A stretch of DNA of 64,000 nucleotides from Porphyromonadaceae bacterium (GCA_007280905.1 QYQM01000038.1:744-64743), one strand, 5' to 3'. Counted from the first letter of the stretch, positions 1 to 64,000 are shown. Made by a program: numbers and translations. The notes: generated by a model from the letters alone, not told the origin.

Positions 1-1144
1 CGGAATATTGTCCGCCCATTTGCCCGGAAAACAGGTACTCCCCGGGTTTGTAGAGCCGATAATATTCCCGCAAAATCTCCAGCAGCCGGACCGAAAGGAG
101 GGTGATGCGGTCTTTTTTTCCTTTGCCACCCCTGATATGGATCATCATTCGCTTGGAGTCAATATCTGTGGGTTTCAGGTTCAGGGCTTCGCCGATTCTT
201 AAACCGGCTGAATAGCATGTCATTATCAGACATTTATGCTTAAGGTTGGAGATGTTCTCAATAATCATTTTTACTTCAGGTTCACTCAACACGGAAGGGA
301 GCAACTTCTCCTTTCGGGGACGCTCAATGTAATAAATGCGACGTGGCCCTCTTAATACCTTCTCATAATAGAATTTTATTGCATTTATGGCCTGATTCTG
401 ATAGGAGGTTGATACCTGGCGTTCCTCAACCAGGTAGAGCAAATAGGCCTGGATCTCTTCCTGCGAAATTTCATTGATGTCTTTGGTGCTGTAGTAGTTA
501 ATGAACTCGCAAAAGCAATCCTTGTAGGTCTTGATCGTATTGCTGCTATACCTGAGTACCGTGAGCTTATCCAGATAGCAGGCCGGTGCCTGACGATAGT
601 TTTCCACCTCTTCCGGTTTCAGCCGGGGTTTTCGGTTCAGATGCCGGAGGTCCTCAAGGTATCGGTATTTCCACCCGCACTCCTCGCAAAAATTGACCAG
701 ATTTGACAAAGCTACTTCCGTGTGGGCAATCGTCCACCACAGGTTTTCTTTATCCCAGGCGTAGAGCGGAAGTGTTTTGATCAGTTTAACCAGTTCCTTA
801 TCATACCTGAAGATCAACCGGACTCGTCCGTTATGGTATTTTACTACCAGCAGAGTATTAGCTTCCGCCGCCGGGGCCGATGAAACAATTGCCGGTTTAG
901 CCAACGGCTCTTGAACATTACTCTCAGTAAGCCTTTCCCCAAAGTAATTGCGCATCATCGTCAGGTTTTCCTCCTTTCGGCTGATTACCCAGCAGAAAGC
1001 TGCTGAATCCCACCGGGCATAATGAAGGGTCCGCAGAAAACGGATATCCTGTTCGTCTTTCTTCATTTTCAACAGAATAAACCGCTCTGTGATTGTCAAT
1101 TTAACCGGTTCTTTAGGGATACCATTCGCTTTTTGATTTTCCAT
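1..1144 (-). CDS. tyrosine recombinase/integrase (XerC/D-like), C-terminus cut by window edge
   Basis: Not in the ORF track because it is open at the edge. The ATG is the reverse complement of 1142-1144. My hand translation is stop-free to position 1: MENQKANGIPKEP...SNTIKTYKDCFCEFINYY...STSYQNQAINAIKFYYEKV...LRIGEALNLKPTDIDSKRMMIHIRGGKGKKDRITLLS... It shows a SAM-like N-domain plus the R...GKGxKxR box typical of tyrosine recombinases. Confidence 0.85.
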   Translation of the reverse strand, partial: MENQKANGIPKEPVKLTITERFILLKMKKDEQDIRFLRTLHYARWDSAAFCWVISRKEENLTMMRNYFGERLTESNVQEPLAKPAIVSSAPAAEANTLLVVKYHNGRVRLIFRYDKELVKLIKTLPLYAWDKENLWWTIAHTEVALSNLVNFCEECGWKYRYLEDLRHLNRKPRLKPEEVENYRQAPACYLDKLTVLRYSSNTIKTYKDCFCEFINYYSTKDINEISQEEIQAYLLYLVEERQVSTSYQNQAINAIKFYYEKVLRGPRRIYYIERPRKEKLLPSVLSEPEVKMIIENISNLKHKCLIMTCYSAGLRIGEALNLKPTDIDSKRMMIHIRGGKGKKDRITLLSVRLLEILREYYRLYKPGEYLFSGQMGGQYS

Positions 1145-1866
1145 ATACATCTATTTTAATTTCAGAATGGCTATACGAATGATTTCGGTTTTGCCTCCAT
1201 TATCAGATATAGATGCATTTTTAGCTGCTAATTGGAAAAATCGAGTGCGAATATTCTTGTAACTTGTCCACACCGATGCGTTAGTGAATTGGTAATGATG
1301 AAGATTGAATCGGTTATTAAAAAAACGATGATTTGTGGCAGAAGGGTAGAATAAGTGGCCATCGACCGGCCGGAGCGAGTCGCCTGAGCCCGCGTAGTGT
1401 TGTGAGGTGATGTGATGAATAGTGAAACGCGGTGATTTACCTCAATGCTATACTATCCTTAAACCGAGTTTTTACAATCATCTCAAGCCATCATATTCCT
1501 CATCCGTTATTGCAAGTCCTATTGTAACCTTTTCCAAGGACCAGCTAATTTCGATTGAGCTTCGTTTTAAATAACTGGATTGAAACCCTCATGATGCGAG
1601 TGGTGAGGTTCGATCCCTTTGAAAAAGAACCACCGGACAATGGTGAAGCAGGAAAGGTAGACCGGAAGGTTCAGCGAGAATCAATATAGGTTTCAATTTG
1701 ATGGGTTAATTGGAACACGTAAATATGATATAACCCAATCTCATTCGGAACGGTTTCCCCATTAACCTAAATATCAAGACTCTATAATTACGTCTTTTAA
1801 CGTATTTATGGCGGAAGTTTGTAAAACGGGGAATTAGTGCGTGATGTTTACAATCGGTAGCCAGGT

Positions 1867-3831
1867 TCAGAATAGTAAATCCTCATCAAACCCCGCCAAA
1901 TCATCCAGAAATGAGCTATTGCCACCGGTATCGACAAACTGAAAATCCGTCAGTTCTTTCGGCAGATCGGTCAGGAAATAGGTCTCATGACCCGAAGTGG
2001 AGTTTATTCCTGATCCTCCCATCAAAATCGTTTTACTGGGTTGTTCAGCCCTTGTGATAAATAATTCATTCTGGGCACGGGTCAGGGCTACATAGAGAAC
2101 CCGTCTTTCTTCCTCTATCTCATCATCATTGCCGATCGACCGCTGGTGCGGATAAACTCCGGGAATAGCCTGGGGAATCATGCAGATCGGGGCCTCTGTC
2201 CCCTTGGCACTATGGATGGTAATAATGGTTACAATATCTTCAACAATATCGGATTCGTGTACCTCCTTATTATAAATCGGATCAAGGGTGTAGGTTTCGA
2301 GAAACTCGGCCAACCGGGAGAACCTCTCCGATAGCCGCTGAAGCATTTCCAAGTCCTTTGACCGGGATGGCCAATGGTCATATTTATTGGATAACAGGGG
2401 ATCAAGAAAATTCGTGGCTGCTGCTATCGCTTTCTTGGGATTACGAATATGTTGCCGGACTTCCTCTACCGCAAGGGGAATTTTGGGTTCCCATTTGAAG
2501 AAATTTCGGAGTGATTCGTGGGATTCCTTCTCATCCCTTGCCTGTATAATGATTTCAATGGCCTTTGACGAAGTTACGTCACCAACCTTTGGCCATAGCT
2601 TCAAATACCGCATCCATGCCAGCTCGTCCTTATAGTTGATCGCTGCCCTTAACAGGCTGAACAGGTCGCGCACATGGGCCGATTGCAACAAAGCGGTTCC
2701 ACCGATGAACTGATAGGGAATTTTCATCTCCACAAAAACGGCTTCGATCCTTCGGGCGAGGTAGGCAGTGCGAACCAGAATCATGAAATCGGAGTATTTG
2801 CTTCCTTCTTCGTGTCTCCGGAGAATCTCATCGCCATACCATTTGGCCTCCTCAAAAACATTCTGAAAGTCGATCAAATTGGGTTTTAAACCGGGGCCAC
2901 GGATTGCAGTCAGGTTTCGGTTGTAGGCAAGGGGTGACAATTTCAGGAGCCAGTTTGCCAGATCGAGAATTTCCTGGGTACTACGGTAATTCTGTTCCAA
3001 TTGAATGTTCTCGGAATTTGGCATCCGCTCACTAAAGGAGTGGACATTCCGGAAGTCTGCCCCACGGAAGCCATAGATGCTTTGCGCATCATCACCGACA
3101 CAGAACAGTTTTGCAGGGTTAGCCAGTTTCTCCAGTATCCCCCATTGCAGCGGGTTAGTGTCCTGCATCTCATCGACCAGGATGTGGGAGAAAAGCCCCT
3201 GCAATTTCTTTTGCAGGGCTGGATTCTTGCTGATTATATCCAGGAAAATATACAGAATATCATCAAAATCAATGTAGTTACGTACCTTTTTCCGATCCTC
3301 GTAAGCCTCAAAAATCCTAAGAATGGTACTGATCACCTCGTCATTGTACTCGGTGAACTTGATCAGATAGTCATGCGGAACCAGGCAGGTATTGCGGGCG
3401 TAAGAATAGAGATCAAGCAATTCTTTTGACTTGGGGAAGTGCTTCTTTTCAGTCTTTTTTATCGCTGTACCCCTCAGCAGGCCCATCAAACCGCTTTGGT
3501 CATCCCGGTCAATAACCGTAAAACTCTCAATACCGAACGTTTTAGGAATAGTCTTCATAATGTCCAAACAAAACCGGTGAAATGTTCCGGCAAAAATCCC
3601 TTTGGCCAGGTCACCCATCTCCAATTCCAACCGGTGGGTCATTTCAGCAGCGGCCCGGCGGGTGAAGGTCAGCAGGACTATTCGTTTCCCCGGAACATTA
3701 TTCTTCAGCAGAAAAATCGTCCTACCGATTATGGTACGGGTTTTACCGGTTCCGGCACCTGCCAAAACAAGGAGATGATCCCGCGGGCTGGTATATTCAG
3801 CGGCCTTTTTCTGTTGGGGGTTAAGTTCCAT
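1867..3831 (-). CDS. UvrD/Rep/PcrA-family superfamily-1 DNA helicase
   Basis: 654 aa. Motifs present: Walker A AGAGTGKT, TFTRRAA, DEMQDTN, GDDAQSIYGFRGA, QNYRS, TIHSAKGTE, VALTRA. The ATG is the reverse complement of 3829-3831. Confidence 0.9.
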   Translation of the reverse strand: MELNPQQKKAAEYTSPRDHLLVLAGAGTGKTRTIIGRTIFLLKNNVPGKRIVLLTFTRRAAAEMTHRLELEMGDLAKGIFAGTFHRFCLDIMKTIPKTFGIESFTVIDRDDQSGLMGLLRGTAIKKTEKKHFPKSKELLDLYSYARNTCLVPHDYLIKFTEYNDEVISTILRIFEAYEDRKKVRNYIDFDDILYIFLDIISKNPALQKKLQGLFSHILVDEMQDTNPLQWGILEKLANPAKLFCVGDDAQSIYGFRGADFRNVHSFSERMPNSENIQLEQNYRSTQEILDLANWLLKLSPLAYNRNLTAIRGPGLKPNLIDFQNVFEEAKWYGDEILRRHEEGSKYSDFMILVRTAYLARRIEAVFVEMKIPYQFIGGTALLQSAHVRDLFSLLRAAINYKDELAWMRYLKLWPKVGDVTSSKAIEIIIQARDEKESHESLRNFFKWEPKIPLAVEEVRQHIRNPKKAIAAATNFLDPLLSNKYDHWPSRSKDLEMLQRLSERFSRLAEFLETYTLDPIYNKEVHESDIVEDIVTIITIHSAKGTEAPICMIPQAIPGVYPHQRSIGNDDEIEEERRVLYVALTRAQNELFITRAEQPSKTILMGGSGINSTSGHETYFLTDLPKELTDFQFVDTGGNSSFLDDLAGFDEDLLF

Positions 3832-4095
3832 ATTTTTGATAGTAGAAGATAAATATACTCAATCGCTGAGTTGCAGTCAACTGATTTCAGTAGCAAGGTC
3901 ATTGGATTGCGCAAAGACATCAGGTTATATTCAGCCAATGACAGGTACCTCACCACTTTCAGCCCGCATAAAAATATTTTCTCTTCAACTGACGAGCAAC
4001 TTCCTTCGATTGTTTTGTAAGGCAGTTCATAGATACCGTAAGGCATACAGTCTTTTGTCCCAAACCGGCACAACCTCAGTCAAGAATTTAAAACA

Positions 4096-4386
4096 TTAGA
4101 GGTTGAATTTTTGCTGAGGTGTCCTTGCCTGGACCATTTTTGATAATTTATGGTTGGGCAACATGTTTCTCAGCTTATAGATTTCGCTCTCAGGAAAGTG
4201 CGAGAATGTGAATACTTCCTTGTTATTTAGGTAGACCTTGAATACCTTCTTGATGCGCCAAAGGCTATGAACATTCTGATTAGCATAATGGTGGGTGTAG
4301 TTGTTATATATACCCACTTCTTCTTGGTCGAGTAAGTTAATCTGCACTTCAAACTTTCGAATGGTTTTTGGAATTGTCTTCATCAT
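4096..4386 (-). CDS. hypothetical protein (96 aa)
   Basis: Tracked ORF on the same strand as its neighbours, starting with tandem ATGs. I recognise no motif, so coding status rests on position and length only. Confidence 0.4.
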   Translation of the reverse strand: MMKTIPKTIRKFEVQINLLDQEEVGIYNNYTHHYANQNVHSLWRIKKVFKVYLNNKEVFTFSHFPESEIYKLRNMLPNHKLSKMVQARTPQQKFNL

Positions 4387-4469
4387 AATGATTTTAAAAT
4401 TGAACTCACAATTTACTACTCAATTTTATCTTTTTCAAAGGTTTAGCTATGCAGTCAAGGGTTTCACAA

Positions 4470-5036
4470 TCAATCCCGGTCAATATAACCCTCAATCGGC
4501 TTAAATGACCCATTCTGCTGATCCACTCCCTGTCTCTTGCGTGCCTCCTTCAGAATGTACCCACTCCTTCTGCGGGGTCTGGAATCCTTACTACCAGCTG
4601 GACGACCAAGTTTCGTTCCCTTATCCTTAGTTCTACGAAGTCCTTCAATGGTGCGATCCCGGATCAGTTCCCGTTCAAATTCAGCAAAGGCAGCAAGAAT
4701 CTGGAACTGGAGTTTACCGGATGCGGTCGTGAAATCGAGATTATCCGTTAGCGAAATGAAACCTATCCCTTTTTTGGTCAGTTCCGTAATGTCAAGAATC
4801 AGTTCCATGGATGATCTAGCGAACCGGTCGAGCTTATACACGATTATTGACTCATATTCCCCTGCCCTCGCTTTTTCCAGCATCAGTTGTTTCACTGGTC
4901 GGGTTTTCCGTGTCGATTCCGTTTCTTGATATAGGTGGTATTCCAACGCCTTGTTCTTGGCGTATTCAACCAGCCTTATTTCCTGATTATCTGTTGTTTG
5001 CTTATCGGTCGAGACTCTAATGTAAAGTGCTACCAC
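4470..5036 (-). CDS. small serine recombinase (resolvase/invertase catalytic domain) with basic tail instead of an obvious HTH
   Basis: N-terminal LYIRVSTDKQ catalytic-serine box, VYKLDRFARS and LAAFAEFERELIRDRT motifs. The start is GTG (reverse complement of 5034-5036) and overlaps the upstream gene by 20 nt. Confidence 0.88.
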   Translation of the reverse strand: MVALYIRVSTDKQTTDNQEIRLVEYAKNKALEYHLYQETESTRKTRPVKQLMLEKARAGEYESIIVYKLDRFARSSMELILDITELTKKGIGFISLTDNLDFTTASGKLQFQILAAFAEFERELIRDRTIEGLRRTKDKGTKLGRPAGSKDSRPRRRSGYILKEARKRQGVDQQNGSFKPIEGYIDRD

Positions 5037-5418
5037 TATCTTGAATTATTAATTTGCCATACTGATTTCTATTCTCTCGGATAGGCTGGTATTCGATTCG
5101 CTCCACTCGTTCAAAAACATAGCCATCAGGCGATTCTCTAATAACCCAAACCGGAATCCCAAGTTTAAGTGCATGGAGAACCTCGGAATACAACCCCATC
5201 GTGATGTAACCTTCGTGTTCCAAAACGACAACCAGATCAGACCAGCCAACGATATTCAAGTACTTCTTGAATTGCTCAAGACGACCGATGTCGTTGTTTG
5301 GGCAGAGAACCCTATATTTTCCCCGAAGCAGCTTCAGGATGCGGGTTTCCGTATCAGTATCAAAGGAATGTGTGGAATGAGCGAAGAAAGCCCGTGGTTT
5401 TTCACTTGTCGTTGTCAT
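5017..5418 (-). CDS. hypothetical small Rossmannoid protein, nucleoside 2-deoxyribosyltransferase-like / TIR-like (tentative)
   Basis: 133 aa. It begins with a beta-strand start AFFAHS..D and ends with VVVLEHEGYITMGLYSEVLHALKLGIPVWVI. That C-terminal stretch resembles the D/E...G..E.G.A...GkPV layout of NDT-like folds. Both of its ends overlap neighbouring genes. Confidence 0.55.
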   Translation of the reverse strand: MTTTSEKPRAFFAHSTHSFDTDTETRILKLLRGKYRVLCPNNDIGRLEQFKKYLNIVGWSDLVVVLEHEGYITMGLYSEVLHALKLGIPVWVIRESPDGYVFERVERIEYQPIRENRNQYGKLIIQDSGSTLH

Positions 5419-5551
5419 AGGTCTTTTGAATGTCTTTGATTATGACTAAAAGTACAGGTATGATGATCAGAGCCGCCGCCACAAACTCGAAAAAATTGCT
5501 ATTGCAGGGCTTACTGCTAATTGTTGGAATATCGCTGTGAAATGCCTCCAT
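5402..5551 (-). CDS. 49-aa micro-ORF with one predicted transmembrane helix (below the track's apparent 60-aa floor)
   Basis: Hand-translated as MEAFHSDIPTISSKPCNSNFFEFVAAALIIIPVLLVIIKDIQKTYDNDK*. Its ATG (5549-5551) lies 1 nt after the ATP-grasp stop codon. Its stop (5402-5404) overlaps the next gene by 17 nt. Confidence 0.45.
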   Translation of the reverse strand: MEAFHSDIPTISSKPCNSNFFEFVAAALIIIPVLLVIIKDIQKTYDNDK

Positions 5552-5552
5552 C

Positions 5553-6710
5553 TTATTGTATTTTAAAGGTTTGGGACATCACGGCGATCAGATCAGTCAG
5601 TGAGTTCAGCTTTCGCTGCTGCTTTTGACCGCTCCGGTCAGTGTAATCTAACATTTCACCTTTGTGCTGGGTAAGAATTTCTTTCAGGTAATCATCGTTG
5701 ACAATCGGGTCAATGATCTTACTGGTTTTCTTAGCCTCATCAGTCAAGGATTGAAGCAGTTGCGTGGTGTCCCTGCGCTCCTGTTGCAACTTATTCCGGT
5801 CATTGCCATGTTGAGCAAAATCCTGTTCAGTAAATGCTACAATAGCTTTACTGACGCTGATTCCGGTTACCTTTTCAATGTGAAAACCAGCGTTACCATT
5901 GACTTCGATCAGAAAGGGTTGCCCGTCTTTCGCCCTCAAAAAATCAACACCAGCAATGGGCAAACCGACAGCTTGTGCAGCCATAAGGCACATATATTCC
6001 TCTTCCTTACTAATGTCAGCTTTAATGCCCTGACCGCCTTGGCTGATATTCGCCCTAAAATCCCCTCGTGCTGCGACACGTTTGTAGGAAGCGACCGCCT
6101 TCCCCCCGACAACGAAAACACGAAAGTCAGTGCCCGATGCCTCGATGTACTCCTGAACAAGCACAGGAATATTAGCCTTACTGAAGCTATCCAATGTTGA
6201 ACGCACGGCTCCCATCGAATCCAAATAGGCAACACCTTTGCCCTGCGAGCCATGAAGCTGTTTAACCACCACTGGCATGCCGCCAATTTTTTCAATTAAC
6301 TGATCGACCGAATCGCCACCGGAGTAAAGCAAAGTCCTAGGAGTCCGTATTCCAAATTGGCTGCATTTCTGAATAGTTTCAAACTTGTCTGAAGCCGTAA
6401 GTAGACCACTAGTCGGTATCGGACAAAAAATACCGACATTACTATGCAAATGGTCAAGAATTGCACAACCATATCTCAGGTTATCACCTAATCTTGGATA
6501 TACCGTATCGTAATCACTCGCAATAACCCGGTTGATTACTCCCTTCTCTTCACGATAAACACGGTCAAAACCAGACTGATGACTCGAAACGAAAAGGTAA
6601 ATATCGCACGGACGTATTATTGCAACTGTATGCTTCCGGTTTTCAAAAGCACGAACCAGTGAACCTGTTGCGTTGGAATCTGTTGATTCGGTTAACAAAA
6701 GCACGTTCAT
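5553..6710 (-). CDS. RimK-family ATP-grasp ligase (alpha-L-glutamate-ligase-like) with about 90-aa charged C-terminal extension
   Basis: 385 aa. Motifs PVVVKQLHGSQGKGV, QEYIEASGTDFRVFVVGG, RGDFRANISQGG and GVDFLRAKDGQPFLIEVNGNAGF match the RimK ATP-grasp layout. An ATGA overlap links it to the upstream gene. Confidence 0.88.
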   Translation of the reverse strand: MNVLLLTESTDSNATGSLVRAFENRKHTVAIIRPCDIYLFVSSHQSGFDRVYREEKGVINRVIASDYDTVYPRLGDNLRYGCAILDHLHSNVGIFCPIPTSGLLTASDKFETIQKCSQFGIRTPRTLLYSGGDSVDQLIEKIGGMPVVVKQLHGSQGKGVAYLDSMGAVRSTLDSFSKANIPVLVQEYIEASGTDFRVFVVGGKAVASYKRVAARGDFRANISQGGQGIKADISKEEEYMCLMAAQAVGLPIAGVDFLRAKDGQPFLIEVNGNAGFHIEKVTGISVSKAIVAFTEQDFAQHGNDRNKLQQERRDTTQLLQSLTDEAKKTSKIIDPIVNDDYLKEILTQHKGEMLDYTDRSGQKQQRKLNSLTDLIAVMSQTFKIQ

Positions 6711-7102
6711 GGGTTGGATGGATTAAAGGTTGCTTCGTCCAAAACCGGGCGATTGCGAAACCGGATTACTTTGTACCGGTCGCCTGAAAGTGGTTTTAGT
6801 CCATATTCAAAGACACCCATCACCTTGTCTGCTAGCTGTATGCCTGTATGGGTGAAAAACATGAAATCGTAACCAGCACCGATAAGGAAATCCCGGCTGA
6901 CGGTGTGCTCCGCTTTATCACCGAGTGTACGATTAAGGATGTCACGGTTTCTTGTTAGCACCTTCCAATAATCCGATAGGGTTCGCCTACGTTCGGTCGC
7001 TTTGCGGTTGTTGTACTTTATCTGATTCTCCCTGCTGGAAAATCGCTGCGTCTCACTTTTCTTGGTAAACGCTTGTCCTGAAAAAGGGTCTTTGCCTGTC
7101 AT
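6707..7102 (-). CDS. hypothetical protein with basic N-terminal region (131 aa from ATG; 138 aa if TTG at 7123)
   Basis: The tracked ORF 6707..7123 starts on TTG, and the first ATG is the reverse complement of 7100-7102. The K/R-rich segment NNRKATERRRT suggests nucleic-acid binding. It is the first gene of the overlapping cassette. Confidence 0.55.
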   Translation of the reverse strand: MTGKDPFSGQAFTKKSETQRFSSRENQIKYNNRKATERRRTLSDYWKVLTRNRDILNRTLGDKAEHTVSRDFLIGAGYDFMFFTHTGIQLADKVMGVFEYGLKPLSGDRYKVIRFRNRPVLDEATFNPSNP

Positions 7103-7178
7103 GATACATTCAATTTCAGGCAAAGATAATACAACAATAAGCCATTATCAAGAGGTAATTATCTGATTTTCTTATGGT

Positions 7179-7208
7179 TAACGCATATTAGCGCATATTG
7201 ACGCAAGG
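7179..7208 (-). promoter_or_regulatory. iteron-like 10-bp-phased repeats (ACGCATATTA GCGCATATTG ACGCAAGG) upstream of the cassette
   Basis: The exact 14-mer GCATATTAGCGCAT (7183-7196) recurs at 8712-8725, upstream of the integrase gene. TAACGCA and ACGCAAG are also shared between the two sites. Confidence 0.4.
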
Positions 7209-7359
7209 AGTAGCAAAAAGCCTAAAAATTTTAAAAAAATTTAACAATTGCTATCCGATAGAGTAATCCTTCAGCCTGCCTCCGGGTGTCCAACTTGAAT
7301 GTAGATGCTATATATATTGCGTGTGCGTGTCCCGCCGGTCTGCACCCTAAACACAGTAA

Positions 7360-8628
7360 TCAGTTTGGATTAACGTTCCACAGGGCTTTCATCGGTTCGG
7401 GGTCAACATTGTTAGTCCCGTCCAGTACCAGATCGAGTTTTTTCATTTCAGCGGTTAGCCTTGATGTATTCATCCGGGCATAATGCTGGGTCATTGGGAT
7501 AGTGCTATGACCGAGTATTTGGGACAACACCTCTATCGGCATATTATTCGCCAAGGCGACAGTTGTAGCGAAGGTATGGCGGGCCAGGTGCGAGGAAATT
7601 TCCTTGGTTATCCCACACAGGTCGCCCACTTCTTTCAGGTAGGCATTCATCTTTTGATTCGACAGTACCGGAAATATCCGGTTCAGTTTCCGGCATGGGT
7701 GTTTTTGGTATTTTTCCACGAGCGATTGGGCCGTTTTCAGCAGCGGTATCGAAAGTTGCCGTTTTGTTTTCCTTCTCTTCTTCGATACTTGCCACGATCC
7801 ATCAGCCAATTTTATCAGGTGTCCAGGCGTAAGTTCCTTTACGTCCGAATAGGCCAATCCGGTATAACAGCAGAAGATGAACACATCAGCCACCTGTTGC
7901 AGCCGTTCAACCTTAAACGTACAATCAGTGATCAGGTTCAGCTCCTCAATCGTCAGGTATCCCCTATCCACCGGCTTCAGGCTCATCTTGATCTTATCAA
8001 ACGGGTTTCGGTTGATCCATTCGTTGTTTTCAGCAAACTGAATAAATCCTTTCAGGGTACGCATGGTTTTTACCGCTGTATTCGGCTGCTGATTCTTAAC
8101 GGCCCGAAGGAAGTGATCAAATCCAGTCAATACCTCATAAGTAAATCCGCTCATGGCAATGTCTTTCTCTTTATATTCCTGTTTGAGAAACGATTGCAGA
8201 TGAGTATAACACATCCGGTACTTCTGGATGGTGGGTTTGGTGATTTCCTTTCCGACCAGTTCAGCCTTTTTGTTAATGAAGCCATCAAGTTCCTGTAAAA
8301 AATACTTCTTGTCCGGATCAGCACCGTTGTACCGGGCTTTAATCGAAGCAGCAGTAACATCCCTGTCGATGTGTTCGAGTTCTTTCTGAACCTCATAAAC
8401 CCTATTCTGGCACTGCTGCAGGTAATCGTTCAACTGGGTTGCCTTAACGCTTCGGCTGGTTGATCGTCCTTTAGCCTGATCCCACTCTTTCGGGCGGATC
8501 ATTCGCTGAATGGCAATCTCAGCACGGATGCCGTTCACCGTTACCCTCATGAAGATGGGTACTTCCCCGTTAGCGTCCACTTTCTGACGCTTCAGGTAGA
8601 ACATGACTTTGAATGTTGCTCGTTTCAT
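7360..8628 (-). CDS. tyrosine-type site-specific integrase with N-terminal Arm DNA-binding domain (IntDOT/NBU-like)
   Basis: 422 aa. It starts MKRATFKVMFYLKRQKVDANGEVPIFMRVTVNG, typical of the Bacteroidota Arm domain. The C-terminus HLARHTFATT...LGHSTIPMTQHYAR carries the catalytic HxxR...H..Y box. Confidence 0.92.
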   Translation of the reverse strand: MKRATFKVMFYLKRQKVDANGEVPIFMRVTVNGIRAEIAIQRMIRPKEWDQAKGRSTSRSVKATQLNDYLQQCQNRVYEVQKELEHIDRDVTAASIKARYNGADPDKKYFLQELDGFINKKAELVGKEITKPTIQKYRMCYTHLQSFLKQEYKEKDIAMSGFTYEVLTGFDHFLRAVKNQQPNTAVKTMRTLKGFIQFAENNEWINRNPFDKIKMSLKPVDRGYLTIEELNLITDCTFKVERLQQVADVFIFCCYTGLAYSDVKELTPGHLIKLADGSWQVSKKRRKTKRQLSIPLLKTAQSLVEKYQKHPCRKLNRIFPVLSNQKMNAYLKEVGDLCGITKEISSHLARHTFATTVALANNMPIEVLSQILGHSTIPMTQHYARMNTSRLTAEMKKLDLVLDGTNNVDPEPMKALWNVNPN

Positions 8629-8697
8629 ATCGTAACTCCTTTAAAATTAATATGCTTCATCAACTTTACAAAGTACGCAAACGAGTTCTTGGGATCA

Positions 8698-8730
8698 TAA
8701 CGCAAGTTTCAGCATATTAGCGCATTGTGG
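8698..8730 (-). promoter_or_regulatory. second copy of the GCATATTAGCGCAT / TAACGCAAG motif, between the integrase start and tRNA-Ser
   Basis: The 14-mer at 8712-8725 is identical to 7183-7196. It lies 84-97 nt upstream of the integrase ATG and about 160 bp from the tRNA 3' end. Confidence 0.4.
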
Positions 8731-8884
8731 TACAAATCGAGACCTGTTGATAACTTTCCGCTGAGGTCTCTATTTGGACACTCCTATCGTGCGTTTCTGT
8801 GCCGGTCTGTGCGCTATCAACAAAAGGAAAAGCCGGAATTTGGTGTGATATTCAGGCTGGTGCGCTTCTGTGCTGTTTGGGTTG

Positions 8885-8971
<87 letters not shown>

Positions 8972-9092
8972 TGTTGTGAGCGCAAAAGTAAGAAATTTTC
9001 AATATTCTTACCGCGACTGATTTCGATTCAACCATTTAACACAACTTTGCAGCACTAAATACGAAGATATGCAAGGATTCATGGATGAAGTG

Positions 9093-9148
9093 TGTCGGGT
9101 ATCAGGTATCGGGTATCAGGAAGAGGGTGTCGGGTATCGGGTACCAGG
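9093..9148. repeat. heptamer tandem array (TRTCRGG)x8
   Basis: Units read tgtcggg tatcagg tatcggg tatcagg aagaggg tgtcggg tatcggg taccagg. Confidence 0.85.
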
Positions 9149-9193
9149 TATAGAAGAGCATATTTTACCAGAAAATTTAGCCGTTGCTCCACC

Positions 9194-9232
9194 CCCCCTC
9201 TCCCGCGACCGGAGGGAGCGCGGGAGAGGGGG
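9194..9232. repeat. perfect 14-bp-stem GC-rich hairpin
   Basis: ccccctctcccgcg (9194-9207), then an 11-nt loop, then cgcgggagaggggg (9219-9232). Confidence 0.85.
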
Positions 9233-9324
9233 CCGGGGGGTGAGGTGGATCGCCAGGGAGTGCCGTGGTAAGCGACGGGGTTACAATAGAGGCCCCAGCG
9301 AAGCTCCGTTCTCGAAGCGACGGT

Positions 9325-9347
9325 GTCCCGGCCTTCGCGGGGATGAC
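9325..9347. repeat. REP-like hairpin element, copy a (variant)
   Basis: gtcccggccttcgcggggatgac, one mismatch relative to the consensus gtccccgccttcgcggggatgac. Confidence 0.8.
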
Positions 9348-9383
9348 AACGCTATCGCGGCGAATGCAGTACAGCGTCAAGAG

Positions 9384-9406
9384 GTCCCCGCCTTCGCGGG
9401 GATGAC
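9384..9406. repeat. REP-like hairpin element, copy b
   Basis: gtccccgccttcgcggggatgac. The stem is tccccgc/gcgggga around loop cttc. The sequence contains the ATG at 9402. Confidence 0.85.
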
Positions 9407-10106
9407 AAGTGCTTCGAGGGCAGTACTAAAGCTGTCACTCGTCACTCGTCACCTGTCACTACTCTTTCTTCTCTTATCGTTCTCACTCTTCTCTCTTAAC
9501 GTTCATGCTCAATCTGTTCACATCGGGTTACTGAAATATTCCGGCGGAGGCGACTGGTATGTTAACCCCACCTCCCTGCCAAATCTGATCAGGTTCTGCA
9601 ATGAGACTATGCATACCGATATTGCCAAAGATCCGGTTACGATTGAACCTGGCAGCCGGGATATTTTCTCGCTGCCTTTTGTTCACATGACCGGCCACGG
9701 CAATGTCCTTTTTTCCCCCCAGGAAGCTGAAAACCTCCGGCAATACCTTCTGGGAGGCGGATTCCTTCATATCGATGATAATTATGGACTGGATCAGTTT
9801 GCGCGGCGTGAAATGAAAAAGGTGTTCCCGGAGCTTGATTTTGTGGAATTGCCAGCCTCACACCCGGTTTTCCAGAAACCCAACCTGTTTCCGGAAGGGT
9901 TACCCAAAATTCATGAACATGATGGCAAACGGCCGCAAGGGTTCGGACTGATATGGGAAGGAAGATTGGTCTGCTTTTATTCGTATGAAAGCGATCTCGG
10001 CGACGGATGGGAAGACCCCCAAGTTCACAATGACTCACAAGAAACAAGGCTCAAGGCCCTCAAAATGGGCGCGAATCTGGTACATTATGTGTTCACCGAG
10101 AAATAA
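9402..10106 (+). CDS. secreted DUF4159-like protein (start uncertain)
   Basis: The C-terminal 230 aa of tracked ORF 9069..10106 has a signal peptide (LLFLLLSFSLFSLNVHAQ) followed by LKYSGGGDWYVNPTSLPNL...HIDDNYG. The first 111 tracked residues are translated repeats (VPAFAGMT and similar). Confidence 0.65.
   Translation: MTSASRAVLKLSLVTRHLSLLFLLLSFSLFSLNVHAQSVHIGLLKYSGGGDWYVNPTSLPNLIRFCNETMHTDIAKDPVTIEPGSRDIFSLPFVHMTGHGNVLFSPQEAENLRQYLLGGGFLHIDDNYGLDQFARREMKKVFPELDFVELPASHPVFQKPNLFPEGLPKIHEHDGKRPQGFGLIWEGRLVCFYSYESDLGDGWEDPQVHNDSQETRLKALKMGANLVHYVFTEK
9434..9461. repeat. heptamer tandem array (GTCACYN)x4
   Basis: Units read gtcactc gtcactc gtcacct gtcacta. The array lies inside the predicted n-region of the downstream signal peptide. 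Confidence 0.8.
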
Positions 10107-10138
10107 GTCTTTTACTAGTTTTGGAGTAGCGTGACGGG

Positions 10139-10161
10139 GTCCCCGCCTTCGCGGGGATGAC
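10139..10161. repeat. REP-like hairpin element, copy c
   Basis: gtccccgccttcgcggggatgac, identical to copy b. It sits between two convergent genes. Confidence 0.85.
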
Positions 10162-10201
10162 ACTTCTACCGAGGGAAAGCACTGGCTCACTCCCTCCTTC
10201 A

Positions 10202-10393
10202 TCAGGAGGAGGCAGGGGGAGATACTTCCTCACGTTCCTCATGTTTCGGCTTTCTTCCCGCCTTTTTGAGCGCGTCACTGATTATCCATTCAAGCTGTCC
10301 GTTTGTGCTGCGGAATTCATCGGCCGCCCACTTTTCCAATGCATCGTACATTTCGGAATTCAACCGGAGCACAAAGGACTTCTTCTTGTTCAT
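10202..10393 (-). CDS. small Arc/ribbon-helix-helix-like DNA-binding protein (tentative)
   Basis: 63 aa. The start MNKKKSFVLRLNSEMYDALEKWAADEFRSTNGQLEWIISDAL matches the Arc-type beta-alpha-alpha pattern (basic start, SF.LRL strand, RS.N). It begins 6 nt downstream of the SPFH gene. Confidence 0.5.
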   Translation of the reverse strand: MNKKKSFVLRLNSEMYDALEKWAADEFRSTNGQLEWIISDALKKAGRKPKHEEREEVSPPASS

Positions 10394-10399
10394 AATCCG

Positions 10400-11260
10400 C
10401 TAATTGTGCAGTGTCCCTGCATTGATGATCGGTTGGGCGGAAACATCCGAACATAATACCACCATCAGGTTCGACACCATCGCTGCTTTTCGCTCTTCAT
10501 CCAATTCAATGATTCCCTTCTCTGATAACTGGGTCAGGGCCATCTGTACCATTCCCACAGCTCCTTCAACAATCTTCGAACGTGCAGCCACAACTGCCGC
10601 AGCCTGCTGCCGGCGAAGCATGGCACCTGCAATCTCCGATGCATAGGCCAATGAATTGATTCGGGCCTCGATAACCTTGATTCCGGCAATATTCAATCGC
10701 TCAATAAGTTCCCTGGCAAGCTGCTCATTTACTTCATCCACACCCGAACGTAGGGTGATCTCAGCTTTCTGATCCTCGAAGTTGTCATACGGATAAATCC
10801 CGGCGAGCTTTCTTAATGCCGCATCACTCTGAACCGTTACAAAGTGTTCGAATTCGTCCACCTCAAAGGCAGCTTTGAAGGTATTCTCCACTTTCCACAC
10901 CAATACCAGGCCAATCATGATTGGATTGCCCACACTGTCGTTAACCTTTATGGGTGCCCCGTCGAAGTTACGTGCCCGTAAGGATAGTTTCTTCCTTACA
11001 ATCAATGGATTGAACCAAAAGAAACCATTGTCTTTAATGGAACCCACGTATTTTCCGAACAGCACCAGCACCAGCGATTCATTCGGGTTAACAACCGCTA
11101 AACCCACCATACCGAATAAGCTGATCATCATTACCGGTATATACACGTAGATCAGTTGCTGATAATAAATCGTGCCCAGCACAGCACCCACTGCCAGGAG
11201 AAGGCAGATGGCGAGCATCACAAAACCATTCTTTCCTTTAAATTCTGATTCGTTTTTCAT
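10400..11260 (-). CDS. SPFH/band-7 (stomatin/prohibitin-like) membrane protein
   Basis: 286 aa. Two N-terminal TM segments are followed by a band-7 core with an Ala/Gln-rich helix (EIAGAMLRRQQAAAVVAARSKIVEGAVGMV). Confidence 0.85.
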   Translation of the reverse strand: MKNESEFKGKNGFVMLAICLLLAVGAVLGTIYYQQLIYVYIPVMMISLFGMVGLAVVNPNESLVLVLFGKYVGSIKDNGFFWFNPLIVRKKLSLRARNFDGAPIKVNDSVGNPIMIGLVLVWKVENTFKAAFEVDEFEHFVTVQSDAALRKLAGIYPYDNFEDQKAEITLRSGVDEVNEQLARELIERLNIAGIKVIEARINSLAYASEIAGAMLRRQQAAAVVAARSKIVEGAVGMVQMALTQLSEKGIIELDEERKAAMVSNLMVVLCSDVSAQPIINAGTLHN

Positions 11261-11377
11261 ATTGATATCATTTTGATATCACAAATGTAAAACGTTCAAT
11301 AATTCTGACCAAAATTTTTCGCATAAAAAAGCTGCCCCAGTTAACCCGGAACAGCTTTCTCATTGAACTAGAGGTAG

Positions 11378-11596
11378 TTAATTTTTGTAAATTTCAATCT
11401 CATCGAGCAGAATCGAAGGCATCGAGGTGTAGGATCTGGCAAAACCCAGTATGTTTCGAACCGCGTCGTCAGGCGCGCGGACTAACATATCAGAATCGAT
11501 TTCTTCCATCAGGTTAATTTCTTCCACTAGCCTGCCATTTTCCACATTGCCTAATTCTTTATGGACGAGAAAGTAAAGGGTAGATAAGTTTGTCAT
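11378..11596 (-). CDS. hypothetical protein (72 aa)
   Basis: Tracked ORF downstream of the sigma gene on the same strand. No motif recognised. Confidence 0.35.
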   Translation of the reverse strand: MTNLSTLYFLVHKELGNVENGRLVEEINLMEEIDSDMLVRAPDDAVRNILGFARSYTSMPSILLDEIEIYKN

Positions 11597-11672
11597 AGGC
11601 GCATCATGTATTATTTATTAGTGTTATTTTGATTGTAAAACGTCTCAGGAGGTCCCATAGTATAATTTTGAT

Positions 11673-11709
11673 AAAAAAAAATCAAAAAAAACCCCGGCAG
11701 GTACCGGGG
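11673..11709 (-). terminator. intrinsic terminator after the sigma-factor gene
   Basis: Stem ccccgg (11692-11697) pairs with ccgggg (11704-11709). On the minus strand the hairpin is followed by a long T-run (the plus-strand A-run at 11673-11691). It lies 20 nt after the stop codon at 11729. Confidence 0.7.
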
Positions 11710-11728
11710 CTATTCTTTCAATCTTCAA

Positions 11729-12319
11729 CTATGACATGGTCAGCGTTAACTGCTTGTCTTTCATCATCTTACGCATATTGATGAGTGCATATCGCATTCT
11801 TCCAAGCGCGGTATTGATACTAACTCCGGTTTGGTCGGCAATCTCCTTGAAACTCAACCCGCAATAATGGCGCAGATATACCACCTGTTTCTGATCATCC
11901 GGCAACAGATCGACGAGCATTCGTACTTCACTCAATACCTGGTTTTGCACAATGGTTTCCTCAATATTCAACTCAGCCAGTTTACGGTTGTTGAACAGGT
12001 CCATATCGCCTGATTCATTGGGAACGGTATTGAGCAGCTTCTGCTTCCGGTAATGATCAATAATTAGGTTATGAGCTATCCGGAGTACCCATGACAAGAA
12101 TTTCCCCTTATCATAATAGTGCCCCTTGTTGAGCGATTTGATCACTTTGATAAATGTGTCCTGAAAAATATCTTCGGCCAGGTGTTGATTCTTAACGATC
12201 AACAGGATATAGGTGTATACCCGGTTTTTATGTCTCTTGATTAGCTCTTCTATGCAGATCTGGTCACCTGCAATGTACTGTTGAACAAGGGCATAATCAT
12301 CCAGATTATGAAAATTCAA
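11729..12319 (-). CDS. RNA polymerase sigma-70 family, ECF-type sigma factor
   Basis: 196 aa. Region 2 reads AEDIFQDTFIKV...WVLRIAHNLIIDHYRKQ. Region 4 HTH reads LRHYCGLSFKEIADQTGVSINTALGRMRYA. Confidence 0.9.
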   Translation of the reverse strand: MNFHNLDDYALVQQYIAGDQICIEELIKRHKNRVYTYILLIVKNQHLAEDIFQDTFIKVIKSLNKGHYYDKGKFLSWVLRIAHNLIIDHYRKQKLLNTVPNESGDMDLFNNRKLAELNIEETIVQNQVLSEVRMLVDLLPDDQKQVVYLRHYCGLSFKEIADQTGVSINTALGRMRYALINMRKMMKDKQLTLTMS

Positions 12320-12500
12320 AACTACCTCCTTTTTAAGATTAACACAGAAGTAGAATTCCCTCGATAACAGTCCTCCTTTTAGCTTTGTTTAACGTTTCTA
12401 AATTCAGAACGCAAGTATACAAATATTATTTTACAACAAACATATTTTTTCGTCCTGATTAAAATGATCTACCTTTACACCCCGAAATTCATCAAAAATC

Positions 12501-15317
12501 ATGCCCGGATACAGCTCTGATGCGGAGAACAATATACTGATAAAAGGAGCAAGAGTTCACAACCTTAAAAACGTAGACCTTTCGATCCCCCGCGATAAGC
12601 TGATTGTTATAACCGGCTTGTCGGGATCCGGGAAATCCTCTCTGGCATTCGACACGCTATACGCTGAAGGTCAGCGCCGTTACGTTGAAAGCTTATCATC
12701 GTATGCCCGGCAGTTTCTGGGCCGCCTCGATAAACCGGATGTGGATCTGATAACGGGGATTCCACCGGCGATCGCAATCGAACAGAGGGTGAACACCCGT
12801 AATCCACGGTCGACCGTTGGCACCTCTACTGAGATTTATGATTATCTAAAGCTTATGTTTGCCCGGATCGGGGAAACTTTTTCACCGGTGAGCGGGAATA
12901 GGGTGAATAAGCACCAGGTGCAGGATGTTGTGGAAAGGATAATGAGCTTGCCCGTGAGTGCTCAGATCCTGATTCTGGCGCCCTTGCACAAGCCCGAAGA
13001 CCGGTCGCTGCGAGTACATCTGGAAATTCTTGTGCAACAGGGATATACGCGAATTGAAGATGACGGACAGATCAGGAAGATATCTGAAGTTCTCGATCCT
13101 TCATACCCCCTTTGCGAAACCTGTCCGTTTGATATTCTGATCGACCGGGTGTTTATCGGACAAGAGGAAGATCTTCAGGCCCGGGTCGGAGATTCGGTTG
13201 AAACGGCCTTTTTTGAAGGAAAGGGTGAATGCACACTGAAAATTTTCCAGAATGGCGATTATCTGGAAGAGCAATATTCCAACCGTTTTGAGATGGATGG
13301 AATTCTCTTTGAAGAGCCGAGCGTTCACCTGTTCAGTTTCAATAATCCCCTGGGTGCCTGCCCGGTTTGTGAAGGTTTCGGTACAACCATTGGCATCGAT
13401 GAAGATCTCGTTGTTCCCAATACCAACCTGTCGGTCTTTGAGGAAGCCATTGTTTGCTGGAAAGGCGAGAAAATGTCGGCATGGAAGGACCAGCTCCTTT
13501 TAACAGCCCATAATTTTGATTTCCCGATCCATCGTCCATTCTATCAGCTCAATGAACAGGAACGACAGCTATTGTGGACCGGCAACGAATGGTTCCAGGG
13601 CCTTCATGCCTTCTTTTCCCACCTGGAGGAAAAATCGTATAAAATCCAGTATCGCGTAATGCTGGCACGCTACCGTGGTAAAACTATCTGCCCCGAATGC
13701 CTGGGCTCGCGGCTCCGGAAAGAGGCCCGCTGGGTGAAAATCGGAGAAAAATCGATTACCGACTTGGTAAAACTTCCTGTATCTGAATTGATTACATTTT
13801 TTGATTCACTTAAGCTGGATGCTCATCGGGAGTACATTGCCGGACGTTTACTGACTGAAATCCGCAACCGGTTGACCTATTTATCGGAGGTAGGGCTCGG
13901 CTATCTTACGCTTAACCGTACCTCCAATACCTTATCAGGCGGCGAGTCGCAGCGTATCAACCTGGCCGGATCGCTCGGCAGCAGCCTGGTAGGCTCATTG
14001 TATATTCTCGATGAACCGAGTATCGGCCTGCACCCGCGTGATACACGCAGATTAATTAAGGTTCTCAAACGTTTGCGCGATCTGGGCAATACGGTCCTGG
14101 TGGTGGAGCACGATGAAGAGATTATCCGGTCGGCCGATTACATAATAGATATTGGTCCGGGTGCCGGAAGATTCGGCGGAGAGGTGATTTTTCAGGGAAC
14201 TCATGACCAGCTGTCATTACAAAGTAAAGGTCTTACTGCCAGATATTTATCGGGTCTCGAAAAAATTGCGGTTCCGGAAATCAGGAGGAAATGGAATAGT
14301 TTCATCGAATTGAAAGGTGCCGGCGAGAATAACCTGAAAGCAATAAATGTATTATTTCCGCTGGAGATAATGACAGTTGTTACGGGGGTCAGCGGATCGG
14401 GAAAATCAACCCTGGTAAATAAAACACTCTTCCCTGCACTCAACAAGCGCATCAATGGTGCCGGGGAGCGAACAGGCCGCTACGGAACCCTCACGGGCGA
14501 CCTGCACCGGATTTCGCAGGTGGAACTCATTGACCAGAACCCAATTGGGAAAAGCTCCAGATCGAACCCCGTTACCTATATCAAGGCCTGGGACGAGGTA
14601 CGCAAACTTATGGCAGAACTGCACTTATCTGAAATGAACGGCTACAAGGCTTCTCATTTTTCATTTAACGTTGATGGTGGCCGCTGCGAGGAGTGCCAGG
14701 GTGAGGGGGTGATCAAGGTGGAGATGCAGTTTATGGCAGATGTTTATCTCACCTGTGAGCATTGCCACGGAACCCGGTTCAGGGATGAGATACTGGAAGT
14801 GCGTTATGCCGGCAAAAACGTTCACGATATGCTGGAGATGTCGGTGAGCGAATCTCTTGAATTTTTTTCCTCACAAAAGGATCACTCCGCAAAAAAAATT
14901 GCCCAAAAGCTTCAGCCATTGTCAGATGTGGGCCTGGGGTATGTAAAACTCGGACAGTCGTCGTCAACTCTATCCGGCGGCGAGAGCCAGCGAATCAAAT
15001 TAGCTTCATTCCTGACCCGCGGCCATGATGCAGGTCATACGCTTTTTATCTTTGATGAGCCTACAACCGGCTTGCATTTTGATGATATCAAAACACTGCT
15101 GAAAGCCTTTGATGCCCTTCTGGATCGTGGTCATACCCTGATCATTATCGAGCATAATCCTGAAATAATAAAAAATGCCGACTGGGTTATTGATCTCGGC
15201 CCGGAAGGCGGCTCTGAAGGAGGAAACCTGATTTTTGCCGGTACACCAGAAGACCTGGCTCAATGCAAAGAATCCTACACTGCACAATATATAATCGCAA
15301 AACTTAAAAACCGATGA
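12501..15317 (+). CDS. uvrA: excinuclease ABC subunit A
   Basis: 938 aa. Two ABC ATPase modules are present ([20 protein letters not shown]; LSGGESQRI twice), together with zinc-finger CxxC pairs. Confidence 0.97.
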
Positions 15318-15844
15318 CTGCAGAAAAATCATCAATAACCTCAGCGGAATTGATCAAACAGCTGGAATCGAAAGATCCGGCAGTGGTTTTACAAACATTG
15401 AATAAACTTGAGAAGGTTGGAAATATCAACGACCTGCCGTCGATTATCAAGGTGATGGCTGGTGTTGCCGAGCCCAGACCACTAAATGATTTTACCTCGT
15501 TCCTGTCCAATATCCGGTCGAAACAAGCTCCTGCAATACTTGCTCAGTTTCTGGCAGATCCCGCATCTGCTAAAATCCGGGTTGAACTGGTCCGCTCCTG
15601 CTGGGAATCTCAACTCGATTATAGTCCGCACCTGATACTTTTTGCACATTTATTCATAGCCGGTGATTATATTCTTGCTCTGGAAGCTTTCACCGTAATC
15701 GAAAACACATGTCTTGAACGCCCTGTGCAAAAGGGATTGCTGAGAGAAATATCCATCCTGATAAAAAACAGTCTCCCGGATCAGCCTGAAACAAAGCAGC
15801 GCCTGGTAAAGGAACTTATCCTGGTTCTGGACCGTACATCTTAG
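15314..15844 (+). CDS. hypothetical helical protein (176 aa)
   Basis: An ATGA overlap with the uvrA stop suggests co-translation. No family motif recognised. Confidence 0.5.
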   Translation: MTAEKSSITSAELIKQLESKDPAVVLQTLNKLEKVGNINDLPSIIKVMAGVAEPRPLNDFTSFLSNIRSKQAPAILAQFLADPASAKIRVELVRSCWESQLDYSPHLILFAHLFIAGDYILALEAFTVIENTCLERPVQKGLLREISILIKNSLPDQPETKQRLVKELILVLDRTS

Positions 15845-15923
15845 GCGGTTGTTAATTGAGCCAAGGCAGGAGGAATATATATCCGCGTGCAAATCCCGAC
15901 CAGGTTTTCCGAAGAACCGGGGC

Positions 15924-16589
15924 TTACCGGTTACCGAATATCTTTGTCCCGATCCTGACAATGGTACTCCCCTCCTCTATCGCAATAAGATAATCACCTG
16001 ACATCCCAATAGATAATTGATTAAAGGATGGATCCTCCCGGAAGAATTCGCTTCTGAATTTATTGAAAAAGGATTTTATTCCACGGAATTCCTTTCTGAT
16101 CTGATCCGTATCATCTGTAAATGTTGCCATTCCCATTAATCCACATATCCGAACTCCGGACAAAGGATGTTGTCGGATACTGATCAGCAGGTCGTTAACC
16201 TCTCCTTCATCGAGACCGAATTTCGTTTCTTCGGAAGCAATATACATTTGCAACAGGCAGTCGATGACCCGGTCATTCTTTAGGGCCTGGGCTGAAATCT
16301 CTTCAAGAAGTTTCAATGAATCAACCGATTGGATCATTGAAATAAACGATGCGATATATTTTACCTTATTGGTTTGAAGATGGCCGATCAGATGCCATTG
16401 GATATCAGGCCGGAGGACCGGGTGTTTTAAAAGCAATTCCTGCACACGGTTTTCGCCGAAAACCCGCTGGCCGGCCTGATAAGCTTCCATGACTGCCTCA
16501 GAAGGTTGATTTTTGGAGACTGCGACAAGCATTGCCTGATCGCCGATTTCGCGGCGGATAAAATTCAGATTATGTTCGATACTGTTCAT
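15924..16589 (-). CDS. yggS: YggS-family pyridoxal-phosphate homeostasis protein
   Basis: Motifs AVSKNQP, GHLQTNKVK and LSIGMSGDY. I trimmed the start to the internal ATG (MNSIEHNL) because the tracked N-terminus overlaps the upstream gene. Confidence 0.82.
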   Translation of the reverse strand: MNSIEHNLNFIRREIGDQAMLVAVSKNQPSEAVMEAYQAGQRVFGENRVQELLLKHPVLRPDIQWHLIGHLQTNKVKYIASFISMIQSVDSLKLLEEISAQALKNDRVIDCLLQMYIASEETKFGLDEGEVNDLLISIRQHPLSGVRICGLMGMATFTDDTDQIRKEFRGIKSFFNKFRSEFFREDPSFNQLSIGMSGDYLIAIEEGSTIVRIGTKIFGNR

Positions 16590-16593
16590 CACA

Positions 16594-17394
16594 TTATTCA
16601 AAAGTAAATCTTGCCGCAAATACCTGGCGGTTATCCGCTTTGTTCTTAATGAATCCATGGAAAATATTCCGGTTCTGACTGTATTCCGGAACCAGAACCA
16701 GCAGTTCGTCGAGGTGTTTAACTTCGGATATGAAATTCACTTCCACTTCGCGGAGTTTCCCGTTAAGGAGTAGGTCTACCGGTATCTCATTGATTATCCA
16801 TTCGATATATCTGCTGTTATTCACATGGTTATTCATATCCAGGTGTCCGAATTCGGCAGCCAGCTCCTTCACTTTTGTCAGATTTTCATGCCAGCCGATT
16901 TTTGCGGGCTTATCGGAGATCGCGTGAAAAGAAGCCAGGTCGCCCGTTTCATATTCTTTACCGATGAGCCTCACCGGCCGCCGGCTGGCAAGATCTATCA
17001 GCGTCCAGGCGGTAGATCCTGCCATCTGTATATTCCGCCGGCTATCGAGGATCTGAAAATCCCGGTAAGCCACCACCCCTTCCATCAGTTTGGGCCAGGT
17101 TCTCAGAGTAATATTCTCGCCCCATAAAGGTTGCCTGTTAATCAGCATTTTATACCTGATCAGTACCCAGGCTTGGTTTCGACGGACCAATTCTTCAAAA
17201 CCCCAACCGCGGCGGGCGGCATCGCGACCGGCGGCATCGCCGAGTATGCCGAAGGCAGCCGGGATACTGAGTCGTTTAAAAGGATCAAGGAGGAATGAGA
17301 AAACAGGGTATGTCTCTTCATATATGGGTAATACAGCGTTCATCGGTTTATCTTCCAATATCATAATTGGTCGGGAGAGTGAAAAACTGGTCAA
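16594..17394 (-). CDS. acyl-ACP thioesterase family protein (start uncertain: 17394, 17364 or 17343)
   Basis: Double hot-dog layout, with YRDFQI and DMNNHVNNSRYIEWI motifs typical of the family. Confidence 0.75.
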   Translation of the reverse strand: MTSFSLSRPIMILEDKPMNAVLPIYEETYPVFSFLLDPFKRLSIPAAFGILGDAAGRDAARRGWGFEELVRRNQAWVLIRYKMLINRQPLWGENITLRTWPKLMEGVVAYRDFQILDSRRNIQMAGSTAWTLIDLASRRPVRLIGKEYETGDLASFHAISDKPAKIGWHENLTKVKELAAEFGHLDMNNHVNNSRYIEWIINEIPVDLLLNGKLREVEVNFISEVKHLDELLVLVPEYSQNRNIFHGFIKNKADNRQVFAARFTFE

Positions 17395-17421
17395 TTTTAA
17401 ACAATTTTACCGAGGAAAACC

Positions 17422-18084
17422 ATGAAGAAAGTCTCCTACATACAGGCTTTGATAAATGAAGGCGAGCATCAGCAACAGGATTTCAAATTCGGGATAACCG
17501 ATTCCAGGAAAATCGCGCGGTCGCTAGTAGCTTTTGCTAACACCGATGGGGGCCGACTTCTCATTGGAGTAAAGGATAACGGAATTATTGCCGGCGTTAG
17601 ATCGGAGGAGGAGTATTATATGATTGAATCCGCGGCACAGCTGTATTCCAAACCTGAAATACGCTTTGAATCAAAAGTCTGGAAGGATGAGGGTAAAACC
17701 GTTCTGGAAGTGTGGGCACCACCCAGCCCTTTACGACCACATTTCGTAAAGGAAGATGCAGGAGTTTGGCAGGCCTATGTCCGATCAAGGGATGAAAATA
17801 TCCAGGCGGATGAAGTACTGATTTCGGTCTGGCAAAAGATGAAGCAAAAAAAGGGCACATTGATCCGCTACACCAAAATTGAGGAAGAGCTTTTCAGGCT
17901 TTTTCAGACCAGGGATCAGATCACATTGAGCGATTTCAGAAAAAACGCCAGGATTACTTCTAAACAGGCCGTTGAAACTCTTGCCAACCTGATAGTGCTC
18001 CGGCTGATCCTTCAGGTTGTAGCTTCCCCCGAATCTTTTTTCAGGATAAACCAAGAATTCACGGCCTCCGCAGCCGGAAAATGA
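17422..18084 (+). CDS. AlbA_2/Schlafen-like putative DNA-binding domain protein
   Basis: EGEHQQQDFKFG...IARSLVAFANTDGGRLLIGVKDNGIIAGV matches the AlbA_2 (divergent AAA-4) N-terminal signature. Confidence 0.7.
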   Translation: MKKVSYIQALINEGEHQQQDFKFGITDSRKIARSLVAFANTDGGRLLIGVKDNGIIAGVRSEEEYYMIESAAQLYSKPEIRFESKVWKDEGKTVLEVWAPPSPLRPHFVKEDAGVWQAYVRSRDENIQADEVLISVWQKMKQKKGTLIRYTKIEEELFRLFQTRDQITLSDFRKNARITSKQAVETLANLIVLRLILQVVASPESFFRINQEFTASAAGK

Positions 18085-18742
18085 AACCCGTGCCGCGCAC
18101 CGTTTCAATCGAGACTGATTCTTCAGAAACCAGATATTTTCGCAGGCGGCTAACGAACACATCCATGCTCCGGCCCAGGAAATAGTCGTTTTCGCCCCAA
18201 ACCTCGGTCAGGATTTCCTCCCTCTTAACCAGTTTATTTTCATGCTGCAGCATATATTTTAGCAGCATTCCCTCTTTCAGGGTAAGTTTATGAGTACCAT
18301 CCGGGGTAACTAATTCCAGCTCCTGAAAATTAAAACTGATGCGTCCGATCTGAAACTCATCCGAGTCCTGAATTCCCGATCTTTTCAGGATATTATTGAC
18401 CCGTAGCACCAGCTCATCCACCTCGAAAGGTTTGGTGATATAATCATCGGCACCGATTTTCAACCCCCGGATCCGGTCCTCTTTCAGGCTTCGGGCCGTA
18501 AGAAACAGGAATGGAATATCGTGATTGTGTTTAGAAATCTTTTCAGCCAGTTCAAAACCATCCATTTTGGGCATCATCACATCCAAAATGCAAATGGTTG
18601 GCACCACCTTGAGAAAATGCGCCCAGGCTTCCTCGCCATCACGGGCCAGCAATACGGTAAACCCTTGCATCTCAAGGTATTGGGCGAGAATGTTACCAAG
18701 ATCCGGATCATCCTCAGCCAGGAGAATTCTGATTTTTTCCAT
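18059..18742 (-). CDS. OmpR/PhoB-family response regulator
   Basis: Receiver domain (LLAEDD...ILDVMMPKMDG...KIGADDYITKPF) plus a winged-helix C-terminus (VFVSRLRKYL...IETVRGTGF). Confidence 0.92.
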   Translation of the reverse strand: MEKIRILLAEDDPDLGNILAQYLEMQGFTVLLARDGEEAWAHFLKVVPTICILDVMMPKMDGFELAEKISKHNHDIPFLFLTARSLKEDRIRGLKIGADDYITKPFEVDELVLRVNNILKRSGIQDSDEFQIGRISFNFQELELVTPDGTHKLTLKEGMLLKYMLQHENKLVKREEILTEVWGENDYFLGRSMDVFVSRLRKYLVSEESVSIETVRGTGFIFRLRRP

Positions 18743-20111
18743 GGACAGGCAGAATTAGGGTGAATGTACTTCCTTTGCCGGGCCGGCTTGAAACATCGAT
18801 GCTTCCGCCATGAGCTTCCACAATCTGTTTCACATAGAACAGCCCAAGGCCCAGGCCTTTGACTTTATGAACGTTACCGGTAGAAACACGGTAAAACTTA
18901 TCGAAAATATGCTTTTGATCTTCTTTACCGATGCCTATACCATTATCGGTTACTGAAATACGTAACCGGTCGTCACAGGATACCTCCAAAATAACCTCCG
19001 GATCCTGCGAGTTGTATTTTACGGCATTGATCAGCAAATTATGGAGGGCAACTGTCATCTGAACCTCATCCAGGTAGGCTGTTTTGGTAATAAAAGTAAA
19101 TCGCTCCTCAAGCTTGCACTGTTTTTCATTGCATTCCCACCGAAAGGCTTCTGCAAGGCCAAAAAAGAATGGCTCCAGATCCAGCATCCGCCGGTCAAGG
19201 GAAAACTGTTTCCTTTCCCACATGCTGATTTCAAGCAGATGATTGATCTGTTTTGTCAGCTGGCGGTTCTGCCGGCGAATGACCGAAACCGTTTCCTTTA
19301 TTTTTGCCCGGTCATCCAGGATGGTATCATTTTCGAGTGTCCGCGTGGCAATGGATATTGTTGAAAGGGGTGTTTTAAGTTCATGCGTCATATTATTGAT
19401 AAAATCTGTCTTTAATTGAGACAGACGCCGTTCTTCCATCAGGTTTCGCATCGAAAATAAAAATATTAAACTAACGGCGGCAAGGGCAAGAAATGCAATT
19501 AGAAGGCTTCCGGCTACTTCCTTTAGCACAATCGATTTTTTATTATTGAAATCCACGTAATAGTCTATCCCTATCTCAAAATGGTCGGCATAATAGGAAT
19601 AGTGATTAACCGGAATCTGATTCAACCTGATATTCAGGGTATCAGGATAGGTCCAGGCAGAATCGCTTACCTTATTAAAAACTTTCACTACTTTCTGATT
19701 ATCGAATAATACCAGGTTGGTAATACTAAAATTCGACTGAAAAGTAGTTTCCACTTTCATCTTCTTCAGATATCCTGTCAATAGGCTGTCAAGATTCTGC
19801 TTTTGAACCAGAGTTTTATGAAAACCTTTAAGTACCACCTCTTTAAATTTGACAGTATCCGATGATTCCGGTATATATAAAGGCAGCACCTTCAGAGATT
19901 GGCCGTTCAGGAAATAGTACGCTGAGGCTAAACCCCGGTTGTCGCCTCTTTTATCAATATAAGCAAGCCCTTTTTGCAATATCTCCCTGTACCGGTAATC
20001 AAACTTTTCGGTTTCAAGTCGATAAATCCGGGTCACCAGAAATATCTCAATACCAACCACAATAAGGATAGCCAGAGCAGATAAGATTAGTATGGTCAGA
20101 TTCTTTTTCAT
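18714..20111 (-). CDS. sensor histidine kinase
   Basis: TM segments, an H-box (FINNMTHELKTPLS), an N-box (LLINAVKY) and G-boxes (DNGIGI, GLGLGL). It overlaps the response-regulator start by 29 nt. Confidence 0.9.
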   Translation of the reverse strand: MKKNLTILILSALAILIVVGIEIFLVTRIYRLETEKFDYRYREILQKGLAYIDKRGDNRGLASAYYFLNGQSLKVLPLYIPESSDTVKFKEVVLKGFHKTLVQKQNLDSLLTGYLKKMKVETTFQSNFSITNLVLFDNQKVVKVFNKVSDSAWTYPDTLNIRLNQIPVNHYSYYADHFEIGIDYYVDFNNKKSIVLKEVAGSLLIAFLALAAVSLIFLFSMRNLMEERRLSQLKTDFINNMTHELKTPLSTISIATRTLENDTILDDRAKIKETVSVIRRQNRQLTKQINHLLEISMWERKQFSLDRRMLDLEPFFFGLAEAFRWECNEKQCKLEERFTFITKTAYLDEVQMTVALHNLLINAVKYNSQDPEVILEVSCDDRLRISVTDNGIGIGKEDQKHIFDKFYRVSTGNVHKVKGLGLGLFYVKQIVEAHGGSIDVSSRPGKGSTFTLILPVHGKNQNSPG

Positions 20112-20233
20112 TATTCCGGAATAAAAATAGTTTAAATTCTTTCGGTAAAATGGGATTAACCTGACATTAACCCGGCATTAACGCTATCTGCATCAACAGC
20201 ATCGTACATTTGACTCGGAAATCAATTAAAAAA

Positions 20234-20989
20234 ATGAATATGAAAACAAAAATTTCAATCTCGGTTCTGTTGATTATCCTGATCACCTCCCTGATAACGG
20301 TTATGGGTCAGGAACAAACAGATAAAAAGAAGCAGGAAGCGGATGCTAAAAAAAGAAAGGAACAAGTAACCATTATTGTTGACACGCAAAAAGATGCTGA
20401 AAAAGATCTGCAAAAAGCCATGGAAGAATCCCTGGCGGCTGAAGAAAAGGCGCTAAAGGCAAGAAAAGATAATGGTTATCTGGATAATAAAGAATTCTAT
20501 AAACAAGCTGAAGCCCTTCAATTCTCCAAAAAGAAGCTTCAGGAAGAGATGAAAGCCCAGGGTGTTTATGAGCCCTTCATTAATTACTCATTCACGCCTC
20601 CCATGCGGTGGAAAACGGAAGATAACGGGATGTCCAATGTGTACAGCATTTATGGCGGCGACCATGAAAACACCTCCTTAAGCATCAGTAAAACCCTGGA
20701 GGAGGTAACCTTTTCCACCGACTTTTCCTATGATGTTAAAGATGAATCATCCAGCGTCAGCTTTTTCGTATCGGGATCCATGAAAGCCGGTGAATTGAAA
20801 ATCACCCTGAAAAAGCCGGATAAAACCGCTTTCCAGGAAATCACAATCTCCCCGCTGGCGGATGTCAACTGGAATCAGACCTTCAGGTGGGATGAAGGTG
20901 AGACTGAAGGATATCTGGGTAAATGGATTATTTCAATCTCAGCAGCCAAGGCAAACGGCAATTACCGGGTACAGGTGAATTCGAGATAG
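20234..20989 (+). CDS. secreted hypothetical protein
   Basis: The tracked ORF starts on TTG at 20210. The first ATG is at 20234 (MNMKTKISISVLLIILITSLITVMGQ), which gives a signal peptide. A Lys/Glu-rich helix and a beta-rich C-terminus follow. Confidence 0.6.
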   Translation: MNMKTKISISVLLIILITSLITVMGQEQTDKKKQEADAKKRKEQVTIIVDTQKDAEKDLQKAMEESLAAEEKALKARKDNGYLDNKEFYKQAEALQFSKKKLQEEMKAQGVYEPFINYSFTPPMRWKTEDNGMSNVYSIYGGDHENTSLSISKTLEEVTFSTDFSYDVKDESSSVSFFVSGSMKAGELKITLKKPDKTAFQEITISPLADVNWNQTFRWDEGETEGYLGKWIISISAAKANGNYRVQVNSR

Positions 20990-21009
20990 AAAGGGACGCC
21001 TTTAAGAAG

Positions 21010-21116
21010 AGCACGCGGATTTACGCGGATGCTGCGCAACGCGGATTTAAGCGGATTTAAATTAAAAAATCCGTCTTAATCCGCGTTCCCGCAGGGATCC
21101 GCGTAAATCCGCGTGC
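21010..21116. repeat. about 107-nt imperfect palindromic element (CGCGGAT-rich family), copy 1
   Basis: The outer 21-bp arms agcacgcggatttacgcggat / atccgcgtaaatccgcgtgct pair perfectly. The element shares the core aatccgcgttcccgcagggatccg with copy 2. Confidence 0.85.
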
Positions 21117-21167
21117 TATTTTTATCTTTACCTCCCTAAATAACATTAATAAACAAAATCTTAATAC

Positions 21168-22847
21168 ATGAAACCAACCCGCATGATCGTAATACTGGCG
21201 GTGGCACTGTTAGCCACCGGCCTGGCGAAAGCACAGCATGATCCCATCCAGATGGGATTGAATGCAATCACTAAAGAAGCGATTAAAGGACAATTAGACT
21301 TTCTGGCTTCAGATTGGACCGAAGGCCGTGAAACCTCAACAAAAGGTGAATTCATGGCAGGGGATTTCATTGCCTCAGTTTTCCAAATCTACGGTGTTCA
21401 GCCTGCCGGTGATATGGCTGGCGGCGGTTATTCTTTCAGCGCGGATCAGATGTACCTCTATATGTCAGGCGACCGGCCTAAAATGGCACCTCCCACCCGC
21501 AGCTATTTTCAGAATATTCCATTTGTTCAAACCCTCACCAGTGAATCCAGTATGGAGCTGATTACCAAAGAAGGCTCGGTAGAACGCAGATTTCTTTTGA
21601 GCAAAGGGAACGATTTCAATTTTTGGGGTGGAGGAGCCGGTCAGGATATTACGGCTCCGGTAGTATTCATCGGCTACGGATATAAAAATGATTCGGTTGG
21701 TTATGATGATTTTAAAGGAATCGATGTTAAAGGAAAGATAGTTCTAAGGATCAACGGATTACCCGGAATGAAGGATACTCTTTCAGTGGCTTACAAAAAG
21801 CTGAACCTGAAAGACAGGAATGCGATGTATAAAACCTATGAGGTTAAGGATAACCTGTTGAAAAAATTTGAAGTTGCCGGGGTTATTGATTATCCGGGGT
21901 ATCCCCAGGGTTCGCCTGCCAATTATCCTTTCAGATTTAATACCAGGATATATGAAGGAGATAAAAGACTTAATTCCGGCCAGTTAGACATCAGCCTGCC
22001 AGTTGATACTCTGACCTCAGCCATACTGAACATTTCAGCTTCACCGAAAATTTTAACCGAGCTCATGAATGGTGCGGGCATTAACATCAAGGAGTTTGAA
22101 GAAAATGCCGCTAAGCTCAAACCTGGCTCAAAAGAGATGAAGGGTAAATCAATCCATTTAATAAACACCGTCACCACTCAAACGGTTCGCGGCAGGAATG
22201 TATTGGCGAAGATAGAAGGCGAGAATCCGAATGAAGTTATCGTGGTAGGCGCACATTATGATCATCTTGGTACCTACAATGGATATATATGGAACGGTGC
22301 CGACGACAATGCTTCGGGAACGGTCGGCGTGATGACCCTTGCCAAGGCTTTTATCGCATCGGGAGTGAAGCCCAAAAAGACCATCATTTTCGCAGCCTGG
22401 ACCGGTGAGGAAAAGGGTTTGCTGGGGTCGAACTATTGGGTGGACAAATATCCAAAAAAAGAGAATCTGGTATTGAACCTGAATTTCGATATGATATCCC
22501 GCAGGCCGGAAAAAGATACATCCGGGTTTAAGGCCGGGATGGATTATACCGAGGCCTACCCTATCCTGAAGAATCTGGTAGACAGTGCAAATACAAAATA
22601 TGAGCTGGGACTGGAAATAAAGTTCAGGCCTTCAAAGCAACCCATGGCGGGCACCGATTTTACGCCATTCTCGATGAAGAAAGTCCCGATTTACGGTTTT
22701 GATGCTGCCTTTACAGCAGATTATCACGGCGCAATGGACCATTCAGAAAAGGCGAATCTCGATTTGATGCAGAAGATCATCAAGGCAGGGTTCGTGAGCC
22801 TGTATGAGCTGGCGAATTCTGAGGGGAAGATCGAGCCGGCGAAATAA
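21168..22847 (+). CDS. M28-family aminopeptidase with PA (protease-associated) insert
   Basis: Signal peptide present. Zinc-ligand region reads VVGAHYDHLG...GADDNASGTVGVMTLAKAF...AAWTGEEKGLLGS. Confidence 0.88.
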   Translation: MKPTRMIVILAVALLATGLAKAQHDPIQMGLNAITKEAIKGQLDFLASDWTEGRETSTKGEFMAGDFIASVFQIYGVQPAGDMAGGGYSFSADQMYLYMSGDRPKMAPPTRSYFQNIPFVQTLTSESSMELITKEGSVERRFLLSKGNDFNFWGGGAGQDITAPVVFIGYGYKNDSVGYDDFKGIDVKGKIVLRINGLPGMKDTLSVAYKKLNLKDRNAMYKTYEVKDNLLKKFEVAGVIDYPGYPQGSPANYPFRFNTRIYEGDKRLNSGQLDISLPVDTLTSAILNISASPKILTELMNGAGINIKEFEENAAKLKPGSKEMKGKSIHLINTVTTQTVRGRNVLAKIEGENPNEVIVVGAHYDHLGTYNGYIWNGADDNASGTVGVMTLAKAFIASGVKPKKTIIFAAWTGEEKGLLGSNYWVDKYPKKENLVLNLNFDMISRRPEKDTSGFKAGMDYTEAYPILKNLVDSANTKYELGLEIKFRPSKQPMAGTDFTPFSMKKVPIYGFDAAFTADYHGAMDHSEKANLDLMQKIIKAGFVSLYELANSEGKIEPAK

Positions 22848-22853
22848 AATATT

Positions 22854-22961
22854 AGCACGCGGATGACACGGATCCCTGCGGGAACGCGGATTTATACGGA
22901 TTTTTTAATAAAAGATCCGCGATAATCCGCGTTCCCGCAGGGATCCGTGTCATCCGCGTGC
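22854..22961. repeat. about 108-nt palindromic element, copy 2, with perfect 38-bp arms; probable bidirectional terminator
   Basis: gcacgcggatgacacggatccctgcgggaacgcggatt pairs exactly with aatccgcgttcccgcagggatccgtgtcatccgcgtgc. It sits between convergent gene ends (22847 and 22967). Confidence 0.88.
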
Positions 22962-22966
22962 CATTC

Positions 22967-24454
22967 TTATTTTGCCCACACCGGCAGCGCCAGGTCGACA
23001 CCCAGTACGTAGATCATTAAAGAATAGAGGATTACCGGCAACAGGATCATACTGATGAGCTTCAGCCAGATGCCTGATTTGGCCATATCGGCTACGGTAA
23101 GCTTATTACTGGCAAAAATTACGGTATTCGGTCCGGTACCTGCAGGCATGATAAATACAAAGGAGGCAGCAAACGTTGCAGGAAGCATCAGTATTACCGG
23201 GTTAATACTGCCAGCTACAGCAATGCTGGCGAGTATAGGCAGGAAAATGTTGGCTGTTGCCGTATTGGAATTCATTTCCGTGAACAGCAGCACGGCACCG
23301 CACACAATAATCAAAATAATCAACGTTGGGAAACCGCTTACAAATGCCAGCTGCAGGCCGATCCAGTCGGCCAGGCCTGTAGCTTTAAAACCCGTGGCCA
23401 ACGCATATCCGCCACCAACGATAACCCCAACTCCCCAGGGCACAGAGCTGGCCGATTTCCAGTCGAGCAAGCGTTTCTTTTCTTGTCCGGACGGAAGCAT
23501 AAACAGCAGCAGGGCACCCAGCATACCAACCGTGCTATCCTGCACATATTTACTGACCCCAAGCAATGAACTCCAGCCCGGGATCACTGTTTGGTCAAAA
23601 GTGAAGCCTTCGCGGAAAATCCACCCCAGGGTGGTGAAAATAAAAATGTACATGACCCGCTTTTCGCCGGGCGACATTTTTCCCATTGCTTTGAGTTCAT
23701 CATTGATCAGCTCTCGGTTTCCGGGTATCGTTCCTTTGATCTTAAAATAAAAGGCCAGGTAATACCATATGAGTGGAAGAAAAATAATCATGATCGGGAT
23801 TCCCACTTTGAGCCAATCGAAAAAACTGATTTTCGGGGCAAGAGGAAACAGTTTGTCCATGATCCCCACATAAATAAGGTTAGTAGGGGATCCGATCAGT
23901 GTGGCCACACCTCCGATGCTCGCTGCAAAGGCAATGCCCAGCATAAGGGCGGCACCGAATTTGGGATTTGAATTTCCCAGAGTTTCCTCCTTTGAAATAA
24001 TTGCCATCCCGATGGGGAGCATCATAAGTGCTGCTGTAACATTGGCGATCCACATCGAAAGAAAGGCGGTAGCCAGCATGATACTCAGAAGGATCAGCTG
24101 TCGGCTCGTACCCAGGGCTTTGATGAGAACAAGAGAAATCCTCTTATGAAGATTCTGATTTTCAATTGCTTTTGCGATAAAAAAACCTGAAATCATCAAC
24201 TGGACCAGATCGTGACCATAGTTTACTGCCGTTTCGCCAGCTGGTAAAACTTTCAATACCGGGAACAAAACCATAGGCAAAAAGGCAGTGGCATAGATCG
24301 GAATAGCCTCCGTGATCCACCAGATTGCCATCAGAAGAGCCACTGCAGCAGCATTTCGCGCAGCTACCGACATACCTGATGGAACTGGCAGTGCAAGCAT
24401 TATGATCAGGAAAACTATGCCTCCGATGAGGCCCTGGTACTTGATGGATTTCAT
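22967..24454 (-). CDS. SLC13/DASS-family anion (sulfate/di-tricarboxylate):sodium symporter
   Basis: 495 aa polytopic protein. Two SNTAT / SPTN re-entrant-loop motifs are present (GSPTNLIY and NSNTATANIFLPI). Confidence 0.85.
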   Translation of the reverse strand: MKSIKYQGLIGGIVFLIIMLALPVPSGMSVAARNAAAVALLMAIWWITEAIPIYATAFLPMVLFPVLKVLPAGETAVNYGHDLVQLMISGFFIAKAIENQNLHKRISLVLIKALGTSRQLILLSIMLATAFLSMWIANVTAALMMLPIGMAIISKEETLGNSNPKFGAALMLGIAFAASIGGVATLIGSPTNLIYVGIMDKLFPLAPKISFFDWLKVGIPIMIIFLPLIWYYLAFYFKIKGTIPGNRELINDELKAMGKMSPGEKRVMYIFIFTTLGWIFREGFTFDQTVIPGWSSLLGVSKYVQDSTVGMLGALLLFMLPSGQEKKRLLDWKSASSVPWGVGVIVGGGYALATGFKATGLADWIGLQLAFVSGFPTLIILIIVCGAVLLFTEMNSNTATANIFLPILASIAVAGSINPVILMLPATFAASFVFIMPAGTGPNTVIFASNKLTVADMAKSGIWLKLISMILLPVILYSLMIYVLGVDLALPVWAK

Positions 24455-24496
24455 TGTGCCGTAAAGCTTTTACTTAGATCCGTTGTTGGTGACGGG

Positions 24497-24519
24497 GTCC
24501 CCGCTTTCGCGGGGATGAC
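24497..24519. repeat. REP-like hairpin element, copy d
   Basis: gtccccgctttcgcggggatgac, one loop change relative to the consensus. Confidence 0.8.
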
Positions 24520-24560
24520 AATAGCTAATGCGGGCCGTCAGTTAAGCCCGCAAGAGCGTT

Positions 24561-24606
24561 GTCATCCCGACGAAGCCTGCCCCCGCGGAAGCGGGGGGTC
24601 GGGATC
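24561..24606. repeat. nested hairpin, inverted-orientation REP relative
   Basis: The outer stem atcccgac (24564-24571) pairs with gtcgggat (24598-24605). The inner stem cccccgc-ggaa-gcggggg spans 24580-24597. The element begins with gtcatccc, the reverse complement of the REP end gggatgac. Confidence 0.75.
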
Positions 24607-24638
24607 CCCTCCCTGACAACGGAATTCACCAAAGACGA

Positions 24639-25667
24639 TCAATAATAAGTGTAGGTATATACTTCCACGAAGTCAACACCTGTCCGGGTAATTTTCGATG
24701 GCCGGGTCTTGGCATCAAATTCATAGGTTATGGTTGTTCTTTTCTTAACCACTGTGACCCGGGGATCCCAGTACTCGAGGTAGTCAACCAGTTTTTTGCT
24801 TGATTTCCCGAACAGGTTACTACAAGGTAAAGTATTGCTGTCGACCATACTGGCTTGATGAATGTTATTCACATTTTCACCAATGGCGGCATAGGTAAAC
24901 TCCTTAATCTTTTTCGAGGTTACACCATCATCATCAAAAGTGGTGTGTTTCATGATATTGCCATTGGTGATCACAGCCTGCATTTTTAAATGATCAGCAC
25001 CGCCCCAGTGTTCAATGACTTTCAACAGGTATCCGTCGGCATCATACTCATAGGCAGCATATTCGCCTCCACCCCAATCTTCCTTGGTTACCATCCCGTT
25101 GGCGTTGATATCATAAACGGTTGCTGAAGAGCCTTTGGTAATAGTCAGCTTGCCGGCTACCGAATAATCATAGGTGATGGTCTTGTCGAGGTCCACATTC
25201 CAATAATCATCGATCTTTGTTATTCTTCTGGTAACGGCATCATAAAAGAATTCATATTTTTCAAGATCCGGAGGATAGGCAACCCCGATGGTTTTGATCA
25301 GCGAAGCGGTCGAGAAAGTAACATCAGCACCATAAGAGGTGCCTTCACCATTGGTTGCGTAAGCCCGCACATGGTAGAGCTGACCGGGGGTTAAGCCGGT
25401 GATGGTGCTGGTAAAGGTGCCAGCTCCTGTGCCGTCGGAAGTCTTGGAATCGGCTACTGATGGATTTACAGCAGCGCCCCAGCAAACACCGCGGGCGGTG
25501 ACTGCCGAGGTTCCCTCGTCGGTGATATTCCCACCGGAAACTGCGCCGGTTTCGGAGATCGAAGAGACAGCTGTCGTGGTAACAACCGGAGGATCAGATT
25601 TCTTGCATGAAGAAAACGGAATGGCCATGATAACAGCCAGCGCAAATAAACAAATCTGCTTTTTCAT
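24639..25667 (-). CDS. lipoprotein, Ig/FN3-like N-domain plus YD-like beta-rich C-domain
   Basis: Lipobox (AIPFSSCKK). The N-domain reads TTTAVSSISETGAVSGGNITDEG...GLTPGQLYHVRAYATNGEGTSYG. The C-terminal part is rich in repeated YDY / YEYD segments. Confidence 0.6.
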   Translation of the reverse strand: MKKQICLFALAVIMAIPFSSCKKSDPPVVTTTAVSSISETGAVSGGNITDEGTSAVTARGVCWGAAVNPSVADSKTSDGTGAGTFTSTITGLTPGQLYHVRAYATNGEGTSYGADVTFSTASLIKTIGVAYPPDLEKYEFFYDAVTRRITKIDDYWNVDLDKTITYDYSVAGKLTITKGSSATVYDINANGMVTKEDWGGGEYAAYEYDADGYLLKVIEHWGGADHLKMQAVITNGNIMKHTTFDDDGVTSKKIKEFTYAAIGENVNNIHQASMVDSNTLPCSNLFGKSSKKLVDYLEYWDPRVTVVKKRTTITYEFDAKTRPSKITRTGVDFVEVYTYTYY

Positions 25668-25711
25668 TTTACTATTAATTTAGAGTTAAAAAAAGATTTA
25701 TATGTGATGTT

Positions 25712-26728
25712 TTAATTGTTTCCGGCTATAATTATGAGGGCCAATCCTGCGGTAAAAAGTAAAAACATCATCGCCAGCAACCAGTTTACCGATTTGTTTG
25801 CTCCTTTAAATTCTTTCCAGATAAAAACTCCCCACAAAGCACCTATCATGGTGGCGCACTGCCCCAGACCAAAAGAGATGGCATATCCGGCCTTATTGGC
25901 TGCCAAAAGGCTCAGACAGGTTCCCAGTGCCCATACCATCCCGCCGATAATTCCTGATAGGTGGCTTCGGAAATTGCCATTGAAATATTGTTTGAAACTT
26001 ACCGGCGCACCTTCAATAGGCTTTTTCATCAGATAGGTATTGAATAAGAAATTACTAACGAGGACACCTATTGAAAAAAAGAAAAATGCAGCATAAGGTG
26101 TCAGTTTCCCGGCTTCGGCCATTCCGGCCCCGGTATTTTCAGGATCCGATGCAATCGCACTTGCTATAAAACGAAAGAACCAGGCCATTAAAAATCCAGC
26201 CACTACCGATAGAGCAATCCCCTGGGTGGGAGTTTTCTTTTTGATTATTGCAAGTTTCTTATAGGCTATGGCATCAATTATAATGGCAACCAGTACAATG
26301 CCCATACCAATAAACAGGAACACCGGATTGCCTTTTGGAGTGGCTATATAATTTATAATTACTCCCAAAACCATACAAAGGCCTACCCCAACCGGAAAAG
26401 CTATTGCCAATCCGGCGATGGATATAGCTGCTACCAAAAGTATATTCGAAAGGTTAAAAATAACTCCTCCGATTATAGGATTGACAATGCTTGAAACACT
26501 AGCCTGGCTTATGCTCGCGGCAAAGCTCATCCCTTTCGCGCCGGAACTGCCAAAAGTGAGGCCAAACAGCAACGAAAACAGGAGCATACCCAGAACATAA
26601 TCCCAGTAAAAAAGTTCGAATCTCCAGCTTTTAGCGGCAATTTTCTGAGTGTTCGCCCACGATCCCCAGCAAAGCATGGTAATGAAGCAGAAGACGACTG
26701 CCATTGTGTAACTACTTACGATAAACAT
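25712..26728 (-). CDS. DMT-superfamily sugar permease (GRP/RhaT-like), last gene of the PUL strand block
   Basis: 338 aa with about ten hydrophobic segments. The N-terminal CWGSWANTQK motif resembles sugar-transporter members of the DMT superfamily. Confidence 0.65.
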   Translation of the reverse strand: MFIVSSYTMAVVFCFITMLCWGSWANTQKIAAKSWRFELFYWDYVLGMLLFSLLFGLTFGSSGAKGMSFAASISQASVSSIVNPIIGGVIFNLSNILLVAAISIAGLAIAFPVGVGLCMVLGVIINYIATPKGNPVFLFIGMGIVLVAIIIDAIAYKKLAIIKKKTPTQGIALSVVAGFLMAWFFRFIASAIASDPENTGAGMAEAGKLTPYAAFFFFSIGVLVSNFLFNTYLMKKPIEGAPVSFKQYFNGNFRSHLSGIIGGMVWALGTCLSLLAANKAGYAISFGLGQCATMIGALWGVFIWKEFKGANKSVNWLLAMMFLLFTAGLALIIIAGNN

Positions 26729-26758
26729 GGTTATTTGTATTAGTTGTTATTAAATTAT

Positions 26759-28321
26759 CTATTTGTGAAATTCATTGGCCGTAAATGTGATCATCGCGGG
26801 CAATCCGGTTAGGAACCATTCGAATCCCCCATCACCTTCCCTGACCCGGTATTCATGTTGCAATTCTTTGTCGCGCAGCAGAATATGTGCATTTCCGTTG
26901 CCTTCATAAAACTTGCCTTTATCAGGCGCATCGATATAAAATGAAATTCGTTTAAGCGCTTCAGGGCTGATCCCCGAAAGGAAACCAGAGAAACTATCTT
27001 TTGCAAAATATCCGTCGGCAAGAATGAAGGAGCTGAATTGCTGCTGATTGAAGGAAAGAGAGTCAGGATTCATTCGCTCAATCTGATATCCCGCCAGGGC
27101 GCGGAAACGATATCCCCTGCGAATCCTCAACTGCTCCTCGATTTCCGGGAGTATTGAATTCAATTTGCTTAGTGTGTTTTCCGGCAGAAATACCAGCAAC
27201 AACTGACAAACTGAATTGTTCTCAATTTCCCGGTTTACCGAAGCCGCGATGGTTTTCCGCTGAGAAGGTGAAAATTTGCCAGATAAATATATAACAGGGT
27301 AAAACCGACTGGTTTCATCATATTCAGCAGGTACGAATGCAAAGATCTGTTGACTATTTATTGCCAGCGAATGTAATTGTCCATCTGAAATTGGCCTTGC
27401 GGGAATTGAGCGTACTTTATCCCCGCGATAAGGTTTTGATTCAAAAGCATCACTGATAAAACGGAGGGCATCGGGCAAGGCTGAGCACCAGTACTGGAAA
27501 CTGTGACCCCCATCGCGTACCCGGTATTCATGAGGGATATTCAGTGAACGCATCAGGATATGCAATTCCTCGTTGCTCCTGCAAAGGGTTTGTTCCTTAT
27601 CACCATTATCAATGTATATGTTCAGCTTACTGATTTCAGCCGGTGACATCGCGGATAAGAGGTAAAAAGGACTATTCTCTTTGTAGTAAGCGGTAATACG
27701 GTCAGCACCTTTAAAGCCCGGCTCACCAAACAAACGGCCCCATTGCTGATCCCATTCCGATGCATCCTCTGTCATATATTGTTCATCGGTACGTATAGAA
27801 ATGCTCAACGGAACCGCAGTACCAAATACATCAGAATGCTTCAGATGCAGGATCAATGCTCCGAAACCGCCCATGGAATAGCCCATCAGCGCACGATGCC
27901 GCTTATCGGCAATGGTCCTGAAAAGACTGTCGATATATGGGACCAGCTCTTGAATGAACATATCCTGGTACAAAAATGATCCCTTGTAATCGTTGACATA
28001 ATAGTTTCGAAAACCTTCAGGCATCACAAAAATCATTGGGATGGCTTCTTTATCCACGACTGCCTGATCAGCATACTGGGAAATCCGGCCATACTCGAGC
28101 CATGAGCTGGCATCATCACCAAGGCCATGAAGCAAGTAGACTACCGGATATGATCGACTTTCATTATAATACGTCTTTGGCAGGCATACTGAGAAATGGA
28201 TATCCTGCTTCAGTATCCTGCTGGGCATAATCAGGCCTTCCATGATGGTCAATCCATCGGTTGCAAATGAATTGAGGATCAGTAAAAAGCTAATGAAAAA
28301 CAGCAAGACAGTTTTTTTCAT
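26759..28321 (-). CDS. exported esterase (esterase-D/putative-esterase fold), internally duplicated
   Basis: Signal peptide present. N-terminal half: VVYLLHGLGDD, nucleophile elbow GYSMGGFGAL, HEYRVRDGGHSFQYW. The C-terminal half repeats the fold (HEYRVREGDGGFEWF) but has no GxSxG. Confidence 0.8.
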   Translation of the reverse strand: MKKTVLLFFISFLLILNSFATDGLTIMEGLIMPSRILKQDIHFSVCLPKTYYNESRSYPVVYLLHGLGDDASSWLEYGRISQYADQAVVDKEAIPMIFVMPEGFRNYYVNDYKGSFLYQDMFIQELVPYIDSLFRTIADKRHRALMGYSMGGFGALILHLKHSDVFGTAVPLSISIRTDEQYMTEDASEWDQQWGRLFGEPGFKGADRITAYYKENSPFYLLSAMSPAEISKLNIYIDNGDKEQTLCRSNEELHILMRSLNIPHEYRVRDGGHSFQYWCSALPDALRFISDAFESKPYRGDKVRSIPARPISDGQLHSLAINSQQIFAFVPAEYDETSRFYPVIYLSGKFSPSQRKTIAASVNREIENNSVCQLLLVFLPENTLSKLNSILPEIEEQLRIRRGYRFRALAGYQIERMNPDSLSFNQQQFSSFILADGYFAKDSFSGFLSGISPEALKRISFYIDAPDKGKFYEGNGNAHILLRDKELQHEYRVREGDGGFEWFLTGLPAMITFTANEFHK

Positions 28322-28324
28322 ATC

Positions 28325-29941
28325 TCAATTTTGAAGATGAATTTTCATATAACTGGCAGATTCGTTCAGTCCGGCAAGGAAAGAATCATGTGATGCAGTT
28401 CCCTGCCGTACCCGATATTCATGAGCAATACCATTTTCCCTTAAACTCATGAATAATGAATGATAGCTATTATAATTAACTCCCTCATCACAAATATCAA
28501 GGTAATAATTCACATCTGAGCTTATCGCAGTTGCATCCTGAGGCAGGTTTGCATCGAAAAGGAGGCATGCATTAATAAATTCGGCACAATCAGGTAACAG
28601 GTCATAAACCAGCCGGCCAGCCAGGTTATTGCCCAGAAGGATGGTATGCTTCCTGTCGCTGAGGGTGCGGTATCCAGTTTGAACCTGGTTAAGGATTTGC
28701 TGAAGAACAACCGCCGATACTGGCTCTGTTTGTAACGGGATTTCAACTATCAGAGAGGCCGGTATCTTGCCGCCGGTCATATTGGTGTTGAGGATCGACA
28801 GCATTTTCCGGGATTCTTCATCCTGTGAAACGGCTTTCCTGTCGTGCAGGACAAGAATAACCGGATAACGACTTGTGTCGGATAAATAAGCTGCGGGCAA
28901 AGCAACGCTAAAAGCAATGTTTGATCCATCAAGTTGTTTGTCAACGATCCGCCAGGCCGGGATGGCCGGTCCGGGATCAATCAGTTCAGGGTCATCGGGG
29001 TACGGAACATTCTGAACTGCCAGGCTAATAAATTTCAAGGCTTCAGGTAGAGATTTGCGCCAGTAATCCCAGCTATGGCCACCATTTCTGGTCCGGTATT
29101 CATGCCTGATATTCAGATCCCTTAACAGGTTATGAAGGGCGTTGTTGGGTACCGAAAGACTCTCTTCATCGTCACCGCAATCGAAAAAATAATTCTGGCC
29201 ATTCAATGACAGGTCCCCTGGGTTGCCAAAGAAATAGAACGGGCTGTATGTTTTATAATAATCTGTCAATCGTGAAGTACCTGTGGTTCCGATGCCGCCA
29301 AAAACCGATCCCCATTGGGAGTCAAATACTCCTTGCGGTTCATCAATATATTGCTGATCAGTACGGAACGACATACTTAGGGCAATACCGGTTTTAAATA
29401 CACCCGGATTTTTAGCAGGTAAAATCATAGCTCCATATCCGCCCATCGAATAGCCCATAACAGCTCTGTGCTGTGGGTCCCTGAAGGTACGAAACAGCGA
29501 ATCAATTTTAGGAACCATCTCATTTACAAGCATATCCATATATGGATAATTGCCATTGTATTTATTCACCCAGTAAGTATTGAACCCTTTCGGCATCACA
29601 TAAATCATTGGGACCGTTTCCGCGGCATTCAAATCGACATAGTAGTTGATAAGACCCCATTTATACCAGCCTGTTTCATCATCGCCCAAACCATGCAGGA
29701 GATAAACTACTGGAAATGATTCCGTTGAGTTTTCATACTCTTTAGGCAGCAGCACTGCAAAAGTCATTGAGCGGTTGAGGATTCGGCTTTGGAAGGACTG
29801 GTTCGTTAATAAACGTACGAAGGGTTCAGGATCATCCGGCGGAGGCGTATCATGCTTACATCCGGGCAATCCCATGATAAGCGGGATCAACCCGAAGATT
29901 AATATAGTGAAGCGCTTTAAGCTCTTTTCCGTATCAATCAT
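28325..29941 (-). CDS. exported esterase lipoprotein, paralog of 26759..28321, same duplicated architecture
   Basis: Lipobox (GLPGCK). Motifs VVYLLHGLGDD, GYSMGGYGAM and HEYRTRNGGHSWDYW. The degenerate second copy reads HEYRVRQGTASHDSF. Confidence 0.8.
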   Translation of the reverse strand: MIDTEKSLKRFTILIFGLIPLIMGLPGCKHDTPPPDDPEPFVRLLTNQSFQSRILNRSMTFAVLLPKEYENSTESFPVVYLLHGLGDDETGWYKWGLINYYVDLNAAETVPMIYVMPKGFNTYWVNKYNGNYPYMDMLVNEMVPKIDSLFRTFRDPQHRAVMGYSMGGYGAMILPAKNPGVFKTGIALSMSFRTDQQYIDEPQGVFDSQWGSVFGGIGTTGTSRLTDYYKTYSPFYFFGNPGDLSLNGQNYFFDCGDDEESLSVPNNALHNLLRDLNIRHEYRTRNGGHSWDYWRKSLPEALKFISLAVQNVPYPDDPELIDPGPAIPAWRIVDKQLDGSNIAFSVALPAAYLSDTSRYPVILVLHDRKAVSQDEESRKMLSILNTNMTGGKIPASLIVEIPLQTEPVSAVVLQQILNQVQTGYRTLSDRKHTILLGNNLAGRLVYDLLPDCAEFINACLLFDANLPQDATAISSDVNYYLDICDEGVNYNSYHSLFMSLRENGIAHEYRVRQGTASHDSFLAGLNESASYMKIHLQN

Positions 29942-31521
29942 TTTGCAACCTTTTCCGCGAATGGATTAAATTTTTTGTTTGGCGAATCATCGTAAACGAC
30001 ATACGATTTCAGGGTAATCCGGAAATCAGCATCCGGATTAACCCACTTAATTTCAAGTTTATGGTCTCCGTTATTCAGCAAGTACTTGTGATAGATATCA
30101 TACTTGCGCACTATATAATCATACGGCATGCGCACCTGTTCAGTTTTTACACCGTCGATAAATACATCCAGGAGTGCGACGAATTCGCTGCTTGCCAGTC
30201 CGCACTGACTTTTTACATTTCCCAGCACGACAATACCGTTTCCCGTGAAATCTATCTTAATGCTTTCGTCGAGATAATCCTTCCTTACCAACAGTTCTTT
30301 AGTTGGATACATTCCTTCAAATGACTGCTCAAACCTGAGTGTTAAGGTTTTCTGAACTTTAATTCTGACAGAATCAGCTTTAACTTCGCCTCCATTTTCT
30401 ACAATCAGCTGATTAGCATGTTTATAGCTCAGATCATAAATCTGGTTCAGGGTCAAATCTGAATAAGGAAATTTCAGATCCTGAACCTTTTCGATAGCCG
30501 GCTTCCAGAAAACCGGTATTTTTTCGTAACCGAGTATTACCCCCAGAATACCTGCTGCCGTTGCCGGATTGCAGTCGGAATCCTGTCCGCACCGGGTTGA
30601 TATATCCATGGTTTTATAGAAGTCTTTTTCTCCATACAGCAAGCCGATGACCACATATGCTGCATTTACGGATGCATCGATATTAAATGCATTGAACACC
30701 CCCTCAGGGCAGCCCTTCTCGGAAGTATTCTTCTTTTCGAATTCAAACCAGCACTGCTTCCAATCATCAGGATATTCCCTGTGCCATTTAATTACATCTC
30801 TTATAGCCTGATAAAACCTGCTTTTTTCAGGGATTGGTTTTAATCCCTGGGCTACAATAAAATCAAGATCATCAGAGATAAATGCTGTTGCATACATGGC
30901 AGCCATGAAAACGCCGCCATACCAGCCATCGCCGTAATTCATAATGTGGCCGGTTCGATCGCATATTTCGGAGGCGGTATTGATCATTCCGGGCGACATC
31001 AATCCTGCAAAGTCGGCTTCGATCTGAAAATCGATATCATCGGCGTGTGGATTATTCATCCAATATCCGGATGCCGGAGGCATGATTCCGCTCAAAATAT
31101 TATATCGGGCCGCCTGATTGGCATGCCATAGTTTATAGTCGTCATGTGCAAAAGAAACAGCGAAGGAATCGGCCGGAGCATCAAGCCCCACCCGCTCAAG
31201 TACCTCAATGAAGGTAAAATCCATATAGACATCATCGTAAAGGCCAGGATCCGATTCGAATAACTCTTTGATATAATCGTCGTACCACGCCATTTGCTGG
31301 TAGTCCTGGATCATGGTTCCCTTGAATTTGAACTCAGTCGGCCCACCAAAAGTGCATCCGATTGTTTGCCCTGCCCAGCCGCCTTTGATTTTGTCTTTAA
31401 GTGCACTGACTGACAGGGTGGCTTTTTCAGGAAGCACTGATTCCTGCTTGCTTTTGCATCCATAAGGAGTCAGGAGCAGCCAGGCAGATAAAAGAAAGAT
31501 ACAGTTTGTTCCTTTTTTCAT
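29938..31521 (-). CDS. exported ADP-ribosylglycohydrolase-fold (ARH/DraG family) lipoprotein with C-terminal beta-sandwich
   Basis: Lipobox (TPYGCK). Motifs GGWAGQTIGCTFGGPTEF, GDGWYGG and CGQDSDCNPATAAGILG, the last being an ARH metal-binding D.D motif. Confidence 0.82.
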   Translation of the reverse strand: MKKGTNCIFLLSAWLLLTPYGCKSKQESVLPEKATLSVSALKDKIKGGWAGQTIGCTFGGPTEFKFKGTMIQDYQQMAWYDDYIKELFESDPGLYDDVYMDFTFIEVLERVGLDAPADSFAVSFAHDDYKLWHANQAARYNILSGIMPPASGYWMNNPHADDIDFQIEADFAGLMSPGMINTASEICDRTGHIMNYGDGWYGGVFMAAMYATAFISDDLDFIVAQGLKPIPEKSRFYQAIRDVIKWHREYPDDWKQCWFEFEKKNTSEKGCPEGVFNAFNIDASVNAAYVVIGLLYGEKDFYKTMDISTRCGQDSDCNPATAAGILGVILGYEKIPVFWKPAIEKVQDLKFPYSDLTLNQIYDLSYKHANQLIVENGGEVKADSVRIKVQKTLTLRFEQSFEGMYPTKELLVRKDYLDESIKIDFTGNGIVVLGNVKSQCGLASSEFVALLDVFIDGVKTEQVRMPYDYIVRKYDIYHKYLLNNGDHKLEIKWVNPDADFRITLKSYVVYDDSPNKKFNPFAEKVAK

Positions 31522-33179
31522 TTCGAAAGTGGTTGGGTCAAATTGCTTGCCGGAGGCGTCTCCGAATAAATCACAATATCGTTAATGCGAATTTCATAGT
31601 CAGGAGCAGGGTTAATCCATTTAAGCCTGACATTATGCTTACCTTCAGCTAATTGGTATTTCCATGCCGGTTCAAGTCGGCGGGACGTGTTTTTCATTGG
31701 AAGTTTAACATTTTCGTCCCATTTGCCATCTATATACACCTCCAGTTCAGCCACATACGGGTCGTTGGGTTCGGCAAGGCCAAAAACCTCGGAACCAACT
31801 CTTTTAGAAACGCGATCGATATAATCTTGATCGATTTTAGACTTCTTCACGAGATTTCCATAAAAGATGTATCCGTTACCAACAAAGTCGTACGAAAGTT
31901 CATCGGTGAATGAGCGGTCGTATCGATCGCGGAATGTTGGAAAGGTTTTATCAAAATTTTGCTCAAAAGCCACAGGAACAGGCGGTGCAAGTGGTATCAC
32001 CAGCTGGTCACCGTCGATAGATCCTCTGGCAAGACTTATCATACCTAAGGCATGCTTAAAGCTTAATTCGTATGCTTTACTCAGCGACATGGGTATTCCA
32101 TCAAAGTTAAGTAATTCAATTTCCTGAAGCGGCTTAAGCCAGAATTCAGGGATCTTTGAATATCCGTGCATTACTCCCAGCACTCCGCCCACCGTTGCCG
32201 GATTACAGTCGGAATCCTGGCCGCAGCGGGCAGCGATATCCAAAGACATTGTAAAGTCGCCTTTCCCGTACAAAAGTCCTATGACAGAGTATGCTGAATT
32301 TATTTTTGCATCGATATTAAAAGAGAGGAATACCCCTTTTGGGCAGCCAATATCATTATTCCATTTTTTCTGCAGTTCGAACCAGGTTGCCTGCCAGTCA
32401 CCGGGATACTGATTGTGCCATTTAATAATATCGGCAATGCAATCATGAAATTTTGTTCCCTCCGGGATGGTTTTCAGCGCCTGCTCAACGATATCAATCA
32501 CATCATCATAAATAAAAGCGAGCGAATACAAAGCCGAAACGAATACCCCGCCATACCAGCCATCGCCGCTATTCATGATATGCCCTACCCTGTTGGCAAT
32601 TTCGGATGCAGAGTTCACCATTCCAGGTGTCATCAAACCGATAAAATCAGCTTCGATCTGAAAATCCAGGTCATCGGCATGCGGATTATTTTTCCAGTTA
32701 CCTGAATTTGGGGGCATGATCCCATTAAGGATGTTATACCTGGAGGCCTGGTTTGCATGGGCAAGATGGTAAGCCGTTGATGCCCAATGATGTGCAATCG
32801 TATCCATGGAAACATCCAAACCATATTTCTCAAAGACATCCACAAAATTCAGATCCGTATAAATATCGTCAAACAGTCCGGGCTTTTTATCCCACCAGTA
32901 TTTCACATAACCGTCGCGCCACGGAATATTCTGATAATCAGGGATGATTGATCCCTGGTATTTAAATTCGACCGGAGCACCATAAACTACCCCGATAGTT
33001 TGACCGGCCCATCCGCCGTTAATCTTGTCCATCAGCTGCTGCCGGGTGAAGGTGGCTATAGCCGGTACTACTTTACCAGCAGGCTCTTTCGGATTACAGG
33101 AAATGAAGAAACTCAAAACGAGTGCCGCAAAACATCCAATTCCAAAAGCCCGCTTAATTATGTATTGCATTCTGCGCAA
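31518..33179 (-). CDS. exported ADP-ribosylglycohydrolase-fold lipoprotein (paralog)
   Basis: Lipobox (FFISCN). Motifs GGWAGQTIGVVYGAPVEF, GDGWYGG and CGQDSDCNPATVGGVLG. An ATGA-type overlap links it to the next gene. Confidence 0.82.
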   Translation of the reverse strand: MRRMQYIIKRAFGIGCFAALVLSFFISCNPKEPAGKVVPAIATFTRQQLMDKINGGWAGQTIGVVYGAPVEFKYQGSIIPDYQNIPWRDGYVKYWWDKKPGLFDDIYTDLNFVDVFEKYGLDVSMDTIAHHWASTAYHLAHANQASRYNILNGIMPPNSGNWKNNPHADDLDFQIEADFIGLMTPGMVNSASEIANRVGHIMNSGDGWYGGVFVSALYSLAFIYDDVIDIVEQALKTIPEGTKFHDCIADIIKWHNQYPGDWQATWFELQKKWNNDIGCPKGVFLSFNIDAKINSAYSVIGLLYGKGDFTMSLDIAARCGQDSDCNPATVGGVLGVMHGYSKIPEFWLKPLQEIELLNFDGIPMSLSKAYELSFKHALGMISLARGSIDGDQLVIPLAPPVPVAFEQNFDKTFPTFRDRYDRSFTDELSYDFVGNGYIFYGNLVKKSKIDQDYIDRVSKRVGSEVFGLAEPNDPYVAELEVYIDGKWDENVKLPMKNTSRRLEPAWKYQLAEGKHNVRLKWINPAPDYEIRINDIVIYSETPPASNLTQPLSK

Positions 33180-33184
33180 ATATT

Positions 33185-35176
33185 TTAATGATATACACTC
33201 AATTCGGTTATAGAAGTAAAGCCTGAAACCTGTTTGGTGTATTTATTCCAGTGATCCTGAATTTTGGCATCTCCGATGATCCTGATTGCCTTGGTTTCGA
33301 CAGTCTCAAAACTGATCACGTATTCAACGAAGTGTGGTTGAAAAAACACGATATCGGTTGCCGGCAATGGATGTGTAACAGAGATCTTCTCAACCGGTAT
33401 CCATTGTCCGGATTCATTCATATATTGAACGTTGAGCGAAGTAAACCAGCCGCCGAATTCCTCGAGGCAACCGGTATGCAGTGCGAGCATACTTATTTTC
33501 TGCGGTTTCTTCCAGCCGTAGCCGTAGTAGTCAACTTTAGGTATCCGGGTTTTAGCTGCCAGACTATAAAAAACAGAACCGGCACCGCTGGTTTTTCCAT
33601 CGTTAATAACGTCTACATCTTTGGCATACATCGACTTACCGAAGGTATACCAGCAGGAGTCCAGTACTTTTTCATTGAGTTGACGAACATTGGCCAAAAC
33701 AGTATCGGCGGTCGGAGCAAAATTTTTAGTTCGCACGAGGAGATCAAAATCTCTTGTAATCTTAGAATTCCCGTTATCGAGCTGAAGGGTGATTTTCGAA
33801 TATCCTGCCGCCCCTGGAATCCCGGTGAGCCGGCCCTTGGAAAAGGTGAGCCCTTCAGGTATGGTGCCGGAAATCAGACTCCAGTTGTACACCTTGTTTG
33901 CTTCGGTATAAAATGTATAATCAACAGGCTTGCCGATTTCCATTTGCGGCAAAGGTCCGAGGTAAAATTCCACCGGAGGATTAAAAACAGCCTCCGGGTT
34001 TATTATAAGCACCTCATTCCCAGACTTACCAGATAATTTGCCACCCTTTAATCTGACCAGATCAATCGCATTCTTTACTGTTTGATTGATCATATCAGAA
34101 ATTTTAGCATCAGGCAGATCGAACCGGGTAATATTGATATAATTATTGTTGAAAGGTTCCTTCCAACCTTCGACCGGCAGGTATAGATTTTCCGGCAACC
34201 CTTTCATTCCGTTGATCACGCCCAATAGTCCCGCGACAGTAGCAGCCTGGTTATCCGCATCAAAACCCAGGGCACACGACAAGTCGAGGGTATGCTGGAA
34301 ATCACCCTGGCCATACAACAATGCCAGTATTGCGCAGGCTCCGTTAAGATTGGCATTCCAGATGGTTTTAGTCATATCGGGCTCATCGGTGTAATACTTC
34401 TGTGCCATTTCTTTCCAGGAAGCTTTCCAGTTTTTGGGATACCTGGCATGCAACGCAATCATATCCTTCACTGTTTGAGTGAAACGGCCTCCCGGTGGCA
34501 ATGATTTCAAACCGGTTTCGATCAGTTCAGTAATATCACTTTCGAAAAAAGCTGCGGAGTACATGGCTCCGTAAAGGATCGTTGGTTCCACACCCCAGTC
34601 ATCACTTGTTATGCGTGCGGCCCAGTCGGATTTGGATGCAGCATATTTTACCATACCTGGGGCTGTTACGGCCCATATTTCGTTAATAAGCTGAGGATCT
34701 ATTTGATACCAATGCGGATTTAAAAGTTTGCTGCCGGTAAATGGCGGTGTATATCCGAAATGCATCAGTCCCAGTGCAGCGCGGTTAGCCAGCCACACCC
34801 GGTCGCGGATATGGTACATCCAGGCATCGCGAAGCTGAGCATAGGAAGGTTCCGGGCCATATTTCTGCATCTGAAGCAGGTACATATATTCAACATCCGT
34901 GTCGTCATCAGAAAAGGCTCCGTTGTATTGTTTAAGTTTATCCAGGTTTTTTGTATACCCGTAAGGCCAATTCTCAGGACCGGGAGTATTGATATATTTT
35001 CCTTCGTGCGGCAATCCATAAATATTACCGATCATCTGGCCAATCCATGCAGCTTCAACTTTATCACGCAGTACGCTGACTTTTATTCTGGAAGGCTGAC
35101 TCCCGCATGAAACAACCGGATGAAGACTCACAATGGAAGTCAAAAAACACCATATAATCAGGGTTGGTAATTTCAT
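33185..35176 (-). CDS. exported ADP-ribosylglycohydrolase-fold lipoprotein with Ig-like and discoidin-like C-terminal domains
   Basis: Lipobox (VVSCGS). Motifs AAWIGQMIGNIYGLPHEG and GFDADNQAATVAGLLG. An Ig-like segment (LISGTIPEGLTFSKGRLTGIPGAAG) and a beta-rich tail follow. Confidence 0.8.
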   Translation of the reverse strand: MKLPTLIIWCFLTSIVSLHPVVSCGSQPSRIKVSVLRDKVEAAWIGQMIGNIYGLPHEGKYINTPGPENWPYGYTKNLDKLKQYNGAFSDDDTDVEYMYLLQMQKYGPEPSYAQLRDAWMYHIRDRVWLANRAALGLMHFGYTPPFTGSKLLNPHWYQIDPQLINEIWAVTAPGMVKYAASKSDWAARITSDDWGVEPTILYGAMYSAAFFESDITELIETGLKSLPPGGRFTQTVKDMIALHARYPKNWKASWKEMAQKYYTDEPDMTKTIWNANLNGACAILALLYGQGDFQHTLDLSCALGFDADNQAATVAGLLGVINGMKGLPENLYLPVEGWKEPFNNNYINITRFDLPDAKISDMINQTVKNAIDLVRLKGGKLSGKSGNEVLIINPEAVFNPPVEFYLGPLPQMEIGKPVDYTFYTEANKVYNWSLISGTIPEGLTFSKGRLTGIPGAAGYSKITLQLDNGNSKITRDFDLLVRTKNFAPTADTVLANVRQLNEKVLDSCWYTFGKSMYAKDVDVINDGKTSGAGSVFYSLAAKTRIPKVDYYGYGWKKPQKISMLALHTGCLEEFGGWFTSLNVQYMNESGQWIPVEKISVTHPLPATDIVFFQPHFVEYVISFETVETKAIRIIGDAKIQDHWNKYTKQVSGFTSITELSVYH

Positions 35177-35177
35177 T

Positions 35178-36692
35178 TTAATCTAATGGATTCTGGACCA
35201 GGTTTGAATTTGTTGCCAGCACGGATTGCGGAATCGGGAATAGTTTTGCATTGGGCCCCGAGGCCGGTTTGTTCCACCAGGGGTTACCCCAGACGCCGAA
35301 TCGAATCTGATCCTGCCTCCGGTGTCCTTCCCACGCGAACTCACGGCCAAGTTCGTTCAGGAATTCTGCAGCTGTTAAATCTGATGCCTGCAATGGCTGA
35401 ATACCTGCCCTGGTTCTGATCTTCTGAAGATCAGCATCATTCAGCATTTCTCCGGCGCGGCCCAGGCGCCATAAGGCTTCAAGCTTGGTATATAGCACAT
35501 CGGCATACCGGAACAGGACAAAGTCGTTCTCCATGTCAGTTACATAATACTCCAATCCATTCTGGTATTCATATTTGGCACACCGGGCGCCCTCCCACTT
35601 TTTGCGAGCCATGTAATTGTCGACGGTTGTGGTGTAAATAAAAGGAACGCCATCAATTACGATGTCGCTGCCATTTTTATCCTTTTGCTGACCAAACAGG
35701 AAAGATTTCTTTCGCAGGTCGTTTTCAGCGAACTTATCCAGATAGCCCGGTTCCACGATAAATTCGTCCCACATCTGTCCTTTAAATCCGAATGTCGCAC
35801 GGCTGGCATCGTTCAGTGTAAGGGTATACCAGTAAAGATGATCCTTTGTAAAAATAGAATTCATCGGGATGACAAAAATGTTTTCGAGGGATCCCTGGTT
35901 TTGAACCTTGAAATTTGCAAAATAATCATCTTCAATCTTATAACTATTTATTGCAATAACTTTATCGCAAGCATCGATCGACTTTTGAAATTTATCCTCA
36001 CCGATCCATTCCTGGGCATTCAGGTATAGTTTGGCCAGCAGCGTGTAAGCCATTCCCTGGGTAACACGTCCGTAATAAGAGGGCCCCGGCTGACTTTGCA
36101 GTTTATCCATATTGTCGAGAATATCTTTCTCGATGTAGTCAAACATGAACTTTCTTCCCTTCTGCTCGGGCAGCTTTTTATCTGCAAAATCATTGGTAAA
36201 TGGGATATTGCCCCAGTTGTCCAATCCCCAGTAATAAAAAAATGCCCGAAGGATTTTAATTTCCGATACTATTCTTTCCTTTTCGGGAAAGGTGATTTCC
36301 GTTTGTTCGGTTTCATAAATTACCTCGTTGCAGGCGCTGATGCCTTCGAAAACAAATTCCCAGGCCAGGGTGAGAATTTTATTCGTCGGGCTGATACGAT
36401 GGGTATGCATTTCATTCCAGCGGCCATTGTCCCAAACGAAGCCATCATCGCGCCCGGGAGCAACCATTTCATCGGAAGCCATTTCATTGAGTGTCCAAAG
36501 GCTGAATTCCTCTGGATATGGCTGCAGTTTGGTATAAGCACGACCGGCATTCATTAATACATCCTTTTCTGTTCGGAAGAATTTATCCAGGGGAATATCA
36601 GAAAACACCTCTTCATCGAGATTGGTGCAGGAAACCAGGCTTAAAACAATGCTCAGGCCGATCGCCTGAAAGGTATATTTATAATTTTTCAT
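35178..36692 (-). CDS. susD: SusD/RagB-family nutrient-binding outer-membrane lipoprotein
   Basis: Lipobox (LVSCTN), TPR-like helical body, and a position directly downstream of SusC. Confidence 0.9.
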   Translation of the reverse strand: MKNYKYTFQAIGLSIVLSLVSCTNLDEEVFSDIPLDKFFRTEKDVLMNAGRAYTKLQPYPEEFSLWTLNEMASDEMVAPGRDDGFVWDNGRWNEMHTHRISPTNKILTLAWEFVFEGISACNEVIYETEQTEITFPEKERIVSEIKILRAFFYYWGLDNWGNIPFTNDFADKKLPEQKGRKFMFDYIEKDILDNMDKLQSQPGPSYYGRVTQGMAYTLLAKLYLNAQEWIGEDKFQKSIDACDKVIAINSYKIEDDYFANFKVQNQGSLENIFVIPMNSIFTKDHLYWYTLTLNDASRATFGFKGQMWDEFIVEPGYLDKFAENDLRKKSFLFGQQKDKNGSDIVIDGVPFIYTTTVDNYMARKKWEGARCAKYEYQNGLEYYVTDMENDFVLFRYADVLYTKLEALWRLGRAGEMLNDADLQKIRTRAGIQPLQASDLTAAEFLNELGREFAWEGHRRQDQIRFGVWGNPWWNKPASGPNAKLFPIPQSVLATNSNLVQNPLD

Positions 36693-36710
36693 GATGTTTT
36701 GTGTGTTTAA

Positions 36711-39665
36711 TTAAAATAACACGTTGACACCTAAAGTAACGGCGGTGGTTCGGGGATAATAGTACAGGTACTCGATCCCGGGCTGCAAGCCGCTTAAATT
36801 CACTTCCGGATCGAGGCCTTTGTAACCGGAAATCGTGAAGACATCCTGTGCAGTTATATTAAGCCGGATTTTGGAAATGTATTTTGAATGCACCGGAACG
36901 TTATACCCTATGGAAACGTTGTCCAGCTTAAGGAAAGTGGCACTCTCAACATACTTCGATGAATATTGACCGTTTCCGATGAATCTGGGATTTTCCAGTT
37001 GGGTATGAACGATATTGCGTCCGAGGCTTTGCCAGTTTTCGTAATATAACCGGTACATATTCAGTACCTGGCCTCCGATATTCGATCTGAAAGAAAAATT
37101 AAGATCCCAACCATTAAAGGAAAGCATATTGCTCCATCCAATGGTGCAGAAAGGGTAAGCATTGCCTATTGGCTCCCAATCCTTGGGATCGACTTTTCCG
37201 ATCGGATTAGCATTTTTGAACAGATCATATCCATCTTCATTAACACCCAGCCAAACCGGGCCGTAAAATGTTCCCAGCGATTTACCTTCTTCAATTCTTA
37301 AGGCATTGAGAGGAAAAGCACCACCGAGCCAACCGGTCTCGATGTATTTACTGGTAAATTCGTCATTGGAAAATTTAACCAGTTTATTGCTGTTTTTGCT
37401 GAAAGTCATAGTAGTCATCCAGGTGAAGAAGCCTCTTTTTACTGGAACAACATTCATGGTAAGCTCCACTCCCTCGTTGCGGATTGTGCCCACATTGGTG
37501 AACAGCACTGGAAATATATAAGGAGGATAAGGCACGTTGTAGGTATAAAGAAGGTCGGTACTGGTGCGGTTGTAATAGTCGAGAAAGCCGCTTATGCGAT
37601 TATTAAAAAATGAAAAATCGACCCCTGCATTCAGTTCCTGTTTCTTTTCCCAGCGAAGGTCGGGATTCGGATTGGATGTCGGCTGGTATGTATTGATCCA
37701 TTCTCCATTGTAGAAGAATTTTCCGGCAGTTCCCATCATGATCAGGGATTGATAGTTTGCAAAATCCTGATTACCGGTCACACCGTATCCAATACGTAGT
37801 TTGAGGTCATTAACCCATTTCACGTTCGTCATGAAACCCTCCTTGTTTAATCGCCATCCAAGGCTTACAGAAGGAAACCAGCCCCATTTATTGTTCTTGC
37901 CGAACCTTGAGGATCCCTCTCTCCGGAGGGAGACGGAAGCAAGGTATTTTTGATCGTAATTGTACATGACCCGGCCAAAAAATGAGATGAGCCTGCTTTT
38001 TTCTTTATACGATCCCATTTCAGCCGTACCTACACCTAATGCCGAACCGTCGCCGATATTGTTAGGCCCATAAAGGTCGGAATCGAATCCGGAGTTAATC
38101 ATATAGGAATTATTTGACTCCAGTTCCTGAAACGAATATCCTGCAAGTGCCTGTAAATTATGATCTTTAAAAGATTTTAAATAGTTAAAAGTACTTTCGT
38201 ATTGCAAGTTATTGTTCCATCCGTTGCTGATTTCCGCCTCACCATTCTTGCCCAATTTACTGGGGTAATACTTGGTACGGTAATACAGATCTTCCCAGTC
38301 GGCTTGCTCGATCGAAATAAAATTCACCCATTTCAAAGATCCGAACAGGTTTAATGTAGCGCGGACATTTCCGCCGGTATCTGTCGTTTTTCCCTGGCGG
38401 GTCCGCTCCTTCTGCATTGCCACCGGGTTGTAATACTCTATTCCTTCGAGCAGGGTATAACCGCCTGAATAGGTATTGCCCGGATCATAAATGGGGCTGG
38501 TGGGGTTGCGTATAAATGCTTGGTAACAAAGATCATAATTAGCCGGTTTATAGTCACGCATGCTGTAACTCAGGTTATAATCAAGCAATAAAAGATCACC
38601 CAGAACTTTCTGTGCAATATTTGTACGGATGAGATATCGGTTCGACACATTATCTTTCAGCAAACCCTGGGCATTATCAGCATAAAAGGTTGTCCGGTGC
38701 GAAAAATTCTCTGAGCCTCCGGAGATTGCCAGGTTATGTTTCTGGCTGAATGGTACGGGACGGCTTATCTCTTTAAACCAGTTAACGTTATCACCATAAA
38801 CATTGATGGCCTTATCAGGTTGGTACAATTCAATTGCCTGGCGGAATTCGCTGGCCGACAGGTTTTTAACTCCGCGCGGTGCGACTTGGGCAGAATACTG
38901 TCCGGTATATTCGACTTTGCTCAGGCCTGCTTTGGCCCGCCTGGTTGTTATAATAATTACCCCGTTCGAACCGCGGGTTCCATAGATAGCTGCTGCAGCT
39001 CCGTCTTTCAATACGTCGAAAGATTCGATTTCTTCAGCACTGACATTTTTGATATCGGCTCCAACCACTCCATCTATTATGATGAGGGGCCCCTGGCCGG
39101 AGGTGAGGGTATTGGTTCCCCGGAGCATAATCCGGTATCCCGCCTGCGGGTCGGCACCATCAGGTTTTACAATGGTCAAACCAGCCACTTTCCCCTGAAG
39201 CAGGCCCATAGCGTCGCCAAAAGCTCCCCGGTTGAAATCACCCGATTTAACGGTGGCGATGGAGCCGGTAACCTCTTTTTTAGTGGTTGTCCCATAACCG
39301 ATGACCACAACTCCATCCAATGAATGAACCATTAAATCGAGACGAATATCAATATTCTGCTGGGAACCAACCTGAATTTCAGAGTTTTCATATCCGACGT
39401 ATGAAAAAACCAGGGTTGCACCCTGTTGTACATTTATCGAATACTTGCCGTAATTATCGGTAACACTTCCTGTTTGGGTGCCTTTAATTGAAACATTAAC
39501 ACCTGGTATAGGATCACTGTTTGCATTATCGCGGACGATTCCCGATATTTTAAGGGTGGGAGCATTTTGGGCAAGAGTAAACTGCCCGATAAAAATCAGA
39601 AATACTAACAGGAGCAAACCCGGCAAGCCGGAACATTTTTTGTTGAACCTCATTATTGTTTTCAT
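36711..39665 (-). CDS. susC: SusC/RagA-family TonB-dependent transporter
   Basis: 984 aa. It has a carboxypeptidase-regulatory-like N-domain (ISGIVRDNANSDPIPGVNVSIKGTQTG), a plug (VVVIGYGTTTKKEVTGS) and a terminal aromatic residue (GVNVLF). Confidence 0.93.
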   Translation of the reverse strand: MKTIMRFNKKCSGLPGLLLLVFLIFIGQFTLAQNAPTLKISGIVRDNANSDPIPGVNVSIKGTQTGSVTDNYGKYSINVQQGATLVFSYVGYENSEIQVGSQQNIDIRLDLMVHSLDGVVVIGYGTTTKKEVTGSIATVKSGDFNRGAFGDAMGLLQGKVAGLTIVKPDGADPQAGYRIMLRGTNTLTSGQGPLIIIDGVVGADIKNVSAEEIESFDVLKDGAAAAIYGTRGSNGVIIITTRRAKAGLSKVEYTGQYSAQVAPRGVKNLSASEFRQAIELYQPDKAINVYGDNVNWFKEISRPVPFSQKHNLAISGGSENFSHRTTFYADNAQGLLKDNVSNRYLIRTNIAQKVLGDLLLLDYNLSYSMRDYKPANYDLCYQAFIRNPTSPIYDPGNTYSGGYTLLEGIEYYNPVAMQKERTRQGKTTDTGGNVRATLNLFGSLKWVNFISIEQADWEDLYYRTKYYPSKLGKNGEAEISNGWNNNLQYESTFNYLKSFKDHNLQALAGYSFQELESNNSYMINSGFDSDLYGPNNIGDGSALGVGTAEMGSYKEKSRLISFFGRVMYNYDQKYLASVSLRREGSSRFGKNNKWGWFPSVSLGWRLNKEGFMTNVKWVNDLKLRIGYGVTGNQDFANYQSLIMMGTAGKFFYNGEWINTYQPTSNPNPDLRWEKKQELNAGVDFSFFNNRISGFLDYYNRTSTDLLYTYNVPYPPYIFPVLFTNVGTIRNEGVELTMNVVPVKRGFFTWMTTMTFSKNSNKLVKFSNDEFTSKYIETGWLGGAFPLNALRIEEGKSLGTFYGPVWLGVNEDGYDLFKNANPIGKVDPKDWEPIGNAYPFCTIGWSNMLSFNGWDLNFSFRSNIGGQVLNMYRLYYENWQSLGRNIVHTQLENPRFIGNGQYSSKYVESATFLKLDNVSIGYNVPVHSKYISKIRLNITAQDVFTISGYKGLDPEVNLSGLQPGIEYLYYYPRTTAVTLGVNVLF

Positions 39666-40603
39666 ATCGAAGGTTTAACTTGTTCAAAATCAAGTGATGC
39701 CAATTCAGAACGGTAAGGTGTTGAAGTTTGGGCACCCATGCGTGTGACAGTAAGTGCTGCGGCCCGTGCAGCCAATTTCACTGAATCCAGTATTGATTTC
39801 CCTTCTGAGAGTCCGACACATACCGCACCGCAAAAAGTATCCCCCGCTCCGGTGGTGTCAACAGCCTCCACTTTGGAGGCCTCAACATAATGGTATTCTT
39901 TGTAATCTTTGATCAGTGCACCCTGCGGGCCGAGGGTAATCACAACAATATCAACACCTTTTGAACTGATTATATCCGCTGCCTGCTTAGCTGATTCAAT
40001 ATCTGAAACTTTGATTCCCGAAAGAATCTCTGCTTCACTTTTATTGGGTATGATAATATACAGGTTTTTAAGCAGATTATCGGACAATGCTCTCGCCGGA
40101 GCCGGGTTCAGAATAACTTTGACCCCTTTTGAATGTGCCATTTCAGCAACAAACTCCACTGTTTCGATCGGTATTTCAAGCTGCATCAGAACCAAACCGC
40201 TTCCTTCGATTTCAGCAGCAGCTTTGGTGATATCCGCCGGGGTGAGAGAAGCATTGGCCCCGGAGGCAACCACAATACAGTTTTCCCCATACGAGTCAAC
40301 CGTAATTAGCGCAACACCAGAGGGGTGTTTCGGATCCGAAAAGATAAAATCAGTTTTGATATTTTCGGCAGTGTATAGCATAACTGATTGCTTACCAAAA
40401 ACATCGTTCCCCGTTTTTGCAATTAACGCTACATTTCCGCCCAGGCGGGAGGCAGCTACGGCCTGGTTGGCCCCCTTACCTCCCGGATTCATGAAAAAAG
40501 TTCCACCCAGGATGGTTTCACCTGGTATGGGAAGCCGGTCCGCTTTGATAACCATATCGGTATTGCAACTTCCTACTACAACAATTTTGTTTGATTGTAT
40601 CAT
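39662..40603 (-). CDS. rbsK: ribokinase
   Basis: PfkB-family motifs GGKGANQAVAASRLG and DTTGAGDTFCGA. An ATGA overlap links it to the susC start. Confidence 0.88.
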   Translation of the reverse strand: MIQSNKIVVVGSCNTDMVIKADRLPIPGETILGGTFFMNPGGKGANQAVAASRLGGNVALIAKTGNDVFGKQSVMLYTAENIKTDFIFSDPKHPSGVALITVDSYGENCIVVASGANASLTPADITKAAAEIEGSGLVLMQLEIPIETVEFVAEMAHSKGVKVILNPAPARALSDNLLKNLYIIIPNKSEAEILSGIKVSDIESAKQAADIISSKGVDIVVITLGPQGALIKDYKEYHYVEASKVEAVDTTGAGDTFCGAVCVGLSEGKSILDSVKLAARAAALTVTRMGAQTSTPYRSELASLDFEQVKPSI

Positions 40604-40786
40604 CGGTCTAATTATTTTAAGTAAATATATATACGACTGACTGCAATAAAAATCAATAATTGTTTAAAACCAGTAATTATAAATTAGCAGTTTTCATAAA
40701 TGTTTTTCGATTATATCATTAATTTTATGATCTTTAACTAGATATTTGCAGATGATAAAGTAACTTGAATAAGTAATTTTAAACCC

Positions 40787-42319
40787 ATGTCGAAATTGCA
40801 ATCACTCGTTTTGTTGACACATTCCATGTCATTAGCAGAGAAAAAGGCATTCAGGATTCGTTCAGGGCGCAAAAAGGTAGCCTCGGATTACCTCATATTG
40901 TATGATATCATTGAAAAACACAGAAACCAGTCTACACCTTTGTTGGTATCAGCATTCCTGGAAGCACGTCCAAAAGCCTCCATTGAAACCACCTTGAAAT
41001 ACCTGTATGAATTATTGCTTGACTCCATGCTGGATTTGAGGAAGGAGCAGGACAGTTTTTATCTCCTGTTTAACAAAATCCTAAAAGCCAGATTATTATA
41101 TGAAAAATCACTGTTCGATGAATGCTTTGGATTGCTTGAAAGTATCATAGCATATGCCGAAGAATACGAGAATTATTTTGCATTACTACTTGCATCACGC
41201 CTGGAGCTGGACTATCTTCTGGCTTTGAATTTCCCGAACCTGAACGAAAAAACACTTTTACAAAAACAATTCAGGCTCAATGAGGCTTTAAAATATGTCA
41301 GAAAGATTAATGAACAGTCGTCGCTGTATGAAAACCTGAAACACCGGATTGTGTATAAAGGCCATGCCCGGTCGCAAAAGCAAAAAGACGAATTTAACGA
41401 CTTGGTATATAGCGAAATAAGCATAGTTGCCTCTCAAAATCTGGACAATTTCGAGATCAGCAAGCTTCATCAGCTTTTTCAGGCAAATTATCTGATCAGC
41501 GTGGGCGACTATAAATCGGCTTTGAACTCATACATCGAACTGAATAACCTGTTTGAAACGAACAAGCATTTCTGGAGCAATCCACCGGTATATTACCTTC
41601 ATACGCTTGAAGGGGTACTCGAGAGCCTGAGAGGGATCCGCAATTATGAAGGCATGACCTATTTTATCGACCAGCTGAAGGCGATTGACAGTCAGTCCGT
41701 TGGTTTCAGAATTAACCTTATGTGCATCATTTACTTATATGAGCTGTTTCCCCACCTCGACCGCGGTGATTTTGGCACCTCCATGTCGCTGATGAACCAG
41801 TATAAAGAGACGCTGTATGACAAGCTATTCACACTAAACAGGGCCCGTCAGGCTGATCTTTGCCTTTATACTTGCTTAATATACTTTGGTAATTCTGAAT
41901 ATCTTAAGGCGCATAAGTTCCTGAATCAAATCATTCTCAGGGGAAAAAATTATTATTATCTTCCTATTTACAGGACCATTCGCCTGGTTAACCTGATGAT
42001 ACTGTACAACCTTGGAGATTTCGACCTTATCAGGTATGAAATCCGGTCGATGAAACGCGATTCAACGGATACAGTCAAAGATTACAGGATTGAACGGTTT
42101 CTGTTTAAGTTCTTAAGCAAGCAATTGCCGTCCGTCGCTAATAAACGGCAGCAATTGCTTGACAAGACATTGAAGGAGTTTACTGAAATCCATCAGAATG
42201 TATTCGAAAAGCAAATTCTGAGAATTTTCGATTTCACCGCCTGGGTTGAATCGCTGCTCCGGAAAGTTCCGCTTACGGAGGTACTGCGGAGCCGGATGTC
42301 CACGCTTTCGCGGGGATGA
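40787..42319 (+). CDS. hypothetical all-helical (TPR-like) protein, divergent from the PUL
   Basis: 510-aa tracked ORF with no catalytic or DNA-binding motif I can recognise. Its stop codon lies inside a REP copy. Confidence 0.55.
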   Translation: MSKLQSLVLLTHSMSLAEKKAFRIRSGRKKVASDYLILYDIIEKHRNQSTPLLVSAFLEARPKASIETTLKYLYELLLDSMLDLRKEQDSFYLLFNKILKARLLYEKSLFDECFGLLESIIAYAEEYENYFALLLASRLELDYLLALNFPNLNEKTLLQKQFRLNEALKYVRKINEQSSLYENLKHRIVYKGHARSQKQKDEFNDLVYSEISIVASQNLDNFEISKLHQLFQANYLISVGDYKSALNSYIELNNLFETNKHFWSNPPVYYLHTLEGVLESLRGIRNYEGMTYFIDQLKAIDSQSVGFRINLMCIIYLYELFPHLDRGDFGTSMSLMNQYKETLYDKLFTLNRARQADLCLYTCLIYFGNSEYLKAHKFLNQIILRGKNYYYLPIYRTIRLVNLMILYNLGDFDLIRYEIRSMKRDSTDTVKDYRIERFLFKFLSKQLPSVANKRQQLLDKTLKEFTEIHQNVFEKQILRIFDFTAWVESLLRKVPLTEVLRSRMSTLSRG

Positions 42320-42320
42320 C
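42299..42320. repeat. REP-like element, copy f (partial left arm)
   Basis: ccacgctttcgcggggatgac. The TGA within it terminates ORF 40787..42319. Confidence 0.7.
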
Positions 42321-42402
42321 GGGTGGTTAAAGAAGTAAGAATTTAGTGATACGAAGACCAGTTTTGAATTTTGAAATTACACATCCAGGTATCCTGAAGT
42401 AT

Positions 42403-43677
<1,275 letters not shown>

Positions 43678-43697
43678 AGAGAAAGTTAAATTATTGT

Positions 43698-44085
43698 TAT
43701 CGGTTATCGGTTGTCGGTTGTCAGTTGTCGGTTGTGATTGTTGTGATTGTTGTGATTGTTGTGATTGTTGTGATTGTTGTCGGTTATCAGTTGCCACAAA
43801 AGCTTCAGCTACCAGTGTGCAATTATCAGTTGCCACTAGCTTTAGCTAGTGGATTGATAATGAGGCAAATGCAAATTTGGACTTTAGCCCAATTTCCTGA
43901 ATTCTTTGATATAATCAGATCAATATGGCAAAGAAATATTTGGCCTAAAGGCCATAATCTTCTGATAGCTAACTATATCCACTAGCTAAAGCTAGTGGCA
44001 ACTGATAACCGACAACAATCACAACAATCACAACAACCACAACAATCACAACTGACAACTGACAACTGATAACCGACAACTGTTA
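43698..44085. repeat. large composite inverted repeat filling the serA-DUF1015 spacer
   Basis: Left arm 43698-43852: heptamers TRTCRGT, five copies of TGTGATTGT, then palindrome ccactagctttagctagtgg. Right arm 43979-44085: ccactagctaaagctagtgg followed by the reverse complement of the same units. A central segment of about 126 bp is unique. Confidence 0.88.
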
Positions 44086-44086
44086 A

Positions 44087-45010
44087 CTATTTATTAACCT
44101 GATACTTCTTCTCTCCCTTTTCGAAAAAGTCCCTGATCTGTTCTGCAGCGGCTATACCGGCATTGGTATTGGCTTCCTCAGTTTGGGCACCCATCTTTTT
44201 CGGAGTTGCGTAAAACCTGCCCGCGAATTTAGCCTGAAAAGCTTCGACAGCATCCGGGGCCACATCGCTCAGGTACTGAAACTTTGGCTTTTGCTCCATG
44301 ATCTGCATCAATCCATCTTCATCGATGACCTCTTTGCGGGCTGTGTTAACCACTACCCCGTCGTTAGGCATCAAAGAGAGAAACGCCGCACCAACAGACT
44401 TTTTTGTTTTATCATTAGCCGGCATGTGCAGGGAAACATACTGACAGGTTTTGTAAAGATCTTCAGCAGTATCAACTGGTTTTACACCGCAGGCTTCAAT
44501 GGCAGCTTTTGGCACAAAGGGATCGTAGGCATATACATCCATACCGAAACCTTTAGCGATGGTGGCAACATATTTACCGACATTACCAAAAGCATGAATG
44601 CCAAGCTTTTTCCCTTTTAATTCGGTTCCTGATTTTCCACTGAAGAAGCCTCTCGCGCCATAAACCATCATCCCAAGAGCCAATTCAGCAACAGCATTGG
44701 AATTCTGGCCAGGTGTGTTCATTACAACAACGCCTTTTTCGGTTGCAGCTGCAAGATCAACATTATCATAACCCGCACCGGCACGAACCACTATTTTGAG
44801 GTTTTTGCCGGCATTCAGTACTTCCCGGGTAACCAGATCACTCCTGATAATCACTGCATCTGCTTCTGCCACTGCCTCATATAATTGTTCCGGAGTGGCA
44901 TATTTTTCCAGCAGAAGTAATTTATAACCAGCGTTTTCAACCACTTCGCGGATGCCCTTAAGGGCAATTGGTGCGAATGGTTTATCGGTGGCAACTAATA
45001 CTTTTTTCAT
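44087..45010 (-). CDS. serA: D-3-phosphoglycerate dehydrogenase (short, 2-hydroxyacid dehydrogenase family)
   Basis: NAD-binding motif GIHAFGNVGKYVA and catalytic region RAGAGYDNVD. It lies adjacent to serC. Confidence 0.82.
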   Translation of the reverse strand: MKKVLVATDKPFAPIALKGIREVVENAGYKLLLLEKYATPEQLYEAVAEADAVIIRSDLVTREVLNAGKNLKIVVRAGAGYDNVDLAAATEKGVVVMNTPGQNSNAVAELALGMMVYGARGFFSGKSGTELKGKKLGIHAFGNVGKYVATIAKGFGMDVYAYDPFVPKAAIEACGVKPVDTAEDLYKTCQYVSLHMPANDKTKKSVGAAFLSLMPNDGVVVNTARKEVIDEDGLMQIMEQKPKFQYLSDVAPDAVEAFQAKFAGRFYATPKKMGAQTEEANTNAGIAAAEQIRDFFEKGEKKYQVNK

Positions 45011-45027
45011 AATTTCTGAAGAATTGA

Positions 45028-46101
45028 TTAAAGAATGGACTTTTCGAATTCCTTCATGGTATCAACCAGAAACTGAACGCTTGCAAGTTCAAGCGCATTA
45101 TAGCAGGAGGCCCTGAAACCTCCGACAGACCTGTGCCCTTTGATGCCAACGATACCTTTAGAAGAAGCGAAGGTGTTAAAATCAGCTTCTTTATCCTGGA
45201 ATCCCTCTTTCATCACAAAGCAGATATTCATTCTGGAACGGTCTTCTTTAGCTGCTGTACCAATAAACACTTTGCTTGAGTCAATTGCATGGTATAATAA
45301 GTCAGCCTTTTCCTGAGCCCTGCGATCCATCTCTTTCAATCCGCCAAGTGATTTTACCCATCTTAAAACCTCTCTCACGGTAAAAATGGCGGTACAAGGA
45401 GGTGTATTCTTCATCGAATCATTCTCAACATGCACGCGATATTTCAGCATGGTGGGAATATTGGAACGTGTTACTCGTTCGAGCATTTCATTCTTCAAAA
45501 TTACAACGGTGACACCTGCCGGTCCCATATTTTTCTGAGCGCCACCATAGATCAGTGCATATTTCGATACATCTACCGGCCTGCTGAGAATATCTGACGA
45601 CATATCTGCGATCAGCGGTACCGGGGAATCGGGATCTTTAAGAATTTCTGTTCCAAAAATGGTGTTATTCGTAGTAATGTGAAAATAATCAACATCTGAA
45701 GGAATCTTATAATTCTTAGGATAATAGCTGAAATTTTTATCTTCAGATGATGCTAAAACCTGGACTTCTCCGAAAAGTCTGGCTTCTTTGATGGCTCCAC
45801 TGGCCCAGGTACCCGTATTAAGGTAGGCTGCTTTTGTATTCAGGAAATTGAATGGTATCATGGCGAACTGGAGACTGGCTCCACCGCCAAGAAAGAGGAC
45901 CGAATACCCTTCCGGGATTTTCAGGATTTCCTTAAATAGATCTGTTGTCTCTTTCATAATGGCCTCGAAATCTTTACCCCTGTGGGAGACTTCCATGATA
46001 GATTGGCCGCTGTTACCCAGTTCGATAACTGCTTTTGCTGTATTTTCACGAACCACATCGGCCAGAATGCATGGGCCTGCGTTAAAAATATGTTTTCTCA
46101 T
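45028..46101 (-). CDS. serC: phosphoserine aminotransferase
   Basis: 357 aa. Motifs [14 protein letters not shown] and the PLP-lysine region [13 protein letters not shown]. Confidence 0.92.
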
Positions 46102-46125
46102 ACTGATAAAATTAAGCTGGTTGGA

Positions 46126-47238
46126 TTATTTTGAATTAATAAATGGTGTCTTGGTAATCTCTGCTTTGAGGTTTTTATTCCGCACCTGGATAAAAATTTC
46201 GGTTCCGATTTTTGAATATTCAGCTTTTACATAGCCCATCCCGATACCGGTCTGGAGAATGGGTGACTGAGTTCCTGATGTAACTTCACCAATTATATCA
46301 CCGGCTTCATTCACAATATTATAATGCTGTCTCGGAATACCGCGTTCCTTCATTATAAAGCCACGAAGGATGCGCTTCGGGTTATCATTTTTCTGCTTTT
46401 CAAGCAAAGGCCTGTCATTGAAATTATTACCTTCCACAAACTTAGTAATCCAACCCAAACCGGCTTCAATCGGGGATGTTTCATCATTAATATCATGTCC
46501 ATATAAATTATACCCCATTTCAAGCCTGAGCGTATCCCGTGCACCCAGCCCTATCGGCTTGATTCCGAATTCCTTACCGGCTTCCATAACAGCATGCCAA
46601 AGCACTTCAGCATCTTCATTTGCGCAAAAAATTTCACAACCGCCGGATCCGGTATACCCGGTTGTAGCAAAGATCACCTCTTTAATACCGGCAAATGGAA
46701 TCTTTTTGAAGGTATAATATTCCATGTCTTCAACATTTTCCGATGTGAGCTTTTGCATAGCTTTCAGTGCAAGAGGGCCCTGAATGGCCAGTTGGGCTAT
46801 TTCATCCGATGCATTGTAAATCTCCTTCCCCACCAGAAGTCCCATTTCATAGGCATTCTTCACACACCAGTTCCAGTCTTTTTCGATATTGGCCGCATTG
46901 ACAACCAGTAGATAGGTTTCAGAATTAACGCGATATACGAGTAAATCATCTACAATCCCACCCTTGCCGTTCGGGAAGCAGCTATACTGTACTTTGCCAT
47001 CGTATAAGGCAGCTATATCATTGGTAGTCAGCTTCTGTACCAAACTAAATGCTTTCGGGCCCTTAACCCAGAATTCTCCCATGTGGGAAACATCAAAAAC
47101 TCCGAGTTTTTCACGAACCTGCATGTGTTCTTCAGTTATTCCTGCATATTCGATGGGCATCAGGTATCCTGCAAAGGGCTCCATCCGGGCCCCCATCGAT
47201 TGATGGAATTTAGTAAAAGGCGTTATCTTAGCGGACAT
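46126..47238 (-). CDS. gcvT: glycine cleavage system aminomethyltransferase T
   Basis: [26 protein letters not shown]...[11 protein letters not shown] trimmed to the internal ATG (MSAKITPF). Confidence 0.92.
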
Positions 47239-47354
47239 ATTTATATTTTTTTTTAATTTGGTATCCTTACAAATATAGGCCATTCAAAACAGAAAATTCA
47301 TGACTAATATCGGGTTTGTCAATTAACTTCAACACATAAATAAACCAATCCAGT

Positions 47355-47714
47355 ATGGCAGTAAAATTCACGTATGCTGATTTAACTTACCTCGAAAGCA
47401 TGTCTCCGGACAGTAATGAATTAATTTTAGAGATGCTTCAAATATTTATTGATCAGCTTCCTGAATTCACTGAGGGACTCACAGAACACCTTAAAAACAG
47501 GGATTACATGGCGCTTGGAGCTCTTGCTCATAAAGCAAAATCATCCGTAGCTGTAATGGGGATGGACTCATTAGCCGCAGATCTTAAAACATTGGAAATA
47601 AGTGCTAAAGCAGGAATAGATCAGGAATTATATCCAATCCTGGTTAACCGGTTTATTGACCAGGTTACCCTGACTTGCACCGAGCTTCAAGCGTACGCGA
47701 AAACAATCAGTTAA
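47355..47714 (+). CDS. Hpt (histidine phosphotransfer) domain protein
   Basis: 119-aa four-helix protein with the ALGALAHKAKSS phospho-His motif. Confidence 0.7.
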   Translation: MAVKFTYADLTYLESMSPDSNELILEMLQIFIDQLPEFTEGLTEHLKNRDYMALGALAHKAKSSVAVMGMDSLAADLKTLEISAKAGIDQELYPILVNRFIDQVTLTCTELQAYAKTIS

Positions 47715-47715
47715 T

Positions 47716-49851
47716 TCAAAGGTGATCCTGAAAATATCTGGTCACCGTACGCATAAGGTGTATCCGGTCCTTGCCCCGTACATTATGCGGATGCTGCGGG
47801 TAAACCATGTAATCGATCAGTTTGCCTTCATCGATGCATTTCCTCACAAACATTAGTGAATTCTGCCATACAACCGTCGGGTCATTGTCACCATGAATCA
47901 GCATCAGCCGGCCGCGGAGATTTTTAACCTGCGGCAGGGTGCTTGACAGCTCATATCCTTCGGGGTTTTCACCGGGCATGTCCATATATCTCTCTCCGTA
48001 CATAACCTCATAATATTTCCAGTCGGTTACTGGGCCACCGGCTACGCCTACCTTAAAGATATCAGGATAATTGAGCATCAGGGAGGTTGTCATAAAAGCG
48101 CCGTAACTCCAGCCATGAACACCGATCCGGTTTGAATCGACAAATGGCAGTGAAAACAAATAGTTTATACCTTCCATCTGGTCAGCCATTTCCGCCTTTC
48201 CCAGGTTTCGATGAATGACCTGTTCAAAATCCCTTCCGCGGGCTTCGGATCCGCGATTGTCAAGTGTCATTGAAATATAGCCTTGCTGTGCCATATAGTA
48301 CTGCCATCCGGAAGCTCCACCCAGCCAGGTATTCAGAACCAGTTGTGCATGAGGCCCTCCGTATACATAAACAATCACCGGATATTTTTTCGTTGGATCC
48401 ATTTCAGGCGGAAGAACGAGGTATCCATACAGGTCAGTCTTTTTGTCAGCTGCCTTGATGGTAAAAGGCCGGTATTCACCCATTTTCAGGTTGGCCAGGG
48501 GATTTGGGGCATCAAAAATGGCTTTGGATTCCTTCGCGCTAATCTCGCGCAACAGAACACGACGAGGTACGCTATAACTTGAATATGTATCAATTACATA
48601 TCGTCCGTCCGAACTGATCAAGGCATCATGAGTGCCTGGATCCGGGGTTAGCGGTAGTTTGGCTCCCGAATTAAGATCCAGCCGATAGATGTGCCTCTCG
48701 AGGGGACTGGGATCGGTTGCTCTGAAATAAATGTACCGTCCCCGATTGTCCCAGTTAATAAAATCTGTTACAACCCACTCTCCCTGAGTCAATTGCCTGA
48801 TCAGGGAACCATCTGTCCGATATAGATACAGGTGATTAAAACCGTCCCGCTGACTGAACCAGATAAATTGTGAAGGATCATTCGGATTAAATATCAGCCC
48901 TTTAAGAGGTTCAACATACTTCTCTGAGGATTCTTCAAAAAGTGTCCTGATTTTTCTCCCGTTTTTGGCATCATACTGATTCACAAGCAAATGATTCTGC
49001 TCGCGGTTTAATACAGCTGCATAGAGATAATTTTCTGATGGATCCCATGAGATGTTGGTCATGTAACGATCATCTCCGAAAGCCTGCTCATCCAGAAAAA
49101 CAGTACTACCGTCAAAAAGGTTGAAAATACCAACCCTGATTATTTCACTTGGGCCTCCAGCCATGGGATAGCGGATCATTCCGGCAGTGGCCGGTGTGGT
49201 CGTAATATTGACCAAAGGATATTCAGGAACCTTCCTTTCATCTTTACGATAGAAAGCCAGCAGTGAACCTTTCGGTGACCAGAACAGGCCCGTACTGATT
49301 CCAAATTCGTCCCTTGAAACGGATTGTCCGTTGACGATACCCCTCTCCTGATCATTGGTCACTGAAGTCCTTTTGCCTGCATGATCGGTTATGAAGACAT
49401 TTTGTCCAATGGTATAGGCCGCCATCGTACCGGATGGAGCAAGGTTCAGATTGCCGGAACCTTCAGGGATGTAAAATTTCCCGGTCAGTTTCTTCTGATT
49501 CCAATCGAAATCCACAATAACAGAGCCAACTGTAAACCTGAAGAATCCTGAAGGGAGGATTTCCGGCAAAGGCAATACCTGTATCGCCGTTAAACCTGAT
49601 GCCTGAAGAATCTGATTGAACTCGTCGCGGGTAAGGATTACTGATTCTTTACTGGTTTTTGCCTGAACAGATATAATTAAACCATTCTTAACCTGCAAAA
49701 AGCCACCGGCAGGGCCACCCCAAACAAAAGATGGCCGGACAGGATACAGTCCGGTTTGTAAAACTGCCTGTTCGATTGACAACTGCTGAGCAGATATCTG
49801 AAAAGAAATTAAACTTGTTAGTAATAGACTAGCTGATAAGAACTTCTTCAT
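47716..49851 (-). CDS. S9-family serine peptidase, dipeptidyl-peptidase IV-like
   Basis: Signal peptide and beta-propeller N-domain. The catalytic GVHGWSYGAF nucleophile elbow and the C-terminal D/H region (IHGDNDPTV...HPHNV) are present. Confidence 0.9.
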   Translation of the reverse strand: MKKFLSASLLLTSLISFQISAQQLSIEQAVLQTGLYPVRPSFVWGGPAGGFLQVKNGLIISVQAKTSKESVILTRDEFNQILQASGLTAIQVLPLPEILPSGFFRFTVGSVIVDFDWNQKKLTGKFYIPEGSGNLNLAPSGTMAAYTIGQNVFITDHAGKRTSVTNDQERGIVNGQSVSRDEFGISTGLFWSPKGSLLAFYRKDERKVPEYPLVNITTTPATAGMIRYPMAGGPSEIIRVGIFNLFDGSTVFLDEQAFGDDRYMTNISWDPSENYLYAAVLNREQNHLLVNQYDAKNGRKIRTLFEESSEKYVEPLKGLIFNPNDPSQFIWFSQRDGFNHLYLYRTDGSLIRQLTQGEWVVTDFINWDNRGRYIYFRATDPSPLERHIYRLDLNSGAKLPLTPDPGTHDALISSDGRYVIDTYSSYSVPRRVLLREISAKESKAIFDAPNPLANLKMGEYRPFTIKAADKKTDLYGYLVLPPEMDPTKKYPVIVYVYGGPHAQLVLNTWLGGASGWQYYMAQQGYISMTLDNRGSEARGRDFEQVIHRNLGKAEMADQMEGINYLFSLPFVDSNRIGVHGWSYGAFMTTSLMLNYPDIFKVGVAGGPVTDWKYYEVMYGERYMDMPGENPEGYELSSTLPQVKNLRGRLMLIHGDNDPTVVWQNSLMFVRKCIDEGKLIDYMVYPQHPHNVRGKDRIHLMRTVTRYFQDHL

Positions 49852-51023
49852 TTCTTAAATATCTGGGATTTCTGGTATTTTGCCTTCTTACTGCCTTCAT
49901 AAATATCATAACGACGGAATGAACATTCAATCGAACCGTTGAGCATCGGTATTTTTTTCGTAGGATGCAATCCGATTGATTTCATGGCATCAGGATTTCC
50001 GCTGAAAATCCAAACCTGATATCCCTTGTAATGCTGTTTCATCCGGTCACCGATAAGCCGGTATAAACCGAGAATATTTTCAACTTTGAGTCTTTCGTCA
50101 TACGGAGGATTCGTGATCAGCCAGCCGCCACCGGCCGGCGGGATATAATTTTCAAGAGATTCATGGACGAGTTCGATTTTTTTGTCTAGGAAAGATCTGT
50201 GGACTCCCTCCCGTGCCAATTGGAGGGATTTAACCGATTTATCGGAACCTACTATTCTGTGTTTAAAATGGACATTCTCTTCGACCTGGTCAGCTACTTC
50301 TGTAAATAATTCAGGATTAAAGTTTTTCCATTTTTCAAAGCCAAAATTAGGCCGAAAAGTGCCCGGGGGAATATTCATGGCAATCATAGCTCCTTCTATC
50401 AGAAATGTACCGGATCCGCACATGGGATCAATCAGGTTTCCTTTTCCATTCCAACCTGCAAGCAAAAGCAGTCCGGCTGCTAATACTTCGTTTAACGGTG
50501 CCTGGTGTAATTGCGAGCGGTAACCTCTGCGGTGCAAGGAACTGCCGGAACTGTCTAAAAGAACATTGACCTTGGTATCCTGGATATGAATAGAAATCAG
50601 CAAATCAGGGTTATCGCGATCGACACTTGGACGTTTTCGGGTGCGGTCGCGGAACTGATCCACCACCGCATCCTTGGTACGCTGAGCAATAAACTGACTA
50701 TGCGAGAAATGGTCTGAAAACAGTACACACTCAACAGCCATCGACATAGAAGGTTCGAGAAATCTGACCCAATCGATCTTCTGGATTCCCTGGTACAGTT
50801 CAAAGTCGTTCTTTGCCGGAAAAGTATCCACTTCCACCAGTACTTTCAGGGCTGTCCTTAGCCTGTAATTGGCTGCATAAAGAGCTTTAAGGTCGCCCTT
50901 GAACCGTACAGCACGGTTCAAAATCTCGATATCCTGCACACCCAGTCCCCGGATTTCCTGTGCCAGAACCTCTTCAAGTCCCTGAAAGGTTTTGGCAACC
51001 ATGTAAAAATGTTCCCCTAACAT
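49848..51023 (-). CDS. THUMP-domain class I SAM-dependent RNA methyltransferase (RlmL/UPF0020-like)
   Basis: THUMP N-domain, then DPMCGSGTFLIEG (SAM motif I) and NPPYDERL (motif IV). Confidence 0.85.
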   Translation of the reverse strand: MLGEHFYMVAKTFQGLEEVLAQEIRGLGVQDIEILNRAVRFKGDLKALYAANYRLRTALKVLVEVDTFPAKNDFELYQGIQKIDWVRFLEPSMSMAVECVLFSDHFSHSQFIAQRTKDAVVDQFRDRTRKRPSVDRDNPDLLISIHIQDTKVNVLLDSSGSSLHRRGYRSQLHQAPLNEVLAAGLLLLAGWNGKGNLIDPMCGSGTFLIEGAMIAMNIPPGTFRPNFGFEKWKNFNPELFTEVADQVEENVHFKHRIVGSDKSVKSLQLAREGVHRSFLDKKIELVHESLENYIPPAGGGWLITNPPYDERLKVENILGLYRLIGDRMKQHYKGYQVWIFSGNPDAMKSIGLHPTKKIPMLNGSIECSFRRYDIYEGSKKAKYQKSQIFKK

Positions 51024-51556
51024 ATAATCACCCGATTTACAATTTCTATTGCATTTTGAAGTCGTTCTCCCCCTTTTCCAAAGACCCGAAAATAGGTAAA
51101 TCCTGCTGCATTAAGCTCCTGTTCATACTGTTCCGACAAATATTCCCTGCGATGCGGGTTTTCCCGCAGGGGATCATACTGCCAGGGCAAATCGGGTTCA
51201 CATAACAGGTAAGTACCTTGCCCTGCCCGCGGAATTTCCTCTTCGAGCCAGCCAGGTACATCATTATATACTTCACGAAACCAGACCTTCAGAATAATCA
51301 GGCAGGTATCAAAAAAAACAATTGGGTTTTGCCTGTTCTGATAGATCAGTTCGATCTGACGATGGGCGATTAACTCAACATCTGCATAATTATAATGACG
51401 GTTTATGGATTCGAGATAAGTACGTGCATATTCAGGTATGCCAATACCTCCAAACTGTTTTGCAAGCTCTTCGGTAAGAGTACTTTTACCTGTGGATTCG
51501 GCACCTGTAATAAAAAAAACCCGGTTTAAACTATTGTCTTCCATGCTTTTCTCCAT
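51017..51556 (-). CDS. NadR-type P-loop kinase (nicotinamide riboside kinase-like)
   Basis: VFFITGAESTGKSTL Walker A. It is paired with pnuC immediately upstream. I trimmed the start to the internal ATG (MEKSMEDN). Confidence 0.7.
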   Translation of the reverse strand: MEKSMEDNSLNRVFFITGAESTGKSTLTEELAKQFGGIGIPEYARTYLESINRHYNYADVELIAHRQIELIYQNRQNPIVFFDTCLIILKVWFREVYNDVPGWLEEEIPRAGQGTYLLCEPDLPWQYDPLRENPHRREYLSEQYEQELNAAGFTYFRVFGKGGERLQNAIEIVNRVIIC

Positions 51557-52125
51557 TGCCGGTAACCCACTATAGCCATAATGATATACACCAGGAATAA
51601 TATAGTGGTGGCATAAAGTTCCTGCCACAAATACAATCCGATCGATACAGAATCAATAATAATCCAGAAAAGCCATTGTTCGAGTATCTTCCTGGCAAGC
51701 ATCCAGGTCGCGACAATTCCCCCCGATGCGGTAAAGGCATCCCAATAAGGAATGGTTGAGTTAGTATACTCTTTGAGCAGGTAACTGATAACCATCCATA
51801 ATACAAGCCACAATAAAATCAGAATGATCAGCAAGCGACTACTCACGCGGGTCACTGGAAGCCCGGCATCCGCATCCGGTTCCTTCGCTTTCGCCGACCA
51901 ATGGAACCATCCGTAAATACTAATGATTGCATAATAAGCCTGAAGTGCCATCCCCGCATAAAATCCGGAATGCTCATAAACCCAAGCATATAGAATGGCC
52001 GATAAAATTCCGAAAAACCAGAGCCAGATGATTTGTTTAATGGTTAGAATCACGTAGGTAAAACTCACCAGAGCTGCCGCCACTTCTATCCAATTTACTG
52101 ATATCCAGCTCAGTATGATTTCCAT
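51526..52125 (-). CDS. pnuC: nicotinamide riboside transporter PnuC
   Basis: 199 aa with seven hydrophobic segments. Trp-rich motifs (YGWFHW, WLFWIIIDSVSIGLY) are typical of PnuC. Confidence 0.85.
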   Translation of the reverse strand: MEIILSWISVNWIEVAAALVSFTYVILTIKQIIWLWFFGILSAILYAWVYEHSGFYAGMALQAYYAIISIYGWFHWSAKAKEPDADAGLPVTRVSSRLLIILILLWLVLWMVISYLLKEYTNSTIPYWDAFTASGGIVATWMLARKILEQWLFWIIIDSVSIGLYLWQELYATTILFLVYIIMAIVGYRQWRKAWKTIV

Positions 52126-52321
52126 CGCAATAATTGATTTTTTTTAACCCTGCGAAAGTAGGCTTTTCATCAGTCAAATCCAGAAAAGGGTTCCATCAGA
52201 GTTACATTAAGCAGGCCGCTAAATCCCGAATCGCTTCCCCATAAATTCCAAGAACGGTTCAAACCTGACTACATTCTGCCGCTTAAAGAAATTGGCCTTC
52301 TGATCAACCGTATTTTTTTTC

Positions 52322-53851
52322 CTATTCCCACTCGATAGTAGCCGGTGGTTTGGAGCTGATATCATAAACAACCCTATTAACACCCCTTACCCTGTTAATT
52401 ATCTCATTGGAAATGTGCGCCAGAAATTCATAGGGCAAATGAGCCCAATCGGCTGTCATTCCGTCGGTTGAAGTAACCGCCCTCAACGCAACAACACTTT
52501 CATAGGTTCTTTCATCGCCCATAACTCCCACAGCCTGAATCGGTAATAGCATAGCACCTGCCTGCCAGACGAGGTCATAGAGCTCAGCCTCTTTCAATCC
52601 CTGGATGAAAATATGGTCGACTTCCTGTAACAGACGAACCTTATCGGTATCTACAGCACCCAGGATACGAATTCCCAATCCCGGTCCCGGGAAGGGATGT
52701 CTTTTCAGAAAGGCTTCCGGAATATGCAGCGCCTGCCCTACTCTGCGTACTTCATCCTTAAACAGAAGTTTCAATGGTTCAACAATTTTCAGATGCATCT
52801 TCTCGGGCAATCCCCCAACATTATGATGTGATTTGATAGTTGCGGATGGCCCGTTTACTGAAACCGATTCGATCACATCAGGATAGATTGTACCTTGTGC
52901 AAGCCACCGGATATCTTTGAGTTTTGCAGCTTCCCGCTCAAATACCTCAATAAATACGCGCCCGATTGCTTTACGCTTTTTTTCAGGATCCGTTACTCCT
53001 TTTAACTGCGACAAAAACTCATCAGCAGCACGGATACCTATTACATTTATTCCCAGATGCTTATAGGATTCCATAACCGTTTCAAATTCATTTTTCCGCA
53101 GAAGGCCATTATCGATAAAAATACCTTTGAGGTGGTTTCCGATCGCCTTTTGCAACAGAACTCCGGCCACAGTTGAATCCACCCCGCCCGACAGACCAAG
53201 AACTACCGGATCATTCCCCACAATTCCCCGGATTGATTTGATGGTACTTTCAATAAAGATATCCGGAGTCCATGATTGATTGCATCCGCAGATATCAACC
53301 AGAAAATTCCTCAGGAGATCCTTTCCTTCGAGGGTATGGTAAACTTCGGGATGGAACTGAATGCCAAAGGTTGGCTCCCCTTTGATGTGAAAACCTCCCA
53401 CCATCACATCGTTAGTACTGGCTGTAATGCGGTAATTATCCGGGATTTTCGCAATGGTATCGCCATGCGACATCCAAACCTGGGTGTTCCTGGAAATTCC
53501 CCCGAAGAGGGGATCGGATTGATCTACAAAGGAAAGATTTGCCCGGCCATATTCCCGTTGGTTTGAAGGAAGAACTTCCCCGCCAAAAAAATGGGATAAA
53601 TATTGGGCCCCATAACAAATTCCCAGAATCGGTACAACTCCTTTATAGCTTAACAGATCAGGTTTAGGTGCATTCGGATCACGCACTGAAAACGGGCTTC
53701 CCGACAAGATCACTCCTTTGATATGGCTACCGGTGACAGGCGGCTTATTAAATGGATGTATTTCGCAATACACGTTTAATTCCCTGATCTTACGTGCGAT
53801 AAGTTGGGTATATTGGGATCCGAAATCCAGAATTAAAATTGTGTCTTCCAT
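52322..53851 (-). CDS. guaA: glutamine-hydrolysing GMP synthase
   Basis: [27 protein letters not shown], the PP-loop LSGGVDSTV, and the C-terminal PPATIEWE. I trimmed to the ATG giving MEDTILIL. Confidence 0.95.
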
Positions 53852-53885
53852 GGCAATCGTAGTTATAAAGCAATAATATATAAAA

Positions 53886-54704
53886 TTAGAACTTCGATGG
53901 CAGCCGCGGTGGGATATCAATGGTTAATCCATCAGTTGCCTCAATGGTCTCAGGAAAAATTTCCCTGGCTTCATCTAAAAGAATTGCAATGTCCTTATAT
54001 CGCGCCGAAAAATGGCCGATTACCAGTTTTTTTGCCCCGGCCAGAAGGGCAAGTTCTGCTGCCTGCCTCGCAGTAGAATGGGCAGTAGAAACTGCACGGT
54101 TCAATTCTTTTTGCCCATAAGTAGCTTCATGGTACAGCAGATCGCATCCTGCAAAAACGGTTGCCAACCCAGGATCAAAAATGGTGTCCGTGCAATAGGC
54201 AAATGTCCTGGGCTCGTTTAGCAGATTGTTTGTACCCATAAGTTTTTCCCTGAACAAAAAGCCCCACGTAGGGATCCGGTGTTTCACAGGAAATGATATG
54301 ACCTCAACCGCCTTATCCTCAAATATTTTGAAAACGCCGGATTGATCAAGCGAATGAAAAACAATTGGCAGAAGCAGCGATTCGGGGAAAAGTGAAAAAT
54401 GGTTCCTGACAAATTTCTCAAGATCCGGCGGGCCGAAGATTTCTATCTCCTTTTTTCTGCCGATCAGTGTTTGGGTAGCTAAATATCCGAAGAGTCCGAG
54501 TATATGATCGCTATGCAGGTGACTGATAAAAATCTGGTGCACGCGACCAAAGCGAATACGAAATCTCCTGAATTGCATCTGAGTTCCCTCGCCACAGTCT
54601 ATTAAGAAAAACCGCTCATGCACGTTAAGCACATGAGCGGTCGTATTTCGGCTGGCAGTCGGAACTGCTGAACTGCTTCCCAGTATTGTCAGGGAAAACT
54701 TCAT
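53886..54704 (-). CDS. rnz: ribonuclease Z / MBL-fold metallo-hydrolase
   Basis: [10 protein letters not shown]...[10 protein letters not shown]...[12 protein letters not shown] (HxHxDH motif). At 272 aa it is shorter than many RNase Z proteins. Confidence 0.7.
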
Positions 54705-54709
54705 CCGGA

Positions 54710-56956
54710 TTATGCCTCCTGCTCTGCTGTTGCTTCTGGTTCCTGTGGTTTTTCCTTCTTTTTCCTTGTTTTCACAGGAGCCTTGGTGGCTTTGGCAATT
54801 TTCTTGGCTGGTGCTTCGGTAATTTCCTGAGCTGGTTCTTCTGCAATTTCCAGAGCTGGTGCTTCGGTAATTTCCGGCTTCACAATTGATTTTGCAGCAA
54901 CGGTTTGCACTGCAGTTGCTTTTTTAGTCTGGCTTTTTTTAATCACGCGCTGCTCATCAGCTTCCATCCTGTCTTTTAGGGCAGCGAGTTCGGAAATATC
55001 ACCAAGGGTTGTCGATTCCATGCTGGGTTTAACCTTTTTGACAGCTTTTTCAACAATGGGTTTTTGTTGCTTACGTTCAATCGTCTCCTCCGCACGTTTC
55101 TCATCTTCGAAAACACGGCTATGTGAGAGGATGATCCGTTTTGCAGATTTATTGAATTCAATAACCTTGAACATCAGTTTTTCCTCGGCTTTTGCCTGTG
55201 TTCCGTCTTCCTTGATCAGGTGCCTCGGAGTAGCAAAGCCTTCAACACCGTAAGGTAACGCTATAACTGCACCACGGTCAAATACGCTTATAATCGTACC
55301 TTCATGGAGAGCACCTTCGGAGAACATGGTTTCAAAAACGTCCCATGGATTTTCCTCAAGTTGTTTATGGCCAAGACTTAACCGGCGGTTTTCCTTGTCG
55401 ATTTCTAATACTACAACTGAAATTTCATCTCCAATGGAGCAGAATTCAGCAGGATGTTTAATTTTCTTCGTCCAGCTAAGGTCAGAGATATGAATCAACC
55501 CATCCACACCTTCTTCGATTTCAACAAATACACCAAAACCGGTAAAGTTCCGAACTTTAGCAGTATGCTGTGAACCAATCGGATATCTGTTTTCGATATT
55601 CGACCATGGATCCTGCCGCATCTGCTTGATACCCAATGACATTTTCCTGTCTTCACGGTCCAGTGTCAAAATAGCGGCTTCAATTTCATCTCCAACCTTC
55701 AGGAATTCCTGAGCGCTGCGCAGATGCTGTGACCATGACATTTCGGATACGTGAATAAGTCCTTCAACACCCGCGGTAATCTCAACAAAAGCCCCATAAT
55801 CAGCCATAACAACAACTTTCCCTTTAACTACATCACCAACTTTGAGGTTGGCATCAAGAGAATCCCATGGATGCGGGGTCAATTGTTTCAGACCAAGTGC
55901 AATACGTTTTTTGTGATCATCAAAATCAAGTATTACCACGTTGATCTTCTGATCAAGGGCGACGATTTCTTCCGGATGATTTACGCGGCCCCAGGAAAGG
56001 TCGGTAATGTGAATAAGTCCATCGACTCCTCCGAGATCAATAAATACCCCGTAAGAGGTAATGTTTTTAACAGTTCCTTCGAGGACCTGTCCTTTTTCAA
56101 GCTTGGAAATGATTTCCTGTTTTTGGATTTCGAGTTCGGCTTCAATAAGTGCTTTGTGTGAAACAACCACATTCTTGAATTCATGATTGATTTTTACAAC
56201 CTTGAATTCCATGGTCTTTCCAACAAAAATATCATAATCACGAATTGGTTTCACATCAATTTGCGAACCGGGCAGGAATGCTTCAATGCCAAAGACATCG
56301 ACGATCATGCCACCTTTTGTACGGCATTTGATGTACCCTTTAATGATTTCACTCTTCTCAAAGGCATCGTTAACCCGATCCCATGAACGCAGGGCACGGG
56401 CTTTCTTGTGAGAAAGGACCAACTGTCCGTTTTTGTCCTCAAGAGTTTCCACATACACTTCAACCTTGTCACCAATCTTTAGGTCAGGATCATAACGGAA
56501 CTCGTTCAAGCTGACCACCCCTTCGGATTTGTAACCAATGTTGACCACTACTTCACGTTTGTTCATGAAAACAACCGTTCCGTCAATTACTTCATTAGCT
56601 CCAACAACTGAAAGGGTCTGATCAAACATAGCTTCCAGCTGGGAACGTTCTTCAGCGCTGTATCCATCCTGCTCTGCTTCGTACTTATCCCAGTCAAATT
56701 CCTGACCGGTTAGTTGGGTAGCAGATAACAGCTGAACTACATCCACTTCTTCTTCCTCAACATCAACATCACCTTCTTCTTCTTCGGGAATAAAATCATC
56801 TTCTTCCAATTCTTCTTCCAGAAGAACTACTTCTCCGTCATCAAAGCTGAGATCAACTTCGACTTCTTGATTTTCTGCCTCTTGGGCCGATTCGGTAGCC
56901 GGATTCAGAATTTGTTCGGCTTCCTCTTCCATTGATTTTTTTTCAATTTCGGACAT
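54710..56956 (-). CDS. rpsA: 30S ribosomal protein S1 with acidic N-terminal and repeat-containing C-terminal extensions
   Basis: Six S1/OB repeats are present (for example GTVVFMNKREVVVNIGYKSEG and GFLPGSQI). About 100 aa of E/D-rich leader precede them. The tail carries EITEAPA-type repeats. Confidence 0.93.
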   Translation of the reverse strand: MSEIEKKSMEEEAEQILNPATESAQEAENQEVEVDLSFDDGEVVLLEEELEEDDFIPEEEEGDVDVEEEEVDVVQLLSATQLTGQEFDWDKYEAEQDGYSAEERSQLEAMFDQTLSVVGANEVIDGTVVFMNKREVVVNIGYKSEGVVSLNEFRYDPDLKIGDKVEVYVETLEDKNGQLVLSHKKARALRSWDRVNDAFEKSEIIKGYIKCRTKGGMIVDVFGIEAFLPGSQIDVKPIRDYDIFVGKTMEFKVVKINHEFKNVVVSHKALIEAELEIQKQEIISKLEKGQVLEGTVKNITSYGVFIDLGGVDGLIHITDLSWGRVNHPEEIVALDQKINVVILDFDDHKKRIALGLKQLTPHPWDSLDANLKVGDVVKGKVVVMADYGAFVEITAGVEGLIHVSEMSWSQHLRSAQEFLKVGDEIEAAILTLDREDRKMSLGIKQMRQDPWSNIENRYPIGSQHTAKVRNFTGFGVFVEIEEGVDGLIHISDLSWTKKIKHPAEFCSIGDEISVVVLEIDKENRRLSLGHKQLEENPWDVFETMFSEGALHEGTIISVFDRGAVIALPYGVEGFATPRHLIKEDGTQAKAEEKLMFKVIEFNKSAKRIILSHSRVFEDEKRAEETIERKQQKPIVEKAVKKVKPSMESTTLGDISELAALKDRMEADEQRVIKKSQTKKATAVQTVAAKSIVKPEITEAPALEIAEEPAQEITEAPAKKIAKATKAPVKTRKKKEKPQEPEATAEQEA

Positions 56957-57072
56957 TTTGTAAAACTCAATTAATTAATGTGTTAGACATTATTTTGATA
57001 AACTTGGGCGCAAAGGTAAGGATTTTTCAATAGATGGCGAAATAAAGGCGAACACATAACCGAGATAAACAA

Positions 57073-58257
57073 TCATCCAAAAGACAGGCGGCTTCGCTTG
57101 GGTATTTCTCCGATAACAGACTTCAACTGATCCACCTGACATCCGTTCAACAAGGCTAAAACGGGGTGATCTATAGATGATTGAAATAATTTAACTGCTT
57201 CCTCGTCAGCTTTGCTCCATGTTCTCGTTGCATGTCCAACCAAAATCGACAGGTGGCCTGATTGAGTCATCATGGCCGGATATTCGTGTACCAGCAATGC
57301 TGGCAGTTCGATTACCAGATAGTGATAACCTTTCGTCAGGAAAGTATAATTCCTTAGCAATTCATTGATATTCCGGATACTGATAAAATTATCAGGAACG
57401 GCATATTCGTAGTCCCATGCCTGCAAAGGCTGATCGAACCTATTAAACTGCAGCTTAAACTCATCAGTCGAATTCGTTTCCAGTGGTTTAATATATAATA
57501 CCTTAGATCCACTGGCACGGAGTTTCTCCACCACCCTGGTGGCTAAATATGTTTTGCCTTCATTTTCCCGGGTGCTGATAAAAAACAAAATAAATGGCTG
57601 CTCACCGAGGATTTTCCGCCCGAGATCCTCGAGGCGGATTCTTTGAGTAATCAGGTCAATGGCACGTGATGAAATGAGAGGATAATTAATTCGATTATTC
57701 GGTTTGGCAGGTATCCAGGGAAATGCCCCGATCAGTTTCAGTCCGGAAAGCTCTGCAAAGCGACCGGGAAATTTTATACCGGTATCAAGAAACTGCAGCA
57801 GAATTATCAAAGAGGAAGTTATCACTAATCCGGCCAAAAAAGCGCCTATTACCATGATCATCCGTTTCGATGTATGACGTTCATAACGCAACGAATTCAG
57901 TTCCGGTACCTTTTTAATCACGATGGTATCTACCCTACCGGGTTCCGGAAGAGTTCCTACTATCAGTCGCTGACCCCCGTTAAATGGAGGCATTGGGGAA
58001 TTCAGCCGATTTAATTCATCCAGAGTCAATCCAAATTTTTTGCATACGCCTAAAGGACTATCGCCAGCTTTAATCGTATAATATCTTGCTTTCGCCCGGA
58101 GCAAAAGCGTGTCTTTTTTAGGGTTATCAGGCGGCTTTGAATAACTGATTGCAGTCTTCTCCAGGGTTTCACGGTGACCCATGGTGAACAAATAAACTAA
58201 CACCGCCATCATAGAAGCCACACCAAAAATCAGAAATACATTTCTTTTCCTTTTCAT
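57073..58257 (-). CDS. membrane protein with LysM domain and BY-kinase/MinD-like P-loop domain (tentative)
   Basis: LysM segment YYTIKAGDSPLGVCKKFGLTLDELNRLN. Two TM segments are present, and ISTRENEGKT resembles a Walker A. There is no C-terminal Tyr cluster. I placed the start at the internal ATG (MKRKRNVF). Confidence 0.55.
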   Translation of the reverse strand: MKRKRNVFLIFGVASMMAVLVYLFTMGHRETLEKTAISYSKPPDNPKKDTLLLRAKARYYTIKAGDSPLGVCKKFGLTLDELNRLNSPMPPFNGGQRLIVGTLPEPGRVDTIVIKKVPELNSLRYERHTSKRMIMVIGAFLAGLVITSSLIILLQFLDTGIKFPGRFAELSGLKLIGAFPWIPAKPNNRINYPLISSRAIDLITQRIRLEDLGRKILGEQPFILFFISTRENEGKTYLATRVVEKLRASGSKVLYIKPLETNSTDEFKLQFNRFDQPLQAWDYEYAVPDNFISIRNINELLRNYTFLTKGYHYLVIELPALLVHEYPAMMTQSGHLSILVGHATRTWSKADEEAVKLFQSSIDHPVLALLNGCQVDQLKSVIGEIPKRSRLSFG

Positions 58258-58489
58258 CGTTAAATAGATTTCAATATCCAACCAACTTACGGCTTCAGTG
58301 GTAGTAAAAATATAACAATTTGGCTTATCAGATTATGATTTTCCTGTATGAGAGGGAGGTTCCTCACAATTTTCCTTAAAGTATCGACATACTTATGGGA
58401 TACTGCTATATTTAGAGCATCGATTTATAACCATAGATCGTATAGTTATTTTGATAAAATTCAAGTATTTACAGATAAACTAAACTATC

Positions 58490-59812
58490 ATGAAAATCTC
58501 CATTGCAGGTACCGGTTATGTCGGACTTGTTACCGGGACCTGTTTTGCCGAAACCGGTGTGACTGTCACTTGTGTTGATATCGATCAGAATAAAATTGAC
58601 CTATTGAATAATGGCCATCTGCCTATTTACGAGCCAGGTTTGGACGACTTGATCAAGAGGAATGTTAAGAAGGAGCGGCTTTTCTTTACGACTAAAATCG
58701 CAGAGAGCCTGGTAGAGGCTAATGTAGTATTCATAGCAGTCGGAACCCCGCCTGATGAGGACGGGAGTGCAGATTTGCGCTATGTATTAAGTGTTGCAAG
58801 GGATATTGGCAAATATATGGATCATTATATGGTAGTGGTCACCAAAAGTACCGTTCCTATTGGTACCGCCATTAAAGTCAGGGAAACAGTAAAACAGGAG
58901 CTTGTTAAAAGAGGTATGGATATTGAATTTGATATAGCTTCTAATCCTGAGTTCCTAAAGGAGGGGTCTGCTATTGCTGACTTTTTAAAACCCGACCGGA
59001 TAGTTTGCGGTGTTGATACGGAAATGGCAGAAAAGACATTGGCCCGTTTATACAAGCCATTTGTTCTAAACGGACATCCGTTGCTTTTTATGGATATCCC
59101 ATCGGCAGAGATGACAAAATATGCAGCAAATTCGATGCTGGCTACAAAAATCAGTTTCATGAATGATGTTTCCAACCTGTGTGAGATCGTTGGTGCTGAT
59201 GTTGACATGGTTAGAAAAGGCATCGGCAGTGATACGCGTATTGGTACGAAATTTATCTATCCTGGTGTAGGTTATGGCGGAAGTTGTTTTCCAAAAGATG
59301 TAAAAGCCCTCATTAAGACGGCCTCAGAGTATGGTTACAAGATGCGTGTGCTGCAATCGGTTGAAGACGTGAATGATGACCAGAAGAAGCTTATGTTTTT
59401 CAAGATCAGCAAGTACTTTGATGGCCAATTGGCTGGTAAGACAATTGCCATCTGGGGCCTGGCATTTAAACCCAACACCGATGATATGCGCGAAGCTCCG
59501 GCATTGGTATTTATTGAGCAGATGGTGGCTGCCGGCGCTCATGTTGTCGCTTATGATCCGGTTGCTATCAATGAAACAAAAAGGAAAATCGGCGACGTTA
59601 TCAACTATGTTAATGATCAGTATGAGGCTCTTATTGATGCAGATGCTTTGGTATTGCTAACTGAATGGAATGAATTCCGTGTTCCTAAATATAAGATTAT
59701 GTCTAAACTGATGAAGAATCGTGTGATTTTTGATGGAAGAAATATTTATGACGCGGATGAAATGAAGGAAGTAGGATTTAAATACTTCGGAATGGGCCGG
59801 AAGGTCAGATAA
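58490..59812 (+). CDS. ugd: UDP-glucose 6-dehydrogenase
   Basis: [16 protein letters not shown] (NAD fold) and the catalytic [10 protein letters not shown] motif. Confidence 0.94.
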
Positions 59813-59824
59813 TATATATTAACA

Positions 59825-60766
59825 ATGAAAAAAATATTAGTCACCGGGGGAGCCGGTTTTATCGGCTCCCACTTGTGTGAACGGTTGCTCAATGAAGGCA
59901 ATGAAGTAATCTGCCTCGACAACTATTTCACCGGAAGTAAGCAAAACGTAGTCCATCTTCTTGATAATCCTTACTTTGAATTGATCCGTCATGATGTGAC
60001 CGAACCGTTTTTTATAGAGGTTGATGAAATTTACAACCTGGCCTGCCCGGCATCGCCAATTCATTACCAGTACAATCCTATAAAAACAATAAAGACATCG
60101 GTTATGGGAGCGGTAAATATGCTGGGTCTGGCCAAGAGAATCAGGGCTAAAATCCTCCAGGCCTCAACCAGTGAGGTATATGGTGATCCCAAAATCCATC
60201 CGCAGACGGAAGATTACTGGGGTCATGTTAATCCGATCGGGTTGCGGTCGTGTTATGATGAAGGTAAAAGGTGTGCCGAGTCACTTTTCATGAATTACCA
60301 TCATCAAAACAACGTGAGGATTAAAATCATACGCATATTTAATACCTATGGAACGCGGATGCATCCGCAGGATGGTAGGGTTGTTTCCAATTTTATTATC
60401 CAGGCTCTTCATAATGAAGACATCACCATATACGGCGATGGGCACCAGACGCGGAGTTTTCAATATGTCGACGACCTCATTGAGGGCATGACACGGATGA
60501 TGGCAACCGGCGATGAATTTGTCGGGCCCGTTAACATTGGTAATCCCAAGGAGTTTACCATCCGGGAGCTGGCAGAGAAGATCATTGAATTGACAGGTGC
60601 GCGATCAAAGCTGATGTTCATGCCATTGCCGGAGGATGACCCTGCACAACGGCAGCCGGATATTTCACTCGCCAAACAGGAGTTATCCGGATGGGAACCT
60701 AGGATTCATCTTGAGGAAGGACTATTGAAAACGATTGCCTATTTTAAACAACTGCAAAATTTATAG
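59825..60766 (+). CDS. uxs: UDP-glucuronate decarboxylase (UDP-xylose synthase)
   Basis: [21 protein letters not shown] and YDEGKR catalytic motifs. Its placement next to ugd fits this call. Confidence 0.88.
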
Positions 60767-60770
60767 ACAG

Positions 60771-61652
60771 ATGAAAGGAATTATCCTGGCAGGAGGTGCC
60801 GGAACACGGTTATATCCGCTGACGAAAAGTATCTCAAAGCAGATAGTACCAATTTACGACAAACCCATGATTTATTACCCGCTTTCGGTTCTCATGCTCG
60901 CCGGGTTGCGTGAAATCCTTGTTATTTCCACACCAAAAGACCTTCATCTGTACGAGGATCTCTTTGGCACTGGTGAACACTTAGGGCTTAAAATCTCTTA
61001 TGCGGAACAGCCTTCTCCTGATGGCCTTGCTCAGGCTTTTCTGATCGCGGAAGAATTCCTGGAGGGTGATGAAGCCTGTCTGGTTTTAGGTGACAACATC
61101 TTTTATGGTTACAATTTCGGTAAGATCGTGGAGGATGCTGCCCAATTGAAAGAGGGAGCACTAGTATTCGGCTATTATGTTACCGATCCCGAACGTTATG
61201 GAGTAGCCGAATTCGATGACACTGGGAAGGTTCTCAGCATTGAAGAAAAACCGGTGACACCAAAATCAAATTATGCAGTTACCGGCCTTTACTTCTATGA
61301 TAATACAGTGGTTGCCAAAGCTAAATCGCTAAAGCCATCTGTTCGGGGTGAATTGGAGATTACTGATCTGAACAGAATATACCTGAAGGAAAAATCATTG
61401 AAGGTTAGTCTTTTAGGTCGCGGGATGGCCTGGCTGGATACAGGAACCCACGACAGCCTGCTTCAGGCATCCAATTTCATTTCAACCATTGAGCAGCGGC
61501 AAGGACTCAAGGTGGCTTGTATTGAGGAGATTGCTTATAAAAAGGGGTATATCAGCCAACAGGAATTAACCGATCTTGCGATACCGTTGCTGAAAAATCA
61601 GTATGGTCAATATCTAATGGCTATTGCCAACGAGAAAATTAAAAATTGGTAG
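60771..61652 (+). CDS. rfbA: glucose-1-phosphate thymidylyltransferase
   Basis: [18 protein letters not shown]...[17 protein letters not shown]. The tracked N-terminus overlaps uxs, so I trimmed to the ATG at 60771. Confidence 0.95.
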
Positions 61653-61659
61653 AAAGTTT

Positions 61660-62217
61660 ATGATTATCAGAGAATCTCCGCTTCCCGGATTATTGATCAT
61701 TGAGCCTAAGTTGTTTGAGGATTCCCGGGGTTATTTTTTTGAAAGCTTTAACCGGAAAAACCTGATGGATGCCGGAGTTGACACGCAATTTGTTCAGGAC
61801 AACCAATCGCTGTCGCAATATGGTGTTTTACGCGGATTGCATTACCAGCTGGCGCCTTACGCTCAAAGCAAACTGGTGAGAGTTCTGCAAGGTTCAGTTT
61901 GGGATGTTGCTGTTGATATCCGGAAGAATTCACCAACCTTCGGGCAGTATTATGGCATTGAACTCAGTGCCGAAAATAAGATTCAATTATTTATCCCTCA
62001 GGGATTTGCTCATGGTTTTGCAGTTACCAGCCAGACTGCCGTTTTCTTTTATAAGTGTGACAGCTTTTACAATCCGGAGTCTGAGCGCGGTATCCATTTC
62101 AACGACCCGGGTCTCGCGATTCCCTGGCCAATACCGGAAAGTGAGGCAATCATCAGCGCAAAGGACAAGGTATTGCCTTTGTTTAAGCAGGCGACCATGA
62201 ATTTCGTTTATCAATGA
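61660..62217 (+). CDS. rfbC: dTDP-4-dehydrorhamnose 3,5-epimerase
   Basis: FEDSRGYFFESF...GVLRGLHYQ...KLVRVLQGSVWDVAVDIR. I trimmed to the ATG at 61660. Confidence 0.93.
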   Translation: MIIRESPLPGLLIIEPKLFEDSRGYFFESFNRKNLMDAGVDTQFVQDNQSLSQYGVLRGLHYQLAPYAQSKLVRVLQGSVWDVAVDIRKNSPTFGQYYGIELSAENKIQLFIPQGFAHGFAVTSQTAVFFYKCDSFYNPESERGIHFNDPGLAIPWPIPESEAIISAKDKVLPLFKQATMNFVYQ

Positions 62218-63113
62218 TAAAGAAGCTCAAAATCCTTCTAACAGGGGCCAACGGTCAACTTGGCCAAGCCTTGATGCACCTGCCTGATTTTTCGGAAATG
62301 GCAGAATGGATGCCTACTGATTACCTGGAATTGGATATTACCGACTATCAGGCTGTTGATTTATTTATTGGCCAGGTTTCACCTGATTTCATTATTAATT
62401 GTGCCGCGTTTACTGCCGTTGATCTTGCTGAAAAAGAGTATGAAAAAGCGCTGATGCTCAATGCCAACGGTCCTGAAAATCTTGCAATTGCTGCAAAATC
62501 TGCCGGCATACCCCTGATTCATATCTCTACTGATTATGTCTTTGCGGGACAACACTGGAAGCCTTATGTGGAAACTGACGAACCGAACCCACAATCCGCT
62601 TATGGAAAAACAAAATTAGCCGGCGAACAAGCACTGCTCAAAACCGGAGGTAAAGTAATTATTATAAGAACCAGCTGGTTATATTCCGAATACGGTAAGA
62701 ATTTTTTCCTGACTATGCTCAGATTGGGTAAAGACAAGGACTCAATCGGGGTGGTTTTGGACCAGATTGGTTCCCCAACCTATGCCGGTGATCTGGCGAT
62801 GGGCCTGATGAAGATTGTTGAATATGATTATCAGCATCCGGGCTGGATAAATCAGCCGGAGATTTATCATTTCTGCAATACCGGAATTGCCAGCTGGTAT
62901 GATTTATCCATGGCGATAATGGAAATTTCCGGACTTCCTTGCCATATTTATCCTCTTGGCACTGAACAGTATCCGTTACCAGCACCACGGCCGGCATACA
63001 GTATTTTGGATACCAAAAAGTTCAGGAGTATCTTTTGGTCAGAAATACCTTATTGGAAAACAAGTGTCAAATATTGCTTTGAAAAATATCTGTTAATGCA
63101 AAAGTCCATCTGA
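62214..63113 (+). CDS. rfbD: dTDP-4-dehydrorhamnose reductase
   Basis: LLTGANGQLG...HISTDYVF...YGKTKLAGE. An ATGA overlap links it to rfbC. Confidence 0.92.
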   Translation: MIKKLKILLTGANGQLGQALMHLPDFSEMAEWMPTDYLELDITDYQAVDLFIGQVSPDFIINCAAFTAVDLAEKEYEKALMLNANGPENLAIAAKSAGIPLIHISTDYVFAGQHWKPYVETDEPNPQSAYGKTKLAGEQALLKTGGKVIIIRTSWLYSEYGKNFFLTMLRLGKDKDSIGVVLDQIGSPTYAGDLAMGLMKIVEYDYQHPGWINQPEIYHFCNTGIASWYDLSMAIMEISGLPCHIYPLGTEQYPLPAPRPAYSILDTKKFRSIFWSEIPYWKTSVKYCFEKYLLMQKSI

Positions 63114-63125
63114 AGATTTAACAAT

Positions 63126-64000
63126 ATGGAAAAGAACGGCATTGATATAAGAGTGATGGAAAAAGCCACTCAGTGGTTGGCCCCTGAATTTGATCAGGAA
63201 ACAAGGCTGCAGGTTCAACGGATGATCGATCAGGATCCGGAAACGCTGGTTGAAGCATTCTATCGGAACCTCGAATTCGGAACCGGAGGAATGAGAGGTA
63301 TCATGGGCCCCGGAACCAACCGGATGAACATCTATGTAATCGGAATGGCAACCCAGGGCTTAAGCAATTATGTTAAAAGGAATTTCCCGGGCAGGACCGA
63401 TCTGAAAATAGCCATTGCGTATGATAGCCGCAACCAGTCGAGGTTATTTGCCGAAACCACTGCAAAAGTTGTATCAGCCAATGGGATTCATGCCTATCTA
63501 TTTGATAATATCAGGCCTACACCAGAGTTATCCTTCTCAATCCGCCTTTTGGGCTGCCAATCAGGGGTAGTAGTTACGGCTTCGCATAATCCCAAAGAGT
63601 ACAATGGTTATAAAGTCTATTGGGAAGATGGAGGTCAGGTTATTGCTCCCCACGATGTTGACATTATTAAAGAGGTAGAGAAGATTCGAAGCATCAAGGA
63701 AGTTCGCTTTGATGGCAAACCTTCTCTGATTCATGCCATTGGAGCAGAAGTTGATGAGGCTTATCTTTCATGTCTGTCTTCTCTGTCGCTCAATCCGGAA
63801 ATTAACCGGAAGTATCACGATCTGAAAATTGTTTATACTCCGATTCACGGATCCGGAGTGACCATGGTGCCAAACATCCTGAAAAGGTTTGGCTTTACCA
63901 ATATTATCCATGTTCCTGAGCAAGATATCCCGGATGGAAATTTCCCGACAGTCGTTTCTCCTAACCCGGAAGAGAAAGCTGCGCTTAATCTTGCAATAAA
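63126..64000 (+). CDS. phosphoglucomutase/phosphomannomutase-family phospho-sugar mutase, 3'-truncated by window edge
   Basis: Not in the track because it is open at the edge. The ATG is at 63126. Hand translation reads MEKNGIDIRVMEKATQWL...LEFGTGGMRGIMGPGTNRMN...GVVVTASHNPKEYNGYKVYW, which includes the active-site TASHNP serine loop. Confidence 0.88.
   Translation, partial: MEKNGIDIRVMEKATQWLAPEFDQETRLQVQRMIDQDPETLVEAFYRNLEFGTGGMRGIMGPGTNRMNIYVIGMATQGLSNYVKRNFPGRTDLKIAIAYDSRNQSRLFAETTAKVVSANGIHAYLFDNIRPTPELSFSIRLLGCQSGVVVTASHNPKEYNGYKVYWEDGGQVIAPHDVDIIKEVEKIRSIKEVRFDGKPSLIHAIGAEVDEAYLSCLSSLSLNPEINRKYHDLKIVYTPIHGSGVTMVPNILKRFGFTNIIHVPEQDIPDGNFPTVVSPNPEEKAALNLAI

Follow-up and report, generated by a model that had tools for sequence, protein, structure and literature searches.

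An element-borne cassette centred on a RimK-clade ATP-grasp ligase and a membrane micro-protein in Bacteroidota

A cassette of tightly packed genes in a Porphyromonadaceae bacterium has as its specific core a RimK-clade ATP-grasp ligase paired with a membrane micro-protein, the two being flanked upstream by a basic protein and downstream by a small serine recombinase. The host elements are a large family of small tRNA-targeting Bacteroidota integrative elements, and the cassette is their accessory operon. The DNA analysed (hereafter the window) comprises 64,000 nt (GCA_007280905.1 QYQM01000038.1:744-64743), and positions are counted from its first letter. The reading that we favour, held tentatively and at slightly below an even chance, is that the cassette is an element-borne module for tailing a protein or peptide with amino acids, serving conflict or host manipulation.

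Cassette Layout and Recurrence

The original prediction had described five touching or overlapping reading frames on the minus strand, and re-reading of the window returned all five within 4470-7123, together with all four junctions, exactly as claimed. The basic protein and ligase genes overlap in an ATGA at 6707-6710, a 1-nt gap at 5552 separates the ligase gene from that of the micro-protein, the micro-protein and NDT/TIR-like genes overlap by 17 nt at 5402-5418, and the NDT/TIR-like and recombinase genes overlap by 20 nt at 5017-5036, into a GTG start. Pairwise dN/dS was 0.04-0.36 across all five genes when measured against two orthologous cassettes with dS near saturation, indicative of purifying selection on each of them. 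These low ratios, together with a gene order repeated in independent contigs, show that the cassette is more than a chance arrangement.

The arrangement was found in 11 independent loci (the window, L001, L005, L004, L006, L008, L122, L124, L123, L125, and a partial L042), among which ATP-grasp identity falls as low as 33-40%. The basic protein is encoded upstream of the ligase in all 11, the micro-protein and a serine recombinase follow downstream in each of the 10 loci long enough to show them, and the gene overlaps are still conserved at 40% protein identity. Furthermore, L006 and L008 are unrelated elements except for the block that runs from the basic protein to the recombinase, which shows 97.8% identity and has its boundaries at gene ends, and in a third element type the same block is inverted in place. 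The cassette therefore behaves as the single tightly packed unit that had been proposed, with order and tight junctions kept in 11 loci and the block moving whole between unrelated elements.

Host Element and Cargo Slot

The cassette adjoins a tRNA-Ser(cga) gene (8884..8971, minus strand; ARAGORN; Rfam tRNA, 49 bits), which marks the integration side of the island, and, directly upstream of the cassette, a Bacteroidota-type tyrosine integrase gene (7360..8628, minus strand; 422 aa; Pfam Arm-DNA-bind_5, Phage_int_SAM_5, and Phage_integrase), in keeping with the earlier view of a tRNA-linked island. In L005, the tRNA-Ser(cga) gene, integrase, and cassette are all arranged as in the window, with the integrase orthologue at the equivalent position. 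A 14-nt motif, ATGCGCTAATATGC, lies upstream of the basic-protein gene (7183..7196, minus strand), and an exact second copy occurs upstream of the integrase gene at 8712-8725; two matches were reached in 4 of 100 shuffles with two mismatches allowed. In L001, L002, and L012, too, the basic-protein gene is preceded by a 12-mer of this motif, and the motif is possibly an operator or arm-type site.

On the other side of the cassette, a 96-aa reading frame (4096..4386, minus strand) between the recombinase and helicase genes is lineage-specific and a tentative gene, with no family match in Pfam, PADLOC, NCBIfam, or PHROGs; region 3947-4474 is missing from L001 and L005. The UvrD/PcrA-like SF1 helicase that follows (1867..3831, minus strand; 654 aa; Pfam UvrD-helicase and UvrD_C) probably belongs to the island in the lineage of the window, and its gene carries an internal deletion in L001. 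L038-L040 carry, between host genes, a fusion of a helicase fragment with ATP-grasp fragments.

Across the element family, the gene order is integrase, HTH_17, primase, basic protein, and a TM protein (TM72), followed by cargo, and the element in the window is a minimal version without the primase. The sister elements examined carry restriction-modification genes of Type I, Type IIG, or Type ISP in the slot that follows the basic protein and TM72. A fixed cargo slot is also a feature of other small integrative elements, namely P4-like satellites with defence hotspots and tycheposons, in which the tyrosine integrase lies at a tRNA or housekeeping gene and is accompanied by an HTH_17 excisionase-like gene, a primase or helicase, and variable restriction-modification cargo, but they differ in host phylum and their backbone proteins are unrelated to the basic protein and TM72.

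The RimK-Clade Ligase

The ligase (5553..6710, minus strand; 385 aa) consists of a pre-ATP-grasp N domain, a catalytic core, and a private C-terminal extension. It matches Pfam RimK (PF08443) at 1e-42, with 146 bits against a cut-off of 21, and NCBIfam rimK_fam (TIGR00768) with 179.8 bits against a cut-off of 143.4; residues 1-95 match Rimk_N (PF18030) with 29.8 bits against a cut-off of 26.4, and in PDB the ligase comes closest to RimK of Pseudomonas and E. coli (6e-46 to 2e-40). Residues K150, G154, S155, G157, R211, R219, N221, D256, E269, and N271 are invariant in 20 members of the ligase family and align to P. aeruginosa RimK. Judged by its sequence, the protein is a true RimK-clade amino-acid ligase with intact nucleotide- and Mg-binding motifs.

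The extension, which comprises residues 296-385 (5556..5825, minus strand), shows conservation across all subclades of the cassette family. It begins with a charged stretch of about 55 residues and ends in the conserved terminal motif (L/I)-x-Y-x-D ... D-(L/I)-x-x-(I/V)-M-x-x-x-F, and gave no significant match in Pfam or PDB sequences. Alignments with canonical metagenomic RimKs recovered at equal core identity run from residue 1 and stop at about residue 300, these RimKs being without the extension. The original description of a RimK core with about 90 charged extra residues is thus upheld, and the extra residues appear, from these searches and alignments, to form a family-specific domain that matches no known one.

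Whether the element has captured an ordinary rimK, which would supply polyglutamylation of S6 (RpsF) and retune host translation as chromosomal RimK does, can be weighed against these data. The core does resemble E. coli and Pseudomonas RimK, and phage genes of like kind are annotated as S6 modifiers. However, S6 as substrate is not implied by the score against the S6-ligase equivalog NF007764, which reaches 163 bits where the cut-off is 331, and no rpsF gene lies within the window. Pseudomonas RimK also acts with operon partners (PMC10092738). The cassette ligase shares with the RimK/RimABK systems of E. coli and Pseudomonas the N domain, RimK-type core, and catalytic motifs, whereas its extra domain and obligatory membrane micro-protein have no counterpart in those systems (PMC10092738), and the cassette resides on integrative elements with no rimA, rimB, or rpsF neighbour. 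Capture of an ordinary rimK is accordingly regarded as very unlikely.

Other RimK relatives differ from the ligase in their own ways. The core is matched by PHROGs genes of the class ‘moron, AMG and host takeover’ and by cyanophage ‘S6 glutaminyl transferase’ genes (PHROG 2599; S-RIM8, S-CAM8, and S-RIM12), which also reside on mobile or viral genomes and set a precedent for RimK-like genes that are mobile; these phage RimK-like genes align to core residues about 98-295 only, however, and have neither the N domain, the C-terminal domain, nor the cassette neighbours. As in the LysX/LysW and ArgX carrier systems, a RimK-family ligase adjoins a small protein, and the similarity to LysX reaches 6e-30, but the LysX score is far under cut-off and the cassette contains no LysW-like acidic tail and no biosynthetic genes.

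The Membrane Micro-Protein

The constant partner of the ligase is a single-pass membrane protein of 49 aa encoded directly downstream of it (5402..5551, minus strand). Its gene starts 1-13 nt past the ligase stop codon in each of the 10 loci extending beyond the ligase, and the product ranges from 43 to 54 aa across loci. The family alignment shows a conserved polar N-terminus (S/T-x-P-x-I/L), one transmembrane helix, and a charged tail; in the window, the single hydrophobic stretch spans 19 residues with a Kyte-Doolittle mean of 2.9. With a dN/dS of 0.12-0.36 and alignable homologues, the micro-ORF can be taken as real, as had been supposed, and comparison showed no homology to the backbone protein TM72.

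A conserved small ORF directly after an ATP-grasp gene is also what graspetide (microviridin-type) clusters present, and a RiPP-like pathway would make the micro-protein a precursor, the N-terminus of which, containing Ser/Thr and Asp/Glu, would be cross-linked in graspetide fashion or extended by the ATP-grasp enzyme. The N-terminus is indeed S/T-rich around an invariant Pro, with acidic residues nearby in most members, at positions that are not conserved. Nevertheless, the enzyme scores as RimK (6.8e-53) and belongs to a clade different from that of the graspetide maturases, models of which gave only 21-37 bits against cut-offs of 350-475 (TIGR04187, 1.8e-9; TIGR04184/5, about 1e-4 to 3e-5). 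The peptide is a membrane protein, mostly transmembrane helix, which is conserved at its very N-terminal end and lacks a leader/core layout, and no protease, exporter, GNAT, or other tailoring gene lies near the cassette in the loci examined. A RiPP-like role is therefore considered highly improbable.

The NDT/TIR-Like Protein

The 133-aa protein (5017..5418, minus strand) was predicted to be an NDT/TIR-like Rossmannoid protein, and its AF2 model (pLDDT 77.6, pTM 0.75) agrees with this assignment in Foldseek searches against both PDB and BFVD. Against PDB, TIR, NDT, and DNPH1 matches were obtained (E 2.5e-3 to 3e-2, TM 0.45-0.53), with NDT (6evs, 8pqr) and DNPH1 at TM 0.48-0.53 (E about 1e-2) and the TIR folds of SPARTA, SARM1, and TIR-STING at TM 0.42-0.53 (E 4e-3 to 3e-2); against BFVD, unnamed phage proteins were matched (E 2.9e-6, TM 0.71) as well as NDT, TIR, DUF7768, and SLOG proteins. 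Profile searches against PDB sequences found nothing, and there is no Pfam family match, with PF05014 appearing weakly (E 0.006) in only 2 of 60 relatives.

At least 90% of the 60 relatives keep H14, S15, E24, G75, and E79. E79 lies within G-x-Y-x-E-x-x-x-A, with Gln instead in P0127. In its predicted fold the protein thus resembles the NDT/DNPH1/TIR superfamily, with a Gly…Glu…Ala…Pro-Val motif that would lie where NDT and DNPH1 have their catalytic Glu, but it differs in having a C-terminal beta-hairpin extension, in lacking Pfam-level sequence membership, and in its invariant H-S and Glu24, which are not typical of NDT. Its gene is present in 4 lineages and absent from 7 of 11, and so is an optional add-on rather than the fixed cassette member it had been taken for.

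The Basic Protein and the Serine Recombinase

The basic protein (6707..7102, minus strand; pI 10.0) comprises 131 aa from an ATG at 7102 or 138 aa from a TTG at 7123; the ATG is the likely start, because the homologues all begin M-x-x-x-D-(P/L)-(L/F)-(S/T)-G. Its dN/dS is about 0.18-0.20. In the AF2 model (pLDDT 81.7), which has no fold match in PDB, a cysteine-less beta-hairpin at the N-terminus is combined with a long basic helix and a small beta domain, and the sequence has no match in Pfam, PHROGs, or PADLOC. It is a backbone gene of the large element family: its position upstream of the ligase is constant, but it is not private to the ligase, since 24 of 26 genome loci encode it without any ATP-grasp. 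Assignment of the 133-aa and 138-aa products to ordinary phage or ICE housekeeping families had been named in advance as counting against the cassette, and the basic protein goes part of the way, because it maps to an element-backbone family, one with no assigned function.

The recombinase (4470..5036, minus strand; 188 aa, GTG start) is a small serine recombinase matching Pfam Resolvase (PF00239) at 1.7e-36 over residues 2-141, and its best PHROGs match is ‘DNA invertase’ (4e-43). Its N-terminus reads MVALYIRVSTDKQ, with the Ser nucleophile in the context Y-x-R-V-S-T-x-x-Q, and its dN/dS is 0.04-0.08. The catalytic domain, Ser context, and size of about 190 aa are shared with Hin, Gin, and Mpi; by contrast, the last 47 residues form a conserved basic tail (pI 10.6, rich in Gly, Pro, and polar residues) without a recognisable HTH. 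This tail is conserved in L005, L001, L036, and L125, and the L123 copy ends at the contig end before it. No HTH family was matched in Pfam at E ≤ 0.1, a test of limited sensitivity, because the L006-type tail looks HTH-like by eye yet also gives no Pfam HTH match. Three recombinase types fill the downstream position, one with a Pfam HTH_7 match and a second HTH-like by eye only. Of the proposed link to an HTH-less recombinase, the presence of a recombinase is constant and the window copy lacks an HTH match, but the recombinase type varies.

These features bring in the reading that there is no single functional system, the basic protein and recombinase being backbone, and the ligase/micro-protein pair and the NDT-like gene being independent cargo packed by genome compaction. 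Besides the many basic proteins without a ligase, this would fit the three unrelated recombinase types at one position, the optional NDT-like gene, and L035 and L036, which carry basic protein and recombinase without the ligase (L035 being the frame of the block without ligase and micro-protein). Exchange of the whole block between unrelated backbones at gene-end boundaries, overlaps that persist in diverged cassettes, and a serine recombinase in every locus reaching downstream of the ligase all run against it, and we consider it unlikely. The term ‘five-gene system’ nonetheless overstates the functional core, because most loci with the basic protein lack the ligase and not every lineage has the NDT-like gene.

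Relation to Defence Systems

No described system of this makeup was found in the literature, and in PADLOC-DB v2.0.0 the five cassette proteins had no match except one at chance level for the 49-aa peptide (E 0.017). Among cassette proteins, only the ligase core and recombinase were matched in PHROGs. The statement that no named system corresponds to the cassette thus held across PADLOC, PHROGs, and the literature, and the PADLOC check proposed for the island returned no system for the five proteins, with the neighbouring helicase alone matched, through generic GajB models.

The defence, addiction, and RiPP roles suggested in the original prediction may be considered on one piece of evidence, namely that the cassette sits in the slot that in sister elements holds restriction-modification genes. 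A dedicated anti-phage or abortive-infection system, in which the ligase would modify a phage or host protein, or in which the micro-protein and the NDT/TIR-like hydrolase would be growth-stopping effectors, might draw further on the TA pairs, GmrSD, and AbiGi among the neighbours in related loci, on the recurrence of TIR/NDT-like folds in immunity proteins among the structural matches, and on the UvrD/GajB-like helicase that adjoins the cassette. However, the GajB matches are generic and the case is one of guilt by association; moreover, the five proteins match no PADLOC system, the NDT-like gene is missing in most lineages, and no sensor-type domain was recognised in the cassette. Such a system is possible but somewhat unlikely.

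Proposed Function of the Cassette

In the favoured amino-acid-tailing module, the ligase would, as RimK does, convert a carboxylate into an acyl-phosphate at the expense of ATP and then attach glutamate or a different amino acid, probably more than once, to a peptide or protein. Targeting or regulation may come from the C-terminal domain and the micro-protein, which would possibly keep the ligase at the membrane, and modification of a host or invader protein would benefit the element by manipulating the host, by exclusion, or by defence. The recombinase would contribute DNA-level maintenance of the module, by resolution or inversion, and not chemistry, and the NDT/TIR-like protein has been added in some lineages, that of the window included. 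The sequence data establish the enzyme family, its intact motifs, the conserved linkage of the genes, the transfer of the block as a unit, and its place in the cargo slot, while the substrate, the amino acid, the part played by the micro-protein, and the purpose of the module are inferred. Against the tailing reading, none of the neighbouring products ends in a conserved acidic C-terminus like that of S6 or LysW. A more elaborate conflict system is doubtful; in it, a RimK-like ligase kept at the membrane by its C-terminal domain and the micro-protein would tail an invader or host protein by polyglutamylation or otherwise, the NDT/TIR-like protein would be a nucleotide hydrolase serving as an add-on effector, and the recombinase of the cassette would switch the module by phase-variable inversion or move it.

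RimK-type tailing of proteins is known mainly as a chromosomal means of retuning ribosomes. The ligase family described here is set apart by its private domain, its constant membrane micro-protein, and its travel as a block on small elements in a restriction slot. Three currently unannotated protein families are defined, namely the basic backbone protein, the C-terminal domain of the ligase, and the NDT-like 133-aa family. If the target is a host or phage protein, ATP-grasp amino-acid tailing would join the mechanisms of mobile-element conflict, and a function would be provided for a widespread, unannotated family of Bacteroidota integrative elements.

Gene organization and selection

The original prediction described five minus-strand open reading frames that touch or overlap, and all five were found to be present, with each of the four junctions verified by reading the sequence. 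They encode, in order, a basic protein (6707–7102), a 385-aa RimK-type ATP-grasp ligase (5553–6710), TM49, a 49-aa single-pass membrane micro-protein (5402–5551), an NDT-like protein of 133 aa (5017–5418), and a serine recombinase (4470–5036). The basic-protein and ligase genes share an ATGA overlap (6707–6710), a 1-nt gap at 5552 separates the ligase and micro-protein genes, and overlaps of 17 nt (5402–5418) and 20 nt (5017–5036) follow at the micro-protein/NDT-like and NDT-like/recombinase junctions, the last running into a GTG start that opens the serine-recombinase-typical N-terminus MVALYIRVSTDKQ. For the basic protein, the ATG at 7102 is the most likely start, giving 131 aa, because an equivalent Met begins every homologue. 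Directly upstream of the cassette lie a Bacteroidota-type tyrosine integrase gene (7360–8628) and tRNA-Ser(cga) (8884–8971), and no second copies of the cassette genes were found within the window.

Pairwise comparison with the orthologous cassettes of the related loci L005 and L001 gave dN/dS values of 0.04–0.36 across all five genes, including the 49-aa frame, with dS being near saturation. Since its ratio falls in this range, the 49-aa micro-ORF is a real gene. Scans for sigma-70 promoters and terminators returned chance-level matches only, Bacteroidota promoters lying outside the coverage of the tool. An exact 14-nt direct repeat, ATGCGCTAATATGC (minus strand), precedes both the integrase gene (8712–8725) and the basic-protein gene (7183–7196), and a 12-mer of it also occurs upstream of the basic gene in three related loci (L001, L002, and L012); the repeat may be an operator or an arm-type site.

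The RimK-type ligase and its extension

The sequence of the 385-aa protein places it among the ATP-grasp ligases of the RimK clade: Pfam RimK (1e-42) and Rimk_N both hit it, its score exceeds the family cut-off of NCBIfam rimK_fam, and the nearest solved structures are the Pseudomonas and E. coli RimK proteins (6e-46 to 2e-40). The ATP-grasp motif residues are invariant among the 20 family members compared, and the enzyme is predicted to be catalytically intact. It belongs to the RimK family, yet is not an S6-ligase equivalog, reaching 163 bits with that model, far short of the cut-off of 331; no S6 gene occurs within the window.

Four rival readings of the cassette were considered, one of them being a plain captured rimK. 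The core is 33–37% identical to canonical metagenome RimKs, and these align only over residues 1 to ~300. Residues 296–385 form a private extension, in which a conserved terminal motif comes after a charged stretch; the extension is retained in every subclade and gave nothing significant in Pfam or PDB sequence-profile searches. A metagenome scan with the ligase alignment recovered almost exclusively canonical RimKs and one true family member, in the partial contig L042.

A shorter ligase relative of 339 aa, which lacks the conserved C-terminal motif, was observed at L010:7583–9221, within a VapE-primase element adjoining tRNA-Leu and tRNA-Gly. Its flanking genes encode a 68-aa protein and one of 62 aa that is not a membrane protein and ends in …SEEPL, which may represent a different partner arrangement; neither the basic protein nor a recombinase is present at this locus.

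The accompanying proteins

Close relatives of the 133-aa protein number only seven in a set of 5.8 billion clustered proteins, and a representative library contains 214 remote ones. Its AF2 model (pLDDT 77.6, pTM 0.75) shows an alpha/beta Rossmannoid fold with C-terminal beta-hairpins. Foldseek comparison with the PDB gave weak, consistent matches (E 2.5e-3 to 3e-2, TM 0.42–0.53) to TIR domains (SPARTA, SARM1, and TIR-STING), nucleoside 2-deoxyribosyltransferases (NDTs), and DNPH1, and comparison with BFVD gave unnamed phage proteins (E 2.9e-6, TM 0.71) and further NDT, TIR, DUF7768, and SLOG proteins. At least 90% of 60 relatives retain residues H14, S15, E24, G75, and E79, E79 lying in a G-x-x-x-E-x-x-x-A…P-V motif that resembles the NDT/DNPH1 catalytic site. 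PDB sequence-profile searches with the family gave nothing significant. Thus, the earlier description as an NDT/TIR-like Rossmannoid protein stands only at the level of the fold, because the fold matches but no Pfam family does: the protein is like NDT, DNPH1, and TIR proteins in fold and a member of no defined family.

The recombinase contains a Resolvase catalytic domain only, with "DNA invertase" as its best PHROGs match; within the cassette, PHROGs matches were confined to this protein and the ligase core. It belongs to the small serine recombinases, but its C-terminus is atypical, being a conserved basic 47-aa tail with no recognizable HTH. The basic protein (pI 10.0) showed no sequence match to anything described in Pfam, PHROGs, or PDB sequence profiles, and its confident model (pLDDT 81.7), which combines an N-terminal hairpin lacking cysteine with a 37-residue helix and a small beta domain, had no Foldseek match, the best E-value being 0.5. 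Relatives of the basic protein were found neither on plasmids nor on viral contigs; the viral contigs also yielded none of the close 133-aa family. TM49 was also considered as a paralogue of TM72, a ~70-aa TM protein of the element backbone, and this was rejected, hhalign giving a probability of 24% over the charged tail only.

Conservation of the arrangement

A neighbourhood survey of ATP-grasp homologues bearing the extension revealed the same frame in every readable locus. These homologues split into several subclades. In the window clade (L001–L003 and L005; 59–77% identity), the order is integrase, basic protein, ligase, 51-aa TM protein, 124–131-aa NDT-like protein, and 188-aa recombinase. 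All five cassette genes are also present in L125 (301–2929), with identities to the window of 45% for the basic protein, 40% for the ligase, 43% for the NDT-like protein, and 71.5% for the recombinase, the last reflecting either much stronger constraint or a separate exchange. In L004 (60%), the L006/L008/L122/L124 clade (36%), and L123 (33%), the order is basic protein, 68–70-aa TM protein, ligase, 43–54-aa TM protein, and recombinase, without an NDT-like gene. An apparent truncation of the basic gene in L122, hinting at an intragenic crossover, was rejected as a gene-calling artefact.

Another rival reading holds the cassette to be a composite of independent genes. The basic protein lies upstream of the ligase at 11 of 11 independent loci, the partial contig L042 included, and the micro-protein and a serine recombinase lie downstream at all 10 loci that reach that point; the NDT-like gene is present in four lineages, and the last position is filled by three different recombinase types. 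Furthermore, although the integrases, replication genes, and cargo of L006 and L008 are unrelated, the two have in common a 2.6-kb block of 97.8% identity that begins with the basic gene and ends with the recombinase gene, and this block, as read from the sequence, behaves as a unit. A further locus, L035, carries the basic protein, TM70, and the recombinase in the same frame, without the ligase and micro-protein. The five-gene unit is real, but what is specific to it at its core is the ligase/micro-protein pair; the basic protein belongs to the backbone, and the NDT-like gene is optional.

Relative to L008 (5833–9426), the block is inverted in L122 and L124, which have the same backbone type, while the outer flank keeps its orientation (L008 9764–9826 corresponding to L122 61–1). 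A ~3.5-kb segment containing the recombinase gene thus seems to have been inverted in place, and the orientation is, as an observation and not a conclusion, the pattern expected of an invertible segment with its own invertase. A 22-nt imperfect inverted repeat with the core CCAAATTTGG brackets the module in L008 only and is not claimed as a recombination site, because conservation of it is absent from L006, L122, and L124. The inverted repeats found around the cassettes of L001, L005, and the window were no more than AT-rich chance matches.

Carrier elements and island boundaries

The basic protein defines a far larger family, comprising 149 protein clusters and 26 genome loci, all in Bacteroidota and mostly in Flavobacteriales, and the ATP-grasp is absent from 24 of the 26. 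Neighbour clustering and annotation of representatives yielded a recurrent element backbone with the gene order tyrosine integrase, an unknown ~300-aa protein, HTH_17 protein(s), a primase (DnaG-Zn/Toprim, DUF3987, or AAA_25 with DUF6371), the basic protein, TM72, often a ~83-aa TM protein, and a variable region. Restriction-modification genes of Type I, Type IIG (Eco57I/MmeI-like), or Type ISP fill this region in those sister elements that were examined, and the same position is taken by the ligase, micro-protein, optional NDT-like gene, and recombinase. The elements of the window and L005 are a minimal version, with integrase and cassette. The carrier resembles cargo-slot integrative elements of other phyla. 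Loci L013–L037 and L041 define a family of small integrative elements that is widespread in Bacteroidota and apparently lacks annotation; it has the order integrase, HTH_17, primase, basic protein, TM72, TM83, and restriction-modification cargo, and several short versions are inserted beside mnmE.

Similarity between the window and L005 ends at the recombinase stop codon, and the L005 flank beyond it has no counterpart within the window. A search of the window and L005 for an att site, as a directly repeated 3′ end of tRNA-Ser, gave nothing of at least 11 nt, and the far island boundary is therefore undefined. A UvrD/PcrA-like helicase gene follows the cassette in the window (1867–3831, minus strand), where it is intact, and in L001 (3570–5167), where it is internally deleted and decayed. 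A decayed copy of the cassette (L038–L040) retains the basic protein and a ligase in three fragments, to which a helicase fragment (L038:9393–10570) is fused. Because this remnant sits between host genes, the helicase is counted as an island gene; it apparently moves and degenerates together with the island, as part of it in the window's lineage.

A 96-aa basic ORF without homologue lies at 4096–4386 (minus strand), in a 0.5-kb stretch that neither of the related islands, L001 and L005, has. At 2–1150 (minus strand), a second tyrosine recombinase ORF, encoding Phage_int_SAM_4 and Phage_integrase domains, continues beyond the window start; the left window end is thus a patch of mobile-element genes.

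Proposed function

The ligase would catalyze RimK-type, ATP-dependent amino-acid tailing of a protein or peptide, probably with glutamate, with its extension and the micro-protein targeting or regulating it, and the recombinase would work on DNA. No candidate acceptor was found among the cassette products, because none has a conserved acidic C-terminus. A RiPP pathway is a third rival reading. The last reading is that of a dedicated defence system. A PADLOC run on the cassette gave no match, in line with the original prediction, which put no named system to this combination, and the literature searched on ATP-grasp or RimK proteins in defence, conflict, or integrative elements describes no such cassette; within PADLOC and this literature, the combination of genes is undescribed. 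Overall, the ligase and micro-protein are strictly linked and carried by mobile elements in a cargo slot, and phage RimK-like "host takeover" genes provide a precedent for a ligase on a mobile element. From this position and precedent, the purpose of the cassette may be defence, exclusion, or host manipulation.
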